The notes under the pieces: model-generated | The model's database searches: none | What the model saw: the letters and a program-made list of their open reading frames with translations, nothing else | Told to the model about the DNA's origin: nothing | Position numbers and translations under genes: made by a program | DNA from: a virus | Strand: one strand, 5' to 3' | Virus record (IMG/VR): IMGVR_UViG_3300042090_000199 | Location: 13,745 to 77,744 of that record | DNA: 64,000 nt | Shown here: positions 1-64,000 of the stretch, in pieces | Layout of the letters: every line of letters starts with the position of its first letter | Position numbering within the stretch: the stretch's first letter is position 1

Positions 1-47
1 TGGGGCGCAACTAGCGCCTGTAGTAACAACTGAAAGGAACCCGATCC

Positions 48-1085
48 ATGATTGGGAAGAAGAGGAAGCTGGTAGTAGGTGCGATCATCGCGGTCGTCAT
101 CGCTATCGTCGCTGCCGTCATCGGTTCCAACCGAGCAACTGCAGCGCCTATCTACGGCGATACGTCGGCCACGGTGAGTCCTTTCACCTTGACCGATCAC
201 GGACCTCACGTGAGTACGCCGACGCCTCTGACGACGCCAGTGACCGTCCTGCCTGCGAGCATCCAGTTTCAGGCGATCGGGACGCCGCCCTTCCTCGGGG
301 CGGATACCTGGCAGGTCAGTCCGGCGACGCTGGATGGCTACGCACTCCAGATCAACAGCGCAGGTCTCCTGACCCTGACGCCGATCAGTGGAGCGACGCA
401 GACCATCGGGGCTGGTGCTATCGCGGTTTCGGCGACTGACGTCCTCGGCGCGACGGGGCTGGATACCGTCACTATCGGGTTCGTCGACGCCACACACTCC
501 AGCCTGACACAGGTGTCACACAACCTGCTGAACAACATCTTCGGCCTGAACAACAACGCCAACGGCCAGGTCGACTTCTCACTGGTACCGACGCCCGCTC
601 CGGCCGTAACCTGGTCGGCAGGGAACCTGCCCAACGGCACGGCGATGGCATCGAACGGTATCCTGACGGCGACGAGCTCGATCCCCGGCGCCTACAATGA
701 GGTGCCTGTGAGGGCTACAGACAGTGGCGGGGCAACAGCCGTCGCGGTCGTGGACCTGACTATCAAGGGTGCGATCGTCGGTAACGATACGCCGAGGCTG
801 TCGCATGGGTATGCGGTTGCGGGAATCAACAGTTCCCGTGAGAACGTGTTCTACGAGCAGGACGGGTCGCCGTCCTGGGACCACTTCACCATCGTGGGCC
901 CCGGCGCGATCAACGGTCACCAGGGTTGGGTTCACGGCCAGCTCGGACTGAACGAAGCGGTCTACGGAGGCCTGCTGGCGGGTCACGGTTACACCGTGTT
1001 CTACCAGCCGGTGACCGGACCAGGCTCGACCACGCCGTGGCCGGGTGCACACTGGGGCTACGTCTACTTCATTAGCGGACGATAG
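48..1085 (+). CDS. Secreted/membrane-anchored protein with putative Ig-like domains
   Basis: N-terminal KKRK plus hydrophobic helix; WSAGNLPNG...GILT...GAY...VRATDSGG resembles the putative-Ig repeat; GC-rich codon usage; RBS GAAAGGA. Confidence 0.6.
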   Translation: MIGKKRKLVVGAIIAVVIAIVAAVIGSNRATAAPIYGDTSATVSPFTLTDHGPHVSTPTPLTTPVTVLPASIQFQAIGTPPFLGADTWQVSPATLDGYALQINSAGLLTLTPISGATQTIGAGAIAVSATDVLGATGLDTVTIGFVDATHSSLTQVSHNLLNNIFGLNNNANGQVDFSLVPTPAPAVTWSAGNLPNGTAMASNGILTATSSIPGAYNEVPVRATDSGGATAVAVVDLTIKGAIVGNDTPRLSHGYAVAGINSSRENVFYEQDGSPSWDHFTIVGPGAINGHQGWVHGQLGLNEAVYGGLLAGHGYTVFYQPVTGPGSTTPWPGAHWGYVYFISGR

Positions 1086-1163
1086 TTACCTGAACGTCCT
1101 GTCCGAGCCGTACGGCGCGGGAACGCCTTACGAGGCGGCTCGGGCAGGGCCTTGAGGTAACTA
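1083..1163 (+). repeat. Conserved hairpin element (GTCCTG/CAGGGC family), copy A
   Basis: Outer stem TAGTTACCT/AGGTAACTA, internal loop GAAC/CTTG, inner stem GTCCTGTCCGAGCC/GGCTCGGGCAGGGC with G-U pairs. Confidence 0.8.
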
Positions 1164-1170
1164 TGGCAGT

Positions 1171-1221
1171 TGCCTTGAATGTCCTGTTCAGTTCTGGGTG
1201 CTGAACAGGGCTTTGAGGGCA
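1171..1221 (+). repeat. Conserved hairpin element, copy B
   Basis: TGCCTT-GAAT-GTCCTGTTCAG / CTGAACAGGGC-TTTG-AGGGCA; same architecture as copy A. Confidence 0.75.
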
Positions 1222-1244
1222 TTCTACAAAGGGAGGAACAAATA

Positions 1245-1568
1245 ATGACTAACTACTACCCGAATAAGGACCGTACTGTACGTCTAGGGCGTCCACCAGC
1301 CTATCCTTGGAAAGAGTGGACTGACGGCACAGAGCGTCTTCTGGTTGAAGGGAAAGACTTCCGGTGCATGGCTGAAAGCTTCGCCCTTCTAGCACGACGT
1401 ACTGCACGTGTTCGAGGACTCCATGTGACAGTTTCTACCATAGCCGTTCCGAAGAGTGCAAAGACTCCGCTAGAGGTCAAAGTGAACGACGAACCTCAAA
1501 ACCTTCAGCCAGGTAACACCTACGTCCTGCTCAAGTTCGAGCGGGAAGAGACTGATGATGAGTCATGA
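1245..1568 (+). CDS. Small putative DNA-binding protein, YPWxxWTDG family paralog 1
   Basis: GRPPAYPWKEWTDG...GKDF shared with ORFs at 52629 and 54215; RBS GGGAGG before ATG 1245. Confidence 0.6.
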   Translation: MTNYYPNKDRTVRLGRPPAYPWKEWTDGTERLLVEGKDFRCMAESFALLARRTARVRGLHVTVSTIAVPKSAKTPLEVKVNDEPQNLQPGNTYVLLKFEREETDDES

Positions 1569-1987
1569 CCATCGAAGTAGACCAGGATAAGTTCCGAGGC
1601 ACTTGCCAGAACTATCGACACGGCCTAAGTTCGGACTACACCTGCCGCGTAGTACGACCTGAAAACGGTCCTCTGAAGGTGTGCAGTAATTGTACTACAT
1701 GGAGTATTACGGACGTTATCTACGAGGACTTGTACAAGGTCAGGATAGCGCAGACCTACGACTGGTGGCGCAGTGAGTTTATCAGGACAGGGCATTCTTA
1801 CGCCAAGGACCGAATGACTGACCTGTATGCGGAACCTGTCACTACAGTAGCTGTCAAGGAGCCTATGCAAGTTCCAGTTAAGAGGCAGCCACCATCGTAT
1901 CTATCCGTCGAAGACTCTGTCAGGGTAATACTGCTCTTCATCATAATCGTAGCCTTGTTCGTCGGGGTGTTCGTCGCGGTACTCTAG
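1565..1987 (+). CDS. Hypothetical membrane protein
   Basis: ATGA overlap with previous gene; Cys pairs; C-terminal TM helix. Confidence 0.6.
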   Translation: MTIEVDQDKFRGTCQNYRHGLSSDYTCRVVRPENGPLKVCSNCTTWSITDVIYEDLYKVRIAQTYDWWRSEFIRTGHSYAKDRMTDLYAEPVTTVAVKEPMQVPVKRQPPSYLSVEDSVRVILLFIIIVALFVGVFVAVL

Positions 1988-2037
1988 TCACAAACACAGT
2001 CTGCGAAAATTCAAGAATTTTTCCCCTCAGTAGCCTC

Positions 2038-2067
2038 TTGCAAGCCTCTTGAGGCTGCAGCTATAAT
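2038..2067 (+). promoter_or_regulatory. Sigma70-type promoter
   Basis: AGCCTC-TTGCAA-N18-TATAAT in an AT-rich gap; same pattern recurs at 6773, 11902, 23075, 52559, 56175. Confidence 0.7.
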
Positions 2068-2117
2068 ATTAACATACGCAGAAATGTGAAGCAGACTAGG
2101 GACAACAGGAGCTGATC

Positions 2118-2729
2118 ATGGCAAGCAGGCGTAGAGCCGCTCAACAGCCTGTGTCGGCGGACGAGCAAGAAGGGACAAACGAGATGACCGAAACTGACTT
2201 CGACGAAACCGTCGCTGTCGACGAAAAGCCTGAGCCGACCTACGACGAGCTGAAGGCTCGCGTCGTCGAGCTCGAGGAGCAGCTGGCCGCGGCAACCAAG
2301 TCGAAGACCAAGAAGGACAAGCCGGAGAAGCGCAAGCCTGATCTTCCCGACGGCTATATCTCCCCTGTAGCCTTCCGTCACAAGCTGGTGGAGCTCGGCC
2401 TGGCCAACGAGAGCATGAGCCCTGTGCAGGTTTACGGGCTGGTACGCAAGGCCTCGTCCAACGGCATGCCTGTCAAGCACTTCGACAAGGCCGGCAACGT
2501 GTACGACGAGATCCAGACGCACCCCGTCACCAACGAGACGCTCACGCGGCCCGGCCTCATCGAGGAAGACGCTCTCAAGTGGTGGAAGGACCGTCCGAAG
2601 CGTCAGCCTGGCCAGCCCAAGCCGAAGACCGAAGGTGAGTCTGCGGACGCCTCCGAGGACTCGGATCTCGAGGACGCCGCCGCGGCCGAAGACCTTGCGG
2701 CGGACGAGGATTTTGACGAGGCCGAGTAG
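2118..2729 (+). CDS. Putative DNA-binding protein with coiled coil and acidic tail
   Basis: ISPVAF...SPVQVYGLVRK...ALKWW resembles the HTH-like ORF at 58603; strongly GC3-biased codons suggest high expression. Confidence 0.6.
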   Translation: MASRRRAAQQPVSADEQEGTNEMTETDFDETVAVDEKPEPTYDELKARVVELEEQLAAATKSKTKKDKPEKRKPDLPDGYISPVAFRHKLVELGLANESMSPVQVYGLVRKASSNGMPVKHFDKAGNVYDEIQTHPVTNETLTRPGLIEEDALKWWKDRPKRQPGQPKPKTEGESADASEDSDLEDAAAAEDLAADEDFDEAE

Positions 2730-2730
2730 C

Positions 2731-2984
2731 AAACGTCCTGTCTGAGTGTTCCTAGGAATGGCGAGGCTCCGCTCAGACAGGATCCAAACGTCCTGTTCGG
2801 ACCTGGGGTTTACAGCGGGCACCGAACAGGACCCAGACACCCTGATCTAGAGTCCCTAATAGGGTTCGTCCCAGTGGTAGGTATCTAGGTCAGGGCCCGA
2901 ACGTCCTGCTCGGGAAGTGGCAACGATCCGTCTAGGAGCTCCTAGGCGACGACCACACGCCCGAGCAGGACTCAAACGTCCAGC
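2731..2984 (+). repeat. Tandem array of hairpins with conserved RRAC-RYCCTG...CAGGRY-YC base and variable loops
   Basis: Units 2731-2785, 2786-2834, 2835-2898, 2899-2973; a fifth opens at 2974; each complete unit has a covarying 11-14 bp stem. Confidence 0.85.
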
Positions 2985-3700
2985 TAGGCGCGTCTAGGAC
3001 ACCAAGGTTTCGATAGCTCGACCATGGTGTGGAAAGAAGCGGAAGCAGGACGAAAAGGCGAAGGGGACAACGCAGGTGAAGCGCAGACCAGCAGGCGCAC
3101 CAGTCACACGTCCTGCCGAGTTGAACCACACCTCTGGTGTCCCCTTCGTCGCGTCGGGACGACACATGTGGGTGTCAGCACCGAGTACGCGCTCGGAACG
3201 TGTTGCACTGGTTCGAATCCAGGTCCCGGCTCGAGGCTCCGTCGTTCTCCCGTTCGACGGAGCCTGCCTAGGTCGACCATCCGCAAAGGGAGTACACACA
3301 CGAGGATGCTTCGGTCAGACTCCACCTAGGCATTACGCCGGCCCGGCGGCGTGCGTCTTGCTTCACCCTCCAGTGGCAGACGCGAAGGGTTCACCCCACT
3401 CACCGGGACCCACAATCGTAGCTGGCAGGAACACTCAACCTCGAGGACTCTTGAGTAAGGTCCGAAGCCGAGAGCACGTTTGCCTTATTGGCCCGTGCGC
3501 TAATATCGAGCCAGCCACTCAATCACCGGGCTGTCAGATGCGTAGTCTGAACAGCTGGCGGCCCGGCCATAACCCTGGGAGCACCTCCTATGGGCGGTCG
3601 ATCGCGACAAGGCAAGCCGGGCCTGCTCTGCTGATCCTGCCCATGCGTGGCGGTGCAGCGGGAGGTGCTCCCAGGCCGACTGAAGGCTGCTGGATGTGTA
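2976..3700 (+). ncRNA. Putative large structured ncRNA of unknown class
   Basis: No credible ORF; many stems, e.g. 3057-3069/3138-3150, 3045-3052/3109-3116, 3574-3589/3660-3675; T-loop GGTTCGAATCC; possible closing helix 2976-2984/3689-3697. Confidence 0.7.
3153..3230 (+). ncRNA. tRNA-like module (not a canonical tRNA)
   Basis: 8-bp acceptor-like stem, D-like arm with GG, extended anticodon-like arm, CTGG-TTCGAAT-CCAG T arm; no CCA. Confidence 0.6.
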
Positions 3701-3755
3701 GGCTTAATCTACAGCATAGAGTACCTGACCAGTGTGACGTAAGAGAGGAGCGGTA

Positions 3756-4139
3756 ATGCCTACAGCTGTTGACGCTCGTCTGTACGAGCAGTGCTGCAAG
3801 GTCTACGACGCCATGAACGAAGCCGCACAGACCCGTAACGCCGACGGAGTCGCTGTCTATCGAGGTTACACGACCTACCTTCTTGAGCAGTGCGGCTACT
3901 CGATCAGCATTTACACTCCGGTCATGCGTAGACTTCGATCCATGGGTTGCGTTCAGCAAAAGGTCCGCGGAGGCCGTGGTATTCCTAGCGAGTGGCTAGT
4001 CATTAAGCCTCCGACGCGTGCGGCCTTTGCTCAGGGTGGGCAGCGATGGATGGCACAACAGGAGCGCATTTCGGATTTGGAAGCTCGTGTCGAGATTCTC
4101 GAGGCACGCCTGGAAGAAGTCCCAGAAGAAGCCGTATAA
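3756..4139 (+). CDS. Winged-helix-like DNA-binding protein with C-terminal coiled coil
   Basis: YTPVMRRLRSMGCVQQKVRGGRG..SEW wHTH-like pattern; RBS GAGGAG. Confidence 0.55.
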   Translation: MPTAVDARLYEQCCKVYDAMNEAAQTRNADGVAVYRGYTTYLLEQCGYSISIYTPVMRRLRSMGCVQQKVRGGRGIPSEWLVIKPPTRAAFAQGGQRWMAQQERISDLEARVEILEARLEEVPEEAV

Positions 4140-4288
4140 ATAATTCAGTAATAGCCAGTTCCTTTTTTCACTATAGGCCAGTAATCCAAATACTAAATAC
4201 GAAATAGTCGGGAGGTGTTAGCAATGCGTAACTGGCTACACGATCTGGTCGAGGCTCTTTGCGACCATCCGGAATTGGACGATGACCT

Positions 4289-4534
4289 GTGAAGTGGCAA
4301 ACAATTCACCCTGCTACATGCGCACACTGCGGGACTCCTGTAACAGATGTGAGACACGTATGCGAACAGGCAATCAAGGACTGGCTAGCTCTGAATGCTG
4401 AGACATCTGTCCTACCTAAGCCTGGAAGATTCGTGTACGAAATCTTCCGAGAGCTTCAGGCCAAACCTTATCGTACGCTAGACCCTGATCCGTCTATACG
4501 TCCACCGATGGAAGACGTGATCAGCGACCTATAG
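4289..4534 (+). CDS. Hypothetical protein (CxxC)
   Basis: ORF with CAHC motif in the operon. Confidence 0.45.
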   Translation: MKWQTIHPATCAHCGTPVTDVRHVCEQAIKDWLALNAETSVLPKPGRFVYEIFRELQAKPYRTLDPDPSIRPPMEDVISDL

Positions 4535-4545
4535 GAGACAATAGT

Positions 4546-4668
4546 ATGCCCTGGTACTTCTGGGTCTTCGTAGGTCTCTGCGGAGCCTGTGTTCTAGTTC
4601 TCCTGGTGTTCGTCGTCTTCCTAGGTTACATGCTAAAGCATTCCGGCGAAGGAAGAGGTAGTCGATAG
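4546..4668 (+). CDS. Small membrane protein (not in ORF track)
   Basis: MPWYFWVFVGLCGACVLVLLVFVVFLGYMLK...; RBS AGGAG. Confidence 0.55.
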   Translation: MPWYFWVFVGLCGACVLVLLVFVVFLGYMLKHSGEGRGSR

Positions 4669-4671
4669 CAT

Positions 4672-4830
4672 ATGAACTGTCGAACTTGTGGGGCGGAACT
4701 AATTCCAGGCACAGTCTCCGAAGGCGGTAACTGGACTAAAGATCGTCAGCAGAGCCAAGCCTACGAGTGCACGCCCTGTAACGCTCCTCAGAATTGTAAC
4801 TGTGTAAGTCTGTACGGAGTATTGTTGTGA
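4672..4830 (+). CDS. Small Zn-ribbon-like protein (not in ORF track)
   Basis: MNCRTCG...ECTPC; its stop overlaps the helicase GTG (GTGA). Confidence 0.5.
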   Translation: MNCRTCGAELIPGTVSEGGNWTKDRQQSQAYECTPCNAPQNCNCVSLYGVLL

Positions 4831-6317
4831 CTACGACACTATACCAGCAACTATACAGGTTCCAACAAGAGCTCGTCGACAAGTTGGGAAGTCCTGATAT
4901 TCCAGCCCGTCTCATTGGGGACGAAATGGGAACCGGCAAGACATATGAGGCTATAGCCATCGAAGACCGTCTACGACGCACACACACAGGCACCAAGATG
5001 CGCACCCTCATTGTTGCGCCTTGGAGCGTTCATGAAACCTGGAAACGTAAGCTCATAGAGCTACTTGGTCTAAAGCCTGCTGATGTTGTTGTTATTGACC
5101 GTAAGAAGAGGACTACCTTTCTACGAGCTGTCCAGCTCGGCCAGGCCAAGTATTATATTGTGCACTACGAAGCTCTGCGCATTGCAGACATGCAGCCGTT
5201 GCAGCGCATCCATTGGTTCCATATCATTGCAGACGAGATTCATCGAATCAAGTCTCCTAAAGCATTGCAGACGAAAGCTTTTAAGCGTCTCAAGGCTCAG
5301 TTTAAGACAGGCATGTCTGGTTCGATTGCAGACGATCGCCCTCAGGACTTCTGGAGCCCTCTACACTGGGCTCGTCCTGATCTGTTTCCGAACGTCTCGA
5401 CGAAGGACCCTACCAAACTATTCGTCAAGGACTGGTGCGAGACTGAAGAGTTCGAAGGCCGTTTTCTCGGTATCGACGACGATGGTAACGAACTCCATCA
5501 GATGCATAAGCGTGTCACAGGTATGCGTCAGGATCGTCTCGACGAGTTTCACGCGCTTATCGCGCCGTTCTATATGCGTCGGCTGAAAGAAGACGTTCTC
5601 GATCTGCCTGAGAAGGTTTTCAGTCCCGTTCACGTTACCTTGTACGCCGGACAGCAAAAGGTGTACGACCAGCTGAAGCGTGAGTTCATAGCTTGGATCG
5701 GCGAACACGAAGACGAAGAGCTACGAATCAACCGTATGTTCGTCTTCGCACAGCTCGTGCGTCTGCAGCAAGCTGCCCTAGCGTCCTTGATGTTCAGGGA
5801 TACTGGCAAGGCTGACCGCTTCGGCAAGCCGATCAAGAAGGTTGCACTACGTGAACCTTCAGCCAAACTAGATGCCTTTGTAGACTGGGCTTCTGACGTT
5901 AACAGTCCTGTCGTCGTGTTCAGTCAAAGCAGAGGCATGATAGACCTGACTGCAGCAAGACTTGATGCAGCCGGAGCTCGCGTAGGCGTTTACACAGGCG
6001 GAACTCCTGATAAAGTTCGTCAGCAAATCATAGACAACTTCAGCGCAGGCAAGCTAGACTTCTTTCTTGGCACGATCAAGGCTGGAGGAGAAGGCGTTGA
6101 CGGTCTGCAACGAGCGTCTAGCACAATGGTGTTTTTTGATAGGGCCTGGGGACCGTTCAGGAATAAGCAAGCTGAAGATCGTCTGCATCGTGAAGGTCAG
6201 AAGAGTTCGGTCCAAATCGTTGACTTCTACGCTCCGAAAACTGTAGATGCAAAGGTTCGAGCGACAAATATCCGTAAGTGGCGAGACCTTCGCCAGATCC
6301 TAGGAGATGAGAGATAG
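4827..6317 (+). CDS. SNF2-like SF2 DNA helicase
   Basis: GDEMGTGKT, DEIH, MSGS, RRLKEDVL, GGEGVDGLQ, QAEDRLHREGQ. Confidence 0.92.
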   Translation: MTTTLYQQLYRFQQELVDKLGSPDIPARLIGDEMGTGKTYEAIAIEDRLRRTHTGTKMRTLIVAPWSVHETWKRKLIELLGLKPADVVVIDRKKRTTFLRAVQLGQAKYYIVHYEALRIADMQPLQRIHWFHIIADEIHRIKSPKALQTKAFKRLKAQFKTGMSGSIADDRPQDFWSPLHWARPDLFPNVSTKDPTKLFVKDWCETEEFEGRFLGIDDDGNELHQMHKRVTGMRQDRLDEFHALIAPFYMRRLKEDVLDLPEKVFSPVHVTLYAGQQKVYDQLKREFIAWIGEHEDEELRINRMFVFAQLVRLQQAALASLMFRDTGKADRFGKPIKKVALREPSAKLDAFVDWASDVNSPVVVFSQSRGMIDLTAARLDAAGARVGVYTGGTPDKVRQQIIDNFSAGKLDFFLGTIKAGGEGVDGLQRASSTMVFFDRAWGPFRNKQAEDRLHREGQKSSVQIVDFYAPKTVDAKVRATNIRKWRDLRQILGDER

Positions 6318-6738
6318 CATGGAAGACCTACAGGACCGTATCTACACCGTCGTCGAGGAAGCCCTTCCTCTGAGTAGTACAGGTCTCAATGTCCTGGGGT
6401 TCGACGTAGTCTTCGGCAACTGGGACGTCAACGGGAATCCTACTGCAGCCTACGCCATAATCATCGTCGCTAGGCCTACGCTACCTGGAGGCGCGGCGCT
6501 CCTGGATAACAGTCCTGCAGACGTACACGTTCAGATCATCGGTCAGGTGACTCTTGAAGGACCTGCAGGAGACTTCTATCCCTCCGACAAGACTATTCGG
6601 GCACACGTCAAGACAGCCTGCGACGCGATGCGTCTGAAGGCGACGCAGAAGCAGGCACCTTCTAACGGTGGTGCAGTACCACCTAACCCGTTCACGGAGG
6701 CTCTCAAGCGTCATCAACAGCAGCGTGAGCAAGGATAG
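6307..6738 (+). CDS. Hypothetical protein
   Basis: ORF coupled to the helicase stop. Confidence 0.6.
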   Translation: MRDSMEDLQDRIYTVVEEALPLSSTGLNVLGFDVVFGNWDVNGNPTAAYAIIIVARPTLPGGAALLDNSPADVHVQIIGQVTLEGPAGDFYPSDKTIRAHVKTACDAMRLKATQKQAPSNGGAVPPNPFTEALKRHQQQREQG

Positions 6739-6772
6739 TAACGATACCTCAAAAAGATCTTGCTGGAGCCTC

Positions 6773-6802
6773 TAGCATTTCTGTTAGGTCTCGTGATATA
6801 AT
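6773..6802 (+). promoter_or_regulatory. Sigma70-type promoter (extended -10)
   Basis: AGCCTC-TAGCAT-N18-TATAAT with TG at the extended position. Confidence 0.65.
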
Positions 6803-6838
6803 TAAGTAAGGAAAGAATAGTGGTGTTCGGGAGCGGCT

Positions 6839-7036
6839 GTGAGTCGTAAGTATAACTGTAAACATCCGAACCGTGGCATTTCGAAGTACATCGATCGTCT
6901 TAGACGTAGAGGCCTTAGTAAGGCGCCCAGGATGGAACCTCTAGCAGACCTGAAGAAGCGTCAGAAGATCGAACCTATTCCCGAGTCTGAGATAGTCCGA
7001 GCAGGCTGGGGTCTCGGAGGCGAAGATGTCGGCTGA
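6839..7036 (+). CDS. Hypothetical basic protein
   Basis: First ORF after the promoter. Confidence 0.5.
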   Translation: MSRKYNCKHPNRGISKYIDRLRRRGLSKAPRMEPLADLKKRQKIEPIPESEIVRAGWGLGGEDVG

Positions 7037-7322
7037 AGAAGACTTTCAGGCGTTCTGGGAAAAGAAGACAGGAACCTCCAATAGACATCCTAGAGAAGTC
7101 CTCATACGAGGTTACCAGTTTTACGATCTTCTTCTAGAGGCCTTCACAGCAGGGCGTGAAAGTGTCGAACCGGTTATCAATCCTGAATGGTGCAAGGAGA
7201 TAGTTACCTTGCACAGGTCCAACTCGAACTTCTGGACCATACCAGAACTAGCCAAGCTATTCCAACTTCCAGAAGACCAAGTCAGGGAGATCCTGAATGC
7301 CAAGCAAGACGCTACTGGTTAA
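7026..7322 (+). CDS. HTH domain protein
   Basis: WTIPELAKLFQLPEDQVREIL. Confidence 0.6.
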   Translation: MSAEEDFQAFWEKKTGTSNRHPREVLIRGYQFYDLLLEAFTAGRESVEPVINPEWCKEIVTLHRSNSNFWTIPELAKLFQLPEDQVREILNAKQDATG

Positions 7323-8085
7323 CGAAATCTTCGGTCCAACGATACAGGGTGAAGGTCCTGCAATGGGCCGACGCTGTGCTTTCGTTCGGCTAGCAATCTG
7401 CCCGTTGCGCTGCAAGTGGTGCGACACTCCTTACACGTGGGCCTTCTCGAACCCTATTGCCGCGCACCATCAGAGTCACAAGGTGTACGACTATACCGAG
7501 GAAGTTCGCGAGATGACCGTAGGCGACGTTGTCAGCCAGGCTATCTTCTGTGCATCAGGTGCTAACCTCGTAGTCCTATCAGGTGGTGAACCGCTAGCTC
7601 AGGTCCCTGTCCCGCTACAGGATCCTGGAATCAAGCTGGAAGAGTCTTACGGCGACCCTGTAGGGCTCCTGGTAAATACGCTGCTAGAGGCAGGTATCGA
7701 GACGCATATCGAGACTGCAGGCGTTCGTAGACCTAGCCCGTTCTTGCACGAAGCTGTAGGTGGATATGTCGTTTCGCCTAAGCTGGTCACTAGTGGTAAC
7801 AGTCTCAAGGTAAGACGAGACCTAGACGTCCTGAGGTTCTTCGCGGACACGAATAAGGCGTTCTTCAAGTTCGTGATTACGGAACCGAACGACTTCTCCG
7901 AGATCAGCCAGATAGCAGCCCTATGTAGTATCCCGCCGTGGCGCATATGGGTAATGCCGGAAGGCACGACGCCCAAAGCTATCCAGGAAAAGATGACGTT
8001 CGTAGCAGACCGTGGAATTCGAGCAGGCTACAACGTCTCGTCACGTCTACACATCCTGGCTTGGGGCGACCAGAGAGCACACTGA
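7297..8085 (+). CDS. queE: 7-carboxy-7-deazaguanine synthase (radical SAM)
   Basis: EIFGPTIQGEG, CPLRCKWCDTPY, SGGEPL, SPKL, RLH..WG. Confidence 0.93.
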   Translation: MPSKTLLVNEIFGPTIQGEGPAMGRRCAFVRLAICPLRCKWCDTPYTWAFSNPIAAHHQSHKVYDYTEEVREMTVGDVVSQAIFCASGANLVVLSGGEPLAQVPVPLQDPGIKLEESYGDPVGLLVNTLLEAGIETHIETAGVRRPSPFLHEAVGGYVVSPKLVTSGNSLKVRRDLDVLRFFADTNKAFFKFVITEPNDFSEISQIAALCSIPPWRIWVMPEGTTPKAIQEKMTFVADRGIRAGYNVSSRLHILAWGDQRAH

Positions 8086-8393
8086 TGTCTTACTCTTCCA
8101 AAGAACTATGCACTCGTGCGCGCATTACGAAACGCCAGATGGATAACTGGTATCGAATGGGATGGCTAGAACCATTCGAACGTCGAGAGCAAGCAGGATC
8201 TGGAACGCCTCTGGAGTGGCCAACTCGGACCTTCGAGAAGGCTAAGCTAATGTCACGTCTTATTCGTGCAGGGTTCAAGGTTCAGGAAGCTAACGAAATA
8301 GCTGACAGACTTATGAATGACACTACCGCGCGTGCGGATTCAATGCACGATATCGACCTAGGCGATAATATACGACTCAGGCTGTTCGTATAG
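8085..8393 (+). CDS. MerR-like HTH protein
   Basis: YSSKELC..ARITKRQMDNWYRMGWLEP; LIRAGF; TGATG coupling. Confidence 0.75.
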   Translation: MSYSSKELCTRARITKRQMDNWYRMGWLEPFERREQAGSGTPLEWPTRTFEKAKLMSRLIRAGFKVQEANEIADRLMNDTTARADSMHDIDLGDNIRLRLFV

Positions 8394-8406
8394 GAGAGAA
8401 GTAATC

Positions 8407-8610
8407 ATGATGTGTCACCCTTGCAGGCAGGCTGGCGAAGTACTCAAGCTGACTCCGAGCGAAGAGCATCCTGATCCAGAGTCAGAGGCTATAGAACTAC
8501 ACCGGATGTGCCAAGAATCGAACTGTACTTGTCAGCACCGCACCGACAAGGACATTATCAATCGAGAAAGGATACCTAGCAGTGACTCACAGCTACCAGG
8601 GACCGCCTGA
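8407..8610 (+). CDS. Small Cys/His-rich protein
   Basis: CHPC...H..C...CTCQH. Confidence 0.55.
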   Translation: MMCHPCRQAGEVLKLTPSEEHPDPESEAIELHRMCQESNCTCQHRTDKDIINRERIPSSDSQLPGTA

Positions 8611-9127
8611 AGGGTTCCAGTTCAACAATGTCCCTTACCCACCACTGGCTGGAACCTGGGGAGTAGCGCACGGTACCGGACCTTTCGCTAGCGTCATCCG
8701 TACGGCCACGCAGAGCTGGGCAGGTCATGCTGTCTTGTACGTAGGAGACGGACTAGCAGTCGAGGCTCGCTGGCCAAAGGTCAAGATGGACGCAGCTCCT
8801 CGCGAAGACGTCGTCTGGGCTAACGGGCAGCCTCTGACGAGTGAACAACGAATGAGAGCTGTCACAGCTGCTCACCTTCTCATAGGCGCGGGCTACGACA
8901 TCGCTATCTACCCAGCTCTTGTCGCAGCTCTGTTCAAGGCCTCAATCACCAAGGACATCGAACCGTTGTTCAACAGCGACAGATGGTGGGACTGCAGTGG
9001 CCTCGTCGAACACTGCGATGTCGTAGCCGGAGCAGCGATGTTCTCTGGTACAGTCGGTAGCGAGCACTTCGTTACGCCTGCCATGATGATGAACCTCGGC
9101 GTCCAGAAGGGGTGGTTCACAAAGTGA
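8582..9127 (+). CDS. Permuted papain-like (YiiX/NlpC-P60-type) amidase
   Basis: IR..T.S...HA.LYVG near the N-terminus, G..YD, CS.LV, final TP motif (His before Cys). Confidence 0.75.
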   Translation: MTHSYQGPPEGFQFNNVPYPPLAGTWGVAHGTGPFASVIRTATQSWAGHAVLYVGDGLAVEARWPKVKMDAAPREDVVWANGQPLTSEQRMRAVTAAHLLIGAGYDIAIYPALVAALFKASITKDIEPLFNSDRWWDCSGLVEHCDVVAGAAMFSGTVGSEHFVTPAMMMNLGVQKGWFTK

Positions 9128-9333
9128 ACTTGCCACAGTACCGTAGAGCGCTACGTCAGGCTCACGAGGAGTTCGCAGAACAGGTAGCGGCTATACGCGA
9201 CAAGTTCGTCGAAGACATGCGTGAGGCAGGCGATCGACTAGAGAAGGCTCTAATGTCTGCTCACTCGCAGTTCATGGAAGACCCTGAAGAGACAGCCGAA
9301 CATGCTCCAAAGCGCCTTAGGGAGCCCCACTGA
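9124..9333 (+). CDS. Hypothetical coiled-coil protein
   Basis: GTGA overlap with previous gene. Confidence 0.5.
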   Translation: MNLPQYRRALRQAHEEFAEQVAAIRDKFVEDMREAGDRLEKALMSAHSQFMEDPEETAEHAPKRLREPH

Positions 9334-9347
9334 TATACGAAGAAGGC

Positions 9348-9776
9348 TTGACACCAAGTCAGATCTTCGATCGTACCATGAGGGACTTTGTCGAAGCAAT
9401 GACTAGAGAGCCTACGGAAATGCCAGAACGACACTACCATGTAGACGAGCTGCTTGAACAAGACGAAGTATGGCAATCTGGTGATCGAGAGATCCTTCGT
9501 ATCGTCGACATGAAAGACGATCATCTAGTCAACCTGAAAGCGTTTCTGCTCAAGCATGCCTTCAGGTATCAATCAGCCGTTCTTCAGTCTATGTTCACCT
9601 TTGCCTCTACGCTCGGAGGCGAGATGGCGCAGGATGCTATGGAGTCAGAGATCAGTCACGTAGCTGACAAACATGCGCTTCTCTGGATGGAAGAACGTCC
9701 TCTATACAAAGCAGTGCAAAACGAAATCTTCAGACGGCAGGGATATAGCGTCTGCCGCATCATAGAACAGGAGTAG
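9348..9776 (+). CDS. Hypothetical protein
   Basis: W....I.DM..DHL.N motif seen in phage hypotheticals. Confidence 0.55.
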   Translation: MTPSQIFDRTMRDFVEAMTREPTEMPERHYHVDELLEQDEVWQSGDREILRIVDMKDDHLVNLKAFLLKHAFRYQSAVLQSMFTFASTLGGEMAQDAMESEISHVADKHALLWMEERPLYKAVQNEIFRRQGYSVCRIIEQE

Positions 9777-9778
9777 CA

Positions 9779-10570
9779 ATGCTATACCGAACTAGGACAG
9801 TTCTCGTCGAGACGGAACCAGGCACTGGAGAAGAGGAAGGCTTCACCAAGATCTCGATCGGAGAATGCTGGGCATTTATCCCGAACGCCTTGTTCGAAGT
9901 TCTGTTCGAGGAGCTAGGTCCAGGACTCCAAGCAGACATAGGCAGTTCTGAAGGCATCGTAGACGCAGCAGGCTTCGACCTCAGCTGGTGCAAGAGCGCC
10001 GAGCCCCGCAATCTGATCAACGAGATGCTGGCAATGGAAGCCATCACGACCGACAACACCATCGACGGCCCGTCGTGGATGTTCAAGCCCTACCCGATCA
10101 GCATCTTCGGCAAGCTTCTTACCGCTGTTATCGAAGACATGGGCTGGATATGGAATCCTGGAGTAGACGAGTCAGCCCCTAAGTTCCTCGAAGTCGGCTG
10201 TGGACCAGGTACGAAGCTAGTCGTAGCCGAGAAGGTATTCGGTCTCGATGCAGGAGGTTTCGACTACAACCCCGACTATGTGCGAGACGCGAACGAGCTA
10301 CTGCAGTCTAAAGGCTGTCAGGGTGGTGCGTTCATAGCGGACGCTCGCACAGTAACCACCCCCTATAGTCTCGCCGACGTGATATGGCTCAATCGTCCGT
10401 TCGTTCATCTCGAGATGACAAGACGTCTGGAAGAGACAGTTCTCAACCGTATGCACCCAGGCGCATACATCATTCTCGGTAACTACGCTACCGATCCGAA
10501 AGAGCTCGGGTGGCAAGTCATCGCCGAAGACAAGATGGCGATCGTGCTCAGGAAGCCTGTACTCAAATAA
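9779..10570 (+). CDS. Class I SAM-dependent methyltransferase
   Basis: FLEVGCGPG, GFD, ADA, DVIWLNRPF. Confidence 0.8.
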   Translation: MLYRTRTVLVETEPGTGEEEGFTKISIGECWAFIPNALFEVLFEELGPGLQADIGSSEGIVDAAGFDLSWCKSAEPRNLINEMLAMEAITTDNTIDGPSWMFKPYPISIFGKLLTAVIEDMGWIWNPGVDESAPKFLEVGCGPGTKLVVAEKVFGLDAGGFDYNPDYVRDANELLQSKGCQGGAFIADARTVTTPYSLADVIWLNRPFVHLEMTRRLEETVLNRMHPGAYIILGNYATDPKELGWQVIAEDKMAIVLRKPVLK

Positions 10571-10590
10571 CCGATCAGGAGAAATAGAAC

Positions 10591-10908
10591 ATGAAACTCA
10601 ACAAGCGCGACCTGACCTGGGCTGGCGTCGCCAGTACTGGCATCGCAGCGGCAGCAATCATCGCCGGCTGCGCCAGCGGAAACCCTGTCGCCGATGACCT
10701 GCAGAACGTATCACCGTCATATCCGAACTACGTTGGGCTCTACCTCAACGTCGACGGCCATCCGAACATCGTCGAGATCTGTATCAACGGTGTAGGCTTC
10801 GCCACGACGACGCGCGAAGCCGCAGGCGCGATCACGCGCATCCCTGAATGGGATGCCTTCTGTCAGACGCAAGAAGGTAAGCAGGCTACCCAGAACGGTC
10901 AGCCTTAA
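10591..10908 (+). CDS. Lipoprotein
   Basis: Signal peptide with lipobox IAGC; RBS AGGAG. Confidence 0.7.
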   Translation: MKLNKRDLTWAGVASTGIAAAAIIAGCASGNPVADDLQNVSPSYPNYVGLYLNVDGHPNIVEICINGVGFATTTREAAGAITRIPEWDAFCQTQEGKQATQNGQP

Positions 10909-10909
10909 C

Positions 10910-11155
10910 ATGGCTGTTCATCATAACAGGCTAGTTCCGTCTTCTCCAGAGCCTCCAGCTCCGATCCGAGGTGGCACGTTCTTCTACTGCCCTTGGGGTG
11001 AGAGGAGAAAAAGCGACTGGGGCTCAATTTCGTTTCTAGCCTGCGGCATCGTCCACGCTGGATGGGCAACCGGCACGAGATTCCGAACATGCAAGGCTTA
11101 CCGGCAGCACTGGCGAAGGTATCACTCGGAGGTGCAGCATGACGATGTCCGTTAA
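10910..11155 (+). CDS. Hypothetical protein
   Basis: ORF from ATG 10910; Cys/His residues. Confidence 0.45.
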   Translation: MAVHHNRLVPSSPEPPAPIRGGTFFYCPWGERRKSDWGSISFLACGIVHAGWATGTRFRTCKAYRQHWRRYHSEVQHDDVR

Positions 11156-11369
11156 GACAATGGAGTTCGACACAATCATCGTCATCTACGACTACACGAG
11201 CCAGACCTTGACTATCAAGTCAAAGTCTGCTCCAGAGACTAAACCAGCTACTAGGCACAATCTTCAACCCGAAGGCGAGATCAAGCTGCCTAGCTTCAGT
11301 ATTCAGGAGCTGCGAGAAGGTCTCGAAGGCATCGGTCAGCAAGTCCCATCAGGTCGACGTTTATCTTAA
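11139..11369 (+). CDS. Hypothetical protein ending ...CGT TTA TCT TAA
   Basis: RBS GGAGG; contains one of three in-frame TTA codons found. Confidence 0.55.
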   Translation: MTMSVKTMEFDTIIVIYDYTSQTLTIKSKSAPETKPATRHNLQPEGEIKLPSFSIQELREGLEGIGQQVPSGRRLS

Positions 11370-11378
11370 TCAGCAACG

Positions 11379-11406
11379 AGGCCCGCCGGAACACGCCGGC
11401 GGGCCT
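11379..11406 (+). terminator. Intergenic GC-rich hairpin
   Basis: AGGCCCGCCGG-N6-CCGGCGGGCCT. Confidence 0.55.
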
Positions 11407-11421
11407 GATAAGGAGAGTATC

Positions 11422-11736
11422 ATGGAAATGAGCCGTTGGACGCTAGTTGTAGAGTTCGACTCTATCCAGGAAATGATAGCCGAAGATGACTACGAAGGAG
11501 GCCTAGCTGAAGCGGAAGAGTTCTACCAGTACATACGTGAGTACTGGAACGGCATGGATGAAGATTGGCTCAACGAAGACACGAACCTGACAGGTGACAC
11601 AGTAACAGTCACCTTCCCAGTTCTGGATGATATCGAAGAGCCGCTTCGATGGCTCACTATGAAGTCTGTACCCAAGAAGATCACCTTGTCTCGTAACGAT
11701 ACTCGAACAGGAGGACCTGCTAGGCATGAAGACTAG
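11422..11736 (+). CDS. Hypothetical acidic protein
   Basis: RBS AAGGAG; ORF. Confidence 0.55.
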   Translation: MEMSRWTLVVEFDSIQEMIAEDDYEGGLAEAEEFYQYIREYWNGMDEDWLNEDTNLTGDTVTVTFPVLDDIEEPLRWLTMKSVPKKITLSRNDTRTGGPARHED

Positions 11737-11901
11737 GGACCGGGAGCTTCTCGTCTACTTGATATGTATACTAGTCCTGACAGGACTAGTTGTCTTTGCT
11801 ATAGTGCATGCTGTTGCAACCAACTGCGAGTACAACGCTTGTGGTCATTAGTTGACTAGTGTATTAAGGGAAATTTCAGAATAATTTCCTTTAAGGCTCC
11901 A

Positions 11902-11931
11902 TTGTTGTTCCCTCGATTCTTGTAGTATAAT
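11902..11931 (+). promoter_or_regulatory. Sigma70-type promoter upstream of queC
   Basis: TTGTTG-N18-TATAAT in an AT-rich gap. Confidence 0.6.
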
Positions 11932-11969
11932 TATATTATACGAAAAGCGAGAATCCAGGAGCAAACATT

Positions 11970-12677
11970 ATGGGCGGTATAGCAATCGTGTCCGGCGGGC
12001 TTGACAGCACCACGATGCTGTACGATCTTGTGAATAGCGGAACAGACGTAGACGTAGTGTCCTTCAACTACGGGCAGCGTCACATCAGGGAACTGATTCA
12101 GGCAAGAGCTATCACTTCAGCTCTTCGTCTCCATCACCTGATCATAGACATTCCGTCCTATGGACGCTCGATCGTGTCCAGCGCGAGCTCTCTGGTAGAC
12201 CCTAACGCTGAGGTCCCGGAAGGCAGCTACGACGCCGAAAGCATGAAAGCGACTGTTGTCCCGAACCGTAATATGGTCATGATAGCTATGGCGTCGGGAG
12301 TAGCAATCTCTACCAAGGCCCAGTTTGTCGCTACGGCAGTCCATGCAGGTGACCACGCGATCTACCCCGACTGTAGGCCTGAGTTTATCAGGAGCCTAGA
12401 GACGGCTATCAAGATCGGTAACGAAGGGTTCATTGACCCTGGGTTCGAAATCAGGACCCCTTACATCTACAGGACTAAGGCCGATATCGCCAGGCGAGCA
12501 GGCGAACTTCGTGTTCCTGTCGATCTCACGTGGTCGTGCTATAAGGGCGGAACTTCCCACTGCGGACGATGCGGGACCTGCGTAGAACGTCTCGAAGCCT
12601 TTCACGAGGCAGACGTGTTCGACCCTACGGTGTACATGGACACCGAATTCTGGAAGACAGCGGTCGCGGCTAAGTAA
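11970..12677 (+). CDS. queC: 7-cyano-7-deazaguanine (preQ0) synthase
   Basis: SGGLDST, FNYGQRH, VPNRN, YPDCRPEF, TWSCY..G..HCGRCGTCVER. Confidence 0.96.
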   Translation: MGGIAIVSGGLDSTTMLYDLVNSGTDVDVVSFNYGQRHIRELIQARAITSALRLHHLIIDIPSYGRSIVSSASSLVDPNAEVPEGSYDAESMKATVVPNRNMVMIAMASGVAISTKAQFVATAVHAGDHAIYPDCRPEFIRSLETAIKIGNEGFIDPGFEIRTPYIYRTKADIARRAGELRVPVDLTWSCYKGGTSHCGRCGTCVERLEAFHEADVFDPTVYMDTEFWKTAVAAK

Positions 12678-12691
12678 CGGCGGCAATCTCA

Positions 12692-13132
12692 ATGGACGAA
12701 CAGCTGCCAGGGTCCTGCTCTTGTGCGATAGACTGTTTCCCGCCAACGACGTCTATCATCAACTGCGCAGAGCATGGTATGCCTCAGAACCTGGGGGACA
12801 CTGAATACCCGGGGACTATGCCTAAGTTCGGGCTACCGATTCACGGTTTCGGAGAAACTGGTTACGTAGCGCCTCTGTACGATCAGCAGCAGATAGAAGA
12901 GGCCGCCCAACTAGCAAAGGCTATTGGCTACAAGGTAGGACGTCCTGTCCAGATATGCTCTCTAGCCGACCTTAAGAGGATCGCAGCTTCCACAAGTCCT
13001 GGAAGTCCTCCTCCGAGTCTTCAGTATCATAAGCCTGGCTGCATCTATAGCACTGGTCCGCACCCTGGTGACTGTTATGTCGAGCCGCTGCCAGGGCCTA
13101 GCAGGATTCATGATGGAGACCCCAAGCAATGA
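12692..13132 (+). CDS. Hypothetical protein
   Basis: ORF coupled to the next gene (ATGA). Confidence 0.5.
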   Translation: MDEQLPGSCSCAIDCFPPTTSIINCAEHGMPQNLGDTEYPGTMPKFGLPIHGFGETGYVAPLYDQQQIEEAAQLAKAIGYKVGRPVQICSLADLKRIAASTSPGSPPPSLQYHKPGCIYSTGPHPGDCYVEPLPGPSRIHDGDPKQ

Positions 13133-14295
13133 GTGAACTCGTCCACGAGATCCATTCGTCTCAGCTTCGTGGTTACCGTACATGCAGACGTATGTGGGAC
13201 TGGCGCTATCGTGACAACTGGGAGCCGATCAAGCGTCCGGCGCCTCTCGAAGATGGTACTGTCTGGCATAAGGCTCTAGAAGTCTTGTACAACCCTGAGA
13301 CTTGGCGCGTTCCTCTAGCGGACTTGCACAGGTTTGCTCAGGAAGCTCTTATCGCCGAAGCTGATCGGCAACGTACGGATTATCTCCATCGTGCAGGCAA
13401 GTACCAGTTGGACGAAGAGGAAGCTCTCGACTATGGCGAGCGTCTCAGTATCCTACGGAGCATGTTGGTCAAGCTGTGTCGTAGTCTCGACCGTTCGGCC
13501 TATAAGCCGCTATTCGTAGAGCGTGAATTCGAGTGTCCTGTTGTTGACGACGCAGGCAACCAGCTTCACTGTGTCTGCAAGGAATGCATCGCACAGTACC
13601 GAAAGCATAACGAGTTTCCGGATTCATACGACATTACAGGACAGTTTACAGGTCTTCCAGTTGTATTCAGCTGTCGCATCGATGCAGTCTTCGAAGACCG
13701 TGAAGGATTCGTCTTCGTAACCGACCACAAGTCAGCCGCCAGCTTGTACAAAGAAGACTCAGTAATCCCAGAGCTCGAAGACCAGCTTCCTTCGTACCTG
13801 TGGTGCGTTCGTCAGAACGGTTACCCGGCTACCGGCATTATCCTCAATCAGTTCCGAAAGGCTTACCCGAAGCCTCCTAAGAGACTGCAGACTCCTGGAC
13901 AGGGACGCTGGTACAGCGTCAATAAGCAGCAGCTCACGGACTACCACACAGCACGACAAGTCTTCGAACGCAAGGACAACAGAGCTTATCGTCACGGCTT
14001 GTACAACGACTACCTAGAGTGGCTCAAGGCTCACGGTCCAGAATATTCCAGGCAGTTCGTGATCCTCAAGACTAACGAACACCTGGAAGAAGCTGGCCGT
14101 AATATACTGCTACAAGCTAAGGAGGTGATCGGCGAGCCAGCTATCTACAAGAACGCGAATCAACCGAACTGTCAGTCATGTTCATTCCAGCTACCCTGTC
14201 TTACAGCTTCTGGCGGTCTAGACCCGACAGGAGACCTTGAGGCAGGCTTCGTCAAGTCAGAACCGTACTATATACAGAGACGGCGGCAGTCATGA
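13129..14295 (+). CDS. PD-(D/E)xK exonuclease (Cas4/RecB-like)
   Basis: S....Y..C.R.W, GT..H..LE, RID...DHKS, QL..Y, C..C.F...C. Confidence 0.85.
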   Translation: MSELVHEIHSSQLRGYRTCRRMWDWRYRDNWEPIKRPAPLEDGTVWHKALEVLYNPETWRVPLADLHRFAQEALIAEADRQRTDYLHRAGKYQLDEEEALDYGERLSILRSMLVKLCRSLDRSAYKPLFVEREFECPVVDDAGNQLHCVCKECIAQYRKHNEFPDSYDITGQFTGLPVVFSCRIDAVFEDREGFVFVTDHKSAASLYKEDSVIPELEDQLPSYLWCVRQNGYPATGIILNQFRKAYPKPPKRLQTPGQGRWYSVNKQQLTDYHTARQVFERKDNRAYRHGLYNDYLEWLKAHGPEYSRQFVILKTNEHLEEAGRNILLQAKEVIGEPAIYKNANQPNCQSCSFQLPCLTASGGLDPTGDLEAGFVKSEPYYIQRRRQS

Positions 14296-15128
14296 GCGAC
14301 GTTAGCACCGCACTAGTCCCTACTATGACAGACTTCGGAGGCGTTCCCATAGCGCCTATCCGAGACAAGCCACAGTACATGAAGGCTCTGGTCTACGGTA
14401 AGCCAGGCGTCGGCAAGACAACTCTGGTAGCCCAGGCTCAGAAGATCCCAGGCATGTCACCTGTGCTCTTCATGACACCGGATCAGGCGGAGGCAGACAC
14501 GCTGCGTAAGGAAGCTCCAGACGCGCAGGTAGCCTTCATCAGGAAGTTCTCACAGTTCGACCAGATCTACAAGGCAGCAGCTAAGCTGTCTGCCGCCGGT
14601 ACGCCTATTCCGTTCAAGACCTTCGTGGTCGACACAGGTACCGAAGCGCAGAAGCTATCCATGAACGACATCATGACAGCTCTTCTTATCTCGGGTCGAC
14701 CTGGAGGCGGAGAGGTTAACTTCGACGTCCCGAGCATGCGTGAGTGGGGCGAATCGATTAGCCAGATGCGGACGCTCGTTCGGCACTTCCGCGATCTACC
14801 GGTCAACTTCATCATGAACTGTCACGAAGCGGAAGCCAAGGACAACCGTTCCATCAACTGGATCGTTCCAGACCTGCCCGGCAAGCTCAAGAACCAGGTC
14901 TGCGGTATGTTCAGTAACGTGTTCTACCTCGGAGTAGAACGTACAACAGTGACAGAAGGCCGAAGCAAGATCGTCGAAGCCGAACGTCGCATTCTCTTGA
15001 CAGGCCTTACGGAAGGCTACCTAGCTAAGTCAAGAACCGGACTCTTCGAGAGGGTTGTTCAGGAACCTAAACTCGAAGACCTCTATAAGGCAATTATCAG
15101 TATGCCTGCAGAGGAGACCGCCCGATAG
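14292..15128 (+). CDS. AAA ATPase (Sak4/AAA_24-like recombination protein)
   Basis: YGKPGVGKTT, FVVDT, HE; position between exonuclease and SSB. Confidence 0.8.
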   Translation: MSDVSTALVPTMTDFGGVPIAPIRDKPQYMKALVYGKPGVGKTTLVAQAQKIPGMSPVLFMTPDQAEADTLRKEAPDAQVAFIRKFSQFDQIYKAAAKLSAAGTPIPFKTFVVDTGTEAQKLSMNDIMTALLISGRPGGGEVNFDVPSMREWGESISQMRTLVRHFRDLPVNFIMNCHEAEAKDNRSINWIVPDLPGKLKNQVCGMFSNVFYLGVERTTVTEGRSKIVEAERRILLTGLTEGYLAKSRTGLFERVVQEPKLEDLYKAIISMPAEETAR

Positions 15129-15164
15129 GGCAAAGTAACTAGTACAGAAAGAGAAAACGGAACT

Positions 15165-15683
15165 ATGGGTATCAAGGTAAGTCTCAGCGACCAGGAAGCT
15201 TCGTCAGGCGACCGCAGCTTCGACCCGATGCCGATCGGCAAGTACCACGCCGTGATCCACGCCGTGGAGCTGGCGGAGTCAGAATCGGATAACAACCCTG
15301 GCAAGCCGATGCTCAACTTCGAGTTCGTCGTTCAGGACACGCCGGGACGCTGGCAGGAGTACGCCAACAGGCACGACTTCGTCAACGCGTGCCTCTGGGA
15401 AGGCGCGATGTACACCATCGTCGGCATCCTCAAGGCACTGCCTTCCCAGAAGGGCAACAAGAACGCCTACGAGGACAACCTCGACTCTGACGGCAATCTC
15501 GAAGTCCCGACCGAGCCAGAGTACTACGAGGGTCAGGAGCTCTTCATCCGGCGCGGCAAGAACAAGCGGCAGGTCGAGAAGTTCCCTGACATGCCCGAGC
15601 GCCACATCGAGGTCCGCGGCTACGGGATGTTCTCCGAAGACCAGCTCGGGTCTCCGAAGAGCGAGACCGACGTTCCGTTCTAG
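15165..15683 (+). CDS. Single-stranded DNA-binding protein (DUF669-like)
   Basis: FDPMPIGKYHAVI, GKPMLNFEF, acidic ...DVPF C-terminus. Confidence 0.75.
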   Translation: MGIKVSLSDQEASSGDRSFDPMPIGKYHAVIHAVELAESESDNNPGKPMLNFEFVVQDTPGRWQEYANRHDFVNACLWEGAMYTIVGILKALPSQKGNKNAYEDNLDSDGNLEVPTEPEYYEGQELFIRRGKNKRQVEKFPDMPERHIEVRGYGMFSEDQLGSPKSETDVPF

Positions 15684-15691
15684 CTAGACCA

Positions 15692-15770
15692 TGAAGATGA
15701 AGGTTCGAGTCGCGGCGTAAGAGACTGGTACCTGTAAGAGAGCGACTAGGGCCAGAGGCCTTCATCTTCA
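15692..15770 (+). other. Intergenic structured element
   Basis: 12-bp stem TGAAGATGAAGG/CCTTCATCTTCA enclosing AGTCGC/GCGACT and a GTAAGAGA direct repeat. Confidence 0.55.
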
Positions 15771-15786
15771 GCACCAGGGAGACAGA

Positions 15787-16167
15787 GTGCCTAATTACGA
15801 CTTCAGTTCCAGCTTTCCTCATCCACAGTGGAGTATCTGCGGCATGGAGCTTCCTGACGGAAGAGTCCGTATTATTGCTAGCAAGGAGCTCAGTTATGCG
15901 GAACTCCGATACGAAGCGGGGTTCCACCAAGTGTTCGACGGAATCTTCCCGATTCATGCAGGTATCACGCATACGGATCTGACACTGACGACACATATGC
16001 GCACCTGTGTCCTTATCGACGGACCCGACTACGCTACCTGTATCAAGCATCTATTCGAGACTTGGAAGCCTGACGACCTTAAGCGCAAGGCTATCGGTCC
16101 GAAGCAACTCGGTATCGAAGGTTCTCCTACCGGCCGTACACCCACGCCTCCTCCGATCGGATACTAG
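15787..16167 (+). CDS. Hypothetical protein
   Basis: ORF in the operon. Confidence 0.55.
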   Translation: MPNYDFSSSFPHPQWSICGMELPDGRVRIIASKELSYAELRYEAGFHQVFDGIFPIHAGITHTDLTLTTHMRTCVLIDGPDYATCIKHLFETWKPDDLKRKAIGPKQLGIEGSPTGRTPTPPPIGY

Positions 16168-16168
16168 C

Positions 16169-16675
16169 ATGTGGCGCATCAGTAAGACATTTCAGTTCTC
16201 AGCAGCGCACTATCTCAATGATCTTGCAGAAGGCCACCCTTGTGGACGCTTGCATGGGCACAATTACGAGGTCGAACTGTATCTAGAAAGTCCTGCGCTC
16301 GACGATGTAGGCTTCGTACGTGACTACGGAGAGCTAGGACGCTTCAAGACCTGGCTGGACAACACGTTCGACCACAGGCAGATCAACGACACGATCGAAC
16401 AGCCTACAGCCGAGAACATGGCGAAGATGTTCTACGAGCGAGCAGTAGTCTTGTACCCCGAAGTCGTAGCTGTACGTGTCAGCGAGACACCGAAGACAAC
16501 CGCCTGGTATTCGCCGCACTCACTACCGCCGCTAGACACCGTGCTCGATGTCATAGAGTCACTCGCAGGAGAGCCGGTTTCTAGTCCAGATCGTCAGCGC
16601 CTCATAGACGCACTAACTCAGCTTCTTCCGTTCCGGTCTATATTCGGCGTGGGAGAGCCTGGTGGAGGGAAGTAA
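16169..16675 (+). CDS. queD: 6-carboxy-5,6,7,8-tetrahydropterin synthase
   Basis: ISKTFQFSAAH, CGRLHGHNY, DH, PTAEN, SETPKT; ~50-aa C-terminal extension. Confidence 0.93.
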   Translation: MWRISKTFQFSAAHYLNDLAEGHPCGRLHGHNYEVELYLESPALDDVGFVRDYGELGRFKTWLDNTFDHRQINDTIEQPTAENMAKMFYERAVVLYPEVVAVRVSETPKTTAWYSPHSLPPLDTVLDVIESLAGEPVSSPDRQRLIDALTQLLPFRSIFGVGEPGGGK

Positions 16676-17289
16676 TGCCTTTCGAACCTGATGGCTTGAT
16701 ATACAGAGATTCCGTAACAGGTCAAGAAGTTCTAGACGTTCAAACAGCTAGACCTGAGACCCTGATGAGAATCCTTCTAGAAAAGGTTCTACCAGACTTC
16801 GACTGGGACGGCGACGACGTCAGGGATACTCCGAAGCGCTTCGTCAAGATGCTACGCGAGCTAACAGATGCTAGCGAGCATTGGCAATTTACAACCTTCA
16901 AGACAGACGCTCACGAACTAGTGGTTGTCAAGAACATTCGGTTCGTAAGTCTATGCTCACACCATCTAGCGCCTTTCACAGGTATCTGCCATGTAGGCTA
17001 CGTACCTGATGGACTCATTGCAGGTCTATCCAAGATAGCGCGTCAGGTTCAGACAGCAGCTAAGACTCCCGCAGTCCAGGAAGAACTAACTACAGACCTG
17101 GCAGATACGTTCAATGATATCCTGAATCCACAAGGTATCATTGTCGTCATGAAGGCGTTCCACAGCTGCATGTCGCTGCGAGGCGCACTAGCACACGAGA
17201 CCGAAACGGTCACCAGCGCTGTCAGAGGCGTCTTCGTCGATAACAAGCGCCACGTCAAAGAGGAATTCTTCAAGCTGTTGGGGCTGTAA
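16675..17289 (+). CDS. folE: GTP cyclohydrolase I
   Basis: TPKR, SLCSHHL.PF, GLSKIAR, VQE, H.CM..RG. Confidence 0.95.
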   Translation: MPFEPDGLIYRDSVTGQEVLDVQTARPETLMRILLEKVLPDFDWDGDDVRDTPKRFVKMLRELTDASEHWQFTTFKTDAHELVVVKNIRFVSLCSHHLAPFTGICHVGYVPDGLIAGLSKIARQVQTAAKTPAVQEELTTDLADTFNDILNPQGIIVVMKAFHSCMSLRGALAHETETVTSAVRGVFVDNKRHVKEEFFKLLGL

Positions 17290-18125
17290 TGATTCCGATA
17301 GAAGTAGCAATTATCCCTCCAGGCGCTCTCGCACAGCGGTACTGCGAAAACCGTCGTATACAGATGGCTCTGGCAGGCGAACTCATTCATCCTAACGGAG
17401 GAGAACCTCCGAACGGTCACTATCTCGACTTCTACAACCAGGCATGGAAGAGTCACCATGTCGAGTGGCTACTAGACAACGGCGCCTGGGAAGGTCAACG
17501 TCTGAACAACAACGACCTTCTGCGAGTCGCTGCACGCTACGGTGCAACAGAGCTAGTAGCACCTGACGTCCTAGGTGATCCTTCCGCGACGCTAGCACTC
17601 ACTCAAGAGTTCCTGGGACTTCTACGAGACTCGCCGAAGCTGCCTTTCGGACAGGTCCCACGCATTGCAGTCGTAGCTCACGGGCAGAGTCTTAACGAGT
17701 CTCTGGCGTTCGTATCCGAACTGAACCACTGCGACACGAGTCATCATGTCAAGACGATCTCTATCAGCCGAACTACCTGCTACAGGTCAGGCAACCCTAC
17801 AGCTAGGTTTGAACTGGCTCTAGAAATCAAGAAGCGCTACGGTATTCGTTACGATATTCACCTGCTAGGCTTTAGTGACCAATGGCCAACAGAGCTTCAG
17901 CACTGCGCCTCGGTATCTGGTCTAGTTCGGAGCATGGATACTATTGCGCCCTTCTCGTATGCACACAGAGGAGTAAGCATAGAAGAAGTCGGCAGAGTAG
18001 AAGTACCGCGGCCTGATAACTACTTCGAACTCACTTATGCAGACTTCGATCACGACCTACTGCTGCACAACATCAACGTCCTCGACCAGTGGGGTCGTAC
18101 TCCGATTCAGAGGTGGAAATCATGA
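17289..18125 (+). CDS. dpdA: DNA 7-deazaguanine transglycosylase (TGT/DpdA-like)
   Basis: LLDNGAWE, APDV, HG, IHLLG, RSMDT: TGT-like motifs; translationally coupled to folE. Confidence 0.72.
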   Translation: MIPIEVAIIPPGALAQRYCENRRIQMALAGELIHPNGGEPPNGHYLDFYNQAWKSHHVEWLLDNGAWEGQRLNNNDLLRVAARYGATELVAPDVLGDPSATLALTQEFLGLLRDSPKLPFGQVPRIAVVAHGQSLNESLAFVSELNHCDTSHHVKTISISRTTCYRSGNPTARFELALEIKKRYGIRYDIHLLGFSDQWPTELQHCASVSGLVRSMDTIAPFSYAHRGVSIEEVGRVEVPRPDNYFELTYADFDHDLLLHNINVLDQWGRTPIQRWKS

Positions 18126-18691
18126 CAGAGCGTATAGTTATCATTCCACGCAACGAGAACTGGGAAACACCTTCAGGCTGGTTCGTGATAGAGTACTACG
18201 CAGGCTACGGTCTACTAGGCAGTGCTGGTATACCTTCTGCAGCACGTATCACAGACGACCCTGAACACCATGAGCTTATACAAGTCCTACAGTCGTTTCC
18301 TTCCGAACACGTCTGTACTCAAGGTGTCTGTAACGAGCACGCAGGAATTCATCCTGAGAACATCCACATGACAGAAAGCATCGATCTACGTACTCAGGGT
18401 GAACTGCGCCCAGAGTACTACAAGACTGAGTCAGGTCTGGAACCATGGGACGTTATTAAGGCCTTTCGTCTAGATTACTGGCGAGGCAATGCAGTTGCAT
18501 ATCTCCTGCGAGCAGGTCGTAAGCCTGGAGATAGCGGCGGCAACGGTGCTATATCAGACATACGGAAAGCGTATACGTTTCTAGGCGAACGTCTACGTAT
18601 GCTAGACGAAGAACGATATCCACTTCATGTAGTAACTATTCAGGACGCAGAAGATGAACCGAAGCGTAGAGGACCTACTGACGTGGGGTGA
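18122..18691 (+). CDS. DUF3310-domain protein
   Basis: P.YY....EPWDVI.....GNAVAYLLRAGRK...DIRKA. Confidence 0.75.
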   Translation: MTERIVIIPRNENWETPSGWFVIEYYAGYGLLGSAGIPSAARITDDPEHHELIQVLQSFPSEHVCTQGVCNEHAGIHPENIHMTESIDLRTQGELRPEYYKTESGLEPWDVIKAFRLDYWRGNAVAYLLRAGRKPGDSGGNGAISDIRKAYTFLGERLRMLDEERYPLHVVTIQDAEDEPKRRGPTDVG

Positions 18692-18781
18692 AAACTGCAA
18701 CGTTCGGTTGCGTGACACAGACATTTACTGCTTGCGCAACGAACATGGCGATGACACTCCTCACCAGAACGGGGACGTAAC

Positions 18782-21700
18782 GTGGTGGAACAATCAGGTG
18801 AACTAGTTCAGCCGAAAGCACGTCGTCATCCTCTAGCAGCCTGCGAGACTTGTCCGCTTAACACCTCTGAATACGGATTCGTTCCTAGCTCTGGACCTGA
18901 CCGAGCCAGGATCGCTCTAGTGGGTCAGAATCCTGGGCGAGCAGAGATTAGGCTAGGCAGACCATTCATTGGACCAAGTGGCAAACTCCTAGACAAGGTT
19001 CTGCAAGCCTACCGTCTGAGGCGAGATGAGATGTTCATTACGAACGCTTGTCTCTGCACGTCTAAGGACAACCCAAGCTTCACGCCTCCTCCGGGAGCGG
19101 TAACTGCTTGTCGACAAAGACTGCTAACCGAGCTTAGGCAGCACGGCGTCGAACAGATCGTGGCCCTGGGGAACACTGCAGCACAGTCGTTGCTGAGAAC
19201 TAAGATCGGTATTACTCAGCTACGCGTAGGACCGTTCCGTGAGACAGACGACCTGCCAGATGTCAAGATCATTCCGACCTTTCATCCTGCTGCATGCGTC
19301 GATCCGGCTACGAAAATTCTCAAGGCAGACCTTTCATGGATACCTGCCTCTGATATCCAAGTAGGAGACGAACTAATAGGCTTCGACGAGAACAAGCCTC
19401 GCGAACCATACTCCCGGAGAGAATGGAAGCCTACTGCAGTCACGGAAGCTTACAATATAGTGACTTCTAGATACAGGATTACCCTAGAGAATGGAGATAC
19501 TCTCACTTGTAGTTCGGATCATCTATGGCTCGCCTGGGATCCTAGTGACAGGTCAATGCATTGGATGGTTCCAGAGCGTCTAAAGAAACGACTAGGTCGA
19601 GCAACTCTACAACTGTTCATGAAGCCTTGGGAACTAGCTGAAGGATCATCAGCAGGCTATATAGCAGGGTTCCTTGATGGTGAGGGAACTATCCATCCTC
19701 AAGATGGTCTACAGTGGGGTCAGAACAACGGAGCCGTAGCAGACCATATAGTCCGACTGTTCAAGGAATACGAATTCGATATTCGCGTCAGCAAGGGATG
19801 GTCGGGAACTCACAAATATACAGGCAATAAGGAGTCAGGAGAATGCAGACATTATCACACGCGTGGACGTAGAGAGGGGTTGCGAGCAGTCGGAATGTTT
19901 CGACCCGTTCGTCTCCTACCTAAGGCTCGCAAGATATGGGAAGGATGGGGTGTCAGAGCTGATAAGGTACTAGTAACAAACGTCGAGAAGATCGAAGACG
20001 GTGTAGTTCGTGTCATAAACACAACTGAGCGAACCTATATAGCAGACGGCTACATGTCTCATAACTGCCTACGTGCTCCTGCTGCTTTCCCTTCGATGTG
20101 CAACGACTTCCAGAAGCTTGTAGTCGCTGCTCCTCCCTGGAAGAAGCCTAAGGTAGTCGTCATTGATACTGAAAAGGGAGCGCTCCGTGCAATAGCCATT
20201 TTGCGACGGAAGTACAATAAAGCCGTAGTTGACATTGAAACCGACCTAGATAAGGAAAAGTCGTTCGACCACCCGAGCAGGTTCGCACTGCTCTGCATAG
20301 GCATATGTGTACAGAAAGGTGTAGGCATTGTATTCGGAGAACGAGCCTGTAGATCTGAAGCAGTCCTCAAATCGATGGCCGATTGGCTGCGAGGTATTGA
20401 ACTCATATTTCAGAACGGGAAATTCGACGTCAGTGGCTTGTATCCTAAGGGATTCACCGACCTTGTCATCGGACAAGACACCATGCTCAAATCCTACGTG
20501 CTGGATGAACGCTCGGGTATCCACGGACTGAAGTACAACGCCGTCGAGAAACTAGGTGCTCCCCGTTATGACGAAGATCTCGACCAATACACCGGAAAAG
20601 GGAAGAACAAGCGCTTCGGTAATATCCCAAGGTCTATCCTATACGAATACAACGGCTACGATGTCGTTTGCACCTGGGAACTCGATGAGTTCTTCGATGC
20701 CGATATCGACCGAGAAGATGGTCTACGCCTTCCGCCTATACGCGATCGCGCTGACGGTGAATGGTGGGGACTCCGACATCTGCATGACTTTCTATGCGAG
20801 GCTGCCACAGGGTTCGTCTACCTAGAACTCAACGGGTTCGCTGTAGACCTGACTTATAATCGTCAGCTGCAAAGAGAGTACGCAATCGAAGCTAAGGGCT
20901 ACGAGCGTACTATGTTCAGGATAGCAGGAGAGTTCAACCCGAAATCGCCTATGCAGGTCAAGGCTGTTCTTCACGATCTGGGTGTCAAGATACCCATGAA
21001 GAAGAACCTCAAAGGTGACATGGTTGAAACTACCGATGCCGAAGCATTGACCTTGATGTACGAAGCTGCCAAAGCGCGTAGAGACAGAACTAAGTCAGGG
21101 AGAACAGCTCAGGCTCCGGGTCGTGTAGTTCTACAAGGCACGATCGATCATGGCGGCTCGAACCAGATCGGTCCTGAAGTCGTAGAGGTAAGTACTGAAG
21201 ACAGCATCGTTACGTTTCTGGAGACGATGCTTAAGTACCGTAAGGTGGCTAAACTAGATGGTACGTATGTCACAGGACTCCGGAAATACGTTTACCGCGG
21301 TAGGGTTTATCCCACCGTAATGCTTCATAGTACTAGTACCGGAAGACTATCCCAAAAGAAGCCCTCGCTCCAGGTCATTCCTCGGGGTGATAAGCTGCGT
21401 AGACAGTACAAGGTCGCTAAGGATGATCACGTCCTTGTTGGTGCGGACTACGGTCAGCTTGAACTCCGAGTTCTAACCTGGCTAGCCCAGGAGCCATATT
21501 TTGCAGAAATCTTCCGTGATCCTTCTCGAGACCTGTTTGACGAACTACTTCCTATCGTTAGACCTGAACGATCATACAGACTAGCATCGGCTTCAGCTAA
21601 GGACAAGCGTATCATCGTTAAGGCCTTCGTATACGGTCTAGCGTACGGTCGTGAAGCCAAGTCCATTTCGGACGAACTAGATATTCCGCTTCGCGACGCA

Positions 21701-22216
21701 CAAGCCATGTATCGTGACTTCTTCGTGGTCATTCCCCGAATCGTAGCCTTTCGCGAGAAGATCAAGTGGGCTGCCACGCACGGCGAAGATCTGATTACGC
21801 CTTTTGGTCGACGTCGTCGATTCAACCTCGTTACGGACGAGAACCTCAAGGACGTCCAGAACGAAGCCATGGCTTTCCTTCCGCAGTCTACAGGGTCTGA
21901 TATCTGCGTTCAGGCCTTCATTAACCTGCGTAAGGAACTCAAGGGTGTCGCTTGGTGTCGTAATACCATCCATGACGCTCTGTACTTTGAGACGCATCAG
22001 GGCAACGTCGAATACGTAGGCAACCTAATGCGCCAGCGCATGGCAGAGTCCGCATACAGGATCTGCGGCGACTACGTACCATTCATAGTCGACGTAGAAG
22101 TAGGTCGCAACTGGGGCGACATGAATCATCTCGAAGAATGGCTCAAGGGAGAACGTCCCTATCCGTGTGCAGTCGAACTCTGGAAGCCTCCTATGTTTCA
22201 GGAATACGCAGCATGA
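18782..22216 (+). CDS. polA: DNA polymerase A with N-terminal uracil-DNA-glycosylase-like domain and intein
   Basis: UDG4 motifs (CxxC, GQNPG, GRPFIGPSG, HPAA); exonuclease DIET/QNGKFD/YNGYD; TGRLS, DYGQLELR, KAFVYGLAYG, HDAL. Confidence 0.93.
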   Translation: MVEQSGELVQPKARRHPLAACETCPLNTSEYGFVPSSGPDRARIALVGQNPGRAEIRLGRPFIGPSGKLLDKVLQAYRLRRDEMFITNACLCTSKDNPSFTPPPGAVTACRQRLLTELRQHGVEQIVALGNTAAQSLLRTKIGITQLRVGPFRETDDLPDVKIIPTFHPAACVDPATKILKADLSWIPASDIQVGDELIGFDENKPREPYSRREWKPTAVTEAYNIVTSRYRITLENGDTLTCSSDHLWLAWDPSDRSMHWMVPERLKKRLGRATLQLFMKPWELAEGSSAGYIAGFLDGEGTIHPQDGLQWGQNNGAVADHIVRLFKEYEFDIRVSKGWSGTHKYTGNKESGECRHYHTRGRREGLRAVGMFRPVRLLPKARKIWEGWGVRADKVLVTNVEKIEDGVVRVINTTERTYIADGYMSHNCLRAPAAFPSMCNDFQKLVVAAPPWKKPKVVVIDTEKGALRAIAILRRKYNKAVVDIETDLDKEKSFDHPSRFALLCIGICVQKGVGIVFGERACRSEAVLKSMADWLRGIELIFQNGKFDVSGLYPKGFTDLVIGQDTMLKSYVLDERSGIHGLKYNAVEKLGAPRYDEDLDQYTGKGKNKRFGNIPRSILYEYNGYDVVCTWELDEFFDADIDREDGLRLPPIRDRADGEWWGLRHLHDFLCEAATGFVYLELNGFAVDLTYNRQLQREYAIEAKGYERTMFRIAGEFNPKSPMQVKAVLHDLGVKIPMKKNLKGDMVETTDAEALTLMYEAAKARRDRTKSGRTAQAPGRVVLQGTIDHGGSNQIGPEVVEVSTEDSIVTFLETMLKYRKVAKLDGTYVTGLRKYVYRGRVYPTVMLHSTSTGRLSQKKPSLQVIPRGDKLRRQYKVAKDDHVLVGADYGQLELRVLTWLAQEPYFAEIFRDPSRDLFDELLPIVRPERSYRLASASAKDKRIIVKAFVYGLAYGREAKSISDELDIPLRDAQAMYRDFFVVIPRIVAFREKIKWAATHGEDLITPFGRRRRFNLVTDENLKDVQNEAMAFLPQSTGSDICVQAFINLRKELKGVAWCRNTIHDALYFETHQGNVEYVGNLMRQRMAESAYRICGDYVPFIVDVEVGRNWGDMNHLEEWLKGERPYPCAVELWKPPMFQEYAA
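19295..20065 (+). mobile_element. Intein (257 aa) with a LAGLIDADG motif
   Basis: Starts CVDPATKIL, ends YIADGYMSHN followed by C; contains YIAGFLDGEG. Confidence 0.9.
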
Positions 22217-22474
22217 ACCAGTTCGAACGAGATAAGTCTGAGCTCGGATGGCGAGTAGCTATGGCGCTTTGGCTCGAGAATCGCACGACCGCTCCTAGGA
22301 TCATTAATTGGCAAGACCCGATGCGCATCAGGAGTACGCGGCATGAGTAGCATACCAACTTGGCTCCTAGCTGTGCTACTTCTCAACAGCTTCCTGCTTG
22401 CCTGCATGACTCTCAAGTATGGCGGCTGGTTTCGTCGGTTCAGGGACTGGTATGAGAGCAGATAGGAGAGTTTC

Positions 22475-22789
22475 GTGATCGAGTACTTTATCTTCCCGCT
22501 AGTTTCCTTCGTAGCCATGAGCGCTCAGGATATCCTCTGCGTATGGATGGTTCGTGCAGAAGCACAGGGACGGTCCAGCGACGCAGGAAACTGGGACATG
22601 GCGGGCGATGCTTGTCGCATGGCCTGGCTATACTGCGGTGGCGACGCCATTTTCGTCAGCAAGAACTACCTACTAGCGATCCTGTGTGTCATAGCAACCC
22701 TGGTGGCTGACAAGTGGGGTACTTACTGGGGAAGTGAACTTGCCAAGAAGATGGAAGCTCGACACGCTGAGGAGCACCTAGAACCATGA
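22475..22789 (+). CDS. Membrane protein
   Basis: Hydrophobic segments; RBS AGGAG. Confidence 0.55.
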   Translation: MIEYFIFPLVSFVAMSAQDILCVWMVRAEAQGRSSDAGNWDMAGDACRMAWLYCGGDAIFVSKNYLLAILCVIATLVADKWGTYWGSELAKKMEARHAEEHLEP

Positions 22790-23074
22790 TATCCATCCCG
22801 ATTTGGCTCCTAGTAGTTCTTATCGTCGGGATAATCTTGGGAGCAGGAGCGGTCATATGGTTCCTTAACTGGATATCGCACTTCATGGACGGCTTTTGAC
22901 ATGAAGAGTCAAGCCCTAGACTCTTGCTTCGACATGATCTGCAAACACATGGTCTGCGCCATCTCATCTCCTGAGGACTCCTATGCTTGGAAGTGGAGAT
23001 GGCAACTAGTAGAGACCTGGCTCGCAGCAGCAGCGAATATCATAGAAGCCGAATAAAAACCTTGCTGTAGCCTC

Positions 23075-23104
23075 TTGCTTTAGACTATCATATTGATATA
23101 TAAT
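23075..23104 (+). promoter_or_regulatory. Sigma70-type promoter
   Basis: AGCCTC-TTGCTT-N18-TATAAT; upstream AAAAACCTTGCTG resembles the 6751 region. Confidence 0.7.
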
Positions 23105-23124
23105 TAAAAGAACGGAGGTGCTGA

Positions 23125-23715
23125 ATGTCAGCTTACGACTACAAGTACACGGACAGAGACGTTCGTGAGAACATTAATCTCATGAAGGCTGCTCAAGACT
23201 ATCTGTTGCAGTACGGAGGAGACTTCGACTACCTAGTCAGAGCTCGACAGTACTTGGTTATTCAAGGCAGTCTACCAACAAGTATAGCGCGTGGAGTTCT
23301 CAACTGCATGCGCAGCGACCCTTACTGGGTAGGTCGAATACCTGCTCCTAGGCTCGAAAACTACTTTATGTCACCACCGGAGTCTCCCAGGAGGCTATAC
23401 GCTGTCGACCTTCAACGTCCTCGGCGCATCAGGCTCAACGCTACGTTCAACAAGCCATACGTTATGTCTCCTTGGAAGACTGCATATCTAGTTCATCTGC
23501 TAGACCAGCGAGACTCACAGCTCTGGTATCATCCGCACACAGGCACCTACGAATGTCTACTACAAGGCTGGTGCAACATCAGCTACGGCCAACGTCGAAA
23601 CCTAATCATGACCGACACTATCCCAGAAGGCAGGAGAGAATGCGACCGTTGTCGGCGCGCTTTGGAGGCGTCCCAACATGATCCATCGTATAGTAGGCGT
23701 CCCCGATGGCCTTAA
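23125..23715 (+). CDS. Hypothetical protein
   Basis: RBS GGAGG; C-terminal CxxC. Confidence 0.6.
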   Translation: MSAYDYKYTDRDVRENINLMKAAQDYLLQYGGDFDYLVRARQYLVIQGSLPTSIARGVLNCMRSDPYWVGRIPAPRLENYFMSPPESPRRLYAVDLQRPRRIRLNATFNKPYVMSPWKTAYLVHLLDQRDSQLWYHPHTGTYECLLQGWCNISYGQRRNLIMTDTIPEGRRECDRCRRALEASQHDPSYSRRPRWP

Positions 23716-24073
23716 GCCGGGCGAATATGAAGTTCGCCTAGTACGTACATGTGGTGACATCATTATGTTCGAGTACGTTGAGCCTGAAACTACAAGTGAG
23801 CAGACTAATGACTGAGATCGAAACTATCAGGAAGATCGTTCGCGACATGCTTGCAAGTCACGACCTAGAAGCTGTTCTCGTAGTCAGAGACAGAAATAGT
23901 AAGGAAGTCTTGTACGAAGTAGGACATACCAATATTGGACTTGAAGATCAAGTCACTATCAGACACGTAGTGGGCGACTTCGAAGTCTCGGAAGTCTAGA
24001 CCCGTGAACTACAGTAGATACTGCCACAGATGTCGTAAGTACGTTACGCGATGGCCGCATTGGTGTAGATAAA

Positions 24074-24114
24074 GCCTGACCCTCCCTCGGGCGGACGGCG
24101 AGAGAGGGCCAGGC
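24074..24114. terminator. Hairpin at the junction of convergent transcription units
   Basis: GCCTGACCCTCCCTCG...CGAGAGAGGGCCAGGC immediately past the endolysin stop. Confidence 0.6.
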
Positions 24115-24122
24115 GCCTAAGG

Positions 24123-25181
24123 CTAGGTCGTAACGAACTGGACCCAGCTAGACCAGACATGGTCCGTAGTGTTTGCCGCCACCCTCCATCTGTAAGTCGT
24201 TCGAGGTGCCAACGCCGCTATCTGCGTTAGCGCCTTAACTGTCTCGTCGATCGACAGAACCCACCCGAAGCCTGACTTATCCCACTCGACCTGCAGGTGG
24301 TATCCTTCTGCTAGAGTCACTCCCGCGACTGGCTGCCACGAGAAGATAGCCTCAGATGCCGTCGACCGAACGGTTTGCTTCAGACCTCCTGGAGCAGACG
24401 ATGGCGTCGGAACGGGGACTGGATCGGGTGCAGAAGGCTCAAGAGCCTTCCAGGTTGCAGACCCGATGACGCCATCGACTGTCAGCTTCTTGAGCGTCTG
24501 AAATGCTTCAGTCGCCGCTAGTGTGCCTTCGCCGAAAAGACCGTCGACTACTAGCCTACCTGGATACCAGGTGTTCAGAGCCTCCTGAGCAGCCCTAACC
24601 GCCGGTCCTGAAGAACCTTGCGACACTAGGTTTCCTGCGACGCCTGACTGGTCCGCCAACCATGACGTCGAGAATACATCCAGGTCGTAGGATCCTCCGC
24701 CTCCTAGGTCACTGAACTGGATAGCGATGATTGGGAACGGACCGGACGCTGTGAGAACTTCTACGACTGCCTGCGCGTCGGTTAGATTCCAGTTCGCGAT
24801 CCATAGCCCGACACCACTCGTAACGCCTGCAGCTACAAGAGCGTTGACGACGTTCGAGACGTTACTCGCTGAGCAGTAGATAGCAGGTCTGCGCTGTCCT
24901 GGCCTCTTGTTCGTTGCGAATGCCGCCTGCATCGCGATAGCCCAAGGCCCGCAGTCTGCGTAGGTGGCTGCACCGCCCTCTACGTCTAGGATATCAGGGA
25001 ACGGACTTTCGTCGACCGCGAGCCCAACCGCCTGAGCGATCAGGACGACTCCAGGGTTAGCGACTAGCTCTGCAGTGCTCCAAAGAATGTCTGGAGTTCC
25101 TGTGACGTAAGCACATCGCTGGCCTGGAGGTAGTGCTCCGTAGTCCGCTGATGTTGCATCGAACGCTGGTATAACACCCAT
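24123..25181 (-). CDS. Endolysin (GH25-like muramidase, peptidoglycan-binding domain, FN3-like)
   Basis: LDVE, PAIY, LWIANW, QF, DLD; GSSG..V...Q..LN...DGLFG..T...FQ...DGVIG..TW. Confidence 0.85.
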   Translation of the reverse strand: MGVIPAFDATSADYGALPPGQRCAYVTGTPDILWSTAELVANPGVVLIAQAVGLAVDESPFPDILDVEGGAATYADCGPWAIAMQAAFATNKRPGQRRPAIYCSASNVSNVVNALVAAGVTSGVGLWIANWNLTDAQAVVEVLTASGPFPIIAIQFSDLGGGGSYDLDVFSTSWLADQSGVAGNLVSQGSSGPAVRAAQEALNTWYPGRLVVDGLFGEGTLAATEAFQTLKKLTVDGVIGSATWKALEPSAPDPVPVPTPSSAPGGLKQTVRSTASEAIFSWQPVAGVTLAEGYHLQVEWDKSGFGWVLSIDETVKALTQIAALAPRTTYRWRVAANTTDHVWSSWVQFVTT

Positions 25182-25199
25182 AGTTGTCCGCCTTCCTGA

Positions 25200-25397
25200 T
25201 TAAGACGTCGGCGGATTGATAACCGTGGACGTCGGAGGCTTAGGCTGGTTCGGGACGAGGTAAACGACGATCGCTGCGATCGCAGCCACGACTGTCGACG
25301 TCAGAGGCGAGTTGTGGCCGAAGGTCGTGACTCCTGTGGAGATCGCGCCGAGAACGGCTACGATGAACTTGCTGTACTGCCCGATGTTGCTGAACAT
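25200..25397 (-). CDS. Holin-like protein
   Basis: Two TM helices, YSKFIVA...VYLVPN, adjacent to the endolysin. Confidence 0.75.
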   Translation of the reverse strand: MFSNIGQYSKFIVAVLGAISTGVTTFGHNSPLTSTVVAAIAAIVVYLVPNQPKPPTSTVINPPTS

Positions 25398-25400
25398 GAT

Positions 25401-25820
25401 CTATTCCTTCCTTTGTACCGCCTGAGCCTTGTCATCAATAATTTGCTGTGCGACATGCAGGCGATCTGCAATCTCCTGCTCCAATCGCGAGACCTTTACC
25501 TCCGCTCCTGCCATCGCTGCATACGTTTCAGGGCTAGTAACTATACCGTTCTCCTTTTGTATCGCAACTAGCTCCTGAATCTTGAGCAGGAGCGCTTTAG
25601 TCGCACTTAGATCCGACTCGATTGATGCTGTCAGAGTAGAGTTCACTAGCGAGTGAATGAGATCCAGCTTGCTATTAGTGTCCGCACCCTGCTTACGGAT
25701 ACCTGTGACTTGTCTGAAGCCTATGATTGCTGCTAGGAGCAAGAGGACTGCTGTTACGATACTGGCTATGGAAGTGACTATGCCGGCATCAGATGAAGCT
25801 GCCACTGAAATGCTAATCAC
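25401..25820 (-). CDS. Membrane protein (lysis cassette)
   Basis: N-terminal TM, IH.LVNS motif, coiled coil. Confidence 0.6.
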   Translation of the reverse strand: MISISVAASSDAGIVTSIASIVTAVLLLLAAIIGFRQVTGIRKQGADTNSKLDLIHSLVNSTLTASIESDLSATKALLLKIQELVAIQKENGIVTSPETYAAMAGAEVKVSRLEQEIADRLHVAQQIIDDKAQAVQRKE

Positions 25821-26287
25821 TAACCATTACTCCTAGTCTGCAGTTGAGTTACCTGCGCTCGTAGCTCCTGAACTTCATCTAGGATAGCCTTAAGACCTCC
25901 TTCAGTATGTATATCCGTCCGATCGATAAGCACTTCAGTATCCTCGAAGGTCTTAGCAGCCCGCGCGTCGGATGCCTTCGACTGGCCATCCTGACCGACC
26001 ATAATGATGGACAGCAGGACTAGCTGCAGGAAGAATGACGCCGTCCACTGGACCATGCCATACAGTCCGCCCTGGATAGCCTGCGGCAGCGCGAGTAGGT
26101 CTAGAGCCGCGAAGACATAGGCACACCACATCGTGCCTACACCCTTAGTAATCTTCAAGGCTAGCCAGGCGTTGACCTTAGCGTACCAGGGCGCATCACT
26201 AGCAGCCCGCAGATGATCATGACCATGTAGATGTACTGCTAGGCCATGCTTCGTGTGCCCGAAGTGCGGCTTGTGGTCGTCCGCCAT
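25820..26287 (-). CDS. DUF1003-like membrane protein
   Basis: ITKGVGTMW...FLQLVLLSIIMVGQ. Confidence 0.65.
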   Translation of the reverse strand: MADDHKPHFGHTKHGLAVHLHGHDHLRAASDAPWYAKVNAWLALKITKGVGTMWCAYVFAALDLLALPQAIQGGLYGMVQWTASFFLQLVLLSIIMVGQDGQSKASDARAAKTFEDTEVLIDRTDIHTEGGLKAILDEVQELRAQVTQLQTRSNG

Positions 26288-26299
26288 AGCCTTACCTCC

Positions 26300-26632
26300 T
26301 TACTGTACGAGACCCGCCCAAAGAGGTGCGAGTGCGGTATCGTAATTGTATGCACTCGGCTGCGTAGCCGTGCCGTAGTATAGCGCGGATACAGTATTAA
26401 ACAGGCCAATCATGTATGCCGCGTAGGCGGCATCAGACTGGTTACCAGGAGCGTTTGAGTTAGCGTTGTTGTATCCTGCCGCCGTCAGGATCTGTACAGG
26501 CGTCCCGCCTGCGCCGTTGTTCACGAATGTGCTCAGGCGTCGGAGCTCCTCCATGATATTCCGCAACGACGTAGCTAGAGTGGTCAGCGTCTGGTCGATC
26601 GTCAGGTTCGTTGCTTGCATGCCGACAGGCAT
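26300..26632 (-). CDS. Hypothetical virion-region protein
   Basis: RBS GGAGG; ORF. Confidence 0.6.
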   Translation of the reverse strand: MPVGMQATNLTIDQTLTTLATSLRNIMEELRRLSTFVNNGAGGTPVQILTAAGYNNANSNAPGNQSDAAYAAYMIGLFNTVSALYYGTATQPSAYNYDTALAPLWAGLVQ

Positions 26633-26640
26633 CTTACCTC

Positions 26641-26919
26641 CTATGAAGCGTGCTCCTCCGACGGCTCGTCGATCGACAAGTCGTCCTCATCATCACTGTA
26701 CATATCAGCCGCAGACAACGCTGCGACTTGTTCCTTGAGCGAATCTAGTTCCTTCACGCAACTCTGGAATGACTCAGCTAGAATACGCTCACGCTCACGG
26801 CCTTCCTCGATCGCCACTTCCAGGATCGCCTGCTGGATAATCGCGTCCGATATCTTGTCGCGCAGCTTCCGCACGAGCACGTCTGCATTGACCTGCACAT
26901 TTGCCTGGTTGTCCGCCAT
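26641..26919 (-). CDS. Coiled-coil protein (possible fibre chaperone)
   Basis: Directly follows the tail fibre gene. Confidence 0.55.
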   Translation of the reverse strand: MADNQANVQVNADVLVRKLRDKISDAIIQQAILEVAIEEGRERERILAESFQSCVKELDSLKEQVAALSAADMYSDDEDDLSIDEPSEEHAS

Positions 26920-26931
26920 ATCTGCCTGCTC

Positions 26932-28278
26932 CTAATCTAGTGGTACAATCACGTGCCAGAAGATCTCCTGTCCGGCCGTCTGAATACCAGTTATCTGCAC
27001 GTTTCCTGTGGTATGGTCTATAAAGATCCATGGAGGATCGACGCTACTCGGGAAGGCTGCCCAGCCCGCTTCGCGGTTGCGGTCGTTCGGCGGAACGTAT
27101 CCAGAAGGCAGTGTCATGCAGACACTGTTTCCGGTCACCCCGCCAGGGCCGACAACATCACCCTCAATCTCGACGGCGCCTGCAACGCCCCACGGTATAC
27201 ACCGATATCGAATACCGACACCACCGATCTTCGGAGAGGCGGCAGTCCAGGAATTAAGCAACGAAGCATTGTGCCAGGTCTCGGAGCCTGTAGGAGTCAC
27301 TCCAGAAACAGTACCTGGTACTGTTCCGACGAGGGTATTACATGCATAGATGTTAACTCCGGTACAGTCCAGCTGCATGTAATCATGATGTGTCTGGCCA
27401 TCATCGACGAAAGTGAAGTGTAGTTTTGCGTAGAAGCCTGACGCATCGGACAGGAGTCCCATCTGGACCCAGTCTCGGTTTCCCACCTGTGACAGACTAG
27501 GTCCTGAGACGAATAGCTGTCCGGAACTGCTCGGGCTGAGCGCTCCGATGTTCGGCTGGTTCCCGAAGAATGACGTCGGAGACAACGGAAACACTAGGAG
27601 CGCCGGATTTCCAGGACCTCCAGCTGAGGGCACTAGAGCTACCTGCGGGGTGCTGCCTGAAGCGTTTCCAACATATAGGCCGGCGGGAATAGTGTTGCCA
27701 ACAGAGTCGGTCGTCGTCACGTTAGATAGCGAAATAAATACATTGCCAAGCGTCGGGGCTGCAGTAGTGTAGGCTATGTAGTCCGCAAGCGGGTCTGTAC
27801 TAAATGATAGGAACTCAGCCGCGCTAATCGTGGTGGCGTCAACGATGCCAGCTACAACGATACCGGCTACTAGTAGGTTAGCAGAGATCGTGCCGGCTGC
27901 AATCGATGGTGTACCAAACTGGTACAGGTCGAATTCGGACGTACCCGCGTTATACACCTTCATAACGGGGTAGCCACTGCTCGTGTCGAACCAGAACGTC
28001 CCGTTCGGAGGAGACACCGGAGGAGTTGGTCCGATGAATACCTGCGTGCCACCTTCGGTGAGGACTACGTCGCCGTTGACCTCACCGCTACCGTCGGCAT
28101 TGAGGATCCAACCCGCAGTGCCAGGACTATAGGTGCTGGACTGAATAGATGTTCTATTCAGCGTCGTACCAATAGCCACAGGATCATTAATGATGTTCTC
28201 AACATTGAGCATCCGACGCCGCAAGTCAGCTATCGTGCTCATAAGCCGACGATCTAGTGGAACAGGATGATCGGTCAT
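26932..28278 (-). CDS. Minor tail/tail fibre protein
   Basis: N-terminal coiled coil, GW....DG..E, WFDTS, C-terminal W....L.N.W...YR...TLPSGY.P. Confidence 0.75.
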   Translation of the reverse strand: MTDHPVPLDRRLMSTIADLRRRMLNVENIINDPVAIGTTLNRTSIQSSTYSPGTAGWILNADGSGEVNGDVVLTEGGTQVFIGPTPPVSPPNGTFWFDTSSGYPVMKVYNAGTSEFDLYQFGTPSIAAGTISANLLVAGIVVAGIVDATTISAAEFLSFSTDPLADYIAYTTAAPTLGNVFISLSNVTTTDSVGNTIPAGLYVGNASGSTPQVALVPSAGGPGNPALLVFPLSPTSFFGNQPNIGALSPSSSGQLFVSGPSLSQVGNRDWVQMGLLSDASGFYAKLHFTFVDDGQTHHDYMQLDCTGVNIYACNTLVGTVPGTVSGVTPTGSETWHNASLLNSWTAASPKIGGVGIRYRCIPWGVAGAVEIEGDVVGPGGVTGNSVCMTLPSGYVPPNDRNREAGWAAFPSSVDPPWIFIDHTTGNVQITGIQTAGQEIFWHVIVPLD

Positions 28279-29432
28279 GTCAACGGTCCTTCCACTAGTG
28301 CACCTAGCTGCCAGCTTGTCTGCTCAGCTTGGTCCCCTGTTGGGAAGTTCAAGGTCCAACCTGTCATCTGAAACAGCTGTGTTATTCCAGGCACACCGTT
28401 AGGGCCTGCAGGATGCAAATCTGACGTCCCGATGAAGTACATCTCATCGCCGAGAAGCGTATCCTTAATCGCCGGATATTGACCTGCTCCTGCCAAGACA
28501 ATCGGTGTCAGATTGCCTAGAATTGACGTCGAATACATAGACCCGATAGTGTAATTAATAATCTGCGCTTCGCTAGTAACGGTACCGTTATACGAACCGC
28601 TATTTTCCAACAACGGAAAGCCTTGTATCATCTCAGGCTCGGCAATACCAACAATAACGAAGGCCTCTGTAGTGCCAGTCCCTGTCACAGTGAACTTATT
28701 AGCAGGATCAGTAGGCGTCCATTGCCATCCATAATCCTGCATATGTTCGCTAGGTACTATCAATTGGAAGCCTGTCTGGTCATAAGTACGACCCATCTGT
28801 GGCAGTCCTAGTTGCGCAACCGTGTATAGGGACCCGCCGTCCGTCATTGCGGGAGCCAAGGTATATTCCATCAGATACGTCGTAACAAGGTCGCTCCAGG
28901 CGTCATAGATCTTCTTTCGCGAGGCTGACTCAGTCACGGACCCTAGGACGCCTGAGTACTCTACCGTATCAACAATGCCTGCTTGGTTCTGGAACTGACC
29001 ACTGCCTGCTATGTTACCGTTCGGCTGCTTTGAGACCGCATATAGCAATTCCTGTCGAAAGATCTCGAAGATGTCCATGTTGTCATACTCTAGATCGTCG
29101 CTGATCTCACGGTGCTTAAAGAACTCCTCCATAGTGGCGCCTTGCAGAGGCAAGTTCCCACCGGACAGACTTGTGTGCGGCCAACCCGTGATCGGCCCAT
29201 TCCAAATCGGATGACCATCCTGTAGAACCCACAAAATGCTCTTCCACGGAATCAACGCATTCGTCCAGATGGCACGTTGCATGGCCGTTGCATTCTGCGG
29301 GAACGTCAAAGTGCCACTGAAAGATCCGACCGCATTGATCTGCCTCGAACAAGTCTGCCCTACGATAGGCAGACTATCGCACATCATCCGACCAGTAACT
29401 GTGTCAGTCGAGACGAACCGATACGTAGACAT
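28275..29432 (-). CDS. Minor tail protein (baseplate/hub-like)
   Basis: YR....D..TG, IN..GSFSG, WNGPI typical of actinophage minor tails; position. Confidence 0.75.
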   Translation of the reverse strand: MSTYRFVSTDTVTGRMMCDSLPIVGQTCSRQINAVGSFSGTLTFPQNATAMQRAIWTNALIPWKSILWVLQDGHPIWNGPITGWPHTSLSGGNLPLQGATMEEFFKHREISDDLEYDNMDIFEIFRQELLYAVSKQPNGNIAGSGQFQNQAGIVDTVEYSGVLGSVTESASRKKIYDAWSDLVTTYLMEYTLAPAMTDGGSLYTVAQLGLPQMGRTYDQTGFQLIVPSEHMQDYGWQWTPTDPANKFTVTGTGTTEAFVIVGIAEPEMIQGFPLLENSGSYNGTVTSEAQIINYTIGSMYSTSILGNLTPIVLAGAGQYPAIKDTLLGDEMYFIGTSDLHPAGPNGVPGITQLFQMTGWTLNFPTGDQAEQTSWQLGALVEGPLT

Positions 29433-30520
29433 TACTGCATCACCGGCTCCACCCGCATGTATGCGTGCTGTCCTGAACCTGCGACGACACTGACAGTCTC
29501 AGACACAGACTGCTGATTAGCTAGTGCTCGCCATGTAATCGTATGCGCTGCAGCTGATGGAGTGTCACCAGCACCTGCTGACGTCGTGTAGATACTAGTG
29601 TTGCCTGCGACTGGATAGGTCTGACTAGTAGTCCCGATGAGGATCTCGAGCAGGTCAATCTGGGTGCTGTCCAGGAAGATCCCGAACTGTACTAGCGTCG
29701 GCGTCGGCGTAGCCATAGACATGCCTGCCCAGTGTGTCGTGATTCTGAGATCAGTAGCGCCATCAGTCGTGACTGAGGCAGACATCGACTGGGAGCCGAA
29801 CACGATCGTCGACAAGGCGCCTGAACCTCCGACAACTCCTGTCAGACTAGCTGCTGCGCTACCAACAACATGCGCAGGCACGAACGGCATCGCCCTAAAC
29901 GGCTTCGCCCCAGTAGCCGTTAGCATGAAGTAACGGTTATTGGTAACATCGAAGCCTAGCGTCCCCGTGTCGCCAGGCTGTAGAGAAGCCATGTTCGGGC
30001 AGACAATGACTCCGCCAGCCTCAGCAGTCCAGATTCGCTCATCGGTGATATTACCCTGATTGATCGTTACGACACTAGAACCGACGAAGACCTGTGCAAG
30101 AGCGATCGAGTTGGTCGGCAATGCCGGCGCTGAAGGGCTGGTCGCAGGCGTGCCTGCTATGATCTGAACTTCAGAGAACGAGCTAGAGTTGCCATTGTCT
30201 ACGACCGTAGCGCAGACCAGGTCGATGCGCGAATTCGGACTCGAAGGCGCAGTCGAGACAGTCAGCGACGCTGCTGTAGGGTTGAACACTCTATACTGGC
30301 CGCTACCACTGCCGTTCGGGATGATCGCGGTTCCAGGGCTGACCTGAATAGTCATGCCACTGAACGCTAGTACCGCCATATCTCCAACGCCGGTTGCTAG
30401 GACCCCTCCTAGAGTCTGCGCACCGTAAGTAGTGGAATCAATATCCGCACGCCCGATGCTATCTGACCATGTCGACCCAGCCAGCCACGGGCAATATCCT
30501 AGGTTCACACTGCTCGGCAT
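29432..30520 (-). CDS. Minor tail protein
   Basis: RIDLV...GTP..SP.AP.LP...LA.V....I.D.R. Confidence 0.7.
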   Translation of the reverse strand: MPSSVNLGYCPWLAGSTWSDSIGRADIDSTTYGAQTLGGVLATGVGDMAVLAFSGMTIQVSPGTAIIPNGSGSGQYRVFNPTAASLTVSTAPSSPNSRIDLVCATVVDNGNSSSFSEVQIIAGTPATSPSAPALPTNSIALAQVFVGSSVVTINQGNITDERIWTAEAGGVIVCPNMASLQPGDTGTLGFDVTNNRYFMLTATGAKPFRAMPFVPAHVVGSAAASLTGVVGGSGALSTIVFGSQSMSASVTTDGATDLRITTHWAGMSMATPTPTLVQFGIFLDSTQIDLLEILIGTTSQTYPVAGNTSIYTTSAGAGDTPSAAAHTITWRALANQQSVSETVSVVAGSGQHAYMRVEPVMQ

Positions 30521-30532
30521 AGCTACACCTCC

Positions 30533-31438
30533 CTAGATCCATGCCGCCTGATAAGCTGCGACTAGTTGCCCGCCAGCTGCACCTGCTATTGAAGAAACGA
30601 TAACCGTATTAAATCCTGGATTGATAGTAAACCAACTTGAGCTCACATCTGCAGGTACGTAGACGCCGTTCAAGAAAGACTGCTTAGCATCGAAGTCGAT
30701 AACCATGCGGTCACCGGTCTGCAATGTGACTAGCTGATTCCACCAAGTAACAGTCTGTCCGGTCTGAACCAGCGTGATTGCAGGCCCCTTGAGCGGCCCC
30801 CAGATCGTCATCTCTGGAAACGATGGAAAGTTCCCAGGATCCATAAACTGAATCGATCCCGGGACTACACCATTGTTCAGTGTGAAAGGAACGGTCACTG
30901 GTATCGTGATCGGGGACGCTGCGGAGGAACTAGCCGATCCAGAAGCGTAAATCGTTTGGGAGTACTTCCGCGGGTCTGGCGCGACCAGCAGAATTGAGAA
31001 CACGACTTCACACAGATTGTCGTACTGCTCAGTAATCTTGCCAGAACGCCTAACGTACGCAACCTTCGGAATCGGCTCATTGTAGTTAAACGCGCATAGG
31101 TCGTTAACCGGAATAACCTGTCCCAAGATCGACCTAGCAAGGTCCCGCGTAGCCTGGTCTGGAGCCGACGCGCGTAGCGTCAGCGTCATCATGCGAGGTC
31201 CGAAGAACTGCGCTGCTGGATACGCGCCGTGATCAGCAGCTTTCTGGATGACCTGACCGACGACGTCTGGCCCGTCCCAGCCCTCCAGCTTCTCGATGAT
31301 CCATGCAATACCGTTCGTATCTGGGCCCGCACCCATATTGAGTACCATTGGCGTAGTCATGTACGGCGCCTGATACGAGAACGACCCTGTCCAGAGACCT
31401 GTGTCCTGCGATATCGTGCCCGAGCCAGTATAAGTCAT
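30533..31438 (-). CDS. Distal tail protein (Dit-like)
   Basis: Follows tape measure; LEGW, APDPRKY, PG.N, AWI end. Confidence 0.75.
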   Translation of the reverse strand: MTYTGSGTISQDTGLWTGSFSYQAPYMTTPMVLNMGAGPDTNGIAWIIEKLEGWDGPDVVGQVIQKAADHGAYPAAQFFGPRMMTLTLRASAPDQATRDLARSILGQVIPVNDLCAFNYNEPIPKVAYVRRSGKITEQYDNLCEVVFSILLVAPDPRKYSQTIYASGSASSSAASPITIPVTVPFTLNNGVVPGSIQFMDPGNFPSFPEMTIWGPLKGPAITLVQTGQTVTWWNQLVTLQTGDRMVIDFDAKQSFLNGVYVPADVSSSWFTINPGFNTVIVSSIAGAAGGQLVAAYQAAWI

Positions 31439-34400
31439 GGGGCCACCGCCAATGCCAACGCCATGTCGCGCATCTGCTGCGCCTTCATCTCCGTAGTCGG
31501 GTACTGCGTACCGAAGTACTGGAAGTATTGATGAACTGGCTGCTTACTACCCTGAGCTGTCGGCCTGATATCAACCCCGCCGCCCGGACGTGCGCTAGCA
31601 ATCTCGGTCCCCGACTCGCCTACGTAGCCCCACCGTCCCGGAGGAAGGAAGCCGCCTGCAGCATATCCATGTCCCGAGCCGATACCTGCGCCACTAGCGT
31701 TCTGCAGTGTAGGTCCATAGACATGTGCAGCATAATTAAGCGCAGCTGCAACGTTCGCCAACGGGTCATAGATGTTCATGCTCGTACCCGGAACATGGTA
31801 CGCCAAAAACGTCGCCATGATCGTCTGCATCAGTCCGCGTGAAGGGTCACCCTCCTGTGCATTAATGTCCGTCAGGTTGATCGCGTTCGGATTACCTCCG
31901 GACTCAGTCTGCATCTGGAACAGTACCTTGTTCTCCAATGCTGATGCCAAATGCAGCATAGCCAAAGCCTGCAGAACAATAGGTGCCCACTGTGTAACAC
32001 CTGAGCCAAGATTCATGGTCGCCGCAGCTGCGGCCACCTTCGCCGCCATGTCCGCAATCATCTTCTGGGCTGAGCTACCCTCTGTACTCTGGCCAGCCTG
32101 GGTCATAGCAGTACCCATGAAGTCCTGTCCCACACCTGACAGAACACCGTAAGGCCCGACTAGGCCGCCAGTCGCAAATCCTGGCAGCTTACCCTTCAAG
32201 TGGTCAACGCTACCTGACGCCACCATGTCTGCCGGAACGACTAGTTCCCCAGGCATCAACACGCCGAGCACACTGTCCCTGCCTGGCGTACCGCCCTTGA
32301 TGAGACCGCCCGCGGCGTGAAACTCGAGGTATCCAGTAGCTGCATTCTTGATGTTCTGCTCTGCAAACGTGATCGTGCCTGTGCCGGAACCGACAACTGT
32401 AATCGGCAGGTTCTTGCCGTGCATGCTGTTGATCTCATTCTGCAACCCTGGCAGGTACGTCTTCCACAGGTCATCTGCTTGAGTTTTCGTCAGACCTAGA
32501 CCCTGCTCCGCATAATTCTCGAATGCCCGCTGCGCTGCTGGCAGATTATTGTTCGCCTGAATCGTCAGCTGGGTCATAACGTCGATCGCAGCTTGACGGA
32601 AGTCCTTATTACTCGTCGTGCCCTTTTCGATGTCCGTCGTGAAGGTGTTCCAGGCCTGCTGTCCACCTTGCGCCTGCCAAATAGCTACAGCCTGCATGCT
32701 CTTTAGGGACGCATTCAGCGCATCAGTAAGTCCTCCAGCCTTGACTGTTGACTGTCCGATAATCCCATTCATATTGGACAGCGATGTTGCATTCGTCCCA
32801 ACCCATTGGTTCAAGGTCTTAAGTGAGACCGTACCAGGACCTAGGGCGTTGTTAATCAGGTCGACCATCGTAGAACGAGCCGCAGTATTGCTGCCAGCAT
32901 ACTGCAGCATCTGCTCCGTCATCGTAGCGGTAACCTTAGTCAGGTCCCCTTGCGAAATACTCTGTGACATGAGCGCGCTGACCACGTTCTGAGCTGCACT
33001 AATCTGTCCGTAGAAAGCTTGGTTCAGTGTATAGCTCGCCTGCGACGTGCCAGCTATGGCGGCACCTGCCGTGGACACGCTAGATTTCAATCCATCGAAC
33101 GTATGGCTAGTCGATCCCGTCGCCTGCTCTGCGGCGCTCAAGTTAGTCGTCATCGATGCCATGTTCAGCTCAAAGGTATCGAATGTAGACTGGCCTCCCG
33201 TGATCACATTCATCAAGTCGGTTTCCGCACCGGTAATCTTCTTGATCGCAGGGACCGTTTCCTGCATATACAGGTTCGTCAACGCATTCTGAGCAGCCGC
33301 GGCCTGCCCACCCTGATATCCAGCTAGCTGCTCGGTAGCTGTTGTCAAAGCCTTAATCTGTGTGACCTGATTCGCGAACGCAGCGGCGCTCTCAGTGGCG
33401 ATCGCGCCAGCCTTAACGCCCATCGCGTTCAGGTCGGACAACGAGGCGGTCTGACTACCAGTAATCTGGTCCAGTGTAGCCATCCGCGAAGTCAAAGTTT
33501 GCTGCTGATCACCGAACGCCTTAACATTCGACGTTAGGCCTTGCCATGCAGGGTTCAGCTCCGTCACTGTCGACGTAAGTCCATGCATCCCCGAAGTCGT
33601 TACCTTGATATATTCAGGCGTTTGAGACAGCTGATCATTGGTCTGCTTAATACCTTGTGCCAAGATAGTCTGAGCCTGTACAAACGTAGTCGCCGCATTA
33701 AGCTGCTGCTCCACAGAATTGTAAGCGTCCTGCGCAGCTGTCTTAACACTACTTAGCCATACACCTAGCGCGACGAGCGCGCCTATCGCGACAGCTGCCC
33801 AGACAAAGGGATTAACGGCTCCCAACGCAGCCATGATGCCCTCTAGCGCAGCGCTAGCCGCGGCTGCTATACCCTCCGCACCGGCCACAGCTATCAGCGA
33901 CGACACATACAGTGCGACAGCCCCAGCGGCATTCATGGCCCAGCCGCCTACGGCTAGCAGCGGCCCTTGCAAGGACATAATCGCAGTCACTGCGAGCCCG
34001 CCCCACAGGACTGCACCGTGGAACCACAAACCGATGTTCAAGAGTCCTTGCACAATCGAGTTGCCAGTAATAGCCTCGAGCGCCCCAGTTACGTCCTGTA
34101 GAGCTCCGAACAACATCTGTGCATAGCCTGGCAACGTGTGCAGGATATTACCGAAGATACCAAATACGTTCCCGATGATATTACCGAGTGTTTGTAGGTC
34201 CTGAACTCCCTTACCGACGAGCCCGTCTAGCCCATTGCCTCCGAGGGCGTTCTCTATACGCGCCCCAAGATTATCCATGACGCGGCCTGCACCGGTAGCC
34301 AATGTAGTGAACACACTAGCGTGGTTGTTAATAATACCCAAGGCCTCGCCAAACAGTACATAGACCTGAGGCTTCACTGAGTCAGTGAAGTTCTGCAGGC

Positions 34401-35106
34401 TACTAGTCACGCCTGGAAAGGTAGTACCCAGAGCTGTCGTGATCGTGAGGAACGCTTGCTCCGAGTGTACGATGTCGTTAACCGTCGAGCTGGCAGCTAT
34501 CCCGAACGCCGTCAAGGCAATCAGTGCCGGAACAACTTCGGCAGTGACTTCCAGGATGGCGTCCAGTAGTAGGTGCCATACCGCGACAGAGTTAACAAAC
34601 GGCACACCGCTAAGTAGACCGCCGAACAGTGGAATCTTTGCGCCAAGTGCTGTTAGTGCTCCGCCAAACCCGAGAGCTGCACCAGTTAGGCCCCAGAAAC
34701 CTGTGCCGCCTCCGCCTGTCGTACCCGGAGTCCCAGTAGCTGCATCAGCCGCTACTCTAATCGCGGTCAGGTCTGCCAGCGCAGCGCTAACCCCAGACAC
34801 CTTCAAGTCGATACCGGTTAGTGTCTGAAGTCCTGCTAGCTTCGCCCGAATTTCAGCTATCGAAGCATCCAGCTCGGTTTGATTGATCCCACCGATCGAC
34901 AGCGCCTTAACCTGCAGCGCCATGAGCTTAGTTGAGATCTCCAGAAGCGCTGCGTCGACCGCCTTCTGATCAATACCCGCCTTAATTGACAAGTCTTTAA
35001 CCGCGGCTAGCTTCGCCTCAATCGAAGCAATGCCTTTATCCAACGCAGCGGCGTCTACGTCGACTTCAAGGTATCCCTGCCCTACCTTGAACCCTCCTGC
35101 GGCCAT
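31435..35106 (-). CDS. Tape measure protein with C-terminal lytic transglycosylase (SLT) domain
   Basis: 1223 aa, Ala/Gly-rich; ESGGNPNAIN..D.N...G.PSRGLMQ.I..TF; GYAAGG. Confidence 0.92.
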   Translation of the reverse strand: MAAGGFKVGQGYLEVDVDAAALDKGIASIEAKLAAVKDLSIKAGIDQKAVDAALLEISTKLMALQVKALSIGGINQTELDASIAEIRAKLAGLQTLTGIDLKVSGVSAALADLTAIRVAADAATGTPGTTGGGGTGFWGLTGAALGFGGALTALGAKIPLFGGLLSGVPFVNSVAVWHLLLDAILEVTAEVVPALIALTAFGIAASSTVNDIVHSEQAFLTITTALGTTFPGVTSSLQNFTDSVKPQVYVLFGEALGIINNHASVFTTLATGAGRVMDNLGARIENALGGNGLDGLVGKGVQDLQTLGNIIGNVFGIFGNILHTLPGYAQMLFGALQDVTGALEAITGNSIVQGLLNIGLWFHGAVLWGGLAVTAIMSLQGPLLAVGGWAMNAAGAVALYVSSLIAVAGAEGIAAAASAALEGIMAALGAVNPFVWAAVAIGALVALGVWLSSVKTAAQDAYNSVEQQLNAATTFVQAQTILAQGIKQTNDQLSQTPEYIKVTTSGMHGLTSTVTELNPAWQGLTSNVKAFGDQQQTLTSRMATLDQITGSQTASLSDLNAMGVKAGAIATESAAAFANQVTQIKALTTATEQLAGYQGGQAAAAQNALTNLYMQETVPAIKKITGAETDLMNVITGGQSTFDTFELNMASMTTNLSAAEQATGSTSHTFDGLKSSVSTAGAAIAGTSQASYTLNQAFYGQISAAQNVVSALMSQSISQGDLTKVTATMTEQMLQYAGSNTAARSTMVDLINNALGPGTVSLKTLNQWVGTNATSLSNMNGIIGQSTVKAGGLTDALNASLKSMQAVAIWQAQGGQQAWNTFTTDIEKGTTSNKDFRQAAIDVMTQLTIQANNNLPAAQRAFENYAEQGLGLTKTQADDLWKTYLPGLQNEINSMHGKNLPITVVGSGTGTITFAEQNIKNAATGYLEFHAAGGLIKGGTPGRDSVLGVLMPGELVVPADMVASGSVDHLKGKLPGFATGGLVGPYGVLSGVGQDFMGTAMTQAGQSTEGSSAQKMIADMAAKVAAAAATMNLGSGVTQWAPIVLQALAMLHLASALENKVLFQMQTESGGNPNAINLTDINAQEGDPSRGLMQTIMATFLAYHVPGTSMNIYDPLANVAAALNYAAHVYGPTLQNASGAGIGSGHGYAAGGFLPPGRWGYVGESGTEIASARPGGGVDIRPTAQGSKQPVHQYFQYFGTQYPTTEMKAQQMRDMALALAVAP

Positions 35107-35109
35107 AAG

Positions 35110-35556
35110 CTACTCCGTCGGTATCGCGATCTCAAAGATAGGCGCAAGCTCGCCAAACATCGGCATAGGTGGACCTGCCTGGAGTAGCTCATCGAGCGTT
35201 GCGGCTCGATCTTCATGCTTCACTGTAGGCATGGGCACCTGGCTCTCTCGGACGTCCTCTACTTCGTCATACACATAACGCGGCGGTAGTCCTTCAGTTG
35301 CTTGACGCTCGATCTGCTTTCGTTCTTCCTCCTGTATGTCTTCCAACCAGCCCTCGAGGTCTACCTTAGCAGCCCCTGAATACGCTGGCAGTCGGTACGC
35401 CAAGCGGAAAAATGTCGGTCCATCTAGCTCGTAGATGTCCTCGACACGATGCAGCACGCTCATGTCGCTGCATACGCTGTCGAGGCAATCCACGATCCAT
35501 ACTATCTGCGCCGTCCTGATCGCCCAGGCAGGCGGTTCTGCTGATTCCCTTTTGGG
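35110..35556 (-). CDS. Tail assembly chaperone, -1 frameshift extension
   Basis: The -1 frame from slippery C CCA AAA is open and reads into ORF 35110..35493. Confidence 0.75.
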   Translation of the reverse strand, partial: PKRESAEPPAWAIRTAQIVWIVDCLDSVCSDMSVLHRVEDIYELDGPTFFRLAYRLPAYSGAAKVDLEGWLEDIQEEERKQIERQATEGLPPRYVYDEVEDVRESQVPMPTVKHEDRAATLDELLQAGPPMPMFGELAPIFEIAIPTE

Positions 35557-35912
35557 CGCTCGGTCTTACCTGTTGCGATCCGAAGCGCTGCCGCGAGGAT
35601 GAAGTCATATTGCGGCTGTGTTAGGGCTTCATAATTCAGAAGAGCCTCGTAGCCTTCCTCGCTGAGCATGTTGTTCAGCAAGTAGTACGCCGCCTGACCT
35701 TCACCCTCTTCCTTCAGGATCTTCAAGTAGCGCAGCCCGACGGTCGGCGACGGGTTCTTCGGTACCTTGAACGCCCTATCGTCTAGCTCGAAGAGCGTAA
35801 TGTACTCGATCTCCTCGCCTTCGTCCTTGGACGAGAGCTTCAGGATATCGAGATCGCCTGGAACGATATCGATCGTTCCAGACTCGTCGGGCTGCCTTCT
35901 GGTGTCCGCCAT
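35502..35912 (-). CDS. Tail assembly chaperone
   Basis: Between major tail and tape measure; slippery site near the 3' end. Confidence 0.8.
   Translation of the reverse strand: MADTRRQPDESGTIDIVPGDLDILKLSSKDEGEEIEYITLFELDDRAFKVPKNPSPTVGLRYLKILKEEGEGQAAYYLLNNMLSEEGYEALLNYEALTQPQYDFILAAALRIATGKTERPKGNQQNRLPGRSGRRR
35550..35556 (-). other. Programmed -1 frameshift site CCCAAAA
   Basis: X XXY YYZ heptamer in frame (CGC CCA AAA GGG). Confidence 0.75.
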
Positions 35913-35925
35913 AGCAGTTCCTTCC

Positions 35926-36558
35926 TTATGCCGTCTGGTCGTAGATCACGAACGGTGAGATCGCAGCGCTCACGTAGAACGCTGTGAACGTGCACGCCCA
36001 CACCGATTGAGTTGCCAGGTCGTACTTCGCCGTCGCCTTGACGTCGTTGAGGACCTTGCGTACGATGAAGCGCCGCCGCGCAACCGCACCGCTACCCAGG
36101 TTCGGTGCCCAGCCATCGATGAGCAACGCGCTATACGTTGGCTGGGTGATCGTCGGCGTGTTTGTCCCAGGAGCAGCAACCGCACCTCCTGGGTCGAGAG
36201 TGTTGATACCAGAGCCGACGGTTAGAATCGGCGACTGGTTCATTGCTTCCTGCAGGTTGGCCAGCGTCGCCTCGAGTAGCGACACCGTCACCGTGATTGC
36301 TCGTCCCGTGAGTCGAGCGCCGATCGGGTCGACAGACTGGTCTGCCTTGATCTGGCCGTACGTGTACGCCGCCTCCCACTGGACGCCGCCCATCGTGCCG
36401 CCGAAGTCGGTGTACCCTGCACCGCCAGCCGAGACCGGGTCTGTCTTGATCGACGTGTTAGTCACCGGAGGCTCAGTTACCGCCCCGAAGGTGCCCCAGT
36501 AGATCGTCGCAGGTCCCTGAACGACGTTACCAGGAGTGACGCCTACGTATCCTGTCAT
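35926..36558 (-). CDS. Major tail protein
   Basis: NVVQGPA, GGT.GG, DQ, L.EATL.NL; GC-rich codons; position. Confidence 0.8.
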   Translation of the reverse strand: MTGYVGVTPGNVVQGPATIYWGTFGAVTEPPVTNTSIKTDPVSAGGAGYTDFGGTMGGVQWEAAYTYGQIKADQSVDPIGARLTGRAITVTVSLLEATLANLQEAMNQSPILTVGSGINTLDPGGAVAAPGTNTPTITQPTYSALLIDGWAPNLGSGAVARRRFIVRKVLNDVKATAKYDLATQSVWACTFTAFYVSAAISPFVIYDQTA

Positions 36559-36573
36559 GTTGTCTCACACCTC

Positions 36574-36957
36574 CTAGTAAACGCCGCCGGACTGGATAAC
36601 AACGACACCCGACACGTTCGCCGGAGTACCGAAGTTGATCTGAACGGTGTTGGTACCTGCGTTCGCGTCCACCGTATAGAATGGGCCGAGCAGGTACACG
36701 TGAGCTGGAGTCGCCTCCGTGAAGGCGATCGCAGGAATGCTCACACCCAGGATCTGAGCGCCTGGAGTGATAGTAGCTGCAGGGTCGCCTGTGACTGTCT
36801 TACAGAACACGAGCGTGAGCCCTGGAATGTTGGGAAACGTGATACCGGTGTTAGCACCAAGTGTCGCGTATGTCATCGCGGTCGTGTCGAGCACGCCGTT
36901 TCCTACCAGCTGCTGGAACCCTGGCGAAACGCCGGGCCCGAGCGCGAGAACTGTCAT
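36574..36957 (-). CDS. Virion structural protein (paralog of 48639..49031)
   Basis: GITFPN...GPF...TVQINF versus GVQFNN...AF...TIQIDF. Confidence 0.55.
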   Translation of the reverse strand: MTVLALGPGVSPGFQQLVGNGVLDTTAMTYATLGANTGITFPNIPGLTLVFCKTVTGDPAATITPGAQILGVSIPAIAFTEATPAHVYLLGPFYTVDANAGTNTVQINFGTPANVSGVVVIQSGGVY

Positions 36958-37205
36958 CCCCGCCTCCTACGGGTCGCTGCGGCCTTACGACCGACTGCTT
37001 TCGCCTTAGCCGTTCCGGCTCGACGATGTGACGCTCCACCAAAGTTCTTGGCGAAGTTTGCCTGACGGACTGTAGACGCGGGATACGTTCCCTTCTTAGC
37101 TGACAGAACCTTACGAGCGTAAGCCTGATTACTCATCCCAGCAGCCTTCGACTTCTTAGAGAAAGCTCCAGGATGCTTGATAGTGATCTTCATCTTCCCA
37201 GCCAC
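36954..37205 (-). CDS. Small very basic protein (IKHPGAF...ANFA.N type)
   Basis: Lys/Arg/Ala-rich, 83 aa; RBS GGAGG. Confidence 0.65.
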   Translation of the reverse strand: MAGKMKITIKHPGAFSKKSKAAGMSNQAYARKVLSAKKGTYPASTVRQANFAKNFGGASHRRAGTAKAKAVGRKAAATRRRRG

Positions 37206-37237
37206 GGTTCCTCCTCCCGAAACCAGTCCGCCATATC

Positions 37238-37735
37238 TTACTGAACCACAAGTCCTACTTCACGCCAAGAAAACGCCATGTCCATCGAGTATGCTGCCCA
37301 GTTACGCGCGTCGCTATATATTCTCCTCGCTTCCGTATGAACCTCTGCATGTATAACACATGCAGGCGCGTAAGCCTTTCCCCCGAAATCAATCGTCAGA
37401 GCACGTCCGAAGACACCTGGGAGCTTACTCATTGAAGCAAGCCAGATCTGCTGCAGCAGGTTGTTAGCTGCGTACCAAGGTGGCTTATTCGATCCAGGCT
37501 TAGTCGCGTAAGCCTTAACCTCAATTAGAGGCTGTGCAATCGGCATACCTACCATAGGAGTTCCTCCTACAGCGGTTACCGTAATAAAGTTAGAGATCCC
37601 GTCTAGGTTCAGAGGCCACTGCTGTTCAGCAGGAGGCTGAGTAGACACCATACCAGGATTGAAGACACCAAACTGACCCGGAATACTGCCGATCCAGGCC
37701 ATAGCAACCAGTTCGCTATTGGGGTGAAGAGCCAT
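37238..37735 (-). CDS. Tail terminator-like protein
   Basis: Position; start ATG in TTATG after AGAGGGG. Confidence 0.65.
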   Translation of the reverse strand: MALHPNSELVAMAWIGSIPGQFGVFNPGMVSTQPPAEQQWPLNLDGISNFITVTAVGGTPMVGMPIAQPLIEVKAYATKPGSNKPPWYAANNLLQQIWLASMSKLPGVFGRALTIDFGGKAYAPACVIHAEVHTEARRIYSDARNWAAYSMDMAFSWREVGLVVQ

Positions 37736-38169
37736 AAGCCACCCCTCTTTCTCCGCTGTTGCGAAGCACGGAGCTGGATCCACTGATCGAGAGTAGTCGG
37801 ACGACCAAAGTGTTGAATACCAGGAGCTACCAACGGAGTAGTGCCCTCAGGGTCCTCTGGCGTCCTATACTTGTACAACGCAGGTCTCAAGAACGGCTCT
37901 TCAGGAACTATTTCAGGACCGACAGTATGAGTAAAGCGATGGAAGACACGGTGACCGAATTCTACATCCAACGTGTAAGCAGCCGTAGAGTAGATAATCA
38001 GTGTCAGGTTGTCTACGTAGTACTCAATTCCCGCTGCGAGTGCCCCCGTACGCTTAGGTGCATATCGTATCGCGTCTGCTGTGATCAAAGGCCCAAGAGT
38101 CACGTCGAGAAATTCTTCGACGTCAGCCTCTATATGCCCGATCGCATCGGGATCGATATAAACACGCAC
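37609..38169 (-). CDS. HK97 gp10-like neck protein
   Basis: AP.RTGAL...I, VEFG, PFLRPAL; may effectively end at TTA 37737. Confidence 0.75.
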   Translation of the reverse strand: MRVYIDPDAIGHIEADVEEFLDVTLGPLITADAIRYAPKRTGALAAGIEYYVDNLTLIIYSTAAYTLDVEFGHRVFHRFTHTVGPEIVPEEPFLRPALYKYRTPEDPEGTTPLVAPGIQHFGRPTTLDQWIQLRASQQRRKRGGLWLFTPIANWLLWPGSAVFRVSLVSSILVWCLLSLLLNSSGL

Positions 38170-38248
38170 TCGCCACGTCCCTCTACGTCAGTGGCACGAC
38201 AAAGTTCCTAGGCGTCTACCGCCCTGCAGATTTCGTCGCTCTATTCTA

Positions 38249-38278
38249 ATAATAACACACAACACACTAGGAAAGCTA
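38249..38278 (-). promoter_or_regulatory. Internal promoter for the tail genes
   Basis: Minus strand TAGCTT-N18-TATTAT with TG extension, in an AT-rich gap. Confidence 0.5.
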
Positions 38279-38315
38279 GGGTAAGTCACTAAAATACTTA
38301 ACGATACTAGTAAAA

Positions 38316-38648
38316 TTACAATTCCCTCCAGGTGTTCCCTTCATCGAGATAGCCATGCCAGTAGAAAGGCGAACTACCGCAGCCTATTGATGCACGGATC
38401 TCAAGAGAGCCATCTATGCACTCACGAAACGTCCAAGGAGGTTCGTACACACCATGGAGCCCGCTATGCTCATCAGGACGATCGAACTTGTCGACACCCT
38501 TATGTGTTGGGAGCAGAAACCATACGACACGATCTTCATGGCCTCCACTTATGATCGGATGCGGGCCAGTATAGTCACCGGCCCGCTCCAGATCATCAAG
38601 CGTCGGGACTCTACGAGCTGGAGTCAGGTTCACGGATCCGGTATCCAT
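38316..38648 (-). CDS. DUF6527-like small protein
   Basis: WTF....SL....SI......WHGYL..G.W. Confidence 0.5.
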   Translation of the reverse strand: MDTGSVNLTPARRVPTLDDLERAGDYTGPHPIISGGHEDRVVWFLLPTHKGVDKFDRPDEHSGLHGVYEPPWTFRECIDGSLEIRASIGCGSSPFYWHGYLDEGNTWREL

Positions 38649-38794
38649 CTCGCCTGAAACCAGGGTTCTTTGGATCAGGGCAGTGCCCATCCATATGGTG
38701 TAGAGTAGCTCCTTCCAGGCTTTCGTACCACGGAAGTATGAACCAGTCGAAGAACCAGTCGACTAGGAGAACGAACTTGCTCTTGTTATACATG

Positions 38795-39643
38795 TCACAC
38801 GATCATCTGCTTGTAGTCGACGTAGTTCCCGAGTAGGCCCAGAGTGGACGCATGAATCAGATAATCGCCGTCTAGACCGAAGCTCGGGCTCCAGGAGTTC
38901 CGGACCTTGATGATCGTCTTCTGCAGGTCGATAGCACCGGTAGCCTTGGCCTGTGCCAGCTGGACGATACCTCGCTCGCAGGTTTCGTGACCGCCTGCCA
39001 CACCTGACTCGATTGCCGCTTGAAGAGCGTCTACCGAACCGTCGCCATCGACGAAGCCATCTGAGTCGGGCTGCATCCAGGACTTGAACCATGGAGCGCC
39101 CTGAATGACCGTACCTGTCTGGAGAGCGAGCAGCGCTCCCTGAACATTGTGCGGAACGTTGTAGTCCTTGACAAGCCCGCTAGCTACCGCGAACTCGCAG
39201 CAGTACGACCCTGTCGAACCGCAGTCTGCAGGAGGCCACTCCTGAGACTGGTCTTGAGTCTGATCGGTATCCAGGTGGTAGAACACGATAGCCCACTGCT
39301 CGTTAGCTGCGGGCGAGTTAGGCGACATACGCCAGATCTTGCCACCGAAACCGATCTCGAGCGACTCGAGATCCTTGCCTGCTGTAACCGACAGCTGAGC
39401 GATATGCGCCGTCGAAGCATTCGCAGTACAGGACCCAAGCGCGTCTACCGTAGGCGCTCCAGGAACCAAAGTCGACGTATCGATCGACTGTGCGAGTAGG
39501 TCCTCCTGGTCAAGAACCGGAATCGGGATATCCCAGTTGACTTCCTTGAGAGACTCCGTCGAGTGAAACAGAGCTCTCGGGAGCAGATGCTTCTCATCGA
39601 TGCTGTACTGACCGAACTTGGTCCGTGTCGCGCCTGCGTACAT
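38795..39643 (-). CDS. Papain-like cysteine peptidase (C1-type)
   Basis: DQ...GSCTANA, GGHE, RNSWS.SFG..G; likely start ATG 39643. Confidence 0.8.
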   Translation of the reverse strand: MYAGATRTKFGQYSIDEKHLLPRALFHSTESLKEVNWDIPIPVLDQEDLLAQSIDTSTLVPGAPTVDALGSCTANASTAHIAQLSVTAGKDLESLEIGFGGKIWRMSPNSPAANEQWAIVFYHLDTDQTQDQSQEWPPADCGSTGSYCCEFAVASGLVKDYNVPHNVQGALLALQTGTVIQGAPWFKSWMQPDSDGFVDGDGSVDALQAAIESGVAGGHETCERGIVQLAQAKATGAIDLQKTIIKVRNSWSPSFGLDGDYLIHASTLGLLGNYVDYKQMIV

Positions 39644-40083
39644 AAGGAGATCATGCCTTTCACGAATTCGTAAGCTGCCCAGTCTGACGCGCTGACGAGG
39701 TGAACTCCACCATGTCCGCGATGATGCCATACGCACAGCAACGTCAGGTTCTGGTCGGAATCGATCCATGCGCCGATTCCCTCTTGTGAAACACCTGGAT
39801 AGAACTGTTCCAGGAGCTTGATATCGACGCCATTCTGGAGCGCGAACTCGATAACTGAGTGATGCGCTTCCAGAGGCTTCGTGAGATCGCACTCAGAGAA
39901 GTCAGGACGATACCTCTTAGCGAAGTCGCAGTCGTACGTACCTGCAGCTCTTCGTCGCCGCTTCCACTCCTCGAAATCGACGTGGTGAGGATCGTTTGCT
40001 CGAGGCTCGTGGGCTGGATAATGGACGGTGTAGTTATGGGCGACTGTCTGTACATGAGCAGGCACCTCCTGTGGAGTAGTCAC
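39445..40083 (-). CDS. His-rich HNH-like protein
   Basis: LEAHH..IE, NL..LC..HHRG..GVH; may effectively end at TTA 39645. Confidence 0.6.
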   Translation of the reverse strand: MTTPQEVPAHVQTVAHNYTVHYPAHEPRANDPHHVDFEEWKRRRRAAGTYDCDFAKRYRPDFSECDLTKPLEAHHSVIEFALQNGVDIKLLEQFYPGVSQEGIGAWIDSDQNLTLLCVWHHRGHGGVHLVSASDWAAYEFVKGMISLCTQARHGPSSVSTASMRSICSRELCFTRRSLSRKSTGISRFRFLTRRTYSHSRSIRRLWFLERLR

Positions 40084-40098
40084 AGGTGGAGTCCTTTA

Positions 40099-40260
40099 CT
40101 AAGGCCTAGTCCAAGGCGACCAGCCCCATACTGTCTGGAGCGCGAGAAACGCGAGTCCTGCAGCGACGATCGCGATCAGGTGTGAGACGGACACTGTCTT
40201 GTCGATCCACGCCAGGATCGTTACGATGACGAAGAGTACGAATGCGATGAGACCGAACAT
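40099..40260 (-). CDS. Small two-TM membrane protein
   Basis: Hydrophobic 53 aa; RBS AGGAGG. Confidence 0.6.
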   Translation of the reverse strand: MFGLIAFVLFVIVTILAWIDKTVSVSHLIAIVAAGLAFLALQTVWGWSPWTRP

Positions 40261-40280
40261 GTCTAATCCTCCTAGAGATT

Positions 40281-40673
40281 CTATCCGCAACCAAACTCCT
40301 CGCGGATAGTTACGAAGCCCAAGTACAACTCATATTGCTGTTCCCGGGCTACATTGGTTGTAGGATTCGGTGGAGCAGTTACAGGAGTAGCCGTCAGTAG
40401 CCTCATAATCGAGCACCACTTAGCGTCATTGTCCAGTACTGCTTGATGCGCGGCTATCTGTACATGCTGTGTTGCGTGAGCCTGCGCTATCACGAGATAG
40501 ACGACAGCCCCGATAAGCCCTGCAATAACAAGGCCTTGACAGAACACTAGCCACCAGTATACCTTCATGCCCGCGCTTGCGAAGCGCTGCAAATCCGTCT
40601 TCGCTTGATAATGTTGATTTGGATCTGGGTGTTCAGGGAATGGTTCAGGAAGCGCGATCGGTCCGTCCGGCAT
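40281..40673 (-). CDS. Membrane protein ending in GC
   Basis: TM helix, WC...C-terminal GC pattern of actinophage lysis-region proteins. Confidence 0.6.
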   Translation of the reverse strand: MPDGPIALPEPFPEHPDPNQHYQAKTDLQRFASAGMKVYWWLVFCQGLVIAGLIGAVVYLVIAQAHATQHVQIAAHQAVLDNDAKWCSIMRLLTATPVTAPPNPTTNVAREQQYELYLGFVTIREEFGCG

Positions 40674-41001
40674 GCGACATTCCTTCCAGTATTGTCTGTA
40701 TATGTTCTACTTTCTCAAGCAGTTGACCTATGACTTGTCGACCTGTCGCTAGGTCCTTCAGCATAGAGACCTGTCCTCGAAGATCCGCTATCTCCGCAGC
40801 CTGTCCCTTATTCTGTTCCTGTAGTTCCTTAATCTGATCCGCATACGCAGCTGCTCGCTCCTGCCAAGCATTTGCCGTACCTTGATAGACCTGGATCAGT
40901 TGAGTATTCCGAGACGTCTTGAACGCAAAGTATGCTCCCGCAGCGGTTGCGAAAGCAAGAGCAGCCCCTAGAACCGCCGTGAGCACATAGACCGAGTTCA
41001 C
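40645..41001 (-). CDS. Membrane-anchored coiled-coil protein
   Basis: N-terminal TM plus heptad repeats. Confidence 0.6.
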   Translation of the reverse strand: MNSVYVLTAVLGAALAFATAAGAYFAFKTSRNTQLIQVYQGTANAWQERAAAYADQIKELQEQNKGQAAEIADLRGQVSMLKDLATGRQVIGQLLEKVEHIQTILEGMSHAGRTDRAS

Positions 41002-41375
41002 TAAGCCGCCTCAGTAGTAGTTACGCGCTTCAGAGTAACTAGAATGTCAGGCGTCGCCCCTGCATTTCCAAGCACAGTCACTGCATACACCTGATAGATA
41101 AGACCTGTATACTGATCAAGCACTTGATCAGTATTTCTGATATCGGTCCCCGAAGGAAGAGTACAGGCAGCTAGACGCGTCGTGCTAGGCTCAGGCATAG
41201 CAGGCTCGAAGACCTGCTGACCTAGAACGATAGGACGCAGAGGGCTCATAGTCGGATAACTAAGGAACGCTATGATGTTCGTGTATACAGCTACAGGCGT
41301 ATCGATCGTGTCGCCGAAACTGTCTGTTGACGTTCCTCTCAGGATCGTCACCAGTGTGTTAGCGATTGCATACAT
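41001..41375 (-). CDS. Head-to-tail stopper
   Basis: TILRG...D.FGD, GTDI...D, Y.V..V, L.R. Confidence 0.7.
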   Translation of the reverse strand: MYAIANTLVTILRGTSTDSFGDTIDTPVAVYTNIIAFLSYPTMSPLRPIVLGQQVFEPAMPEPSTTRLAACTLPSGTDIRNTDQVLDQYTGLIYQVYAVTVLGNAGATPDILVTLKRVTTTEAA

Positions 41376-41383
41376 CGCTTCTC

Positions 41384-41905
41384 CTAGTAGTCCGGACCTG
41401 AGGGAGCACCGCCGTAACCACCTATCGGGCTCCACGGGAAGATGTACTCACCGAAGTTCACACTGTTCGCAGCATACAGGTCTTCGAAGGGCGACCTGAC
41501 GTGCAGCGCACGACTACGTAGCCATGAGACCCTAGACAGAGCCTTTCTAACTAGGGGCCCGACCATGAGAGCATTGTCGTTGTTCAACTTGATTGGTGCA
41601 CGCATCGTCTGGATAGAATCCAGCTCGAGGCGTGTGAAGAGGTCGGGCTGCTGCTGCATCCACAGCGTCTGGTATACAACAGCCAACGTCAAGTAGTAAT
41701 AGTCAGTTGCGCCGACATTTTCGAACCAGTTGTACGTGATCGCTTCCTGAGAACTCGGATCGGTCCAGGTGAATACATAAGGCCGTCCGGTAAACAGATC
41801 GACAATCGATCCTGCATACTGAACCTGGGATAGTGTAACCGTCTGGCCTGTAATGTTCAGAACATCTGAAGGCATAGCCCAGGTGTTCGAAGCGTTAGCT
41901 GCCAT
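41384..41905 (-). CDS. Head-to-tail adaptor
   Basis: WA...DV..ITG..V, AV.YQ..W, PL....L.R.SW. Confidence 0.7.
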   Translation of the reverse strand: MAANASNTWAMPSDVLNITGQTVTLSQVQYAGSIVDLFTGRPYVFTWTDPSSQEAITYNWFENVGATDYYYLTLAVVYQTLWMQQQPDLFTRLELDSIQTMRAPIKLNNDNALMVGPLVRKALSRVSWLRSRALHVRSPFEDLYAANSVNFGEYIFPWSPIGGYGGAPSGPDY

Positions 41906-43793
41906 CTTGGTCATCATCCTCTCTAAGCTTCTGGCGCTCCTGGGCAGCCAAGCGAGCTCCCTTTATTTGCCTACGTCTAGCTGTGCGAGCCTGCTTAGCA
42001 CGAGCCCAACTTGCCATAGGAATTTGCTTCTCCCTAACTAGTTGGGCTTCCAGTTGCAAGATAGGTCTAGGAACCTCCAAGACCAAGTCTCCTCGTGACT
42101 CGCATCCGAACATCTCATAGCGCGTCAATGGCAGCATCATGCTGCCACAATTCAGGAACAGAATCAGCAACACGCCGTTATGCACCACTACACCATTGAG
42201 ATTCGTGGACACAGTCGGCAGATTCAGCTGCAGGGATCCCGTTTCGCGCCCAACACGCCCCACGATGTTAGTCACTACCGTCGGGATCGTCAGCGCTAGC
42301 GCTCCCGACTCCGTTAGCTGAACGACTCCTAGCCAGTTATAGATCAAAGGCGCTGGCAAGACAATATTCAGCTGCCCATGGTAAACCTTGCCCTGCAAGT
42401 TTAGGACCGGAGGCGGCAGGTAGATATTCAGCAAACCAGATTCGAGTATACTACGACACCCAGGAGGCAAGATGATAATTAGCGCACCTGAGTGCGTCGG
42501 GATAATTACATTGCCTGCCAGTGGCATCAGCGGCAGTGGCAACACAATTGACAATGCGCCGTAGTGAGTTACAACACCCGACAAACTCACGCTTGGAGGC
42601 GGCAAGGTCCAAGCAATGAAATTGGTCGGCGTCTTCGCTGTCTGAACGACCTGCTGCCGTCGATAATGGAAGCGCCGATAAGCTGCACCGCCAGGCTGCT
42701 GTACCGGCGAAGGTATCGTGACCAATCCAGACAATGATGTCTGGACTGTAGGTACCGTAATCGCCAGCGCGCCTGCATGACCGTCGGTTCCAGTCAATGC
42801 CGGAACGAGCGTCGGCAATAGGATCGCGAGCGAGCCTGTATGAACCGGAGCACCTGTTAGCGTCACTACAGGCTTTGGCAAGGTGATAGCCAGGGAGCCC
42901 TGGTGCGCGACCTTACCAGATATCGCTGTGACTAGTGTTGGCACCGTAACGGCAAGCGAGCCCTTATGGACAACTACACCTGTTAGGCTCGTAGTCAGCG
43001 TCGGGACTACAATCGTTAGCGATCCAGACTCACAAACCGGATTCGTAACCTGACGCTGTATTCTGTAACGGCGCCGACGATACTTCGGGCCTCCAAGCTG
43101 CTGAGGCTGCGGCGGAGGCGCGAGAGCGGCAGTAGCAAAGAACGTTGCAACGATAGCAGCATAGTCGGATGACGCAGCGAACGACCCCGAGTATGTGAAT
43201 GAGCTTATTGAAGAGACAACCTGATACCCGACCAACAGACCAAAGTGCGCGCTGGCACTAGTTTCCTGCGTCAGGTTAGTCCAGGGCGAAGTCGGCCCAG
43301 TAATCGAGCCGATACCGGACGCATTAAAACCAAGAACGCATCCGATTACTACTTCGTTCGACTGAGTAGTCGTACCTGACGCCAAAGAAGACCAAGACGA
43401 GCTGGCAGTGCCTGGCTGTCCATTCGTCTTATCGACCGGACTAGAAGGAACTATTCCAGACCATTCCATAACTATGACATCGGCCGAGCCGCTATCAGTT
43501 GTAGGAGTGATCGCTATCGAGAGGGCAGTCTGTCCGCCAGCACAGCCTGGGTCCGCCCACATGAACCCTGTGTTGCTAGCAGATGTTGGATTTCCTACAG
43601 GAGCGATAACTTGAGCAAAGTTGCCAGCCGCTCCGCCCAGGGTAATACCGCTGATCGTTGGGTTGCCTGGACTCGCGCTAGTGCCGAAACAGACAATCAA
43701 GCAGTTGCCTGGTCCTGTCGGCGCCAAGGTTACGCCGATCGGCCCGGTAAGCGTCGCTGTGGTGGCTGGAACGGCTTGGATGAGTGACGCCAT
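41895..43793 (-). CDS. Large virion accessory protein with ~22-aa repeats
   Basis: Ser/Thr/Gly-rich N-terminal domain, two QQxGG..YRR linkers, repeated HxG(S/A)L(A/T)I(T/V)(L/V)P. Confidence 0.6.
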   Translation of the reverse strand: MASLIQAVPATTATLTGPIGVTLAPTGPGNCLIVCFGTSASPGNPTISGITLGGAAGNFAQVIAPVGNPTSASNTGFMWADPGCAGGQTALSIAITPTTDSGSADVIVMEWSGIVPSSPVDKTNGQPGTASSSWSSLASGTTTQSNEVVIGCVLGFNASGIGSITGPTSPWTNLTQETSASAHFGLLVGYQVVSSISSFTYSGSFAASSDYAAIVATFFATAALAPPPQPQQLGGPKYRRRRYRIQRQVTNPVCESGSLTIVVPTLTTSLTGVVVHKGSLAVTVPTLVTAISGKVAHQGSLAITLPKPVVTLTGAPVHTGSLAILLPTLVPALTGTDGHAGALAITVPTVQTSLSGLVTIPSPVQQPGGAAYRRFHYRRQQVVQTAKTPTNFIAWTLPPPSVSLSGVVTHYGALSIVLPLPLMPLAGNVIIPTHSGALIIILPPGCRSILESGLLNIYLPPPVLNLQGKVYHGQLNIVLPAPLIYNWLGVVQLTESGALALTIPTVVTNIVGRVGRETGSLQLNLPTVSTNLNGVVVHNGVLLILFLNCGSMMLPLTRYEMFGCESRGDLVLEVPRPILQLEAQLVREKQIPMASWARAKQARTARRRQIKGARLAAQERQKLREDDDQDGS

Positions 43794-43833
43794 CAGCTCA
43801 CCTCACCTCGCTAGTAGGCGCGCGCCTCCGGAG

Positions 43834-44415
43834 CTAGTTCTCGCCATACACCTTGAACTGCTGCAGCGTCGTTGTGTTGCTCGCAGACGATGCCGACCAG
43901 GTCCCGAAGAGTTCTAGCCAGAACGGGATCTCATTGTTCAGACCTGTCAGGTTGTTCGCGAACTGTGCGGTCTGCATGCCAGTGCCCCATGCGCCAGAGG
44001 ACGCTACGTTGTTCACCCTCGCAGTGCCATTGAACTGCAGCGTAGTCCCAAGGTTACCAACAGCCTGACACGTAATGTCGCCGACTAGGTCCCACGTTGC
44101 AGTGACAGAAGCCGTAGGTGTCAGCGCGGCTGACGTGAATAGCGTCGCGCCGCCCGAGCCTGCGATCGTTCCTGCTGCAGCATCGAGACCAGCCGCGAAA
44201 ATGAACGTTGCCGCACCAGTATTCGCGATCGTGCCTGCCGCCCAAAAGTGGATCGACTTGCCAACCGCACTGAAGTACAGTGCCGGAATTAGGCATCGCG
44301 GGACTGAGCTAGACGCGATCGCCGAAATAGGCGCCTGCGTCGTGTAGGTGTTCTTGGTGACCGCAGTCGTTAGCTCGTAGTACAGCTCACCTTGCGTCAG
44401 TGTGTAACCAGACAT
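43834..44415 (-). CDS. Virion structural protein
   Basis: Ala/Thr-rich; RBS GGAGG; head cluster. Confidence 0.6.
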   Translation of the reverse strand: MSGYTLTQGELYYELTTAVTKNTYTTQAPISAIASSSVPRCLIPALYFSAVGKSIHFWAAGTIANTGAATFIFAAGLDAAAGTIAGSGGATLFTSAALTPTASVTATWDLVGDITCQAVGNLGTTLQFNGTARVNNVASSGAWGTGMQTAQFANNLTGLNNEIPFWLELFGTWSASSASNTTTLQQFKVYGEN

Positions 44416-44427
44416 GTAACCTCCCTA

Positions 44428-44844
44428 CTACGTAGTCGTCCAGGCGATCGTCGGCGTACCAGTAATCGCCACGTTGTCGCCGGAGGTGATACCTGTAGAC
44501 GACAAGTTGAAGTCTGCGCCTGACGTACCGACGGTTCCCTGCAGAAGCGCTGTACTGCCGGAGTTTAGGACACGAAAGAACGTTGCCGTGCCGGTAGCAC
44601 TGGCAGTTACTGTGGTCGTCGGGATGTCTAGCGTCTCGACACCACCTGACGGCGCCGCCCAAGAGGTAGCAGCTGCGAAGGCCCACGTCGCCAGTACAGT
44701 GTTACCCGACAAGGCTTCGTTCGGGCCTGTCGGCGGGGTGCCGCTATAGACCACGATCGATCCGCCGCCGAACTGGTCAGCAAGCGACGTGCCGCTATGC
44801 TGAAGCAGGGCGTTCGCGAACGCGTTCGAGAGGAGAATCGTCAC
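44428..44844 (-). CDS. Virion structural protein (decoration/fibre-like)
   Basis: YSGT.P...A..GTA.FFR...QGTVG.SGAD pattern. Confidence 0.65.
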   Translation of the reverse strand: MTILLSNAFANALLQHSGTSLADQFGGGSIVVYSGTPPTGPNEALSGNTVLATWAFAAATSWAAPSGGVETLDIPTTTVTASATGTATFFRVLNSGSTALLQGTVGTSGADFNLSSTGITSGDNVAITGTPTIAWTTT

Positions 44845-44852
44845 GATAGCTC

Positions 44853-45185
44853 CTAGGCGTAACGAACCGCAACGCGGAAGCTATTATCGTCCTTGTTGTA
44901 GGGAAGTACGTCACCATCGACGACGTAACCAGCCCTACGAACTCGGTCCTCGACGTGGTGACGTACAGCCTCGATGCTAGGCTCTATCTCACCTGGGGAA
45001 GGATACTCGAACACCGCCCAGCCACCGCCTTGATGACTAGCCCCATCTGGGTTGTACTGATCGACGACGAGGTCCTTAGGGGGACGAGGCCTAGCAGTCC
45101 TCTTCGGGTTATCCTTGCCACCCTTGGGGTAGGAGTCGCCCTTGCCGACAGCACTCGCCGACAGTTCCTCTTCGTTCTCGGCCAT
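44853..45185 (-). CDS. Hypothetical protein
   Basis: RBS AGGAG after the capsid hairpin. Confidence 0.55.
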   Translation of the reverse strand: MAENEEELSASAVGKGDSYPKGGKDNPKRTARPRPPKDLVVDQYNPDGASHQGGGWAVFEYPSPGEIEPSIEAVRHHVEDRVRRAGYVVDGDVLPYNKDDNSFRVAVRYA

Positions 45186-45202
45186 TGAAGGTCTCCTCTC
45201 TA

Positions 45203-45242
45203 GGCGGGGACGGACGGTCTTCCATACCGCCCGTCCCCCGCC
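45203..45242 (-). terminator. Hairpin after the major capsid gene
   Basis: GGCGGGGACGGACGGT...ACCGCCCGTCCCCCGCC. Confidence 0.65.
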
Positions 45243-45245
45243 GAA

Positions 45246-46283
45246 CTAGTTGCAGGCCTCGAACGCGGCGAACGCGTACTCGACACCCATCGAGAACGCA
45301 CGCCTCATGCGACCACGCAGGATGGTCGTGTCTGTACCGCTGTACATGGGCGGCACGATCTGGAACTCAGGCGTGGCCTGTGGGTTGTTCGGGTTCGTGG
45401 TTCTCTTACCCGCGAGCAGGTACAGGCGGTTGCAGAAGATGAGAAGACGGTTACCCGCCGTACCAGCCGCCGCGGAGCCTGTCGAGCCTGAGTAGTTCGG
45501 CACCGCGAACGTCGAAGCAGGAGCGGTCGTGACCGTCGCACCCAGACTCCAGAACACCGGGATGCGGAAGATCAGGTCCGGAGTCGGACCCTGGCCGCCG
45601 CCGGGGAACCCGCCAGACGACTCCTGGAAGATCGGTCGGCTCTGCCCGTCCACGATACCTCGCAGCTGCTGCCGGAAGTACGGGTGGGCAATGCAGATCA
45701 TGTCCTCCTCGTTGAAGTAGTCACCCTGTTCGACCTGTCCTAGCGTCGTCGAGAGCTGTGCGTACGTGACCGCTCCGTGCGACAGCGCTGCACCCGAAGT
45801 CAGGTTCGCACCACCGGTGTACCCGTCAGACGCATTGGTGTGACCCAAGCCGTAGTAGACCGACGTGGTCTGCGCGTTCGTAGCACCCGGCGCCGCGTTG
45901 ACTCCGAGAGCCGCGTTGTCATAGACCTTGGCGAGAGCCGTACCGATCGCGTTGGACTTGGAGTTGATGATGTCAGCGAGGGAGTCCATGATGTCTTCCT
46001 CGGCGATGTCAACTTCCGTACCCCACTTGCCGGCGGTCAGAAGCACCGCGTCTTCAGCGTCGTCGTTGGTACCGAAGCCCTGCGAACCGCCGCCGACCGC
46101 GTACGTGCTGCCCTTAGTCACAAGGCCAGCCTGGACACCCTGGTCACGCGACACGTAGCGTGAATTGGACGTCATCATGATCTGCTGACCGAACGACTCA
46201 ACAGCGCTGTGCTGGGTGACCCTCTGGATCACCTGGGCCCCGTATTCAACCGGGATCCAGTTGGTAAACGTGGACTGAGCCAC
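45246..46283 (-). CDS. Major capsid protein (HK97 fold)
   Basis: WIP.E....VI, LA..YDNA.LG, LR...D..GRP-like DGQSRPIF, R.RR.F; strong codon bias; follows scaffold. Confidence 0.88.
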   Translation of the reverse strand: MAQSTFTNWIPVEYGAQVIQRVTQHSAVESFGQQIMMTSNSRYVSRDQGVQAGLVTKGSTYAVGGGSQGFGTNDDAEDAVLLTAGKWGTEVDIAEEDIMDSLADIINSKSNAIGTALAKVYDNAALGVNAAPGATNAQTTSVYYGLGHTNASDGYTGGANLTSGAALSHGAVTYAQLSTTLGQVEQGDYFNEEDMICIAHPYFRQQLRGIVDGQSRPIFQESSGGFPGGGQGPTPDLIFRIPVFWSLGATVTTAPASTFAVPNYSGSTGSAAAGTAGNRLLIFCNRLYLLAGKRTTNPNNPQATPEFQIVPPMYSGTDTTILRGRMRRAFSMGVEYAFAAFEACN

Positions 46284-46330
46284 GCTTCACCTCCTTTATC
46301 AAAGTCGTCACACAGCGGTGGCCGACTTAC

Positions 46331-47071
46331 CTATCTGCGTACTACGCCCTGGCCTATGGGCTCAGCCCCCATGACCTGGTCTGCAAGAAGCTGGGCGAAG
46401 CCCTTTGGCTCCTGGCGATCCTGCTTGTCCTTCGTCCGCCCGTTACCGGCGCCGCCGTTCACGTTCGGTGCTCTAGTTCCGCTACCGTTCGCAGGCGCGA
46501 ACAGATTCGGGAATTCAGTCTTGAGCTCGTCGACCTGGTCGTCGAGACCGATAACCTCGCCCTCAGCGTCCAGGTCGATCTTGTCGAGATCCAACAGTCT
46601 TACGAGCCTAGGAGTATTCGTGCCCTGGACTCCGGCCGCTTCCAGCTTCGCAGCTACGAGAGCCTTTACTAGAGGCTCTCGAGTATTGGTTCTGCCTTCT
46701 TCGATACCCTGTTCCTTGGCGTCGAGTAGCGCACGCTCTTCTGCCGACGCGTGTTGGCGCTGAAGCGCCTTAAGATCGGCTGTAGCCTTGCGTGCATCCT
46801 GCCTAGCAGCCTGCAACGCCTTCCTCAGACCCGCTGTCGGATCGTCAGGGTCCTGCTTGGACTGACTCTGCTGCGTGCGGGGCTTAGGCTTCCTGCCCTG
46901 GCCCTGCTGAGTGTCGTCCTGGACATCGTCCTGCTGGTCCTGACTATCCGCGCTGTCGTCCGTAGCGTCGTCGGTTGCGTCGTCAGTAACATCGTCACCA
47001 GAAGTATCGTCGGTAACGTCGTCGTCTGTGACATCGTCGTTAACGTCGTCGTTCTGCGGCCTACCAGGCAT
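46331..47071 (-). CDS. Scaffolding protein
   Basis: Acidic low-complexity N-terminus, coiled coil, LK.EFP.LF. Confidence 0.8.
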   Translation of the reverse strand: MPGRPQNDDVNDDVTDDDVTDDTSGDDVTDDATDDATDDSADSQDQQDDVQDDTQQGQGRKPKPRTQQSQSKQDPDDPTAGLRKALQAARQDARKATADLKALQRQHASAEERALLDAKEQGIEEGRTNTREPLVKALVAAKLEAAGVQGTNTPRLVRLLDLDKIDLDAEGEVIGLDDQVDELKTEFPNLFAPANGSGTRAPNVNGGAGNGRTKDKQDRQEPKGFAQLLADQVMGAEPIGQGVVRR

Positions 47072-47092
47072 CTCGCCCTCCTATTGGAAGCA

Positions 47093-48619
47093 TCACACTT
47101 CCTCGCTAGTTCCCGGCTCACCGGTATCAGACTCCGTAGAGAAGCCCTGACCGGTATTAGCCGTCCTAAACTCGATCGTGACTCCCCACGTGTCGAGCTG
47201 CTCAGGTGTGTATCCCTGCTCCTCCAAGAGTTGCCGCGGAGGCACCCCGAGCTGTTCCTTTATTGCCTGTCCCTGCAAGGTATTCAGGTCGTTGACAGTA
47301 GCTGCCGGAACCCAGTGGATAGTTACATCCGCAGGAATCGCTTGGCCACGAATCTTCAACACGAACCTGAAAATGTCTCGCCAAGTCGCACCAAACGACA
47401 TCTGACGATTGCGCACCTTCTTCGCGAAAGGCGCTTCTAGTACCCTGAGGGACTCTCCCGACACATTTGACACGATTGGATCGAGGAAATGCATCGGAGT
47501 CTGTGAGATAACCGCCATCGCATGCACGTACTGCATGAACGGGTTAAGAAATGCCGTTGGGTCGCCTACAGGGAACTGTCCATAAGACGTGATGCCCTTC
47601 ATGAACCAGACCGAAGCAGGATCAGCCGTTAGTTGCGACTTCGGGTCCATGCCCTGATCAAGCGTAGCGCCTGAGTCGATCGAGAACGCGAACTCGCCCT
47701 CGTCTCCCATAGCCGCTTCGGACGTGTCGTACGCGGGGTCCATGATCGCGTATCGCTGCGGAAACGCATTGTAGTCGACCGAGGCCATGTGGCTGACGAC
47801 TAGCTTGTGGATCGCATCCTGCGGCCCATAAGCATTGACATGCTCTGGTACTCCGTAAGGGTACTCATTACGGAAGTGGAAAACAGGAACTTCGCCGAAT
47901 GGGTTGACAACAGGCCACTCACCGTTGTCGCTGCTGTCTAGACGCTTCTCCCACTTAGGCTTTTCACCTGACTGTGGCAGAGGCGCCAGCATGTACTTCT
48001 CAACGCGATCCGGGTAGTACAGGTTAGCAAACGTAAAACCACTGTTCGGGTCCTGCCACCGCTTGATCGCATAACGCTTACGGTTCTCGTTCTCGTCGTC
48101 GTAGAACACCCGCATGACACGAGGCGACTGATAAAAGATGTCTACCGATAGCTGGTTGCCTTCGGAATCCGTCTGACTATCAACATTCGGCCAGACGAAC
48201 ATATAAGCGTCACCGAGCTTGCAGGCCTTCTTCATCACGTCTGGTGCGTGGAGGTCTAGCTGGTTGTCCTTCCAAGCCTGCCGAATAATGCCAACAGCAG
48301 CTTCGTCATCGGAAAAGATCGATGCTACTTCGAGACGTTCAGCAACAGCATCTACAGGCAGCTTAGCGAAGTTGAAGTTGAACACAACACCGGTCGCACC
48401 CATCGCAATGCGCAGGCGTAGCGAGGCGAAGAACTCTGGCATAGACCCGTTGTAGTACTGGATAGCCTTCACGAAGTCTGGCTGGGCTTCGTCAAGACTC
48501 AAGATCCCGTTGCGTAGATCGGCACCCGGGTCATCGTAAGGCTCAGGAGCCGGACGAGGTATCGCCATGCCGAGGAACGTATTGCCTGGCATCATCTGAC
48601 CATGCATGATATCAGTCAT
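47093..48619 (-). CDS. Portal protein (SPP1 gp6-like)
   Basis: YY.G, NF....VD...RL, GDAY..VW, NPFG.VPV.HF, FPQRY, SGESLR, GY. Confidence 0.9.
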   Translation of the reverse strand: MTDIMHGQMMPGNTFLGMAIPRPAPEPYDDPGADLRNGILSLDEAQPDFVKAIQYYNGSMPEFFASLRLRIAMGATGVVFNFNFAKLPVDAVAERLEVASIFSDDEAAVGIIRQAWKDNQLDLHAPDVMKKACKLGDAYMFVWPNVDSQTDSEGNQLSVDIFYQSPRVMRVFYDDENENRKRYAIKRWQDPNSGFTFANLYYPDRVEKYMLAPLPQSGEKPKWEKRLDSSDNGEWPVVNPFGEVPVFHFRNEYPYGVPEHVNAYGPQDAIHKLVVSHMASVDYNAFPQRYAIMDPAYDTSEAAMGDEGEFAFSIDSGATLDQGMDPKSQLTADPASVWFMKGITSYGQFPVGDPTAFLNPFMQYVHAMAVISQTPMHFLDPIVSNVSGESLRVLEAPFAKKVRNRQMSFGATWRDIFRFVLKIRGQAIPADVTIHWVPAATVNDLNTLQGQAIKEQLGVPPRQLLEEQGYTPEQLDTWGVTIEFRTANTGQGFSTESDTGEPGTSEEV

Positions 48620-48638
48620 CGCTGTTCACCTCCGCACA

Positions 48639-49031
48639 TCAGTAAACCGCCGGCAATTGAAATAGTGCTACAACTAGTCCAGTATTCGAGCTAAAGTCAA
48701 TCTGGATCGTCTTCGTGCCCGACTGCTGTACAATTGAATGAAACGCAGCGATGACGCCAATTGCGCTCGTCGGCAGGACAATCGGATACGTTGTGGGGCT
48801 CAGGCCGGGCAAACCTTGCATACCAACCTGTACAGTCGCAGTACAAGCAGTTGCGCCAAGGCTAACTCCGAACTGGATCAGACCCGCAACGTTATTGAAC
48901 TGCACTCCGTTACCCGCGCCTGCGCTCGGCACTACCGCATTAGGGTTACCGCCGGTAGTCAGCAACGTAGTCAGGTTCGAGATCGCATTGTCTCCGGACA
49001 GGAGCGTCGGTGTCAGCGTCACCCTAGTCAT
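48639..49031 (-). CDS. Virion structural protein (paralog of 36574..36957)
   Basis: Shared motifs; located between terminase and portal. Confidence 0.55.
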   Translation of the reverse strand: MTRVTLTPTLLSGDNAISNLTTLLTTGGNPNAVVPSAGAGNGVQFNNVAGLIQFGVSLGATACTATVQVGMQGLPGLSPTTYPIVLPTSAIGVIAAFHSIVQQSGTKTIQIDFSSNTGLVVALFQLPAVY

Positions 49032-50739
49032 CGCTGCTCACCCCTACAGGTGTCCTACGGCCGTAGCTGTAAGTTCCGCCTTTAAGGATCTTAGGAACAG
49101 TTATGAAGTGCCTAACGCCTATCTCGACAGCGTCCAGGATGTCCTTGTCTTCGCTACCGTCATAAGAACACTGATTCTGTTCCAGCCTAGGCAGCCGCAT
49201 CGAGTGAGTTACTCGACCACGCTGATACAGATTCAGAAGTCGTACCTGACGGACAGACTTCTTGAGACCGCTCCAGGAAAGCTTCATCCTGACAGGCATG
49301 TGGTGAAACACCATAGTCCAGGTGTCACCACCCTGGTTCGACTCTACGACAACTTCGCCGATTTCAGGCCACTGCTCGAGATACCACATGACAGTGTCAC
49401 GCAGCTGCTTCGGAGGTAGCTTCACGATAGTTGCGAACTTGACTACAACCTTTGGCTGCAGCATGTTGCCTTGAAGGCTGGGCGGGAGAGGAAAGTCATC
49501 AAGAGACAATCCAGCTCTAGGGTGCCAGAGGCCTATAATCGCGATACCAGTATCGTGAGAGTTCTCGTGCGACGTAACCGCAGGGTCAATCGCCAGCGCT
49601 GTTCGAACACAAGGCAAGTCGGCGTAAACGTAGTCGTCTTCAGACCAGTATGTACCGTTCGCCGAGACAGGCTGGTTCTTGAACTCCTTCTTGTACTCAC
49701 GCGTGTGCTCATGCTTCTTGAGGTACTCCAACGACCACTTGCCGGGCCAACAAGAGCGCTCAGTACCGTCGTCGTTCAGGAGAATAGGTTCGTAGTAATG
49801 AACCTGAATGTTCTGATCATCGATCCAGGGATCTTCGACCGTTTCAGGGTGCAGCTCCGATTCAACCATCTGGTGCATGATCGATCCAGGAGCTGTTACA
49901 GTCCCGACGATAATGACGCGTGCGAATTCGTTCAGGTGAAAAACAGTCTCAAGCATCCACCTAAGGCGCTGACGCATTAGCGTCGGGCTGTACTTTTCCT
50001 CACCAGGTTCGATGTCATCGAGCACGATCAGGTCAGGGCGCTGCTTACCAACCTTCAGACCTCGTGCAGCCGTGCCAGATCCCTTAGCCATCATGACGAA
50101 GCCGTTACGCTGCTCGATCATGTCAACTCGGCTCGCGACTAGCTTCTTACCGACTGGCCCACCCTGACGACGCACCTTAGGTTCACACAGGTCTGGGAAG
50201 TCCTGAATAAGAAGGTCGTTCATGTCGAACTCGCCACGAATCGTAGCAAGGTGGTTCTTAGCCTGATCAGCTGAGTCAGAGAACGCAACAATGAACTTAA
50301 CATGACCGTGCGCAGCGGCCCACATGGGCAGAATCTGAAACAGCCAGGTACTCTTACCGACACCGCGAGGAGCTACATACGCATCTCGATGCTCTCGAGG
50401 CACACGCGACTTCTCTAGCCAGGACTTAGCGTGCTCCAGCAGATCAAGATGAAATTCGGCAAAGGAAAGCTTGTCAGACGTCTCGATCGAGTACAAATGA
50501 TGAGACAAGTACGTTAGGGCAAACAACAGCGGGTCGTTCTTGGACAGCTGAGCACGCGCATGACAGTCATTGCCTGAAAGAACTTCTCTGTTCAGGGTCC
50601 GAAGATAGTCCTGAAACCACTGCGGACCCTGAGGACGATCTATCAGCTTGAGCAGGAAGTCTGGATACCAAAGATCCACCGGTTCGCCGTCTGAGGCAAA
50701 TCCCGGATCGTTATCGAAGAAGTATCCAGAACGTTCCAT
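49024..50739 (-). CDS. Terminase large subunit
   Basis: APRGVGKST, RG...RPDLIVLDD, GT, AIDPA, ESNQGG, D..DA. Confidence 0.93.
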   Translation of the reverse strand: MERSGYFFDNDPGFASDGEPVDLWYPDFLLKLIDRPQGPQWFQDYLRTLNREVLSGNDCHARAQLSKNDPLLFALTYLSHHLYSIETSDKLSFAEFHLDLLEHAKSWLEKSRVPREHRDAYVAPRGVGKSTWLFQILPMWAAAHGHVKFIVAFSDSADQAKNHLATIRGEFDMNDLLIQDFPDLCEPKVRRQGGPVGKKLVASRVDMIEQRNGFVMMAKGSGTAARGLKVGKQRPDLIVLDDIEPGEEKYSPTLMRQRLRWMLETVFHLNEFARVIIVGTVTAPGSIMHQMVESELHPETVEDPWIDDQNIQVHYYEPILLNDDGTERSCWPGKWSLEYLKKHEHTREYKKEFKNQPVSANGTYWSEDDYVYADLPCVRTALAIDPAVTSHENSHDTGIAIIGLWHPRAGLSLDDFPLPPSLQGNMLQPKVVVKFATIVKLPPKQLRDTVMWYLEQWPEIGEVVVESNQGGDTWTMVFHHMPVRMKLSWSGLKKSVRQVRLLNLYQRGRVTHSMRLPRLEQNQCSYDGSEDKDILDAVEIGVRHFITVPKILKGGTYSYGRRTPVGVSSDD

Positions 50740-50745
50740 CTACTC

Positions 50746-50940
50746 CTACTTGTGCCAGCTAGTAGCCTGCGCCACACGCTGGCCATCAGGGCTGGTCTGT
50801 GTCACGTGGAGAGTCTCATTCGCACCGTTGTCCGAATGTCCACCGATCTGGAACGTTCCATCTGGGATATGCATCAGCATCCCGAGGTCATCGACGGTTA
50901 GCTTGCCGTCCGCCTTGGTCACCTTGAATGAGAACGACAT
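50746..50940 (-). CDS. Hypothetical protein
   Basis: ORF in the late operon. Confidence 0.55.
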   Translation of the reverse strand: MSFSFKVTKADGKLTVDDLGMLMHIPDGTFQIGGHSDNGANETLHVTQTSPDGQRVAQATSWHK

Positions 50941-50943
50941 GAC

Positions 50944-51219
50944 TCACGCTCCGTACGCGCTCGTGTGGTACACAACGTTCACGGGTGCGGTAACCGTGAT
51001 CCCGTAGATAGTTCCGCCAGGGATGTTGAACTCCGGCTCGTTGAGGATCACAGGCTCTGTCATCGATGCTGGTAGCTGCACTACGTAGGACCCGACAGTC
51101 ACGCCAGGGCCGCCGATCTCGACGGTCGTAGCACCTAGGTTCTGCAGCGTCACGGTCGCGCTGTTTGGGCAGATAGCAGTAGCTGTGAGTCCGACACTTT
51201 GAGTCCCGTCGTTGGCCAT
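50944..51219 (-). CDS. Small beta-rich virion protein (paralog of 51948..52454)
   Basis: SV...AT.IC....V.LQNLGA..V..GGP.V..G...IYG.T shared. Confidence 0.65.
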   Translation of the reverse strand: MANDGTQSVGLTATAICPNSATVTLQNLGATTVEIGGPGVTVGSYVVQLPASMTEPVILNEPEFNIPGGTIYGITVTAPVNVVYHTSAYGA

Positions 51220-51221
51220 GA

Positions 51222-51491
51222 CTAGCTCCAGCCTCCGCCAGAGACATAGCCACGCTGCCCTGGAGTCAGATAGCCGTTGCCCTGCCCGAACGTCTGGTTC
51301 TCGACAGGCCGCGGAATCGGACTGTACGTACCGATGTCGTCAGTGTCATCGTCGCCGTCGTTGGTCGACTCTACTGTGACGGGCGCACCGCCGTAGCCGC
51401 CGTAGTCGTCCGTCATCATCCAGTTCAGGTCACCGCTCTGGGCGTTGACCTCTGGCGAGTGGTTGTATGCTGCGCCATGCGCGTCGGACAT
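51222..51491 (-). CDS. Small acidic protein, MSxxH motif 3
   Basis: MSDAHGAAYN; RBS AGGAG. Confidence 0.65.
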   Translation of the reverse strand: MSDAHGAAYNHSPEVNAQSGDLNWMMTDDYGGYGGAPVTVESTNDGDDDTDDIGTYSPIPRPVENQTFGQGNGYLTPGQRGYVSGGGWS

Positions 51492-51500
51492 TGCCGTCTC

Positions 51501-51755
51501 CTAGATAGTCGGGATCACGCCGTAGCCTGGTGGAATCGGACCTGCACCCGAGTTCACCAGCGAGTTGGGGTCTGCCTGGCTAAGGCCTACCATGTTGACT
51601 GCGTTGGTGCCGACGCCGGAGCTTGGACCGTCAAAGATCCCGCTAGTCGGACCGACCATCTGAGAGTCAAGCGACCAGCTTTCAACTGGATGAGTCTGAT
51701 AGTTCGTCTCTCGTCCAGGAGCCGCGTAGTACCCTTGTGCGTGCTGGTCGCTCAC
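51501..51755 (-). CDS. Small acidic protein, MSxxH motif 2
   Basis: MSDQHAQGYY...ETN. Confidence 0.65.
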   Translation of the reverse strand: MSDQHAQGYYAAPGRETNYQTHPVESWSLDSQMVGPTSGIFDGPSSGVGTNAVNMVGLSQADPNSLVNSGAGPIPPGYGVIPTI

Positions 51756-51946
51756 GAGGACCCCCTCTGCTTGTCCTGAGCAATCGGAGCGTTCAGGCCA
51801 GGCTGAGGCGCCTGCGTCTCGACAACAGGGTCCGACAGCGCGTCAGGCTCCTGCATGATCATGTCGTACGAGTCGATCGTGCCCGAACCCTGATTCGTCT
51901 CAGTTCCTGACCCGAAGTAGTACTGTTGCGCGTGCGCATTAGACAT
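51752..51946 (-). CDS. Small acidic protein, MSxxH motif 1
   Basis: MSNAHAQQYY...ETN. Confidence 0.65.
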   Translation of the reverse strand: MSNAHAQQYYFGSGTETNQGSGTIDSYDMIMQEPDALSDPVVETQAPQPGLNAPIAQDKQRGSS

Positions 51947-51947
51947 A

Positions 51948-52454
51948 TTAACCGTCCCAAGTAGCAGTCATGTACGCGACGTTCGAAGTGCTCGTCGAGG
52001 TGACCCCGTATATTGGGTCACCTAGAGGAGTCCCCGAACCTCCAACACAAGGAACCTGCATCGCCGGAAAGGCAGACGACACACTCCAGACCCAAGTAGG
52101 AGGCCCTCCCGTGTAAGCAATGCTGATAGTTCCGTACGCAGGAACGTAGTATGTGCCCGCAGCCGTACCAACAGTGACACCATTAACAACAACAGCAGTG
52201 ATAGTCGCGCCGTTAGCTGAAACCACTGCCTGCATAACGCTGGCACTTGCGTTCTGGGCTGCTACACCTGTCGCAGGAACAGATGGAGTAGCAGGAGTTC
52301 CTGGAGGAAGCAAAAATCCGTGTCCAAACGATACCGACGGACCACCAACAGTAACAGGCAAGGCTCCGAGGTTCTGCAAGACTACCGGACCGTTAGACGA
52401 ACAAATCAATGTGGCACTATTGGTAACGCTGACGAGGCCACTTCCGATCGCCAT
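51948..52454 (-). CDS. First late-operon gene, virion beta-rich protein
   Basis: RBS GGAGG; paralog of 50944..51219 with an internal insertion. Confidence 0.65.
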   Translation of the reverse strand: MAIGSGLVSVTNSATLICSSNGPVVLQNLGALPVTVGGPSVSFGHGFLLPPGTPATPSVPATGVAAQNASASVMQAVVSANGATITAVVVNGVTVGTAAGTYYVPAYGTISIAYTGGPPTWVWSVSSAFPAMQVPCVGGSGTPLGDPIYGVTSTSTSNVAYMTATWDG

Positions 52455-52486
52455 CTTGCCTCCAGCTCAAGCTGCTCTCTACTTCA

Positions 52487-52515
52487 ATTATAGCATAGTA
52501 ACGAGTAGACCACAA
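52487..52515 (-). promoter_or_regulatory. Promoter of the morphogenesis operon
   Basis: Minus strand CTC-TTGTGG-N17-TATAAT with TG extension. Confidence 0.7.
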
Positions 52516-52558
52516 GAGTAACTAACCATAAAGTTTCTGTAAATTTTATAGGAGCCTA

Positions 52559-52587
52559 TTGCTTATCCCTAAAATCTGTGATATAAT
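52559..52587 (+). promoter_or_regulatory. Divergent rightward promoter
   Basis: AGCCTA-TTGCTT-N17-TATAAT with TG extension. Confidence 0.7.
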
Positions 52588-52628
52588 TTTAGATATAGAA
52601 ACAAAATCTCCTGAAAGGACTAGTCGGA

Positions 52629-52937
52629 ATGGCTGAGCGTGTCAATGACGTTTCTGCACCAAGGAGGCGTCGTTACTACCCTTGGGACAAGTGGACGGAC
52701 GGTGCAGTCTGGAGAGCTAAGCAGGATGAAGACTTCACCTGCAATCCTGCAAGCTTCCAGACAGCACTACACCTTCGAGCACGACAAGAAGGACTGAATG
52801 TAACTACAGGCAGCCCTGAAGAAGGAATTATCGAGTTCCAGTTTTCGCCAAAGAATCCTAACGATCGGGACGACCGAGCAGGTCATCAGCCAGTCACAGG
52901 GTCTAGCAATAACGGCTCGGAGATTTCCAATGCCTGA
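52629..52937 (+). CDS. YPWxxWTDG family paralog 2
   Basis: YPWDKWTDG.VW....EDF.C....F...L...AR; FQF. Confidence 0.65.
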   Translation: MAERVNDVSAPRRRRYYPWDKWTDGAVWRAKQDEDFTCNPASFQTALHLRARQEGLNVTTGSPEEGIIEFQFSPKNPNDRDDRAGHQPVTGSSNNGSEISNA

Positions 52938-53089
52938 TCCTAAGGACCCAATGACTCCTCTAATGGAAGGTACTACAGCACAGCACGAACTATTCATGGC
53001 ATATATAGCAGCAGGATTCACGCGCAAGGAAGCTCTATACCTAATAGGTCAAATCGTAGCAGCTGTAGTAAGAAATCAAGCGAGCGAGA

Positions 53090-54025
53090 ATGACTGAGGC
53101 AATAGACCTCGATGACCTTCCTGTACCGTCACCTAGTGCTAAGGCTATATCGCAGCGAGCCAAATTGTATCTAGAGCAGCAACTCGGCGATCAACAAGGC
53201 AGACATAAGCTCCTAGAGATGCTCGCTGCAGCTGAATTCTCTCTTCCTGAGCCACAAGTGTACCCTGACTTCATAGCAATCAACTTCGGAACGCCTCGCT
53301 ACCGTATTAACAAGCTTTGGCCTTACGGTGGTACTGTTCTGCTAGCGGCACGCTATAAGTCAGGTAAGAGCACGCTAAAACTGAACCTCGTACGTAGCCT
53401 TAGTCGAGGCGAAGACTTCCTAGGTCAACCAGTTGTCTCGCTAGCTCCAGACGAACGCATACTAGACGTAAACCTTGAAGTTGACGAACGGACGCAGCAG
53501 CACTATGCACGCCCGTTTGACCTTCCAAGCAACGCACTAGTCCTGAACCTGCGCGGACAGGCTAAGAAGTTCAACATCATTAACGACGGTACTAGAGCTC
53601 TTATAGCAGAAATGCTAAGAAACCGAAACGTCAAGATCCTGGTAGTAGACCCTCTAGGCCCGCTACTTCGCGTCTTCAATCTGGTGGAGAATGCTAATGA
53701 CTCATCAGGCGGAGGAGCCCTCGTCGAAGCCTTCAACCAGCTATCTTACGAAGCCGGAGACATCGACGTCCTTCTCATTCACCACACAGGGCATAACGCT
53801 CAACGTCGCGCACGCGGTGGGTCCGTATTTGGCGACGCTGCCGATGCCCTCTGGTCTTACCGAATCGGAGGCCAACGCTTGGAAGAAGACGATGGATCTC
53901 CTAACGAGAAAGGAATTCGATACTTCAGCGCCACCGGAAGGCTAGAAGCTGACATGGACGAATTCCCTGTCTACTTCGACACGCGTACTCACAAGCTCTC
54001 CCTAGCTCCAGTGATCCCTGTATGA
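53090..54025 (+). CDS. RepA/AAA_25-like helicase-ATPase
   Basis: AARYKSGKST, LE, LVVDPL, HHTG, RGGS. Confidence 0.8.
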   Translation: MTEAIDLDDLPVPSPSAKAISQRAKLYLEQQLGDQQGRHKLLEMLAAAEFSLPEPQVYPDFIAINFGTPRYRINKLWPYGGTVLLAARYKSGKSTLKLNLVRSLSRGEDFLGQPVVSLAPDERILDVNLEVDERTQQHYARPFDLPSNALVLNLRGQAKKFNIINDGTRALIAEMLRNRNVKILVVDPLGPLLRVFNLVENANDSSGGGALVEAFNQLSYEAGDIDVLLIHHTGHNAQRRARGGSVFGDAADALWSYRIGGQRLEEDDGSPNEKGIRYFSATGRLEADMDEFPVYFDTRTHKLSLAPVIPV

Positions 54026-54214
54026 AGACACCTGTTTACATCAGACATATCGTCGGAAGATGTCTGATCTGCGGATCACCGTTTCTCGAGGCTGGTTGGA
54101 CAGACGATCCTCGGGGCTGGACGCACTCTCTACCTATACTTCACCCTAATATGGGAGTATTCCCAAACGCTACAATGTACAGTAGCTACTGTACAATGAA
54201 TCTATCACGATGAC

Positions 54215-54424
54215 ATGCCTCCGAGAATCGGACGACCTCCTAAGTACAACTGGAACGAACTAACTGACGGCACTATCTGGAAAGCTACCCGTGGTAAAGA
54301 CTTCTACACAACGCCTAAGAACTTTCGAACACTACTACGATACCACGCGCGAATACGAAATCAGCCAGTAAGAGTACACATCAGGGGTAATGTCGTCTGG
54401 TTCCAGTTCTCCAAGGTGGAGTAG
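54215..54424 (+). CDS. YPWxxWTDG family paralog 3
   Basis: GRPPKYNWNELTDG.IW...RGKDF; WFQF. Confidence 0.65.
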   Translation: MPPRIGRPPKYNWNELTDGTIWKATRGKDFYTTPKNFRTLLRYHARIRNQPVRVHIRGNVVWFQFSKVE

Positions 54425-54861
54425 TGAGTTGGTTGCCTGTTAGTGATCAGGACTGGGAAATACTCAAGGACAAGTTCAGGGGTCTCCGAGGAGGCCGCGT
54501 AAATGAACGTGGCAGAGTTATACACCGGTCAGAAGAAGAAATGCGTCGGTACTTCAACCTAGGTCTACCGAGTAGTCCTCTAGGTGAAGCCGAAAAGATT
54601 CGATTCCGGACTATCGTCCGCGAAAGAGTTCGCGAAGTAGACGGCGACGTCATGTTCAACGACCCGTACTTCGAGCTCGAATGGATGCGACTCACAAGGG
54701 AAGATCCAAGCCTACTAGACGACCCAGACCAGAACCGAGAAATTCTATGGAACGCGTTCTACGAACGTTTTTCTAACCAGCGACAAAGGTGGAGAAACCT
54801 ATGGTTCCAGAAAATCGGTAGAACAATGTCCCAATCAGAAGTTGATTACGGCGACACGTAA
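54424..54861 (+). CDS. Hypothetical protein
   Basis: Coupled on both sides (TAGTG, TAATG). Confidence 0.6.
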   Translation: MSWLPVSDQDWEILKDKFRGLRGGRVNERGRVIHRSEEEMRRYFNLGLPSSPLGEAEKIRFRTIVRERVREVDGDVMFNDPYFELEWMRLTREDPSLLDDPDQNREILWNAFYERFSNQRQRWRNLWFQKIGRTMSQSEVDYGDT

Positions 54862-56126
54862 TGGACAAAGTTGCTGACTGGGACAGTAGCGGAATCGAGT
54901 TTCGCAGTACTAACGCCCAGGAAACCAAGAAGCGAGCTCGTGCACGCGAAGTCGCTAAGCGACAGCTAGAGTTCGCACCGCTCAACACATACTTTACAGA
55001 CACTGAAGCCACGCAGGTATGCTACGGCAAACTCAGACAAGTAGCCAAGAACTTGGCAGCATCCTTCTCAGACAAAAACCTGCAGATCATATTCAGTGAA
55101 GGCATACCAGTACCTACACCGTGGGGAAAGGTATGCATGCGTACGTACAAAGAAGGTACGCAGGTCACAGGCGGCGAACTCTGGTATCAAGTAGGAGATT
55201 CCAGAAAGACCAATCGCATATACGACGTACGACCATTCTTTCTTCAGTCGCTAGAAAGAACTGCAGCGCTCTATGGAACAGACGACGCTACAGCCATTAT
55301 GAATCAAGCTCGATCGGAGCTTGCTGAAGTCGGACTTCGTGCATATCAGAACAGATGGTTCCGAAATTCCTCCATAGCAGACTTCCTGTTTCATGACATG
55401 AAGATAGACCTGAGCACAATTCCTATCGTCTCACACGGTCTAGACCCTTCACCGGAAATCGGATCGGTAGCCTGTGGATACATTCCAGGCCCAATACACG
55501 AGTACGATCTAGTCAGCGCCTATGCTTCCGTGATGCTAGAGTTCCCTCAACTAGGAGACTTCGCACAAACTCTAGATGACGCCCGTAAGGCTCTCGAAGA
55601 TAGACCGACATCACGTATCTTGAAGGTGACTCAGAGTGTCCTGCCTGGAAAGTTTCTATCGCCCAAGCTACCGACGTTCCGTCCAGATCTGGGAAGTTAC
55701 ATCCGAGGAACTACTAGATCTATCCTCGTCGACGCCATGCGTCAGGCAGTATCCCACAATGGTACAGTGTATCGGTGGAATACCGACGGATTCTTCACCA
55801 ACGTGGATATCTCGGGTGAACTGGATCAAGGAGCCGAACTGGGTCAGTGGAAACATACGGTTCACAGCTATCTACTCATTATCCAGACGAACATATTCAA
55901 GACAGACAGCAAGATTCGGGACTGCGGATTCAATATAGACTGGGATAGAGCTAGAGAAGACCCAGTGACCGTCCGAGCCACTATTCCTAATATCAACTGG
56001 ACTACACTCGAGCAAAGGCTAGTTCCCAAAGTACTTCGTTTCGATTCAGGTTATCACAACTGTAGAGACTACGGCTGTCACGACGAAGTTCACTACAAGC
56101 GGGAAGCATGGGACCAGATGTGGTAA
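54861..56126 (+). CDS. Minimal family-B DNA polymerase-like protein
   Basis: YDLVSAY (motif A), K...SVLPGKF (B), YI....R..L, WNTDG (C), LGQWK; no recognisable exonuclease. Confidence 0.7.
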   Translation: MDKVADWDSSGIEFRSTNAQETKKRARAREVAKRQLEFAPLNTYFTDTEATQVCYGKLRQVAKNLAASFSDKNLQIIFSEGIPVPTPWGKVCMRTYKEGTQVTGGELWYQVGDSRKTNRIYDVRPFFLQSLERTAALYGTDDATAIMNQARSELAEVGLRAYQNRWFRNSSIADFLFHDMKIDLSTIPIVSHGLDPSPEIGSVACGYIPGPIHEYDLVSAYASVMLEFPQLGDFAQTLDDARKALEDRPTSRILKVTQSVLPGKFLSPKLPTFRPDLGSYIRGTTRSILVDAMRQAVSHNGTVYRWNTDGFFTNVDISGELDQGAELGQWKHTVHSYLLIIQTNIFKTDSKIRDCGFNIDWDRAREDPVTVRATIPNINWTTLEQRLVPKVLRFDSGYHNCRDYGCHDEVHYKREAWDQMW

Positions 56127-56174
56127 CGATCTACAATATCTAAAAATAACAATAAAATACTATTGGAGAGACTC

Positions 56175-56204
56175 TAGCAAATTCGCTAGTACTAATGTTA
56201 AAAT
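56175..56204 (+). promoter_or_regulatory. Sigma70-type promoter
   Basis: CTC-TAGCAA-N18-TAAAAT with TG extension, in an AT-rich gap. Confidence 0.55.
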
Positions 56205-56232
56205 TATATTAAAGATTAGGGATAGCGATAGG

Positions 56233-56430
56233 ATGGACGACTACAGTGACATTCTAAAAGAGTCCGCAGCAGACGGAAAGTGGAAAACAGCTCAAAACGT
56301 CAGTCCTAATGACTTTCCAAGACTGACCAGAAGGCTACGCTACCAAGCTAGTAGCCTAAGACTGACAATCGAAATTAGAACCGATAAGCAACTACATACA
56401 GTGTCGTTCCTCACACACAACCTGAATTGA
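56233..56430 (+). CDS. Small protein, possible distant YPW-family member
   Basis: ADGKW...LRYQA...L.I. Confidence 0.5.
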   Translation: MDDYSDILKESAADGKWKTAQNVSPNDFPRLTRRLRYQASSLRLTIEIRTDKQLHTVSFLTHNLN

Positions 56431-56451
56431 AAAACAGGAAAGGGAACAGCT

Positions 56452-56799
56452 ATGGCTGACGATGAAGTCCCGGCCAAACCACACCTGCTTCGCCGAGGGT
56501 CCACCGGATGGATCTACGGTGCCGCAGGTGTCATCATATGGGACCTACTAGCAGGCGAGGAGGAACAGCTCACTAGAGCGTTCCGTCGCGGATTCAAATC
56601 CCGCAAAATTCTCGTCGGAGCATCCTGGCTATACCTGACAGGACATCTGTTCGGAGTTATTCCGGACCAGTACGACATCATCCACATCGCAGGGCATCAG
56701 TACCGAGTACACCGGGGATCCCTAGCAGCCTTCGTACTGCAGAAGCTCTCAGAACTACGAACCAACAACCGAGTCGAAGCCATGGACCAAGCACACTAA
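56452..56799 (+). CDS. Membrane protein
   Basis: GW......WD....E.L..AF, W..LT.HL...IP...D. Confidence 0.6.
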   Translation: MADDEVPAKPHLLRRGSTGWIYGAAGVIIWDLLAGEEEQLTRAFRRGFKSRKILVGASWLYLTGHLFGVIPDQYDIIHIAGHQYRVHRGSLAAFVLQKLSELRTNNRVEAMDQAH

Positions 56800-56884
56800 G
56801 CTCATGGCCGGCTCTATTTCCAATATCAAGGAGGTCGCCCTCTGGTCATGAGTGTCCCATATCCGTAAGGGCTAGGAGACATCC

Positions 56885-57442
56885 ATGAGTGTCATCGATA
56901 GAATCTTCGACAGCATTATTCACCGGCGATCAAAACGCACGGGAACAATCCGACTGGCAGCCGTCGGCGCTGTACTCGCAGCATCAGCTGTAACTTACCA
57001 CTACACCGTCCAGTCAGGAGACACACTGTCAAGTGTCGCACAGAAGACGTGCGGGAACTCAGGCAGCTGGTCTTCCATCTACAGCCAGAACCAAGCAGTC
57101 ATCGGAAGTAGCCCAAACCTGATCCTCCCAGGTCAGCATCTGACGTTCAAGTGCAGCAAAGCAACCGCCACGGCTGTACTGACTATAGAGCTGACGCACC
57201 CGATAACGCCTAGCAACGCCATGCAGGCATGTATTATCGCGCGCGAGTCTGGCGGCAACGCTCAGGTGATGAACTCGACAGGCCACTACGGTCTATACCA
57301 GTTCAGCGAATCCACCTGGATCGCCGCCGGAGGCAGCCAAGCCCTCTTCGGGAACGCTTCCGCCTCCTACCAGACCTCGATCTTCTGGGCTGCGGTCAAG
57401 CTCTGGGGCTACACTCCGTGGACCCCTTATGACGGCTGCTAA
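56885..57442 (+). CDS. Secreted LysM plus Rpf-like transglycosylase
   Basis: YTVQSGDTLS..A...W..IY..N..VIG..PNLI.PGQ.L; CI..RESGGN...YGLYQF...TW...GG...A....Q...G..PW..C. Confidence 0.88.
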   Translation: MSVIDRIFDSIIHRRSKRTGTIRLAAVGAVLAASAVTYHYTVQSGDTLSSVAQKTCGNSGSWSSIYSQNQAVIGSSPNLILPGQHLTFKCSKATATAVLTIELTHPITPSNAMQACIIARESGGNAQVMNSTGHYGLYQFSESTWIAAGGSQALFGNASASYQTSIFWAAVKLWGYTPWTPYDGC

Positions 57443-58214
57443 TAGCAGCAGGCGGAACCGTCGGCGACCGTGTCCTCACTGTCGCCGGCGGCAACGCCGC
57501 CTGCTTACAAGCGCCCTAGCCATCTTCATCACAGTCGCAAGTCTAGCCACCTGGGCAACAATCAGTCTCGGTAGTTCGCCTTCAGCGCAAGCAGAAGACA
57601 TAATCGTGCATAAGCCTAAGCTACAGGCAGTAGCTCAGGCGCCGTCCTACTCTCAACAAGAGATTCGAAACCTGCTGTCAAATGAATTCGCTCAGGCAGC
57701 TCAACCAACGATCACGCATACTCCGGCTACGCATAAGAGCAGCGCGCCGAGATATACGCCAAGACCGTCGGGATCTCCGACGTATACAGCGTCGCCAGCT
57801 CCGACTCCTACTCCAACCGTCACGCATACTTACGCACCTCCGCCGACTAGCGGGTCACTAGCTAGCAGGCTTCTAGCAGAGGCTGAAACTCAGCAGGGTA
57901 CCCCATATGTTTGGGCAGGAGCGTCTCCAGGAGGTTTCGACTGTTCAGGACTAGTTTACTGGTCCGCACTACAGATCGGAATATCCAATATGCCTAGAGA
58001 CACTTACTCAATGCTAGGACAGGGCGTATCATCAGGTCTTCTAGTTCCGACGAGCAATCCACAGCCTGGTGACCTAGCCTTCTTCGGCTCTGGTCACGTC
58101 GAGCTGTATGTCAGTCCTGGCGAGACCTTCGGAGCGCTACAACCTGGTACGGTAGTAGGCTTCCACCCTTACGGCGGCAGCTGGGCACCTACAGCGTTCT
58201 ACGCCATAACATAA
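57429..58214 (+). CDS. Secreted NlpC/P60 peptidoglycan endopeptidase
   Basis: TM/signal, Pro/Thr linker, GTPYVWAG..PGGFDCSGLV, PGDLAFF, HV. Confidence 0.9.
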   Translation: MTAANSSRRNRRRPCPHCRRRQRRLLTSALAIFITVASLATWATISLGSSPSAQAEDIIVHKPKLQAVAQAPSYSQQEIRNLLSNEFAQAAQPTITHTPATHKSSAPRYTPRPSGSPTYTASPAPTPTPTVTHTYAPPPTSGSLASRLLAEAETQQGTPYVWAGASPGGFDCSGLVYWSALQIGISNMPRDTYSMLGQGVSSGLLVPTSNPQPGDLAFFGSGHVELYVSPGETFGALQPGTVVGFHPYGGSWAPTAFYAIT

Positions 58215-58223
58215 GGCAACGAC

Positions 58224-58613
58224 ATGAGCCACCTTCAAATAGCAGGCACAGTACTCATCATATCAGCTATCCTACTAGGTCTCGGATTTCTCTTCGGGAG
58301 GTGGTTCAACGAACAAACACGTCTCGCAGAGCTCCGTGAATGGAAAGAAGAATGGGACAGCATCAAGTATACTGCAGCCCCTATTCTTCTATCAGACACT
58401 GCATATCAGCCCGACCCCTGGGCTGCTGGCGAATCGTACTATCACGAGTGGCCTAAAAGCCCTCCAGCCTCCACGCTAGAAATACCCTCTTTCACCATAA
58501 CAGATCTCAAGACTACAGGACCGCTGTATAGTCCAGAAGTCGAAACACGAGCCTACATGAATCGTCAGGACGAAGAGACGCGAGAATACCTGCGGCAACT
58601 CCGTGAACGCTGA
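58224..58613 (+). CDS. Membrane protein
   Basis: N-terminal TM helix. Confidence 0.55.
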   Translation: MSHLQIAGTVLIISAILLGLGFLFGRWFNEQTRLAELREWKEEWDSIKYTAAPILLSDTAYQPDPWAAGESYYHEWPKSPPASTLEIPSFTITDLKTTGPLYSPEVETRAYMNRQDEETREYLRQLRER

Positions 58614-58860
58614 CGATCTGATCAAGGAAATGATGGCCTTCGATAATGAAGGCTCTGAATGGATGACACCCGTTCAGTACGCGAAAGTCCGAGACGTATA
58701 TGCACCTCAAGTCTACGGATGGATGAAAAAGGGTATACTGAACTGGAAGTACTGTGACTGCGGTCGCAGAGTCATTAACATAGAAGAAGCAGACGAACTA
58801 CTACGTACTAAAGGTAAGCTACCACCGAAAGGTCCCGAGAATGGCGCACCAGAGCTTTGA
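58603..58860 (+). CDS. HTH/excisionase-like DNA-binding protein
   Basis: MTPVQYAK....PQVYGW...G......C.CGR.VI..EEAD. Confidence 0.65.
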   Translation: MNADDLIKEMMAFDNEGSEWMTPVQYAKVRDVYAPQVYGWMKKGILNWKYCDCGRRVINIEEADELLRTKGKLPPKGPENGAPEL

Positions 58861-59167
58861 AGACTGGCGAGACAGTGAAGACGGCCCTAAGCACCATGAC
58901 CTCCACGACAGCGACCTCCATAATGCATTCGATGCAGGTATGGAGCTAGGAGCTGAACGAGAGTCCCTAAACAAGCCGACTAGAATCCTACGCCTTCTAG
59001 AATACGTATACGAAGACGCTAAGACCGCCGAAGCAGACATGGCACGGTGGCAGATGCCTGCTATCGGGACTAAGCGAATAGGCTTCATGAGCATAAAATC
59101 GACTATCCTCACGGATCTCAACTTCGAGGGTCCCGAACTGGACAATACTACAACCGAAAGGTCTTAA
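58841..59167 (+). CDS. Hypothetical protein
   Basis: ORF in the operon. Confidence 0.5.
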   Translation: MAHQSFEDWRDSEDGPKHHDLHDSDLHNAFDAGMELGAERESLNKPTRILRLLEYVYEDAKTAEADMARWQMPAIGTKRIGFMSIKSTILTDLNFEGPELDNTTTERS

Positions 59168-59169
59168 GA

Positions 59170-59370
59170 ATGTCAAAGATCCCGAAGATTGATACGGCTC
59201 TCAGAGACTTCGAAGACCAGCTAGAAGCTCATCCTGACCCCGCCAAGCTCTACCAGCTCCTCGATAAGCTCCGCAGCGATATCGAAAGCGCGCTCGGCGA
59301 GTTCACCGTGGTCATCGACGGTCAATTCGTCGAAGGGCCTCTCGGCGGAAACGATCCGGAGACACAATAA
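59170..59370 (+). CDS. Hypothetical protein
   Basis: RBS GAAAGG; TAATG coupling to the next ORF. Confidence 0.55.
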   Translation: MSKIPKIDTALRDFEDQLEAHPDPAKLYQLLDKLRSDIESALGEFTVVIDGQFVEGPLGGNDPETQ

Positions 59371-59991
59371 TGCCTGACGGTGACGGAGTCAAGAGGACCT
59401 TCCGAATCGAAGTCCTCGAATACCTAGAAGGCTCGAACGAAGTCTGGATACCGCGTCTCAAGGTAAAGACTACGGCAGAATCGACTCTAGGAGCTCTCAA
59501 CGGTGCCGCAGCAGCCGAGACCGCTAAGGCACAGCGAGCTACCGGAAGCCCGCCAGGAGACTACTCTAACTCACTCAATCACAATGCATCAATCTAAAAC
59601 AGGTCTCCCGTGGGCTGACTACCTTAACGCCAAAAGTAGCCAGCACAAGAGAGGGCTACCTAAGTCGAACGGACTCCGTTGTCTACACTGTTGCGGAGTT
59701 CATCCCTATGTCGGCCCACACCAGCTAGGTTTCAGTTTCCGGTACGTAGATAACCAGCTTACAATCATCTGGATCTGTCCAATGACAGGTAATACAATTG
59801 AGGAGGTGTCTTATGTTCCGAAGATTGACGACAGCTGAGCTAGTCCGTAGACTAGTGATAGATGTGCTTCTACAGGTTATGGAGATTTTCTTCTTCCTGG
59901 AGGGTATATCGTACAGGAACTGGTTTTGGATACTAATCTTCGGACCGCTATCCGTAATATCAACTAGACATACCATAATCGACTCAGACAA

Positions 59992-60387
59992 ATGGAAGGA
60001 ACCAAGGTGAGAGGCAGAATTCCTCAGCACGGTCATAACTCATGGGATGACCTATCGCCTAGCAAGCACATGTTCATGGGTATAGGCATAATGGCCCTAA
60101 CCGGCGTAGGAGCAATCGCATTCATCGCTGCAACAGTCTGGTTCGTCCTAACCATCGGATTCCTCCAGACAGTAGTTATGTACGGTTCACTTACGTTCAT
60201 AGCTACCTTCTACCGTCTCTACACACGTCATCGCCGACACAGAATAGGTTTCAGGACCGTACATACCTGGGACACTGACGAAGCTGACGCCGCAGGATCA
60301 ACGGCGCGCGGTGGCATCCCGCACGACCCATACGGTATCATTCCGCGATCTGCCTGGACAGATCCAGGCAAGAACCGCCGAGAATAA
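59992..60387 (+). CDS. Membrane protein
   Basis: Two TM helices. Confidence 0.55.
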   Translation: MEGTKVRGRIPQHGHNSWDDLSPSKHMFMGIGIMALTGVGAIAFIAATVWFVLTIGFLQTVVMYGSLTFIATFYRLYTRHRRHRIGFRTVHTWDTDEADAAGSTARGGIPHDPYGIIPRSAWTDPGKNRRE

Positions 60388-60390
60388 CTC

Positions 60391-60723
60391 ATGAACCAAG
60401 CTAGCTGCCGACCAGGACAATTTAACGGCAATGCTAGTATGACAGACGCTGAAGTCAGGGCCGCCCGCATTATCAGAGCCGAATACGACATACCTATGGA
60501 ATGGATAGCTAAGATGTACGGGGTATCCCGATCAGCTGTCAGCTACTTTCTCCGAGGCGTAACGTACAAGGACGCGGGCGGACCGATTCAAGAAGGCCGT
60601 AGGCCTCCTGGCAGCGGTCGAGCCAACCCGAGCCATCATGCTCGCAAAGACTTGGGGAGCGGATCCCAAGAGGAAGAGAGGTCGCAATGCGACCACCGAT
60701 CCGAGTATTCGGAACGGCAATAG
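60391..60723 (+). CDS. HTH protein
   Basis: MTDAEVR.....IAKMYGVSRSAVS....G.TYK. Confidence 0.7.
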   Translation: MNQASCRPGQFNGNASMTDAEVRAARIIRAEYDIPMEWIAKMYGVSRSAVSYFLRGVTYKDAGGPIQEGRRPPGSGRANPSHHARKDLGSGSQEEERSQCDHRSEYSERQ

Positions 60724-61844
60724 GAGCTCTGGCAGCAGCAGGCGTAGGCCTAGTGCTGCTAGGAGGAGGTAATCCTGGTTCACCTCCTTCTCCAGTAACA
60801 CACCTAGCAGTCGCATCAACGTCGTCTACTTATCACCATCCGAGTACGCGCCATACACGACAGAGCGAAGGATCCTGTACGACTCCGACAACTCCGACGA
60901 CCACACCAACCGTTACAACTCCGACGACGACTACACCAACTACTACTGTTCCGTCGTCGGAAACTCCGACTACTACACCTACTACTGCACCGCCATCCAC
61001 TACGGGCTCTATCACAGGAGTCCCAGCAAGCATTAGTCCTGGAGGAGGGTTCCAGGATACTCTAGACAGTATGTCACCAAGTCAGCAAGCCAGCATCATC
61101 CAGACGATGAAGGCCGACGGCGTCAAGTGGTGGCGCATGGACGCAGGCGGAGACTCTCACGCAGGAGTCGTCAAGCAGCTCATCGCAGCAGGGATCAATG
61201 TCGAGGCTATCGTCAACGGTACCAACCCATCCGACACATCATCCAACGCTACAGCGGACGTCCAAGCGCTCTGGCCACTAGGCGTCCATGTGTACGAGAT
61301 AATCAACGAACCGAACCTGAGAGGTATCTCGGCAGCGAACTACACCGCCATCCTGAAGGCCTCATACACCACCATCAAGTCCATCGAGCCTACAGCCACG
61401 GTTCTAGTAGGAGGACTAGGGCCGGGCAACCCCGAACCGATTCCTTACCTCGAGGACATGTACGCTGACGGAGCGCAGGGATACTTCGACGGGATGAACA
61501 CTCATCCCTACAGCTTCCCAGATCTGCCTAGTCAGACGAACGACTCCTGGAACCCCTGGGCTTACCTGCCTCAGATGCACCAGATCATGGTAGACCATGG
61601 CGATGGCAACAAGCAGATCTGGCTCACCGAATTCGGAGCACCTACAGACCAGTACGGTGTCCCGTTCGAGGCGGAATCCATCACGCAAGCCTTCCAGAAG
61701 GCACGTACGTGGTCGTGGGCAGGACCGCTGTTCATCTTCTCCTGGTGGGACAATTCGTACGACGGAGGTCTGTTCGGCCTCTTCGACAGCAACGGCGTCC
61801 CGAAGACACAGGCGCTTAACGCGTTCATCGCAGCGGCTGCATAA
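60687..61844 (+). CDS. Secreted clan GH-A glycoside hydrolase (GH5/GH39-like)
   Basis: Signal/TM, Pro/Thr linker, GVKW.R, YEI.NEPN, HPY, IWLTEFG, FGL. Confidence 0.85.
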   Translation: MRPPIRVFGTAIGALAAAGVGLVLLGGGNPGSPPSPVTHLAVASTSSTYHHPSTRHTRQSEGSCTTPTTPTTTPTVTTPTTTTPTTTVPSSETPTTTPTTAPPSTTGSITGVPASISPGGGFQDTLDSMSPSQQASIIQTMKADGVKWWRMDAGGDSHAGVVKQLIAAGINVEAIVNGTNPSDTSSNATADVQALWPLGVHVYEIINEPNLRGISAANYTAILKASYTTIKSIEPTATVLVGGLGPGNPEPIPYLEDMYADGAQGYFDGMNTHPYSFPDLPSQTNDSWNPWAYLPQMHQIMVDHGDGNKQIWLTEFGAPTDQYGVPFEAESITQAFQKARTWSWAGPLFIFSWWDNSYDGGLFGLFDSNGVPKTQALNAFIAAAA

Positions 61845-61864
61845 CCAACAGTTAGACCTAACGG

Positions 61865-61944
61865 TCTAACCCTCAACGTCCTATCCGAGTCTGGAGGCCA
61901 CAAGCCTTTCTGCGACCGACTCGGATAGGGCCTTGGAGGTTAGA
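61865..61944 (+). repeat. Conserved hairpin element, copy C
   Basis: TCTAACC..CAAC-GTCCTATCCGAGTC / GACTCGGATAGGGC-CTTG..GGTTAGA; compensatory change G-C to A-T. Confidence 0.8.
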
Positions 61945-61947
61945 ACT

Positions 61948-62262
61948 ATGTCAGCAGCTACCGACCTAGTCAAAGAGGTCTACCAGGAACTAGCCGACCG
62001 TTACGGACCTTCATATCTGTGGGAGACTAAACTTCCTCCAGGTCTGCGTCTAGAGATGCACCCTAGTCTCCGACATATGCTGTGGACAGATCCTGAACTA
62101 AACGACTACACATCGTTCTCATCATTTCTCGCTCCAGGAGGACCCGAACACCAGTTTCGAGTACCCTTTAAGTACAACCTTGAACTACCAGCTAATAGCT
62201 GGAGACTAGCAATAGTAACCGAAGAGGAGCTCAAGAAGGGGGAAGTAGAGTGGGAACCATAA
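61948..62262 (+). CDS. Hypothetical protein
   Basis: RBS GGAGG lies inside hairpin C. Confidence 0.6.
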   Translation: MSAATDLVKEVYQELADRYGPSYLWETKLPPGLRLEMHPSLRHMLWTDPELNDYTSFSSFLAPGGPEHQFRVPFKYNLELPANSWRLAIVTEEELKKGEVEWEP

Positions 62263-62561
62263 ACAAAGAGCGTTACCAAATCGAACACGTCTACCTAGTT
62301 ACTTGTAAAGACTGCAAACAGGACATTGGATATTCACTTTCCGGGAAAAACCCAGTATCACGAGACGAACTCGAAGCTCTTCTTCTCGACCATGACAATT
62401 CGTTCCACCCTGTCGTAGGCAAACCAGCTAGGCGTCGCGGAGAATGCGCCAGATGCAACCGTGAATTCACACTCAATCACGACGGTTCTATGAGATACCA
62501 CTCAACAGGTTCCGGCGCTCACTGTCAAGGATCAGGACTACAACCAAGGAGTGCAGCATGA
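62250..62561 (+). CDS. Zn-finger protein
   Basis: CKDC, CARC...H....C.GSG. Confidence 0.6.
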   Translation: MGTINKERYQIEHVYLVTCKDCKQDIGYSLSGKNPVSRDELEALLLDHDNSFHPVVGKPARRRGECARCNREFTLNHDGSMRYHSTGSGAHCQGSGLQPRSAA

Positions 62562-62797
62562 AATGGCCGACTTGGCCTAAGCCTAAGCATCAACCGCCGT
62601 CCGGCTTCGAGCCTCAAGCATGCTATGGCGGACTATCTGAACACCAGATGAACCAGCTATCGGCATTCAACAGTGAAAGAAACCGTGGGATCATGCACAC
62701 ACCTGAGTATTCCGCGAGAATGGCGGCACTTCAGCGCATGTACGATACCGGAATACATATCCTGTACACACGAAGTAATGAACCGACAGCGGACTAG
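62558..62797 (+). CDS. Hypothetical protein
   Basis: RBS AAGGAG; ATGA overlap. Confidence 0.5.
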   Translation: MKWPTWPKPKHQPPSGFEPQACYGGLSEHQMNQLSAFNSERNRGIMHTPEYSARMAALQRMYDTGIHILYTRSNEPTAD

Positions 62798-63593
62798 CAC
62801 GCTTTATCCTCCGTCTACTAACTATACAAGGCCTACCAAGCGTGCCTTCTACATATGGCAGGACCGTTTTATCAACTGGGGTCCTATGTGGGCAGACAAA
62901 CACAACCGCGAAACAAGGCCTTGGCGCTGGTGCTGCACACTGTGCGAACCTCCTTCACATGGATTCCGGTGCAAAAAAGGCGCCTGGCTGGCAATTATCA
63001 CCATTACACTGCCTAGACATATGTTCGTTAGAGGACAACATCACGAACACGTAAGAAGAACACGCTAAAATGGCCAATACCGAAGAAGAAAGCCTCCGCA
63101 ATTCGAGACTCGTCTCGTGCTTCTTCTGGGACGGCTACGACTGCCACTACGAAATGCTCTTCCTAGGCTGTCAGCCTTGCGAATTCTGTCCACCCTTTGA
63201 CGAGCGAGAAGACCTAATCCACCCATTCGTAGACTAGGACGCGACAATGTACACAGACATCACCTGGAAAGACGTAGCAAAGCAGCATCCCGCGTTCGTA
63301 GCATGGATAGTTCAGAGATATGGACCTCTACCAGAAGGCCCTGTAGCCGAACTAGACTACGAACGATACAGAACGTCATACGAAAGGTCGCGTCAAGGTG
63401 CGTAGAGTCCTGTGTCTAGCTGCCCAGATCCTGCATTCGGGTGCGAACTAGAAGCCCCCAAATAGCATCGATTCCTCATCAGAAGCTCATCGGACTTCCA
63501 TCACATCGGGTCCTCATCGAAAATTCATCAACTTCCGGCACTGAGTGACCTGGGCCGCCCTGGAAGCCGTGCCTCCAGGACGACCCTCCGGGG

Positions 63594-63818
63594 TCAGGCT
63601 CGCGATGCCTCGTCGATGTGGCGGAGGCTGGCGTGGACCGTCTCAGGGTCGCGGGTCCAGTAGAACATGGTCCCGTCAGGGTTGGTGACCTTACCGCTGC
63701 CGAGCGGACCCGCCGCAAGGTGGCGGAGGTACCCGTCGCGCAGCTTCTGGATGGTCAGCGCCTTGGCGCCGGTCAACTCGCGCACTTCCGCGAGCGTTAC
63801 GGGGGTGGTGATCCTCAT
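63594..63818 (-). CDS. Hypothetical protein
   Basis: GC-rich codons; RBS GAAGGGA. Confidence 0.55.
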   Translation of the reverse strand: MRITTPVTLAEVRELTGAKALTIQKLRDGYLRHLAAGPLGSGKVTNPDGTMFYWTRDPETVHASLRHIDEASRA

Positions 63819-63863
63819 GGCTCGTTCCCTTCTTGAACGGTAACACCTAGTTACCTGCGCGAC

Positions 63864-63883
63864 GCGGGGGCCGAAGCCCCCGC
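63864..63883 (-). terminator. Hairpin with C(UUCG)G loop on the minus strand
   Basis: GCGGGGGC-TTCG-GCCCCCGC downstream of the terminal partial ORF. Confidence 0.55.
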
Positions 63884-63896
63884 CTCACGCTCCGGA

Positions 63897-64000
63897 CTAG
63901 CTGTTCTTGGCGTTGAAGGCCCTCATCCAGGCGTAGAACGACTCGGTGTCGACCTGCTTGCGGCCGTCGGCGGCCTGAGTGATGACGAACTTGCCCTTCC
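63897..64000 (-). CDS. Partial ORF (3' end), possible DNA-binding protein
   Basis: ...GKFVITQAADGRKQVDTESFYAWMRAFNAKNS*. Confidence 0.45.
   Translation of the reverse strand, partial: KGKFVITQAADGRKQVDTESFYAWMRAFNAKNS

Follow-up and report, generated by a model that had tools for sequence, protein, structure and literature searches.

A transcribed array of five RNA hairpins downstream of ORF203 in an uncultured wetland phage, and its single-copy relatives between stop and start codons

The DNA analysed here, hereafter the window, is a stretch of 64,000 nucleotides (bases 13745-77744) of the 77.7-kb IMG/VR virus record IMGVR_UViG_3300042090_000199, which stems from a wetland metagenome and is about 83% complete. 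The uncultured phage (G000 in the comparisons below) encodes a helicase, a DNA polymerase, a primase-like protein, an exonuclease, a Sak4-like annealing protein and a QueC/D/E set, and its large terminase is about 42% identical to Streptomyces and Microbacterium phage terminases. No integrase was recognised among the proteins scanned. Neither blastn of positions 2000-4200 nor tblastn of ORF203 gave a match in 50,697 phage records. The relatives that we compared comprise one close phage (G001) and otherwise distant ones.

Two open reading frames, ORF203 and ORF127, flank the locus, and the replicative helicase gene lies 1.8 kb downstream of it. Neither Pfam nor PHROGs suggested a function for the two flanking ORFs (Table 1). 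A predicted promoter precedes ORF203, and a TATAAT is found at the same place in the relative G002. ORF203 has 14 homologues in which the core is conserved, and the AF2 model of this core has a pLDDT of about 90. A Foldseek search of the model against the PDB gave no matches at E<=0.001, and VIA-align returned weak matches (Z 4-5) to winged-helix DNA-binding domains of the BldC, Xis and MerR type. We take this modelled likeness to winged-helix DNA binders as a hint, not as an assignment.

Table 1. Positions of the array locus, its flanking parts and the dispersed hairpin copies in the window
Feature	Position	Strand	Description
Dispersed copy A	1083..1163	+	R1 55.4 bits on +, 15.4 on -; begins at stop codon of ORF 48..1085
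Dispersed copy B	1171..1221	+	In tandem with copy A
Sigma-70-type promoter (predicted)	2038..2067	+	TTGCAA-18-TATAAT; consensus scan, 10/12 matches
ORF203	2118..2729	+	Acidic tail; core of residues 75-160 models as winged helix
Array unit 1	2735..2783	+	14-bp stem, 21-nt loop with UUCCUAGGAA; G001 without unit 1
Array unit 2	2790..2832	+	11-bp stem, 21-nt loop; same stem in G001 with another, 43-nt head
Array unit 3	2839..2896	+	Variant base (A)CCCUG/CAGGG(C), U.G wobble in stem; missing in G001
Array unit 4	2903..2971	+	12-bp stem, 45-nt head with apical palindromic hairpin; kept in G001
Array unit 5	2978..3051	+	Degenerate 74-nt imperfect hairpin GUCCAGC...GCAGGAC
Long hairpin after array	3059..3148	+	Base conserved in G001; contigs of three runs end in 3' arm
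tRNA look-alike	3153..3230	+	8-bp acceptor stem, 4-bp T stem, UUCGAAU loop
11-bp hairpin	3234..3265	+	Stem rebuilt by compensatory changes in G001; X5 contig ends here
Heavily paired non-coding stretch	3266..3755	+	About 490 nt, runs to ORF127; 15-bp helix
ORF127	3756..4139	+	127 aa; conserved downstream partner of locus
Dispersed copy C	61865..61944	+	R1 58.9 bits on +, 29.3 on -; fills gap from stop codon to next AUG

The array begins directly 3' of the TAG of ORF203. An initial annotation of this DNA had described abutting units of 55, 49, 64 and 75 nt at this place, and the sequence indeed reads in this way: a repeat search recovered the repeated junction and base with the same start-to-start spacings, as well as perfect inverted arms of 11-12 nt in units 1, 2 and 4. 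All units share the base RAAC-GUCCUG...CAGGRC-CY. The 6-bp base noted initially is present, but conservation runs further into the stem, with a stem consensus of approximately GUCCUGYYCGRG. A fifth opening, AAAC-GTCCAGC, had been noted as well; it is not merely open, but closes as the fifth hairpin of the array. The exact core of the repeat is 9-11 nt long, and repeated words reach at most 23 nt, with 70-83% identity. The head of unit 4 is similar (72%) to the 5' portion of unit 1, the AAC-G..CC word included, and may be a nested copy. The heads are about 5-fold enriched in CUAG (7 observed, about 1.4 expected). The triplets 3' of the stems are CCA, CCA, CCG and UCA here, UAA and CCA in G001, and CUU or UUU in the single copies of the hairpin described below.

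Folding of the plus strand of 2725-3060 gave five separate hairpins with a free energy of -158.9 kcal/mol, compared with -118.1 +/- 5.7 for shuffled sequences (z -7.2, 0/100). The fold of the minus strand was weaker (-148.3, z -5.6), and the individual units had z values from -2.8 to -5.7. In an alignment of 15 copies of the hairpin family, 98.3% of the cells were standard pairs, and both partners had changed in eight of the twelve pairs (U-A/G-C at pair 5 and G-C/A-U at pair 6 are examples). The covariation score was reached by none of 500 shuffles, and slid registers gave only 28-49% pairing. The compensatory divergence of the stems argues for selection on structure. The first 12 pairs of 17 copies contained 16 G.U wobbles and 2 A.C, the latter being the form in which wobbles of the opposite strand would appear. 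The covariance model R1 scored the same sites at 35-64 bits on the plus strand and 15-33 bits on the minus strand, and all family copies lie on the coding strand of the neighbouring genes. The array is thus an RNA-level feature of the plus strand, and folding, covariation and wobbles show each unit to be a hairpin under selection in the plus-strand RNA. This bears out the initial view that the structured RNA units form a genuine array in tandem and lie on the strand that is transcribed.

The array is not the only one of its kind: the same hairpin occurs at three further sites of the window (copies A, B and C in Table 1). These single copies carry an additional, variable outer stem, which begins at the stop codon of the preceding gene. 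In copy A, the outer stem is followed by G/G and C/C mismatches around AA/UU and then by an inner GUCCUG/CAGGGC stem. The same joint, with G/G and C/C mismatches flanking two A-U pairs and an inner stem GUCCUR/YAGGGC, is found in the single copies generally, and their consensus is (CCYU)GAAC-GUCC[U/G]R ... YMGGRC-CUUGRRGG. The outer stem pairs with a GGAGG or GAGG before the next AUG in copy C (GGAGG) and in the copies of G003, G007 and G009, and in several copies the 3' flank CUUGRRGG is identical to or adjoins the Shine-Dalgarno sequence of the next gene. The half-words of single copies are 30-130 bp apart.

Pattern scans and the covariance model R1 placed the family at the same three sites in G001. 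Copies were also found in G002 (two), G003 (one), G004 (one), G007 (three) and G009 (three), and G008 has an abutting pair with the linker CUUGAAC. In G000-G004 and G007-G009, single or paired copies occupy the position from stop to start codon. Altogether the family extends to at least eight related viral contigs beyond the present genome, with one to three dispersed sites per genome, and with sense orientation and stop-to-start placement in all. The three plus four viral pattern matches were all true hairpins with stems of 11-16 bp. A search of 185,579 prokaryote genomes with the single-copy pattern gave 16 matches, approximately the number expected by chance, and their stems were not extended except for one of 10 bp; neither a family in host genomes nor a hint at the host emerged. 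The family was absent from L010-L018, which are more distant phages related via the helicase. Judged from these searches, the hairpin family is specific to this phage clade.

Compared with the single copies, the array units are without outer stem and without the CUUGRRGG flank, and they have U-A at pair 2 where the single copies have U.G. The array units may therefore do something different. The loops had initially been regarded as unrelated. This does not apply to all of them, because 17 of the 21 nucleotides of the unit 1 loop are identical in the loop of the dispersed copy of G004, with five stem pairs that differ in a compensatory manner. The retention of this loop in G004 implies that heads are not free to drift and that they move between contexts.

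At the site between ORF203 and ORF127, the number of units differs among relatives: five here, three in G001 and none or one in more distant phages. G001, with an ORF203 that is 86% identical, has counterparts of units 2, 4 and 5 and is missing units 1 and 3; the apex of unit 4 shows a compensatory change, and unit 5 has kept its shape with a different sequence. G002 (ORF203 57% identical) lacks any such unit after its homologue of ORF203 and has a shorter non-coding region of about 455 nt. In G004, two different hairpins occupy the site. In L079 (36%), a single family-like hairpin, GAAC-GCCUGG...CCAGGU-UUUGAGGG, separates the homologues of ORF203 and ORF127 and is followed by AAGGAGG and a start codon. 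The spacer of L078 (48%) contains a tRNA with stop anticodon, a series of hairpin modules (of which two have GUCCUG-type bases) and another tRNA-like element. As the site holds anything from one hairpin (L079) to many modules (L078 and the present phage), we regard it as an expandable set of RNA modules, of which the array is the local form.

Patterns for two array units had no matches in viral contigs, where the pattern was too strict for the 5-nt linker of G001, and 13 in metagenome contigs, of which only the G001 contig was a true relative; the others were unrelated tandem repeats or chance matches in coding sequence. In the contig sets searched, an array of exactly this form was found only in G000 and G001.

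RNA data came from the contigs of four wetland metatranscriptomes (X5, X7, X8 and X9), which we placed on positions 500-5000. Each contig has a single depth value and no strand, and contig ends are not RNA ends, so that the following depths and positions are indications rather than measurements. In two runs, contigs start at 2090/2091, some 23 nt past the predicted promoter, and X5 has a single contig (2091-3241) that spans ORF203 and the array. The array contigs of the other runs cover 2760-3116 (X7), 2653-3136 (X8) and 2853-3126 (X9) at depths of 27.3, 27.5 and 14.5, respectively, and the depth of ORF203 in the same three runs is 2.0-5.7. The array is thus 5-7 times deeper than the upstream ORF in three runs; in X5 one contig serves for both, and the excess is therefore seen in three of the four runs only. 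All four junctions between units are bridged by RNA contigs in the four runs, at full array depth. No contig was found over 1104-2009 or 3973-5000 in any run; this is context and not proof of absence, but it makes uniform DNA carry-over an unlikely source of the signal.

The contigs show that array and ORF203 are transcribed together, with the promoter at 2038-2067 as their start. The array exists as one contiguous multi-hairpin RNA, and in three of four natural samples this segment is several times more abundant than the upstream ORF. The array RNA seems to outlast the upstream ORF. Three contigs end within the 3' arm of the long hairpin after the array (at 3116, 3126 and 3136), and in three runs no contig covers 3137-3242, where the tRNA look-alike lies. 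Contigs resume at 3243-3252 and run to 3394-3411 with a depth of 6-16, and adapter sequence was present at 3252 and 3394. In the downstream structured stretch, the contigs 3243-3411 and 3272-3905 were found, with a break at 3241/3272.

The initial annotation had also seen the array lead into a large structured RNA, which the downstream region confirms. The alignment of G000 and G001 has a mean column identity of 84% over the whole stretch, with long invariant runs downstream of the array. The tRNA look-alike gave a weak tRNA-Sec match (E=3), and its acceptor stem shows a compensatory change from G-C to A-U relative to G001. ARAGORN reported no tRNA or tmRNA in the window, the tRNA look-alike included. 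No Rfam 15 family matched at gathering thresholds anywhere in the window, and matches at E<=10 on 2600-3900 were at chance level (E >= 0.6).

Several known kinds of element can be set aside. A catalogued RNA family is unsupported, given the Rfam result. The units are not duplicated intrinsic terminators: no T-run follows any unit, a terminator scan found none in 2730-3060, and RNA contigs run through the array. Two outcomes that the initial annotation would have counted against its view, an untranscribed region and an array that is invariant or absent in relatives and explained as a simple terminator duplication, did not occur: the locus is transcribed, and comparison with related phages showed that both the number of units and the heads vary. 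A tRNA or CCA minihelix does not fit, as the 3' triplets are not conserved and neither ARAGORN nor Rfam found a tRNA in the array. The flanks CCAAAC and CUUGAGG misfit the integron attC pattern RYYYAAC...GTTRRRY, there are no ORFs between the units, and no integrase was recognised among the scanned proteins. A ToxI-like type III toxin-antitoxin RNA would have near-identical tandem repeats of about 34-36 nt before a gene for a ToxN-type endoribonuclease, whereas the present units are 49-75 nt long with differing stems and heads, and the next gene encodes a 127-aa protein without nuclease family match. A Ro60/Y-RNA module is not indicated, because the TROVE profile had no matches in the 77.7-kb record (about 83% complete), although control genomes did match.

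The locus had also been said to read as repeat-spacer-repeat, and it shares with CRISPR and phage mini-arrays a short, partly palindromic repeat with variable sequence in between. However, near-identical repeats of about 23-50 nt are not present. The repeat is 18 nt long and its copies are 66-83% alike, and the "spacers" of 31-57 nt begin and end with 5-8 complementary bases, so that they pair as hairpins. As in the initial annotation, cas and reverse transcriptase genes went unrecognised: no cas-like match was obtained for the 36 ORFs scanned (PHROGs or Pfam), and no reverse transcriptase or nuclease gene was recognised among the scanned proteins.

To our knowledge, the non-coding RNA of phages has been charted only sparsely, and hardly any RNA-level work deals with phages of soils and wetlands; a literature search for conserved tandem intergenic stem-loops in phages gave nothing pertinent. 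Dunn and Studier reportedly described hairpins that separate the early genes of coliphage T7 and are processed by RNase III (R0.3, R0.5, R1.1 and others). T7 hairpins shape mRNA stability and downstream translation. They resemble the present family in being a small sense-strand family with few copies per genome, placed exactly between stop codon and ribosome-binding site and lacking a U-tract, and in their build, with lower and upper stems on either side of a conserved internal irregularity. The copies in related phages, like copies A, B and C, show this layout of a sense-strand intercistronic hairpin, and the array units correspond to its upper stem only. The two families are unrelated in sequence, and the T7 sites do not form five abutting units.

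Two more analogies concern function. REP/BIME elements of enterobacterial chromosomes are mRNA 3' stabilisers that protect upstream RNA from 3' exonucleases, and like the present hairpins they are imperfect palindromes after stop codons, single or in tandem, with a short conserved word at the foot of the stem and variable copy number. REPs differ in that they occur in hundreds per genome in both orientations, have stems conserved over their full length and depend on RAYT transposases, whereas the phages have one to three sites per genome, a single orientation and variable heads. The CsrB/RsmZ sponge RNAs are similarly abundant, with a short motif repeated on a row of hairpins and variable repeat number. 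In Csr/Rsm RNAs the motif is a GGA in the loops and the partner is known, while the constant part here is stem base and linker, not the loops.

A likeness in habitat exists to polycistrons, found in metatranscriptomes of forest and peat soil, that consist of irregular and 8/4 "allo-tRNA-like" sequences (Mukai et al., 2017; PMC5389517). Both are soil or wetland RNAs, both have an 8/4 tRNA look-alike within a multi-module transcript, and in the relative L078 a tRNA with stop anticodon occupies the locus. The units of those polycistrons are tRNA-shaped, whereas the array units are plain hairpins and not cloverleaves.

The initial annotation had put the locus forward as a candidate for an undescribed system. 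Its units turn out to be copies of an intercistronic hairpin, and the occurrence of this hairpin singly between stop and start codons in related phages points to an amplified cis-acting element. We hold with moderate confidence that the array arose by tandem amplification of a hairpin that acts in cis between the cistrons of early sense-strand transcripts in this clade. It resembles a nuclease-resistant structural block more than it does a set of guide RNAs. A tandem-amplified cis hairpin that acts as a block against nucleases and Rho is the most economical reading, and one for which we judge the case evenly balanced. Five consecutive G+C-rich stems of 11-14 bp would impede 3'-5' exonucleases, RNase J-type 5'-3' decay and Rho, so that the array segment would survive as a stable species. 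Such a block could cap the ORF203 message at its 3' end and the structured RNA of about 1 kb on its 5' side. The RNA would probably be cut at the tRNA look-alike by RNase P/Z-type processing. In the single copies, the outer stem may often sequester the Shine-Dalgarno sequence of the next gene, and together with its start at the stop codon this would suit translational coupling or processing-dependent control. Unequal recombination could shift the number of units, with the direct repeat (C)AAACGUCCUG of 9-11 nt as its site. The shared base RAAC-GUCCUG...CAGGRC-CY may be the part of the module that is recognised or required for folding.

Were the array no more than a stability block, the gain would be modest, though of use to annotators, since such elements are not terminators, CRISPRs or tRNAs. 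The locus offers a clade-specific RNA hairpin with strong covariation support and a clear cis context of stop codon, hairpin and hidden ribosome-binding site; at one site the hairpin has multiplied to an abundant RNA of five units, which is joined to a tRNA look-alike and to a large RNA with structure of its own. This gives a handle on the punctuation and stabilisation of early transcripts, on the growth of structured-RNA loci, and on a possible recruitment of a host factor by repeated stem-base motifs. Should the heads have partners, the locus would represent a new kind of phage RNA system.

A plain stability block needs no conserved sequence at the base of the stem. This reading leaves unexplained the conserved base, the unit 1 head that is kept in a distant phage and the excess of CUAG, and these three features keep docking, sponge and small-RNA functions under consideration. 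One far-reaching view, which we consider rather unlikely, treats the ORF203-ORF127 spacer as an expandable landing pad and the array as a multivalent RNA with a shared handle for one factor and exchangeable heads, each with its own target or partner. We note in this connection that the spacer ranges from one hairpin in L079 to a dozen modules here, tRNA look-alikes or the suppressor-type tRNAs of L078 among them, and that the heads are CUAGG-rich, with one conserved across distant phages. If true, this would be an undescribed phage ribonucleoprotein or decoy system, highly expressed early in infection.

A rival explanation, to which we assign a small probability, is a multivalent docking or sponge RNA in which base and linker bind one host or phage factor, and the five-site RNA titrates or concentrates it; the same factor would act on the single intercistronic copies. 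The placement of the conserved sequence at stem base and linker with variable heads agrees with this, as do the occurrence of the same motif at two or three regulatory-looking sites per genome, the abundance and contiguity of the array RNA, and a copy number that expands and contracts between relatives. A candidate factor is harder to name, as neither a TROVE nor an RNase III gene was found in the phage record, ORF203 models weakly as a winged helix of the DNA-binding type, and, when all ORFs were compared by tblastn with seven relatives, no protein beyond the replication and queuosine-type core genes co-occurred with the hairpin family. The differences between array units and single copies at pair 2 and the 3' flank also argue against a factor common to both.

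The initial annotation had favoured a precursor cut into several small RNAs. Processing at the junctions would release hairpin RNAs acting in trans, with heads as guides, antisense RNAs or decoys. A shared handle with variable heads, the swapping of heads between relatives, the abundance of the RNA and a nearby tRNA look-alike that could supply an RNase P/Z cut would all suit such a precursor. Four junctions bridged at full depth in four runs speak against cutting, and unit-length products left no trace in the contigs, although short products would be invisible to the standard libraries behind these contigs either way: such libraries lose products of 49-75 nt, and their absence is uninformative. 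A guide or antisense role of the loops found no support in the genome of the phage itself, where the longest complements are 9-12 nt, no better than those of shuffled loops, and there was no match in the phage collection (50,697 records). Considering in addition that no cas, reverse transcriptase or nuclease gene was recognised among the scanned proteins and that the single copy of related phages stands in a plainly cis position, we think the small-RNA precursor doubtful.

The remaining two explanations fit covariation, strand bias and placement less well. A selfish palindromic repeat of the REP/BIME kind, spreading intergenically, multiplying in tandem and tolerated rather than used, would account for dispersed and tandem copies with variable numbers at orthologous sites, for the possible nested copy in the head of unit 4, and for a conserved tetranucleotide 5' of the stem, as in REPs. 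It is very unlikely in view of the few, uniformly sense, exactly stop-to-start sites per genome and of stems that diverge with compensation; moreover, no RAYT or IS200-type gene was recognised among the scanned proteins, and the prokaryote genomes searched contained no copies. Least probable of all are DNA-level sites, namely the palindromic junctions (18-bp imperfect palindromes CAGGAY-N6-GTCCTG) as operators, iterons or origin repeats bound, for example, by ORF203, whose core resembles BldC/Xis/MerR-type proteins that bind arrays of sites and whose locus lies close to the helicase gene: complementarity continues for 5-8 bp past the conserved word with compensatory changes that a protein site does not need, the G.U asymmetry favours one strand, the spacing of 49-75 bp is irregular, the half-words of single copies lie 30-130 bp apart, and the structural match of ORF203 is weak (Z about 5).

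We also observed a long open frame in the downstream stretch (2998-3753), with 252 stop-free codons, a length reached by 4 of 1000 dinucleotide shuffles. Open frames are likewise found in G001 (280 codons, 0/1000), G002 (152/153 codons, 28/1000) and L078 (236 codons), and each ends at or just within the start of ORF127. Substitutions between G000 and G001 are spread evenly over the codon positions of the frame (32/44/45), and the indels between the two leave it intact, with lengths that are multiples of three or add up to three. The frame overlaps part of unit 5 here and two units in G001, and units 1 and 3 hold stops in this frame.

Through the structured RNA that leads up to ORF127, one frame on the + strand is free of stop codons over 252 codons (window 2998-3756), a length reached in 4 of 1000 shuffles. 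The frame closes with TAATG where ORF127 begins and contains a GTG at 3076, preceded by AAGGGG (GGAGGGG in G001, the closest relative). A stop-free frame is likewise present in three relatives, G001, G002/L008 (3500-4114) and L078 (2796-3506). In the comparison of the window with G001, indels keep the frame, and the substitutions are distributed over the three codon positions without bias (32/44/45). Either the region is kept translatable, or it codes for an unconstrained peptide.

The same region contains a tRNA look-alike (see the table) with an anticodon-type loop of 6 nt and no encoded CCA, in which one acceptor pair changes from G-C to A-U in G001. In its 8/4 proportions of acceptor and T stem, it is similar to the "allo-tRNA" shape (PMC5389517). 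In three runs, the metatranscriptome contigs exactly skipped the surrounding stretch 3137-3242, as would be expected if the look-alike were excised or difficult to reverse-transcribe. In the more distant relative L078, ARAGORN called a tRNA with anticodon UUA, which reads the stop codon UAA, at 3001-3081, directly 3' of the stop codon of an ORF203 homologue (48% identical to ORF203), and a second tRNA-like T arm is located directly upstream of the ORF127 homologue.

In three metatranscriptomes, the stretch 3243-3411 was represented by a contig of its own, roughly 150-165 nt long (depth 6-16). Adapter sequence adjoins 3252 and 3394 in these contigs, suggesting a short, abundant RNA species downstream of the hairpin 3234-3265.

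CUAG is found 7 times in the 270-nt array, where its frequency in the genome would predict about 1.4; most of these sites lie in the variable heads of the hairpins, as CUAGG or CCUAGG. CCUAGG was found 4 times in 2730-3756 (0.3 expected). Genome-wide, CTAG is not avoided (ratio 1.4).

Location of CUAG sites, tRNA look-alike and queuosine-type genes in the window
Feature	Position	Detail
CUAG sites	2752-2994, 3268, 3326	
tRNA look-alike	3153-3230	8-bp acceptor stem, 4-bp T stem
QueE-like gene	7297-8085	
QueC-like gene	11970-12677	
QueD-like gene	16007-16675	

Within the head of unit 4, 25 nt (2922-2946) match the 5' part of unit 1 (2732-2756) at 72%, the AAC-G..CC word included; this segment may be a degenerate unit nested in unit 4. 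In the distant relative L079 (2929-3075), a single family-like hairpin with the variant base GCCUGG/CCAGGU is the sole separator of the ORF203 and ORF127 homologues. This one-hairpin spacer may represent the ancestral state of the locus.

ORF203 itself (2118-2729) is the first gene downstream of a strong promoter and is among the stretches of 500-5000 covered by RNA contigs. In the predicted protein, a disordered, acidic N-terminal part is followed by a coiled helix (42-61) and a conserved, winged-helix-like core (75-160); the acidic tail finishes with DEDFDEAE in almost every homologue.

No RNA contig from any of the four runs was placed on 1104-2009 (ORFs 1179..1568 and 1565..1987). The gene upstream of the dispersed family hairpins A and B and the operon downstream of 2090 were both covered, and a transcription unit may end at the two hairpins. 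ORF 1179 has its ATG within hairpin B, which makes this start call doubtful.

The QueE-, QueC- and QueD-like genes point to a 7-deazaguanine modification of the phage DNA.

What the first reader, a model, noticed from the sequence alone, without database searches (positions are those of the whole stretch)
2976..3700. ~720-nt densely structured non-coding RNA with a long pseudoknot, possibly the cargo of the fifth array unit
Seen: the longest non-coding gap in an otherwise packed genome. Stems 3026-3032/3126-3132 and 3045-3052/3109-3116 are crossed by a 13-bp helix 3057-3069/3138-3150, giving a pseudoknot or a switch. Other stems include AGGCTCCGTCG/CGACGGAGCCT, GCCTAGGT/ACCTAGGC, GCTGGC/GCCAGC, CCGGGCTG/CGGCCCGG and a 16-bp 3574-3589/3660-3675. 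The fifth unit opening ACGTCCAGC (2976) can pair with GCTGGATGT (3689). Known: phages carry large ncRNAs such as GOLLD and ROOL. I cannot match this one to any class.
Basis: partly seen in the sequence, partly recalled or inferred. Interest (0 to 1): 0.82.

Follow-up and report, generated by a model that had tools for sequence, protein, structure and literature searches.

The report
Large structured phage RNA with tRNA-like module
A soil or wetland phage carries a conserved, transcribed RNA element of about 720 nt that matches no known family, has a tRNA look-alike inside it, and keeps a long reading frame open that does not evolve like a protein gene.

Summary
The stretch 2730-3755 is the longest gene-free gap of the window. 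Region 2976-3700 folds far better than shuffles (z -5.1; coding control -2.0). The fold is conserved in three related metagenomic phage loci: 35 of 178 predicted pairs change on both sides and stay paired, against 5-9 in slid controls. G.U pairs outnumber A.C 61:11, so the + strand is the folding strand.

Rfam and ARAGORN find no known class. A tRNA-like module (3153-3230) sits in the middle. In two relatives it is replaced by a differently built one. Four wetland metatranscriptomes hold the region, while 4000-12000 is almost uncovered.

A long-range helix (3043-3052/3354-3363) and a pseudoknot candidate at 3433-3472 fit the data better.

ORF 3076-3756 stays open in every relative, and all length differences preserve the frame. 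Yet it has no third-position bias, dN/dS is 0.5-0.7, replacements are radical, and AlphaFold pLDDT is 35.

Best reading: a new class of large phage RNA, closest in kind to GOLLD with an embedded tRNA. A ribosome probably also reads through it into the next gene. Its function is unknown.

The parts
2038..2067 (+). Sigma-70-like promoter match (TTGCAA-18-TATAAT, 10/12) upstream of gene 2118-2729. It is the only promoter-like site found upstream of the element on the + strand.
   Evidence: consensus match only
2731..2975 (+). Four abutting hairpins with a conserved base (AAACGUCCUG ... CAGGAC) and variable tops. Their number and content differ between relatives: 2 in rel216, 3 in L005, 1 in L007.
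   Evidence: the motif AACGTCC[TA]G occurs only on the + strand
2976..2984 (+). 5' strand of the closing stem; pairs with 3689-3697.
   Evidence: 9/9 in window, rel216 and L005; L007 closes with a different pair of strands
2991..3042 (+). Variable 5' sub-domain (hairpins, helices 2-3 of the consensus).
   Evidence: 5 pairs with changes on both sides
3043..3052 (+). 5' strand of the long-range helix with 3354-3363. This helix encloses domain A, the tRNA-like module and three hairpin domains.
   Evidence: 10/10, 9/10 and 10/10 paired, with A-U to C-G compensation in rel216; an equivalent helix of other sequence appears in the L007 fold
3057..3150 (+). Domain A: long hairpin with a 13-bp base, then AGGUG (3074-3078) paired with CACCU (3129-3133), then a variable tip. 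Both strands are nearly invariant in all four sequences. The 5' strand holds the SD-like GAAGGGG and the GUG (3076) that opens the conserved frame.
3153..3230 (+). tRNA-like module, type 1. It has an 8-bp acceptor-like stem (3153-3160/3223-3230), a D-like hairpin (3161-3176), an irregular anticodon-like arm, and a T arm CUGG-UUCGAAU-CCAG (3208-3222). No CCA is encoded.
   Evidence: compensatory changes in the D-like and acceptor stems in rel216; replaced by a type 2 module in L005 and L007
3234..3265 (+). 11-bp hairpin with four different sequences in four loci, all paired.
   Evidence: 6 of 11 pairs changed on both sides
3266..3331 (+). Domain closed by GCCUAGGU/ACCUAGGC, with inner helices.
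3335..3352 (+). G+C-rich hairpin. It also scored as terminator-like, with a weak U tail.
3354..3363 (+). 3' strand of the long-range helix.
3418..3518 (+). Most conserved domain. It has a junction closed by GCUGGC/GCCAGC (compensated U-A to C-G) and a hairpin GCACG/CGUGC with a variable loop. It also has a pseudoknot candidate: ACUCAA 3433-3438 with UUGAGU 3451-3456, crossing CUCG/GGAC 3440-3448 with GUCC/CGAG 3460-3472.
   Evidence: one compensatory change in L007 on each of the two crossing helices
3526..3570 (+). Optional hairpin, absent as a whole (49 nt) in L007.
3574..3675 (+). 3' domain: a 16-bp helix continued by a second interrupted helix.
   Evidence: 16/16 in four sequences; 5 pairs in this domain changed on both sides
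3689..3697 (+). 3' strand of the closing stem.
3076..3756 (+). Frame kept open (226 codons, GUG start). Its stop overlaps the ATG of gene 3756-4139 (TAATG). It shows no protein-like evolution.
3756..4139 (+). Conserved 127-aa gene of unknown function, always directly downstream of the element. It has its own SD (GAGAGGAG).

Best explanation
Region 2976-3700 encodes a + strand, multi-domain structured RNA of about 720 nt. It is specific to a small clade of soil/wetland phages and belongs to no described RNA family.

Shown:
- The fold is conserved and covaries, and it is closed by a terminal stem.
- The parts come in this order: a 5' hairpin sub-domain; then a long-range helix that encloses an invariant long hairpin, a tRNA-like module and three hairpins; then a highly conserved junction/pseudoknot domain; then an optional hairpin; then a 16-bp-based 3' domain.
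- The region is present in RNA libraries from the field, where most neighbouring phage DNA is not.

Inferred:
- It is transcribed with gene 2118-2729 from the promoter-like site at 2038-2067, and it accumulates above the level of that mRNA.
- The tRNA-like module has acceptor/T-arm stacks of 12 bp in two unrelated versions. It acts as a generic tRNA-shaped handle. Either host RNase P and RNase Z cut the precursor there into a 5' and a 3' RNA, or it stays as an embedded tRNA mimic, as in some GOLLD RNAs.
- Ribosomes can start at the invariant SD-GUG, but only while the 13+5-bp helix that buries it is unformed. They then read the stop-free frame to the start of gene 3756. Translation and folding would therefore exclude each other. 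This would explain why the frame is kept open although its peptide is not conserved.

The molecular function of the folded RNA is unknown. My best guess is a trans-acting, stable, possibly self-assembling RNA of the GOLLD/ROOL kind made early in infection.
For: Structure:
- z = -5.1 for the window and -6.7 for L007, against -2.0 for a coding control.
- In the four-sequence consensus, 94.7% of cells are paired, against 35-41% when partners are slid.
- 35 pairs changed on both sides, against 5-9 slid and 15.8 +/- 2.4 shuffled, 0/500.
- G.U 61 against A.C 11; alifold energy -198 on + and -180 on -.

Conservation:
- Blocks of 16-27 nt are invariant at all codon positions between loci whose flanking proteins are only 56-65% identical.

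Not a known class:
- Rfam gave 0 hits at gathering score. At E <= 10, only a 17-21-bit tRNA-Sec match fell on the tRNA-like module in two loci.
- ARAGORN found nothing in the window, the whole 77.7-kb record or the relatives.

tRNA-like module:
- The fold has a T loop UUCGAAU or UUCGAGA, compensated T, D-like and acceptor stems, and a whole-module swap in L005 between otherwise identical flanks.

Expression:
- Contigs from four metatranscriptomes cover 2090-3905.
- The 2653/2760/2853 to 3116/3126/3136 pieces have word depth 14-27, against 2-6 for the upstream gene.
- Nothing is covered in 4000-12000 apart from one 178-nt piece.

Open frame:
- 252 open codons, p = 0.0025 by shuffling.
- The frame is open in rel216 and L005, and every length difference is a multiple of 3.
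- The chance of staying stop-free under random substitution is 2% and 9%.
- The stop overlaps the next start, or lies 18 nt before it in L007.

Not protein-like:
- Substitutions by codon position are 30/43/42, 33/30/30 and 62/69/70. The flanking genes give 8/3/30 and 18/13/40.
- dN/dS is 0.53-0.70, against 0.08-0.23 in the flanks.
- Mean BLOSUM62 of replacements is -0.8 to -1.3, against +1.1 to -0.4.
- Codon score is 0.01, against 0.33 +/- 0.10; GC2 is 0.62.
- AlphaFold mean pLDDT is 34.9, with no secondary structure. There is no Pfam or PHROG match.
Against: - Only four DNA sequences could be fetched, and three are close. The consensus structure was derived from the same sequences on which it was scored.
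- The RNA evidence comes from assembled contigs. There is no strand, no transcript ends and no true depth profile. Coverage is uneven: 3412-3700 assembled in one run only.
- The hole over 3137-3242 in three runs could be an assembly artefact, because no listed contig is shorter than 151 nt.
- No processing site, RNase P/Z cleavage, translation or function has been shown.
- The conserved open frame is not required by a purely non-coding model. The coupling idea is an inference.
- The 13+5-bp helix should strongly inhibit initiation at the GUG.
Confidence: 0.6

Rival explanations
1. It is a giant cis-acting leader. The structure exists to control translation of the downstream 127-aa gene (and perhaps later genes) through the read-through frame. 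It has no trans-acting role.
For: The element always lies directly upstream of the same gene. The frame ends on or just before that gene's start in both lineages. The SD-GUG block and its pairing partner are invariant. Two further database peptides, P0010 and P0011, share only the last ~25 residues of the frame, which lie at the junction with the next gene.
Against: About 720 nt, more than 20 helices, a tRNA-like module and an optional hairpin are far more than known leaders need. The downstream gene has a good SD of its own. The pieces with the highest word depth in the RNA libraries lie in the 5' part, not next to the gene.
Confidence: 0.2
2. ORF 3076-3756 is a real gene for a basic, disordered, Arg/Pro/Gly-rich protein, and the RNA structure is secondary (mRNA stability).
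For: The frame is open in all relatives with frame-preserving indels. Gene callers predicted it in about 10 independent contigs, always in the same frame. No gene was called in the other long + frame. The layout is operon-like, with the stop overlapping the next start.
Against: There is no third-position bias, and dN/dS is 0.5-0.7 with lowered dS. Replacements are as radical as random. The codon score is 3 SD below the phage's genes and GC2 is 0.62. pLDDT is 35, and there is no family match. Paired positions change together while the encoded residues change freely. In L007 part of the frame is shifted relative to the others and is still open.
Confidence: 0.1
3. It is a DNA-level element, either a replication origin with iterons and cruciforms or an attP site built on a tRNA gene fragment.
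For: There are direct repeats of AAACGTCCTG with inverted partners. The tRNA-like segment resembles what attP sites carry. The locus lies upstream of an SNF2 helicase and other DNA-metabolism genes.
Against: The strong G.U over A.C asymmetry (61:11) shows selection on one strand as RNA. The repeat motif occurs on the + strand only. The region is found in RNA libraries. No tyrosine or large serine recombinase was found in the 77.7-kb record. The tRNA-like module has both acceptor strands, not just a 3' tRNA fragment.
Confidence: 0.05
4. It is a diverged member of a known RNA class (GOLLD, ROOL, tmRNA, RNase P RNA, or a group I/II intron) that the models miss.
For: Its size, phage origin and embedded tRNA-like module recall GOLLD. 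Type 2 modules carry G3.U70 and A73, as tmRNA and tRNA-Ala do.
Against: No such family appears even at E <= 10 with permissive filters, in four loci. ARAGORN finds no tmRNA. The tRNA-like module is contiguous, not formed by the RNA's two ends as in tmRNA.
Confidence: 0.05

Closest known systems
GOLLD RNA (Rfam family; large ornate RNA of phages and prophages)
   Same: Both are phage-encoded, several hundred nt long, and built of many helices. GOLLD has a less conserved 5' part and a better conserved 3' part. In some GOLLD members a tRNA is embedded between the two (bioRxiv 10.1101/2024.12.08.627333; PMC12990946, which cites a Mycolicibacterium GOLLD with tRNA-Phe in J13/15). Here the 3' domains 3418-3675 are likewise the best conserved, and a tRNA-shaped module sits in the middle.
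   Different: There is no Rfam match even at E <= 10. No tRNA genes lie nearby or anywhere in the record. The embedded module is not a decodable tRNA. A conserved open frame runs through the element. It sits inside an early operon between two protein genes. Multimer or cage formation is untested.
ROOL RNA
   Same: It is a large, pseudoknotted, abundant phage or prophage RNA of unknown function, often found near tRNAs.
   Different: There is no model match, and the habitat and hosts are different.
tmRNA
   Same: Both combine a tRNA-like part with an open frame in one structured, pseudoknot-bearing RNA. Type 2 modules in L005 and L007 have G3.U70 and A73, which are the alanine identity elements.
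   Different: ARAGORN and Rfam find no tmRNA. The tRNA-like part here is contiguous and internal. The frame runs across it and is 170-260 codons long. The window's own type 1 module lacks G3.U70.
tRNA-like processing handles (rRNA-operon spacer tRNAs; MALAT1 mascRNA-type elements)
   Same: In both, a tRNA-shaped module lies inside a longer precursor, where RNase P and RNase Z could cut. The module can be swapped between versions of unrelated sequence, as expected for a generic handle.
   Different: No cleavage has been shown here. The RNA-seq contig breaks around the module are only a weak hint.

Membership tests
GOLLD RNA | Match to the Rfam covariance model (conserved 3' domain) | tested here: not met
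   No hit at gathering score or at E <= 10 in the window region or in three homologous loci
GOLLD RNA | Phage or prophage location, several hundred nt or more (many members over 800), tRNA adjacent or embedded | tested here: inconclusive
   Phage record, about 720 nt, embedded tRNA-like module, but no true tRNA anywhere in the record
GOLLD / ROOL RNA | Homo-oligomeric cage assembly | not testable with these tools
   Needs cryo-EM or native gels
ROOL RNA | Match to the Rfam covariance model | tested here: not met
tmRNA | tRNA-like domain formed by the 5' and 3' ends, tag frame with resume codon, detected by ARAGORN or Rfam | tested here: not met
   ARAGORN 0 genes; no Rfam tmRNA hit; the module is contiguous at 3153-3230
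tmRNA | G3.U70 alanine identity pair | tested here: inconclusive
   Present in the type 2 modules of L005 and L007; absent in the window and rel216 (C3-G70)
tRNA gene | Cloverleaf with a 7-nt anticodon loop, recognised by ARAGORN or the Rfam tRNA model | tested here: not met
   ARAGORN finds none. The best Rfam score is 17-21 bits (tRNA-Sec) against a gathering score of 47. The anticodon-like arm is irregular, with a 4-6-nt loop
Protein-coding gene | Open frame conserved in relatives | tested here: met
Protein-coding gene | Excess of third-position or synonymous change, conservative replacements, host-like codon use, foldable or family-matching product | tested here: not met
Group I / group II intron, RNase P RNA, other Rfam ribozymes | Match to covariance models | tested here: not met
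Phage attP at a tRNA gene | Integrase in the genome, usually adjacent; only the 3' part of a tRNA present | tested here: not met
   No PF00589 or PF07508 match in the 77.7-kb record, which is 83% complete; both acceptor strands are present

The most novel reading that the evidence does not exclude
This is a new kind of ribosome-engaging ornate RNA. It is a large folded phage RNA with an exchangeable tRNA mimic, and its sequence is also kept readable by the ribosome in one frame across the whole family, with no selection on the peptide. Folding and translation would then be alternative states of one molecule. In that case it is either a translation-gated RNA switch or, given the Ala-type mimics in some members, a tmRNA-like device. 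The element may also be the largest 'cargo' of a cassette-like array of stem-closed RNA modules, which vary in number and content between related phages.
Probability: 0.2. Interest if true: 0.88.

Novelty: new variant of a known kind. Interest (0 to 1): 0.72.

Why it matters
Large ornate RNAs of phages (GOLLD, ROOL) are few, abundant, structurally striking, and still without a known function. A further, unrelated class would give an independent system for asking what such RNAs do.

This one has several useful properties. It has an embedded and exchangeable tRNA mimic. It shows a transcription signal in field samples. It sits at a defined place in an early operon.

The conserved stop-free frame without protein-like evolution is unusual. 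If ribosomes really traverse the element, it would link RNA folding and translation in a way not described for this kind of RNA. It also shows how gene callers turn structured RNAs into 'hypothetical proteins': about 10 such entries exist in public databases.

Tried and rejected
- Rfam at gathering score and at E <= 10 on four loci gave nothing consistent.
- ARAGORN on the window, the whole record and the relatives found nothing.
- blastn of the region against 50,697 phage records found no match.
- Exact and degenerate DNA motif scans, and flank-protein scans, of IMG/VR found only one relative. The 16-mer scan also gave 7 chance loci, which nhmmer rejected.
- Scans of genome contigs found nothing, so no prophage copy or host was identified.
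- The metagenome scan gave three loci, one of them the same phage as rel216.
The DNA behind six further homologous 'proteins' (P0005, P0007-P0009, P0012, plus junction fragments P0010 and P0011) could therefore not be fetched.
- A search with the other long + frame (3024-3329) found no called protein.
- Pfam, PHROGs and PDB profile searches of the flanking proteins gave no function.
- RNA contigs leave 3137-3242 uncovered in three runs and 3242-3271 in the fourth. This is tempting as evidence that the tRNA-like module is excised. However, the contig ends differ by 20 nt, no listed contig is shorter than 151 nt, and strain variants of the module could break the assembly graph. I count it only as a hint.
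- The gap 8086-8581, which holds one RNA contig, is not unusually folded (z +0.5).
- A 10-nt complementarity between 3327-3336 and the start region of gene 3756 is within chance expectation by my rough estimate.
Full report
Setting. The window is bases 13745-77744 of a 77.7-kb IMG/VR virus record. The record encodes an SNF2-type helicase and a QueE-like radical SAM enzyme. It has no tRNA genes and no integrase. The finding lies between gene 2118-2729 (203 aa) and gene 3756-4139 (127 aa). Both are conserved, and neither has a recognisable family. By a rough codon-score gene call, 2730-3755 is the longest uncovered stretch of the window: 1026 nt against 621 nt for the next.

Is the structure real? 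Region 2976-3700 folds at -333.7 kcal/mol, with z = -5.1 against dinucleotide shuffles. A coding stretch of the same length gives z = -2.0.

Related loci were found through the flanking proteins and through database 'proteins' translated from the region:
- rel216, a 79-kb IMG/VR contig (L003/L006).
- L005, a 3.4-kb metagenome contig.
- L007, the more distant locus on a 22-kb contig, whose flanking proteins are 56-65% identical.

RNAalifold on the four sequences gives 178 pairs in 24 helices. Of the cells, 94.7% are paired, against 35-41% when the 3' partners are slid by 1-3 columns. Thirty-five pairs changed on both sides and stayed paired. The slid controls give 5-9, and the shuffles give 15.8 +/- 2.4 (0 of 500 reach the observed value). 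The structure was derived from these same sequences, which inflates the paired fraction, but not the count of double changes to that extent.

L007 folded on its own gives the same order of domains. Its terminal stem and long-range helix have different sequences, and z = -6.7. G.U pairs outnumber A.C 61 to 11, and the + strand consensus is 18 kcal/mol better than the - strand. The + strand RNA is therefore the selected molecule.

Anatomy (window coordinates):
- Closing stem 2976-2984/3689-3697.
- A variable 5' hairpin sub-domain.
- A long-range helix 3043-3052/3354-3363, with an A-U to C-G compensation in rel216. It encloses four units.
  - (i) A long hairpin with a 13-bp base (3057-3069/3138-3150) continued by AGGUG/CACCU. 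Both strands are nearly invariant in all four loci.
  - (ii) A tRNA-like module, 3153-3230.
  - (iii) An 11-bp hairpin whose sequence differs in all four loci but always pairs.
  - (iv) The domain closed by GCCUAGGU/ACCUAGGC, plus a G+C hairpin.
- A poorly conserved linker.
- The best conserved domain, 3418-3518. Two mutually crossing helices there each show one compensatory change in L007: ACUCAA/UUGAGU, and CUCG-GGAC/GUCC-CGAG. This is a pseudoknot candidate.
- A hairpin (3526-3570) that is missing entirely in L007.
- A 3' domain built on the 16-bp helix 3574-3589/3660-3675.

That pseudoknot is therefore unsupported. The strand GCAGGACG can pair either with 3109-3116 or with 3354-3361. In rel216 both partners carry the base that restores the pair, so an alternation cannot be excluded.

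The tRNA-like module. In the window and rel216 it has an 8-bp acceptor-like stem stacked on a 4-bp T stem with loop UUCGAAU. It also has a D-like hairpin (GACAC/GUGUC, which becomes GACGU/ACGUC in rel216) and an irregular third arm. No CCA is encoded. Rfam gives only 17-21 bits to tRNA-Sec, and ARAGORN finds nothing.

L005 and L007 carry a different module in the same place. It has a 7-9-bp acceptor-like stem with G3.U70 and A73, one long hairpin, and a 5-bp T stem (CCGAG or CCGGG) with loop UUCGAGA. L005 has no difference from the window in the 75 nt before the module and 34 differences within it. The module was therefore exchanged as a unit. That fits a generic tRNA-shaped handle better than a sequence-specific role.

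Known classes. No Rfam family reaches its threshold, or even E <= 10, in any consistent way. There is no tmRNA. No similar DNA occurs in 50,697 phage records.

The nearest described kind is GOLLD, followed by ROOL. These are large, ornate phage RNAs of unknown function. GOLLD has a variable 5' part and a conserved 3' part. Some members have a tRNA embedded between them (10.1101/2024.12.08.627333; PMC12990946). The present element resembles that layout but fails the model test, so I do not file it as a member.

Expression. Of 18 public runs that share words with the region, four are wetland metatranscriptomes from four studies. All 23 of their contigs that lay on the first 12 kb of the window are at least 99% identical to it. 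They cover 1-1079, 2090-3241 and 3272-3905, and one 178-nt piece at 8224-8401. Nothing else in 4000-12000 is covered. That pattern is not what contaminating DNA would give.

In three runs the contig spanning the last hairpins plus the 5' part of the element has word depth 14.5-27.5. This contig starts at 2653, 2760 or 2853 and ends at 3116, 3126 or 3136. The contigs of the upstream gene have depth 2-6, and the piece from 3243-3252 to 3394-3411 has depth 6-16. Contig depth is a coarse measure, and neither strand nor transcript ends can be read from contigs. I take this as evidence of transcription and as a hint of accumulation of the 5' part. The hole over the tRNA-like module is recorded only as a hint.

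The only promoter-like site upstream is at 2038-2067. The element is probably made as part of the transcript of gene 2118-2729.

The open frame. Frame +1 of the region has no stop for 252 codons, while the other five frames have 6-12 stops. Only 0.25% of dinucleotide shuffles reach that length in any frame. rel216 was found independently of the frame, and its frame is also open: 239 codons, with the same stop overlapping the next ATG. Its four regions of length difference are +3, -3, -3 and -9. The module swap in L005 changes the length by 12.

Random substitutions of the observed number and kind would leave the frame open in 2% (rel216) and 9% (L005) of trials. In L007 the frame starts at the same GUG. 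It is shifted for a stretch by the 49-nt deletion and returns to register. It then stops 18 nt before the next gene's ATG.

A profile of the translations finds nine cluster representatives among 1.84 billion. All are singletons or near-singletons from metagenomes. Several of them (P0005, P0008, P0009, P0012) keep the same frame from the first to the last conserved block. This set is biased, because only open frames get called. Even so, no gene was ever called in the other long + frame.

Nothing else about the frame looks coding:
- Substitutions are flat over codon positions (30/43/42, 33/30/30, 62/69/70). The flanks show the usual third-position excess.
- dN/dS is 0.53-0.70 with lowered dS, against 0.08-0.23.
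- Replaced residues score -0.8 to -1.3 in BLOSUM62 even between close relatives, against +1.1 to -0.4 in the flanks.
- The codon score is 0.01, against 0.33 +/- 0.10. GC2 is 0.62, and the composition is rich in Pro, Arg, Gly, Cys and His.
- AlphaFold gives pLDDT 34.9 and no secondary structure.

The frame is thus selected to stay open, but its product is not selected.

The simplest reading is that ribosomes do traverse it. The invariant block holds GAAGGGG nine bases before the GUG, and both lie in the 5' strand of the 13+5-bp helix. Initiation would be possible only before or without that helix. A ribosome that starts would unfold the element and arrive at the start of gene 3756. This reading is an inference. 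It explains the position of the stop in both lineages and the invariance of the block. It does not explain why so elaborate an RNA is needed.

Relation to the hairpin array. The four hairpins at 2731-2975 share the base AAACGUCCUG...CAGGAC. The motif occurs only on the + strand, and it also follows the stop of gene 48-1085. Relatives have 1-3 such hairpins, with different tops. The element's closing stem carries the same motif in the three close relatives but not in L007. 'Cargo of a fifth unit' is therefore a fair description for this sub-lineage and not a family-wide feature.

Verdict. This is a real, conserved, transcribed, structured RNA of a class not in Rfam. It is closest in kind to GOLLD with an embedded tRNA. 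It has two unusual traits: an exchangeable tRNA mimic, and a family-wide open frame without protein-like evolution. Its function is unknown, and the mechanism proposed here is an inference.

Noticed in passing
L005:1279-1342 (T-arm-like part at 1312-1328): The first post-stop hairpin of relative L005 carries a T-arm-like mini-hairpin in its top (GUCGG-UUCAAGU-CCGAC). At least one small array unit therefore also holds a tRNA-shaped piece.
   Followed up: partly
window 1093, 2732, 2787, 2900, 2975: The motif AACGTCC[TA]G occurs five times on the + strand and never on the - strand of the whole 77.7-kb record. Each copy opens a hairpin that follows a stop codon or a previous hairpin. RNA contigs of gene 48-1085 end at 1030-1079, just before the hairpin at 1083.
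   Followed up: partly
window 3327-3336 and 3753-3762: A 10-nt perfect complementarity joins the element to the start-codon region of gene 3756. It is kept in rel216 (with one G.U) and in L005, and is absent in L007. It is about what chance allows by my rough estimate (about 0.5 such pairs expected in 1 kb).
   Followed up: partly
window 8086-8581: This is a 496-nt stretch without a confident gene. One metatranscriptome contig lies at 8224-8401. The stretch is not unusually folded (z +0.5), so it probably holds small genes rather than a structured RNA.
   Followed up: partly
window 23057-23677 and 37784-38315: These are the next largest stretches without a confident gene call (621 and 532 nt). 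They were not examined.
   Followed up: no
L005 versus window and rel216: L005 is a mosaic. It is identical to the window over 3076-3150. In the variable loop of hairpin 3474-3498 and at several 3' positions it matches rel216. Its tRNA-like module is the L007 type. Recombination therefore shuffles modules of the element.
   Followed up: partly
window 2118-2729: The upstream 203-aa protein ends in a conserved acidic tail (…DEDFDEAE), which is reminiscent of the C-terminal tails of phage single-strand DNA-binding proteins. No family match was found.
   Followed up: no

What the first reader, a model, noticed from the sequence alone, without database searches (positions are those of the whole stretch)
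37609..39645. TTA behaves like a stop codon: nearly absent from genes and found only where stops are expected
Seen (hand scan): no in-frame TTA in PolA (1144 aa), tape measure (1223 aa), helicase, terminase or portal, although CTA, CTT and TTG are all used freely. I found only three across the credible genes. Two lie in TTATG junctions overlapping the next start codon exactly as TAATG/TGATG do elsewhere: GGC TTA TG at 37737 (neck gene to tail terminator) and TCC TTA TG at 39645 (HNH-like gene to peptidase). Reading them as Leu produces the two longest overlaps I saw (~127 and ~199 nt, others under ~40 nt). The third is TTA TCT TAA at 11361. Known: UUA is the rare bldA-dependent codon in actinomycetes, and it is a stop in translation table 23. 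Inference: UUA is unassigned, a stop, or a conditional stall/coupling signal in this phage-host pair.
Basis: partly seen in the sequence, partly recalled or inferred. Interest (0 to 1): 0.8.

Follow-up and report, generated by a model that had tools for sequence, protein, structure and literature searches.

The report
Leucine codon TTA ends phage genes
In this wetland phage the leucine codon TTA never occurs inside genes and sits where related phages have ordinary stop codons; a group of uncultured soil actinobacteria, its likely hosts, shows the same habit, an altered release factor 2 and no detectable tRNA for TTA, so TTA most likely works as a fourth stop codon, published so far only for mitochondria and plastids.

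Summary
In 84 confident genes of the 77.7-kb phage, 11,405 interior codons hold 0 in-frame TTA against about 79 expected. That equals TAA, TAG and TGA; the next rarest sense codon is at 0.25 of expectation. Both TTATG junctions (37737, 39645) are real. They are present in independent DNA runs and in RNA-library contigs, and are shared by sister phages from other metagenomes.

Across six related phages, TTA occupies the exact codon where orthologs have TAA/TGA/TAG in at least six gene families, and the tails beyond it are not conserved.

The phage has no release factor and no tRNA-Leu, so I looked at candidate hosts. In a clade of at least 19 uncultured actinobacterial species, some labelled Streptosporangiaceae MAGs, the universal SPF codon-reading motif of release factor 2 reads S(K/R/Q)Y. 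I found no tRNA-Leu(UAA) in the members searched. Three of the four chromosomal genes I tested show TTA at conserved protein ends where relatives have canonical stops. The phage's Rpf-like gene is most similar to genes of this clade.

Best reading (about 0.62): UUA is a genuine stop read by host RF2. Counter-evidence: one sister phage has a TTA inside a tail-fibre gene.

Other agents of this scan reported TTA stops in other phages.

The parts
37735..38169 (-). Neck1/tail-completion gene: 144 sense codons ending with TTA at 37737..37735 (GGC TTA TG)
   Evidence: PHROG 5 match. 48 homologs are 110-170 aa long, and P0006 ends ...KRGG exactly at the TTA position. Relatives have GGC TAA TG or GGC TGA TG here, and sister phage G001 has GGC TTA TG.
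37238..37735 (-). Its ATG (37735..37733) shares its A with the TTA.
   Evidence: The N-terminus MALHPNSELVAMAW is conserved in relatives. The ATG ORF is 165 codons with a high coding score, and a GAGGGG ribosome-binding site lies upstream.
37609..37734 (-). Apparent 42-codon tail if TTA is read as Leu: out-of-frame reading of the downstream gene, not a real C-terminus
   Evidence: The tail is 42 aa here and 9 aa in G001, is absent from all homologs, and has a hydrophobic junk-like sequence.
39643..40083 (-). HNH endonuclease gene: 146 sense codons ending with TTA at 39645..39643 (TCC TTA TG)
   Evidence: PHROG 8048. G004 has ...GLIS-TAA and L007 has ...GLIS-TAG at the same codon; G001 and G002 also have TTA. 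The coding score is +0.15 bits per codon before the TTA and -0.48 after it.
38795..39643 (-). Peptidase gene whose ATG (39643..39641) overlaps the TTA
   Evidence: PHROG 16701. The start MY.G.T.TKFG is invariant in 8 orthologs.
39445..39642 (-). Apparent 66-codon tail of the HNH ORF under table 11: not conserved
   Evidence: The tail is 66 aa here, 3 aa in G001 and 19 aa in G002. It is R/S-rich junk.
11139..11369 (+). Small gene with TTA at 11361-11363, two codons before TAA (TTA TCT TAA)
   Evidence: It is identical in G001. No other orthologs were found, so this case is uninformative on its own.
56885..57442 (+). LysM + Rpf-like transglycosylase gene, used here as the link to the host
   Evidence: Pfam LysM and Transglycosylas. 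Bases 57236-57360 are 76-84% identical to genes in all 20 relatives of G007 that carry, or are presumed to carry, the altered RF2. In the SPF relatives there is only a short match or none.

Best explanation
UUA is a termination codon for this phage because its host reads it as one.

The likely host belongs to a clade of uncultured, high-GC soil and bog actinobacteria (MAGs, some labelled Streptosporangiaceae). In these genomes the universally conserved SPF 'tripeptide anticodon' of release factor 2 has become S-K/R/Q-Y, and no tRNA-Leu(UAA) gene was found. UUA therefore has no cognate decoder and is, by inference, recognised by the altered RF2 alongside UAA and UGA.

The phage has only 54% G+C and uses CTA, ATA and AGA freely. 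It has purged TTA from every gene body and uses it now and then as a stop, mostly in the stop-start overlap TTATG (like TAATG or TGATG). About 5 to 8 of its roughly 140 genes end this way.

Shown:
- the absence of TTA from gene interiors;
- the equivalence of TTA with canonical stops in phage orthologs and in host-clade orthologs;
- the RF2 motif change.

Shown only within detection limits: the missing tRNA.

Inferred:
- that RF2-SKY is what releases the chain at UUA;
- that this clade is the host.
For: Phage level:
- 0 of 11,405 interior codons are TTA, against 79 expected. The five sister genomes show the same pattern.
- In six genomes, 32 in-frame TTAs lie beyond codon 20 of confident genes. 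Their median distance to the next canonical stop is 11.5 codons, against 100-150 for CTA, GTA, ATA and TTG. 16 of 32 are followed by TG, against 2.3-5.0% for the 13 other NNA codons.
- TTA aligns exactly with the stop codon of orthologs in at least 6 gene families: neck, HNH, G001:26564, G002:25051, the G004 tape measure, and the G005 adaptor.
- Of 685 C-terminal comparisons, the next codon was a canonical stop 623 times, TTA 8 times, and one of 27 other sense codons 54 times.
- At xxATG junctions, 7 TTAs carry long tails out of about 32 in-frame TTAs. All other NNA codons together give 17 such cases out of about 15,400.
- The letters are confirmed in independent DNA runs and RNA-library contigs.
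- No RF-1 domain and no tRNA or tRNA-Leu-like gene in the phage.

Host level:
- RF2 of MAG G007 (bog_764) reads HRMVRISKYDNQGRRQTSF. This MAG holds a contig with a 47%-identical neck gene. Its RF1 has a normal PVT.
- 118 of the 120 closest RF2s in 5.8 billion proteins have S[KQAR]Y.
- 19 of 30 GTDB relatives have SKY, SRY or SQY, and these are the ones with 78-100% RF2 identity. The more distant relatives have SPF.
- tRNA-Leu sets of the three contiguous SKY genomes are CAA, CAG, GAG and UAG only. UAA was found in the SPF relatives G034 and G033.
- Chromosomal genes:
  - '...PGLRHARS-TTA' is conserved in 15 SKY-clade species, with unrelated tails.
  - A TPR protein has AGE-TTA in G025 against AGE-stop in G018, G012 and G009.
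  - An MBL-fold gene has TTA right after its C-terminal BLACT_WH domain in 6 species, where G022 and G009 have canonical stops.

Link between phage and clade:
- All genome hits of the neck protein are Actinomycetota.
- The nearest cultured terminases are from Streptomyces phages.
- The phage Rpf-like gene is 76-84% identical at the DNA level to genes in every SKY-clade genome searched.

Precedent: changes in bacterial-type RF2 (Ser204) accompany UUA = stop in labyrinthulean mitochondria and peDinoflagellate plastids (PMC12574857).
Against: - Sister phage G001 has an in-frame TTA at codon 116 of a 282-codon tail-fibre-like gene. Coding potential and homologs (P0054-P0059) run straight through it, with V/A/P at that column followed by a conserved AQPG. 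A strict stop would truncate that protein.
- TTA ends only about 4-7% of this phage's genes.
- The RF2 change is not the Ser204 substitution described for organelles, and nothing shows biochemically that S-K-Y reads UUA.
- tRNA absence rests on a home-made model plus ARAGORN over selected loci. Several SPF relatives also showed no tRNA-Leu(UAA), so tRNA loss and the RF2 change are not strictly coupled in my sample.
- The host assignment is indirect. I found no CRISPR spacer, and the other best genome hit of the neck protein lies in a MAG with normal SPF (G006).
- My composition-window test on host DNA is noisy. In G013, TTA was interior in 1 of 11 cases against 130 of 266 for the controls; in G034, 5 of 15 against 100 of 198.
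Confidence: 0.62

Rival explanations
1. UUA is an unassigned ('hungry') codon, not a true stop. The host lacks or starves tRNA-Leu(UAA), ribosomes stall at UUA, and the chain is freed by rescue or drop-off pathways. Evolution tolerates or exploits TTA at gene ends because the protein is already complete. The RF2 change would be unrelated or only partly related.
For: - All the depletion and end-position data fit this reading equally well.
- No tRNA-Leu(UAA) was found in SKY genomes, nor in some SPF relatives.
- Unassigned codons are known to be resolved by mistranslation and ribosome rescue (PMC6207430, abstract).
- The internal TTA in the G001 fibre gene is easier to accept if some read-through occurs.
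Against: - tmRNA-type rescue tags the product for degradation. That is hard to reconcile with TTA conserved at the end of a chromosomal gene in 15 species and at the end of a virion neck protein.
- A ribosome stalled on UUAUG would cover the next gene's start.
- The clade-wide change of the RF2 codon-reading motif would be left unexplained.
Confidence: 0.2
2. bldA-type conditional stop. The host has a tRNA-Leu(UAA) that is scarce or developmentally regulated, as in Streptomyces. The phage avoids TTA, as Streptomyces phages are known to do. The junction TTAs act as sensors or coupling devices whose read-through depends on host state.
For: - Streptomyces phages usually lack UUA.
- UUA-dependent bypassing has been proposed for phage Hau3, and a conserved UUA lies 5 nt before the adpA start (PMC10732093).
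- The phage has actinobacterial affinities.
- The G001 fibre TTA lies between two domains, like the adpA UUA.
Against: - Read-through products at the two junctions would carry non-conserved junk tails of variable length.
- No take-off/landing or gap architecture like Hau3 is present.
- In the candidate host clade no such tRNA was found, and host genes themselves end in TTA.
- In Streptomyces, TTA is biased toward gene starts, not ends (PMC10732093).
Confidence: 0.1
3. Ordinary rare Leu codon plus tolerated stop-loss mutations. TAA or TGA mutated to TTA at a few junctions, and the extended proteins are simply harmless.
For: - TTA is one substitution away from TAA and from TGA.
- Some tails are short (3 or 9 aa in G001).
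Against: - If TTA were readable it would not be absent from 11,405 interior codons while CTA and ATA are common.
- TTA accounts for 8 of the 62 non-stop codons found at ortholog stop positions, although it is about 0.05% of in-frame codons.
- The same pattern appears in host chromosomal genes across 15 species.
Confidence: 0.04
4. Artefact: an assembly or sequencing error, or RNA editing of UUA to UAA.
For: None found.
Against: Identical letters appear in two independent DNA runs and in RNA-library contigs covering both junctions (junction 2 lies 6-8 nt from the end of its RNA contig), and in sister phages from other metagenomes.
Confidence: 0.01

Closest known systems
UUA = stop in organelles: labyrinthulean (Thraustochytrium) mitochondria and peDinoflagellate plastids (RF2 Ser204 changes), and UUA/UUG = stop in Marsupiomonadales mitochondria (mtRF1a changes). 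PMC12574857. That the Thraustochytrium code is NCBI table 23 is from the finding text and my own knowledge.
   Same: - A leucine codon is absent from gene bodies and found only where orthologs stop.
- No cognate tRNA.
- The bacterial-type class I release factor is altered in its codon-binding region.
   Different: - Here the setting is a free-living bacterial clade and its phage, not an organelle.
- The RF2 change is SPF to S(K/R/Q)Y with the Ser kept, not a Ser204 substitution.
- TTA ends only a few percent of genes.
bldA / UUA biology of Streptomyces and its phages (PMC10732093; PMC4255298)
   Same: - Actinobacterial setting.
- Phages purge TTA.
- A UUA placed just before or at a downstream start codon (the adpA uORF).
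   Different: - In Streptomyces, UUA is a readable Leu codon with a regulated tRNA, it is biased to gene starts, and RF2 is normal.
- Here TTA replaces stop codons at orthologous positions, and the candidate hosts show no such tRNA.
Stop-codon recoding in phages and bacteria (TAG or TGA read as an amino acid; NCBI tables 4, 25 and 15-like phage codes). From my own knowledge.
   Same: A phage genome follows a non-standard code tied to the host or phage translation machinery, detected through ORF structure and ortholog alignment.
   Different: The direction is opposite (sense to stop), and the phage carries no tRNA or release factor of its own.
Loss of host tRNA-Leu(UAA) expression as phage resistance in marine Synechococcus (PMC11726456; title and abstract only)
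   Same: It concerns loss of a host tRNA gene's expression as a barrier to phage infection. That the tRNA is tRNA-Leu(UAA) is my recollection, not checked in the paper.
   Different: There the codon stays Leu and the phage fails. Here the phage has adapted by removing the codon and re-using it as a stop.

Membership tests
Genetic code with UUA = stop (as in NCBI table 23 organelles) | TTA absent from sense positions of conserved genes | tested here: met
   0 of 11,405 interior codons in this phage, and 0-5 per 3,700-11,100 codons in the relatives. One exception sits in a variable fibre gene of relative G001.
Genetic code with UUA = stop (as in NCBI table 23 organelles) | TTA occupies the codon where orthologs have TAA/TAG/TGA, with non-conserved sequence after it | tested here: met
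   At least 6 phage gene families and 3 chromosomal genes of the candidate host clade.
Genetic code with UUA = stop (as in NCBI table 23 organelles) | No tRNA able to read UUA | tested here: inconclusive
   None in the phage. None found in 8 SKY-clade genomes, 3 of them searched sensitively. Found in 2 SPF relatives as positive controls, but not found in 5 other SPF relatives. The true host is not known.
Genetic code with UUA = stop (as in NCBI table 23 organelles) | Release factor altered in its codon-recognition region | tested here: met
   RF2 SPF is replaced by SKY, SRY or SQY in 19 related species, and in 118 of the 120 closest database homologs. RF1 is normal. This holds for the candidate host clade only. 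Its effect on UUA reading is not testable with these tools.
bldA-type TTA avoidance by actinophages | Actinomycete host with a single, regulated tRNA-Leu(UAA), and phage genes free of TTA | tested here: inconclusive
   TTA-free genes: met. Actinobacterial affinity: met. A regulated tRNA was not found in the candidate hosts.
UUA-triggered translational bypassing (phage Hau3 terminase type) | UUA followed by a short non-coding gap inside one essential ORF, with coding resuming downstream | tested here: not met
   After each junction TTA, the sequence is the start of the next gene in the -1 frame. The upstream protein is complete compared with its homologs.
Stop-start overlap coupling (TAATG / TGATG) | The terminator of the upstream gene shares its A with the ATG of the downstream gene, with a ribosome-binding site inside the upstream gene | tested here: met
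   TTATG at both junctions. Relatives have TAATG or TGATG at the same place. GAGGGG lies upstream of junction 1. Across six genomes there are 10 TTATG junctions against 16 TAATG and 17 TGATG.

The most novel reading that the evidence does not exclude
A whole clade of free-living soil and bog actinobacteria, at least 19 species with RF2 SPF changed to S(K/R/Q)Y, together with their phages, uses a genetic code with four stop codons (UAA, UAG, UGA, UUA). I found no published sense-to-stop reassignment in bacteria or their viruses in the library searched, so this would be the first. It would be mechanistically tied to a new variant of the RF2 tripeptide anticodon and to loss of tRNA-Leu(UAA). The clade includes assemblies with contigs of several megabases, which may be cultured isolates.
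Probability: 0.55. Interest if true: 0.95.

Novelty: new variant of a known kind. Interest (0 to 1): 0.88.

Why it matters
Changes of a sense codon to a stop are known only from organelles. Showing one in free-living bacteria and their phages would matter in several ways.

- **Code evolution.** It would extend the known routes of genetic-code change. The sequence here looks like codon disappearance under high G+C, then tRNA loss, then capture by a release factor.
- **Release-factor mechanism.** It would reveal a new specificity variant of the RF2 'tripeptide anticodon'.
- **Annotation.** Standard pipelines read through TTA, which creates false C-terminal tails, false gene overlaps and false fusions. 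In this window that means 127 and 199 nt of false overlap.
- **Host prediction.** A 54% G+C phage with zero TTA points to hosts with this code.
- **Testability.** A release assay with RF2-SKY, or C-terminal proteomics, would settle it. Some genomes of the clade have contigs of several megabases and may be cultured.

Tried and rejected
Relatives were fetched by other routes.
- **Megablast and tblastn of the region against cultured phages:** no near relatives. P0001 had no hit; P0002 hit only distant Bacillus jumbo-phage HNH genes.
- **Cultured Streptomyces phage KimJongPhill as a comparison:** 64% G+C, so all NNA codons are rare. It has 1 internal TTA in 14,568 codons. Uninformative.
- **Metagenome scan with the peptidase:** most of the 66 loci are 68% G+C relatives with a different gene order (no HNH before the peptidase). 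They did not add cases for junction 2 beyond L039 and L101 (TAA).
- **tRNA inventories of MAGs G006 and G007:** too incomplete to judge, since Leu-CAA is also missing.
- **RF00005 over five genomes:** the listing was cut before the long-arm tRNAs. I replaced it with my own tRNA-Leu model R1.
- **Composition-window classification of TTA positions in host DNA:** noisy. G006 (normal SPF) also gave a few end-like TTAs in doubtful frames.
- **CRISPR-spacer-like exact matches between 40 kb of the phage and 31 genomes:** none convincing. The other 37 kb was not searched.
- **A tRNA-like or Rfam element near window 3150:** nothing.
- **Frameshift readings of GGC-UUA-UGG:** rejected on sequence grounds. 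There is no slippery re-pairing. The +1 frame stops after 6 codons at junction 1 but not at junction 2.
- **ARAGORN's 'tRNA-Stop(tta)' in relative G005:** weak, and it would read UAA rather than UUA. Not pursued.
- **Smith et al. 2013 (PMC3807479):** could not be read.
Full report
**What the window is.** The window is bases 13745-77744 of a 77,744-bp IMG/VR virus record, classed as linear and estimated 83% complete, with about 54% G+C. It is a tailed phage. It encodes PolA, an SNF2 helicase, terminase, portal, a tape measure, a LysM-Rpf transglycosylase, NlpC/P60, and a 7-deazaguanine pathway (QueC, FolE, QueD, radical SAM). It has no tRNA or tmRNA, no Rfam family at the curated gathering thresholds, no RF-1 domain and no tRNA-Leu-like gene.

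**Checking the observation.**
- With a crude ORF set, TTA is 22 of 2,023 Leu codons, against CTA 469 and TTG 229. Most of those 22 lie in doubtful ORFs or N-terminal over-extensions.
- In 84 confident genes, leaving out the first 20 and last 70 codons, TTA is 0 of 11,405 codons against 78.8 expected. That is the same as TAA, TAG and TGA. The next most depleted sense codon is CCC at 0.25.
- The trinucleotide itself is common in the other two frames: 117 and 46, against 1 in frame. This is therefore frame-specific selection, not a DNA-level bias.
- Both junctions are as described: minus strand GGC TTA TGG at 37737 and TCC TTA TGT at 39645.
- Read as Leu, they give tails of 42 and 66 residues that look like out-of-frame junk, and overlaps of 127 and 199 nt.
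- Independent wetland DNA runs and RNA-library contigs carry the same letters with no variants. Junction 2 lies only 6-8 nt from the end of its RNA contig. Assembly error and RNA editing are therefore very unlikely.

**Comparative evidence in phages.**
- Forty-eight homologs of the neck protein are about 110-170 aa long. One ends ...KRGG exactly where this phage has TTA.
- Nine IMG/VR relatives were fetched, and five whole records were compared with this one.
- At junction 1, relatives have GGC TAA TG, GGC TGA TG or TAT TGA TG. The sister phage G001 (87% identity, from another metagenome) has GGC TTA TG.
- At junction 2, G004 has TCG TAA TG and L007 has TCG TAG TG at the same codon. G001 and the more distant G002 have TTA. 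The read-through tails are 66, 3 and 19 residues.
- All six genomes lack interior TTA.
- Of the 32 in-frame TTAs beyond codon 20 of confident genes, half are followed by TG, against 2.3-5.0% for the other NNA codons. The median distance to the next canonical stop is 11.5 codons, against 100-150 for the control codons.
- TTA aligns with the ortholog stop in at least six gene families. These include a tape measure (G004) and an adaptor gene (G005) that would otherwise fuse in frame with the neck gene.
- In 685 C-terminal comparisons, the codon after the last aligned residue was a canonical stop 623 times, TTA 8 times, and one of 27 other sense codons 54 times.
- TTAs near annotated starts lie upstream of the conserved start in every case I could check.

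**The one exception.** G001 has a TTA at codon 116 of a 282-codon tail-fibre-like gene. Coding potential continues through it. Homologs are continuous there, with V, A or P at that column and a conserved AQPG after it. Either some read-through occurs, or that gene is defective, or G001 has a different host. I count this against a strict-stop reading.

**Literature.**
- Streptomyces phages are reported to usually lack UUA.
- UUA-triggered bypassing has been proposed for phage Hau3.
- A conserved UUA sits 5 nt before the adpA start (PMC10732093).
- None of these describes TTA replacing stop codons.
- UUA as a stop is published for labyrinthulean mitochondria and peDinoflagellate plastids, linked to substitution of Ser204 in the bacterial-type RF2. 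It is also published for Marsupiomonadales mitochondria, linked to mtRF1a (PMC12574857).
- I found no paper reporting a sense-to-stop change in bacteria or phages in the library searched.

**Earlier notes of this scan.** Other agents reported TTA as a fourth stop in several unrelated uncultured phages. One suggested a host group with an altered release factor. These notes are unchecked, but they made me look at host release factors. They also gave the lead to the Ser204 paper, which I then read myself.

**Candidate host.**
- All nine genome hits of the neck protein among 185,579 species genomes are Actinomycetota. The two best lie in MAGs G006 (Streptosporangiaceae) and G007 ('Actinomycetota bacterium bog_764').
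- The nearest cultured terminases are from Streptomyces phages, at about 42% identity.
- RF2 of G007 reads ...HRMVRISKYDNQGRRQTSF, so the SPF tripeptide is SKY. Its RF1 has a normal PVT, and RF2 of G006 is a normal SPF.
- Of the 120 closest RF2 sequences in the 5.8-billion-protein collection, 106 have SKY, 8 SQY, 3 SAY, 1 SRY and 1 SPF. Several are named Streptosporangiaceae MAGs.
- Among 30 GTDB relatives of G007, the 19 with 78-100% RF2 identity have SKY, SRY or SQY. Most of the more distant relatives have SPF.
- Three of those relatives (G026, G031, G037) are flagged unpublished. The only statements that rest on them are that G031 and G037 have SPF and that G026 has GPF, plus one outgroup row. 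No conclusion depends on them.

**tRNA.** I built a tRNA-Leu model and ran ARAGORN on the hits.
- The three contiguous SKY genomes (G013, G008, G021; 46-47 tRNAs each) have Leu-CAA, CAG, GAG and UAG but no UAA.
- Five more SKY/SRY genomes showed none at a stricter, less sensitive cut-off.
- tRNA-Leu(UAA) was found in the SPF relatives G034 and G033, but not in five other SPF relatives.
- This is suggestive rather than conclusive.

**Host genes ending in TTA.** In 380 kb of G007, 9 of the 10 in-frame TTAs that follow coding-like sequence sit at end-like positions. I then tested orthologs of four of these genes; three gave clear results.
- An MBL-fold gene has TTA right after its C-terminal BLACT_WH domain in six species. 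G022 and G009 have canonical stops there, and other species stop 4-6 codons later.
- A conserved gene ends ...PGLRHARS-TTA in 15 species, each with an unrelated tail.
- A TPR protein has AGE-TTA in G025 against AGE-stop in G018, G012 and G009.
- A glycosyltransferase gave only approximate agreement: its orthologs end a few codons away, not at the same codon.
- A composition-window contrast between G013 and G034 points the same way but is noisy.

**Link between the phage and the clade.** The phage's Rpf-like gene (57236-57360) is 76-84% identical at the DNA level to genes in all 20 genomes of the altered-RF2 group among G007's relatives. In the SPF relatives the matches are short or absent. I found no spacer-like matches in the 40 kb of the phage that I searched. 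The host assignment remains an inference.

**Conclusion.** UUA ends translation in this phage. The most economical mechanism is that its host clade has lost the UUA decoder and that its altered RF2 releases at UUA. The rivals are an unassigned-codon stall without RF involvement, and a bldA-like conditional stop. Both need extra assumptions to explain TTA conserved at the ends of host chromosomal genes together with the RF2 motif change.

Noticed in passing
L012:365-1213 (relative G001, record positions 20365-21213): A tail-fibre-like 282-codon gene has an in-frame TTA at codon 116, at the boundary between a conserved N-terminal domain and a C-terminal domain. Homologs are continuous through it.
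   Followed up: partly
window about 1-23700 and L104 (genes not individually mapped): The phage encodes QueC, GTP cyclohydrolase I, 6-pyruvoyl-tetrahydropterin synthase (QueD-like) and a radical-SAM enzyme. This is the gene set of 7-deazaguanine (preQ0-type) DNA modification pathways. I did not look for a DpdA-like transglycosylase.
   Followed up: no
L209 (genome G026, flagged UNPUBLISHED): The RF2 of this more distant relative reads GPF instead of SPF. A Ser-to-Gly change may be of the kind linked to UUA = stop in organelles, but I did not confirm that Ser204 is the SPF serine. This rests on an unpublished genome and was not analysed further.
   Followed up: no
L026:4411-4491 (relative G005, record c[64411,64491]): ARAGORN calls a weak 81-nt 'tRNA-Stop(tta)' (it would read UAA), with a 3-bp D stem and a mismatch in the anticodon stem. 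It may be a false positive.
   Followed up: no
genomes G036, G028, G029, G032, G035 (RF2 = SPF): I found no tRNA-Leu(UAA) in these SPF relatives either, at the cut-offs used. If real, tRNA loss is wider than the RF2 change and may have come first.
   Followed up: partly
window 37200-40100: Contigs from two wetland metatranscriptome libraries (X6, X7) cover parts of the neck/HNH region with identical sequence. The phage may be actively transcribed in situ, although DNA carry-over cannot be excluded.
   Followed up: partly
L013 (G001 record around 58700) and window 4827: In G001, the SNF2 helicase start region reads ATG GGA GAT GAC GTC TTA GTG. This is a 5-codon mini-ORF ending in TTA directly before the GTG that aligns with the start codon in G003. 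TTA followed by GTG also occurs twice in host MAG G007.
   Followed up: partly
window 25991-26153: Part of the gene at 25820..26287 (minus strand) is 68-74% identical at the DNA level to sequences in five SKY-clade genomes (G010, G022, G023, G014, G011). These may be prophage remnants or a shared gene.
   Followed up: no
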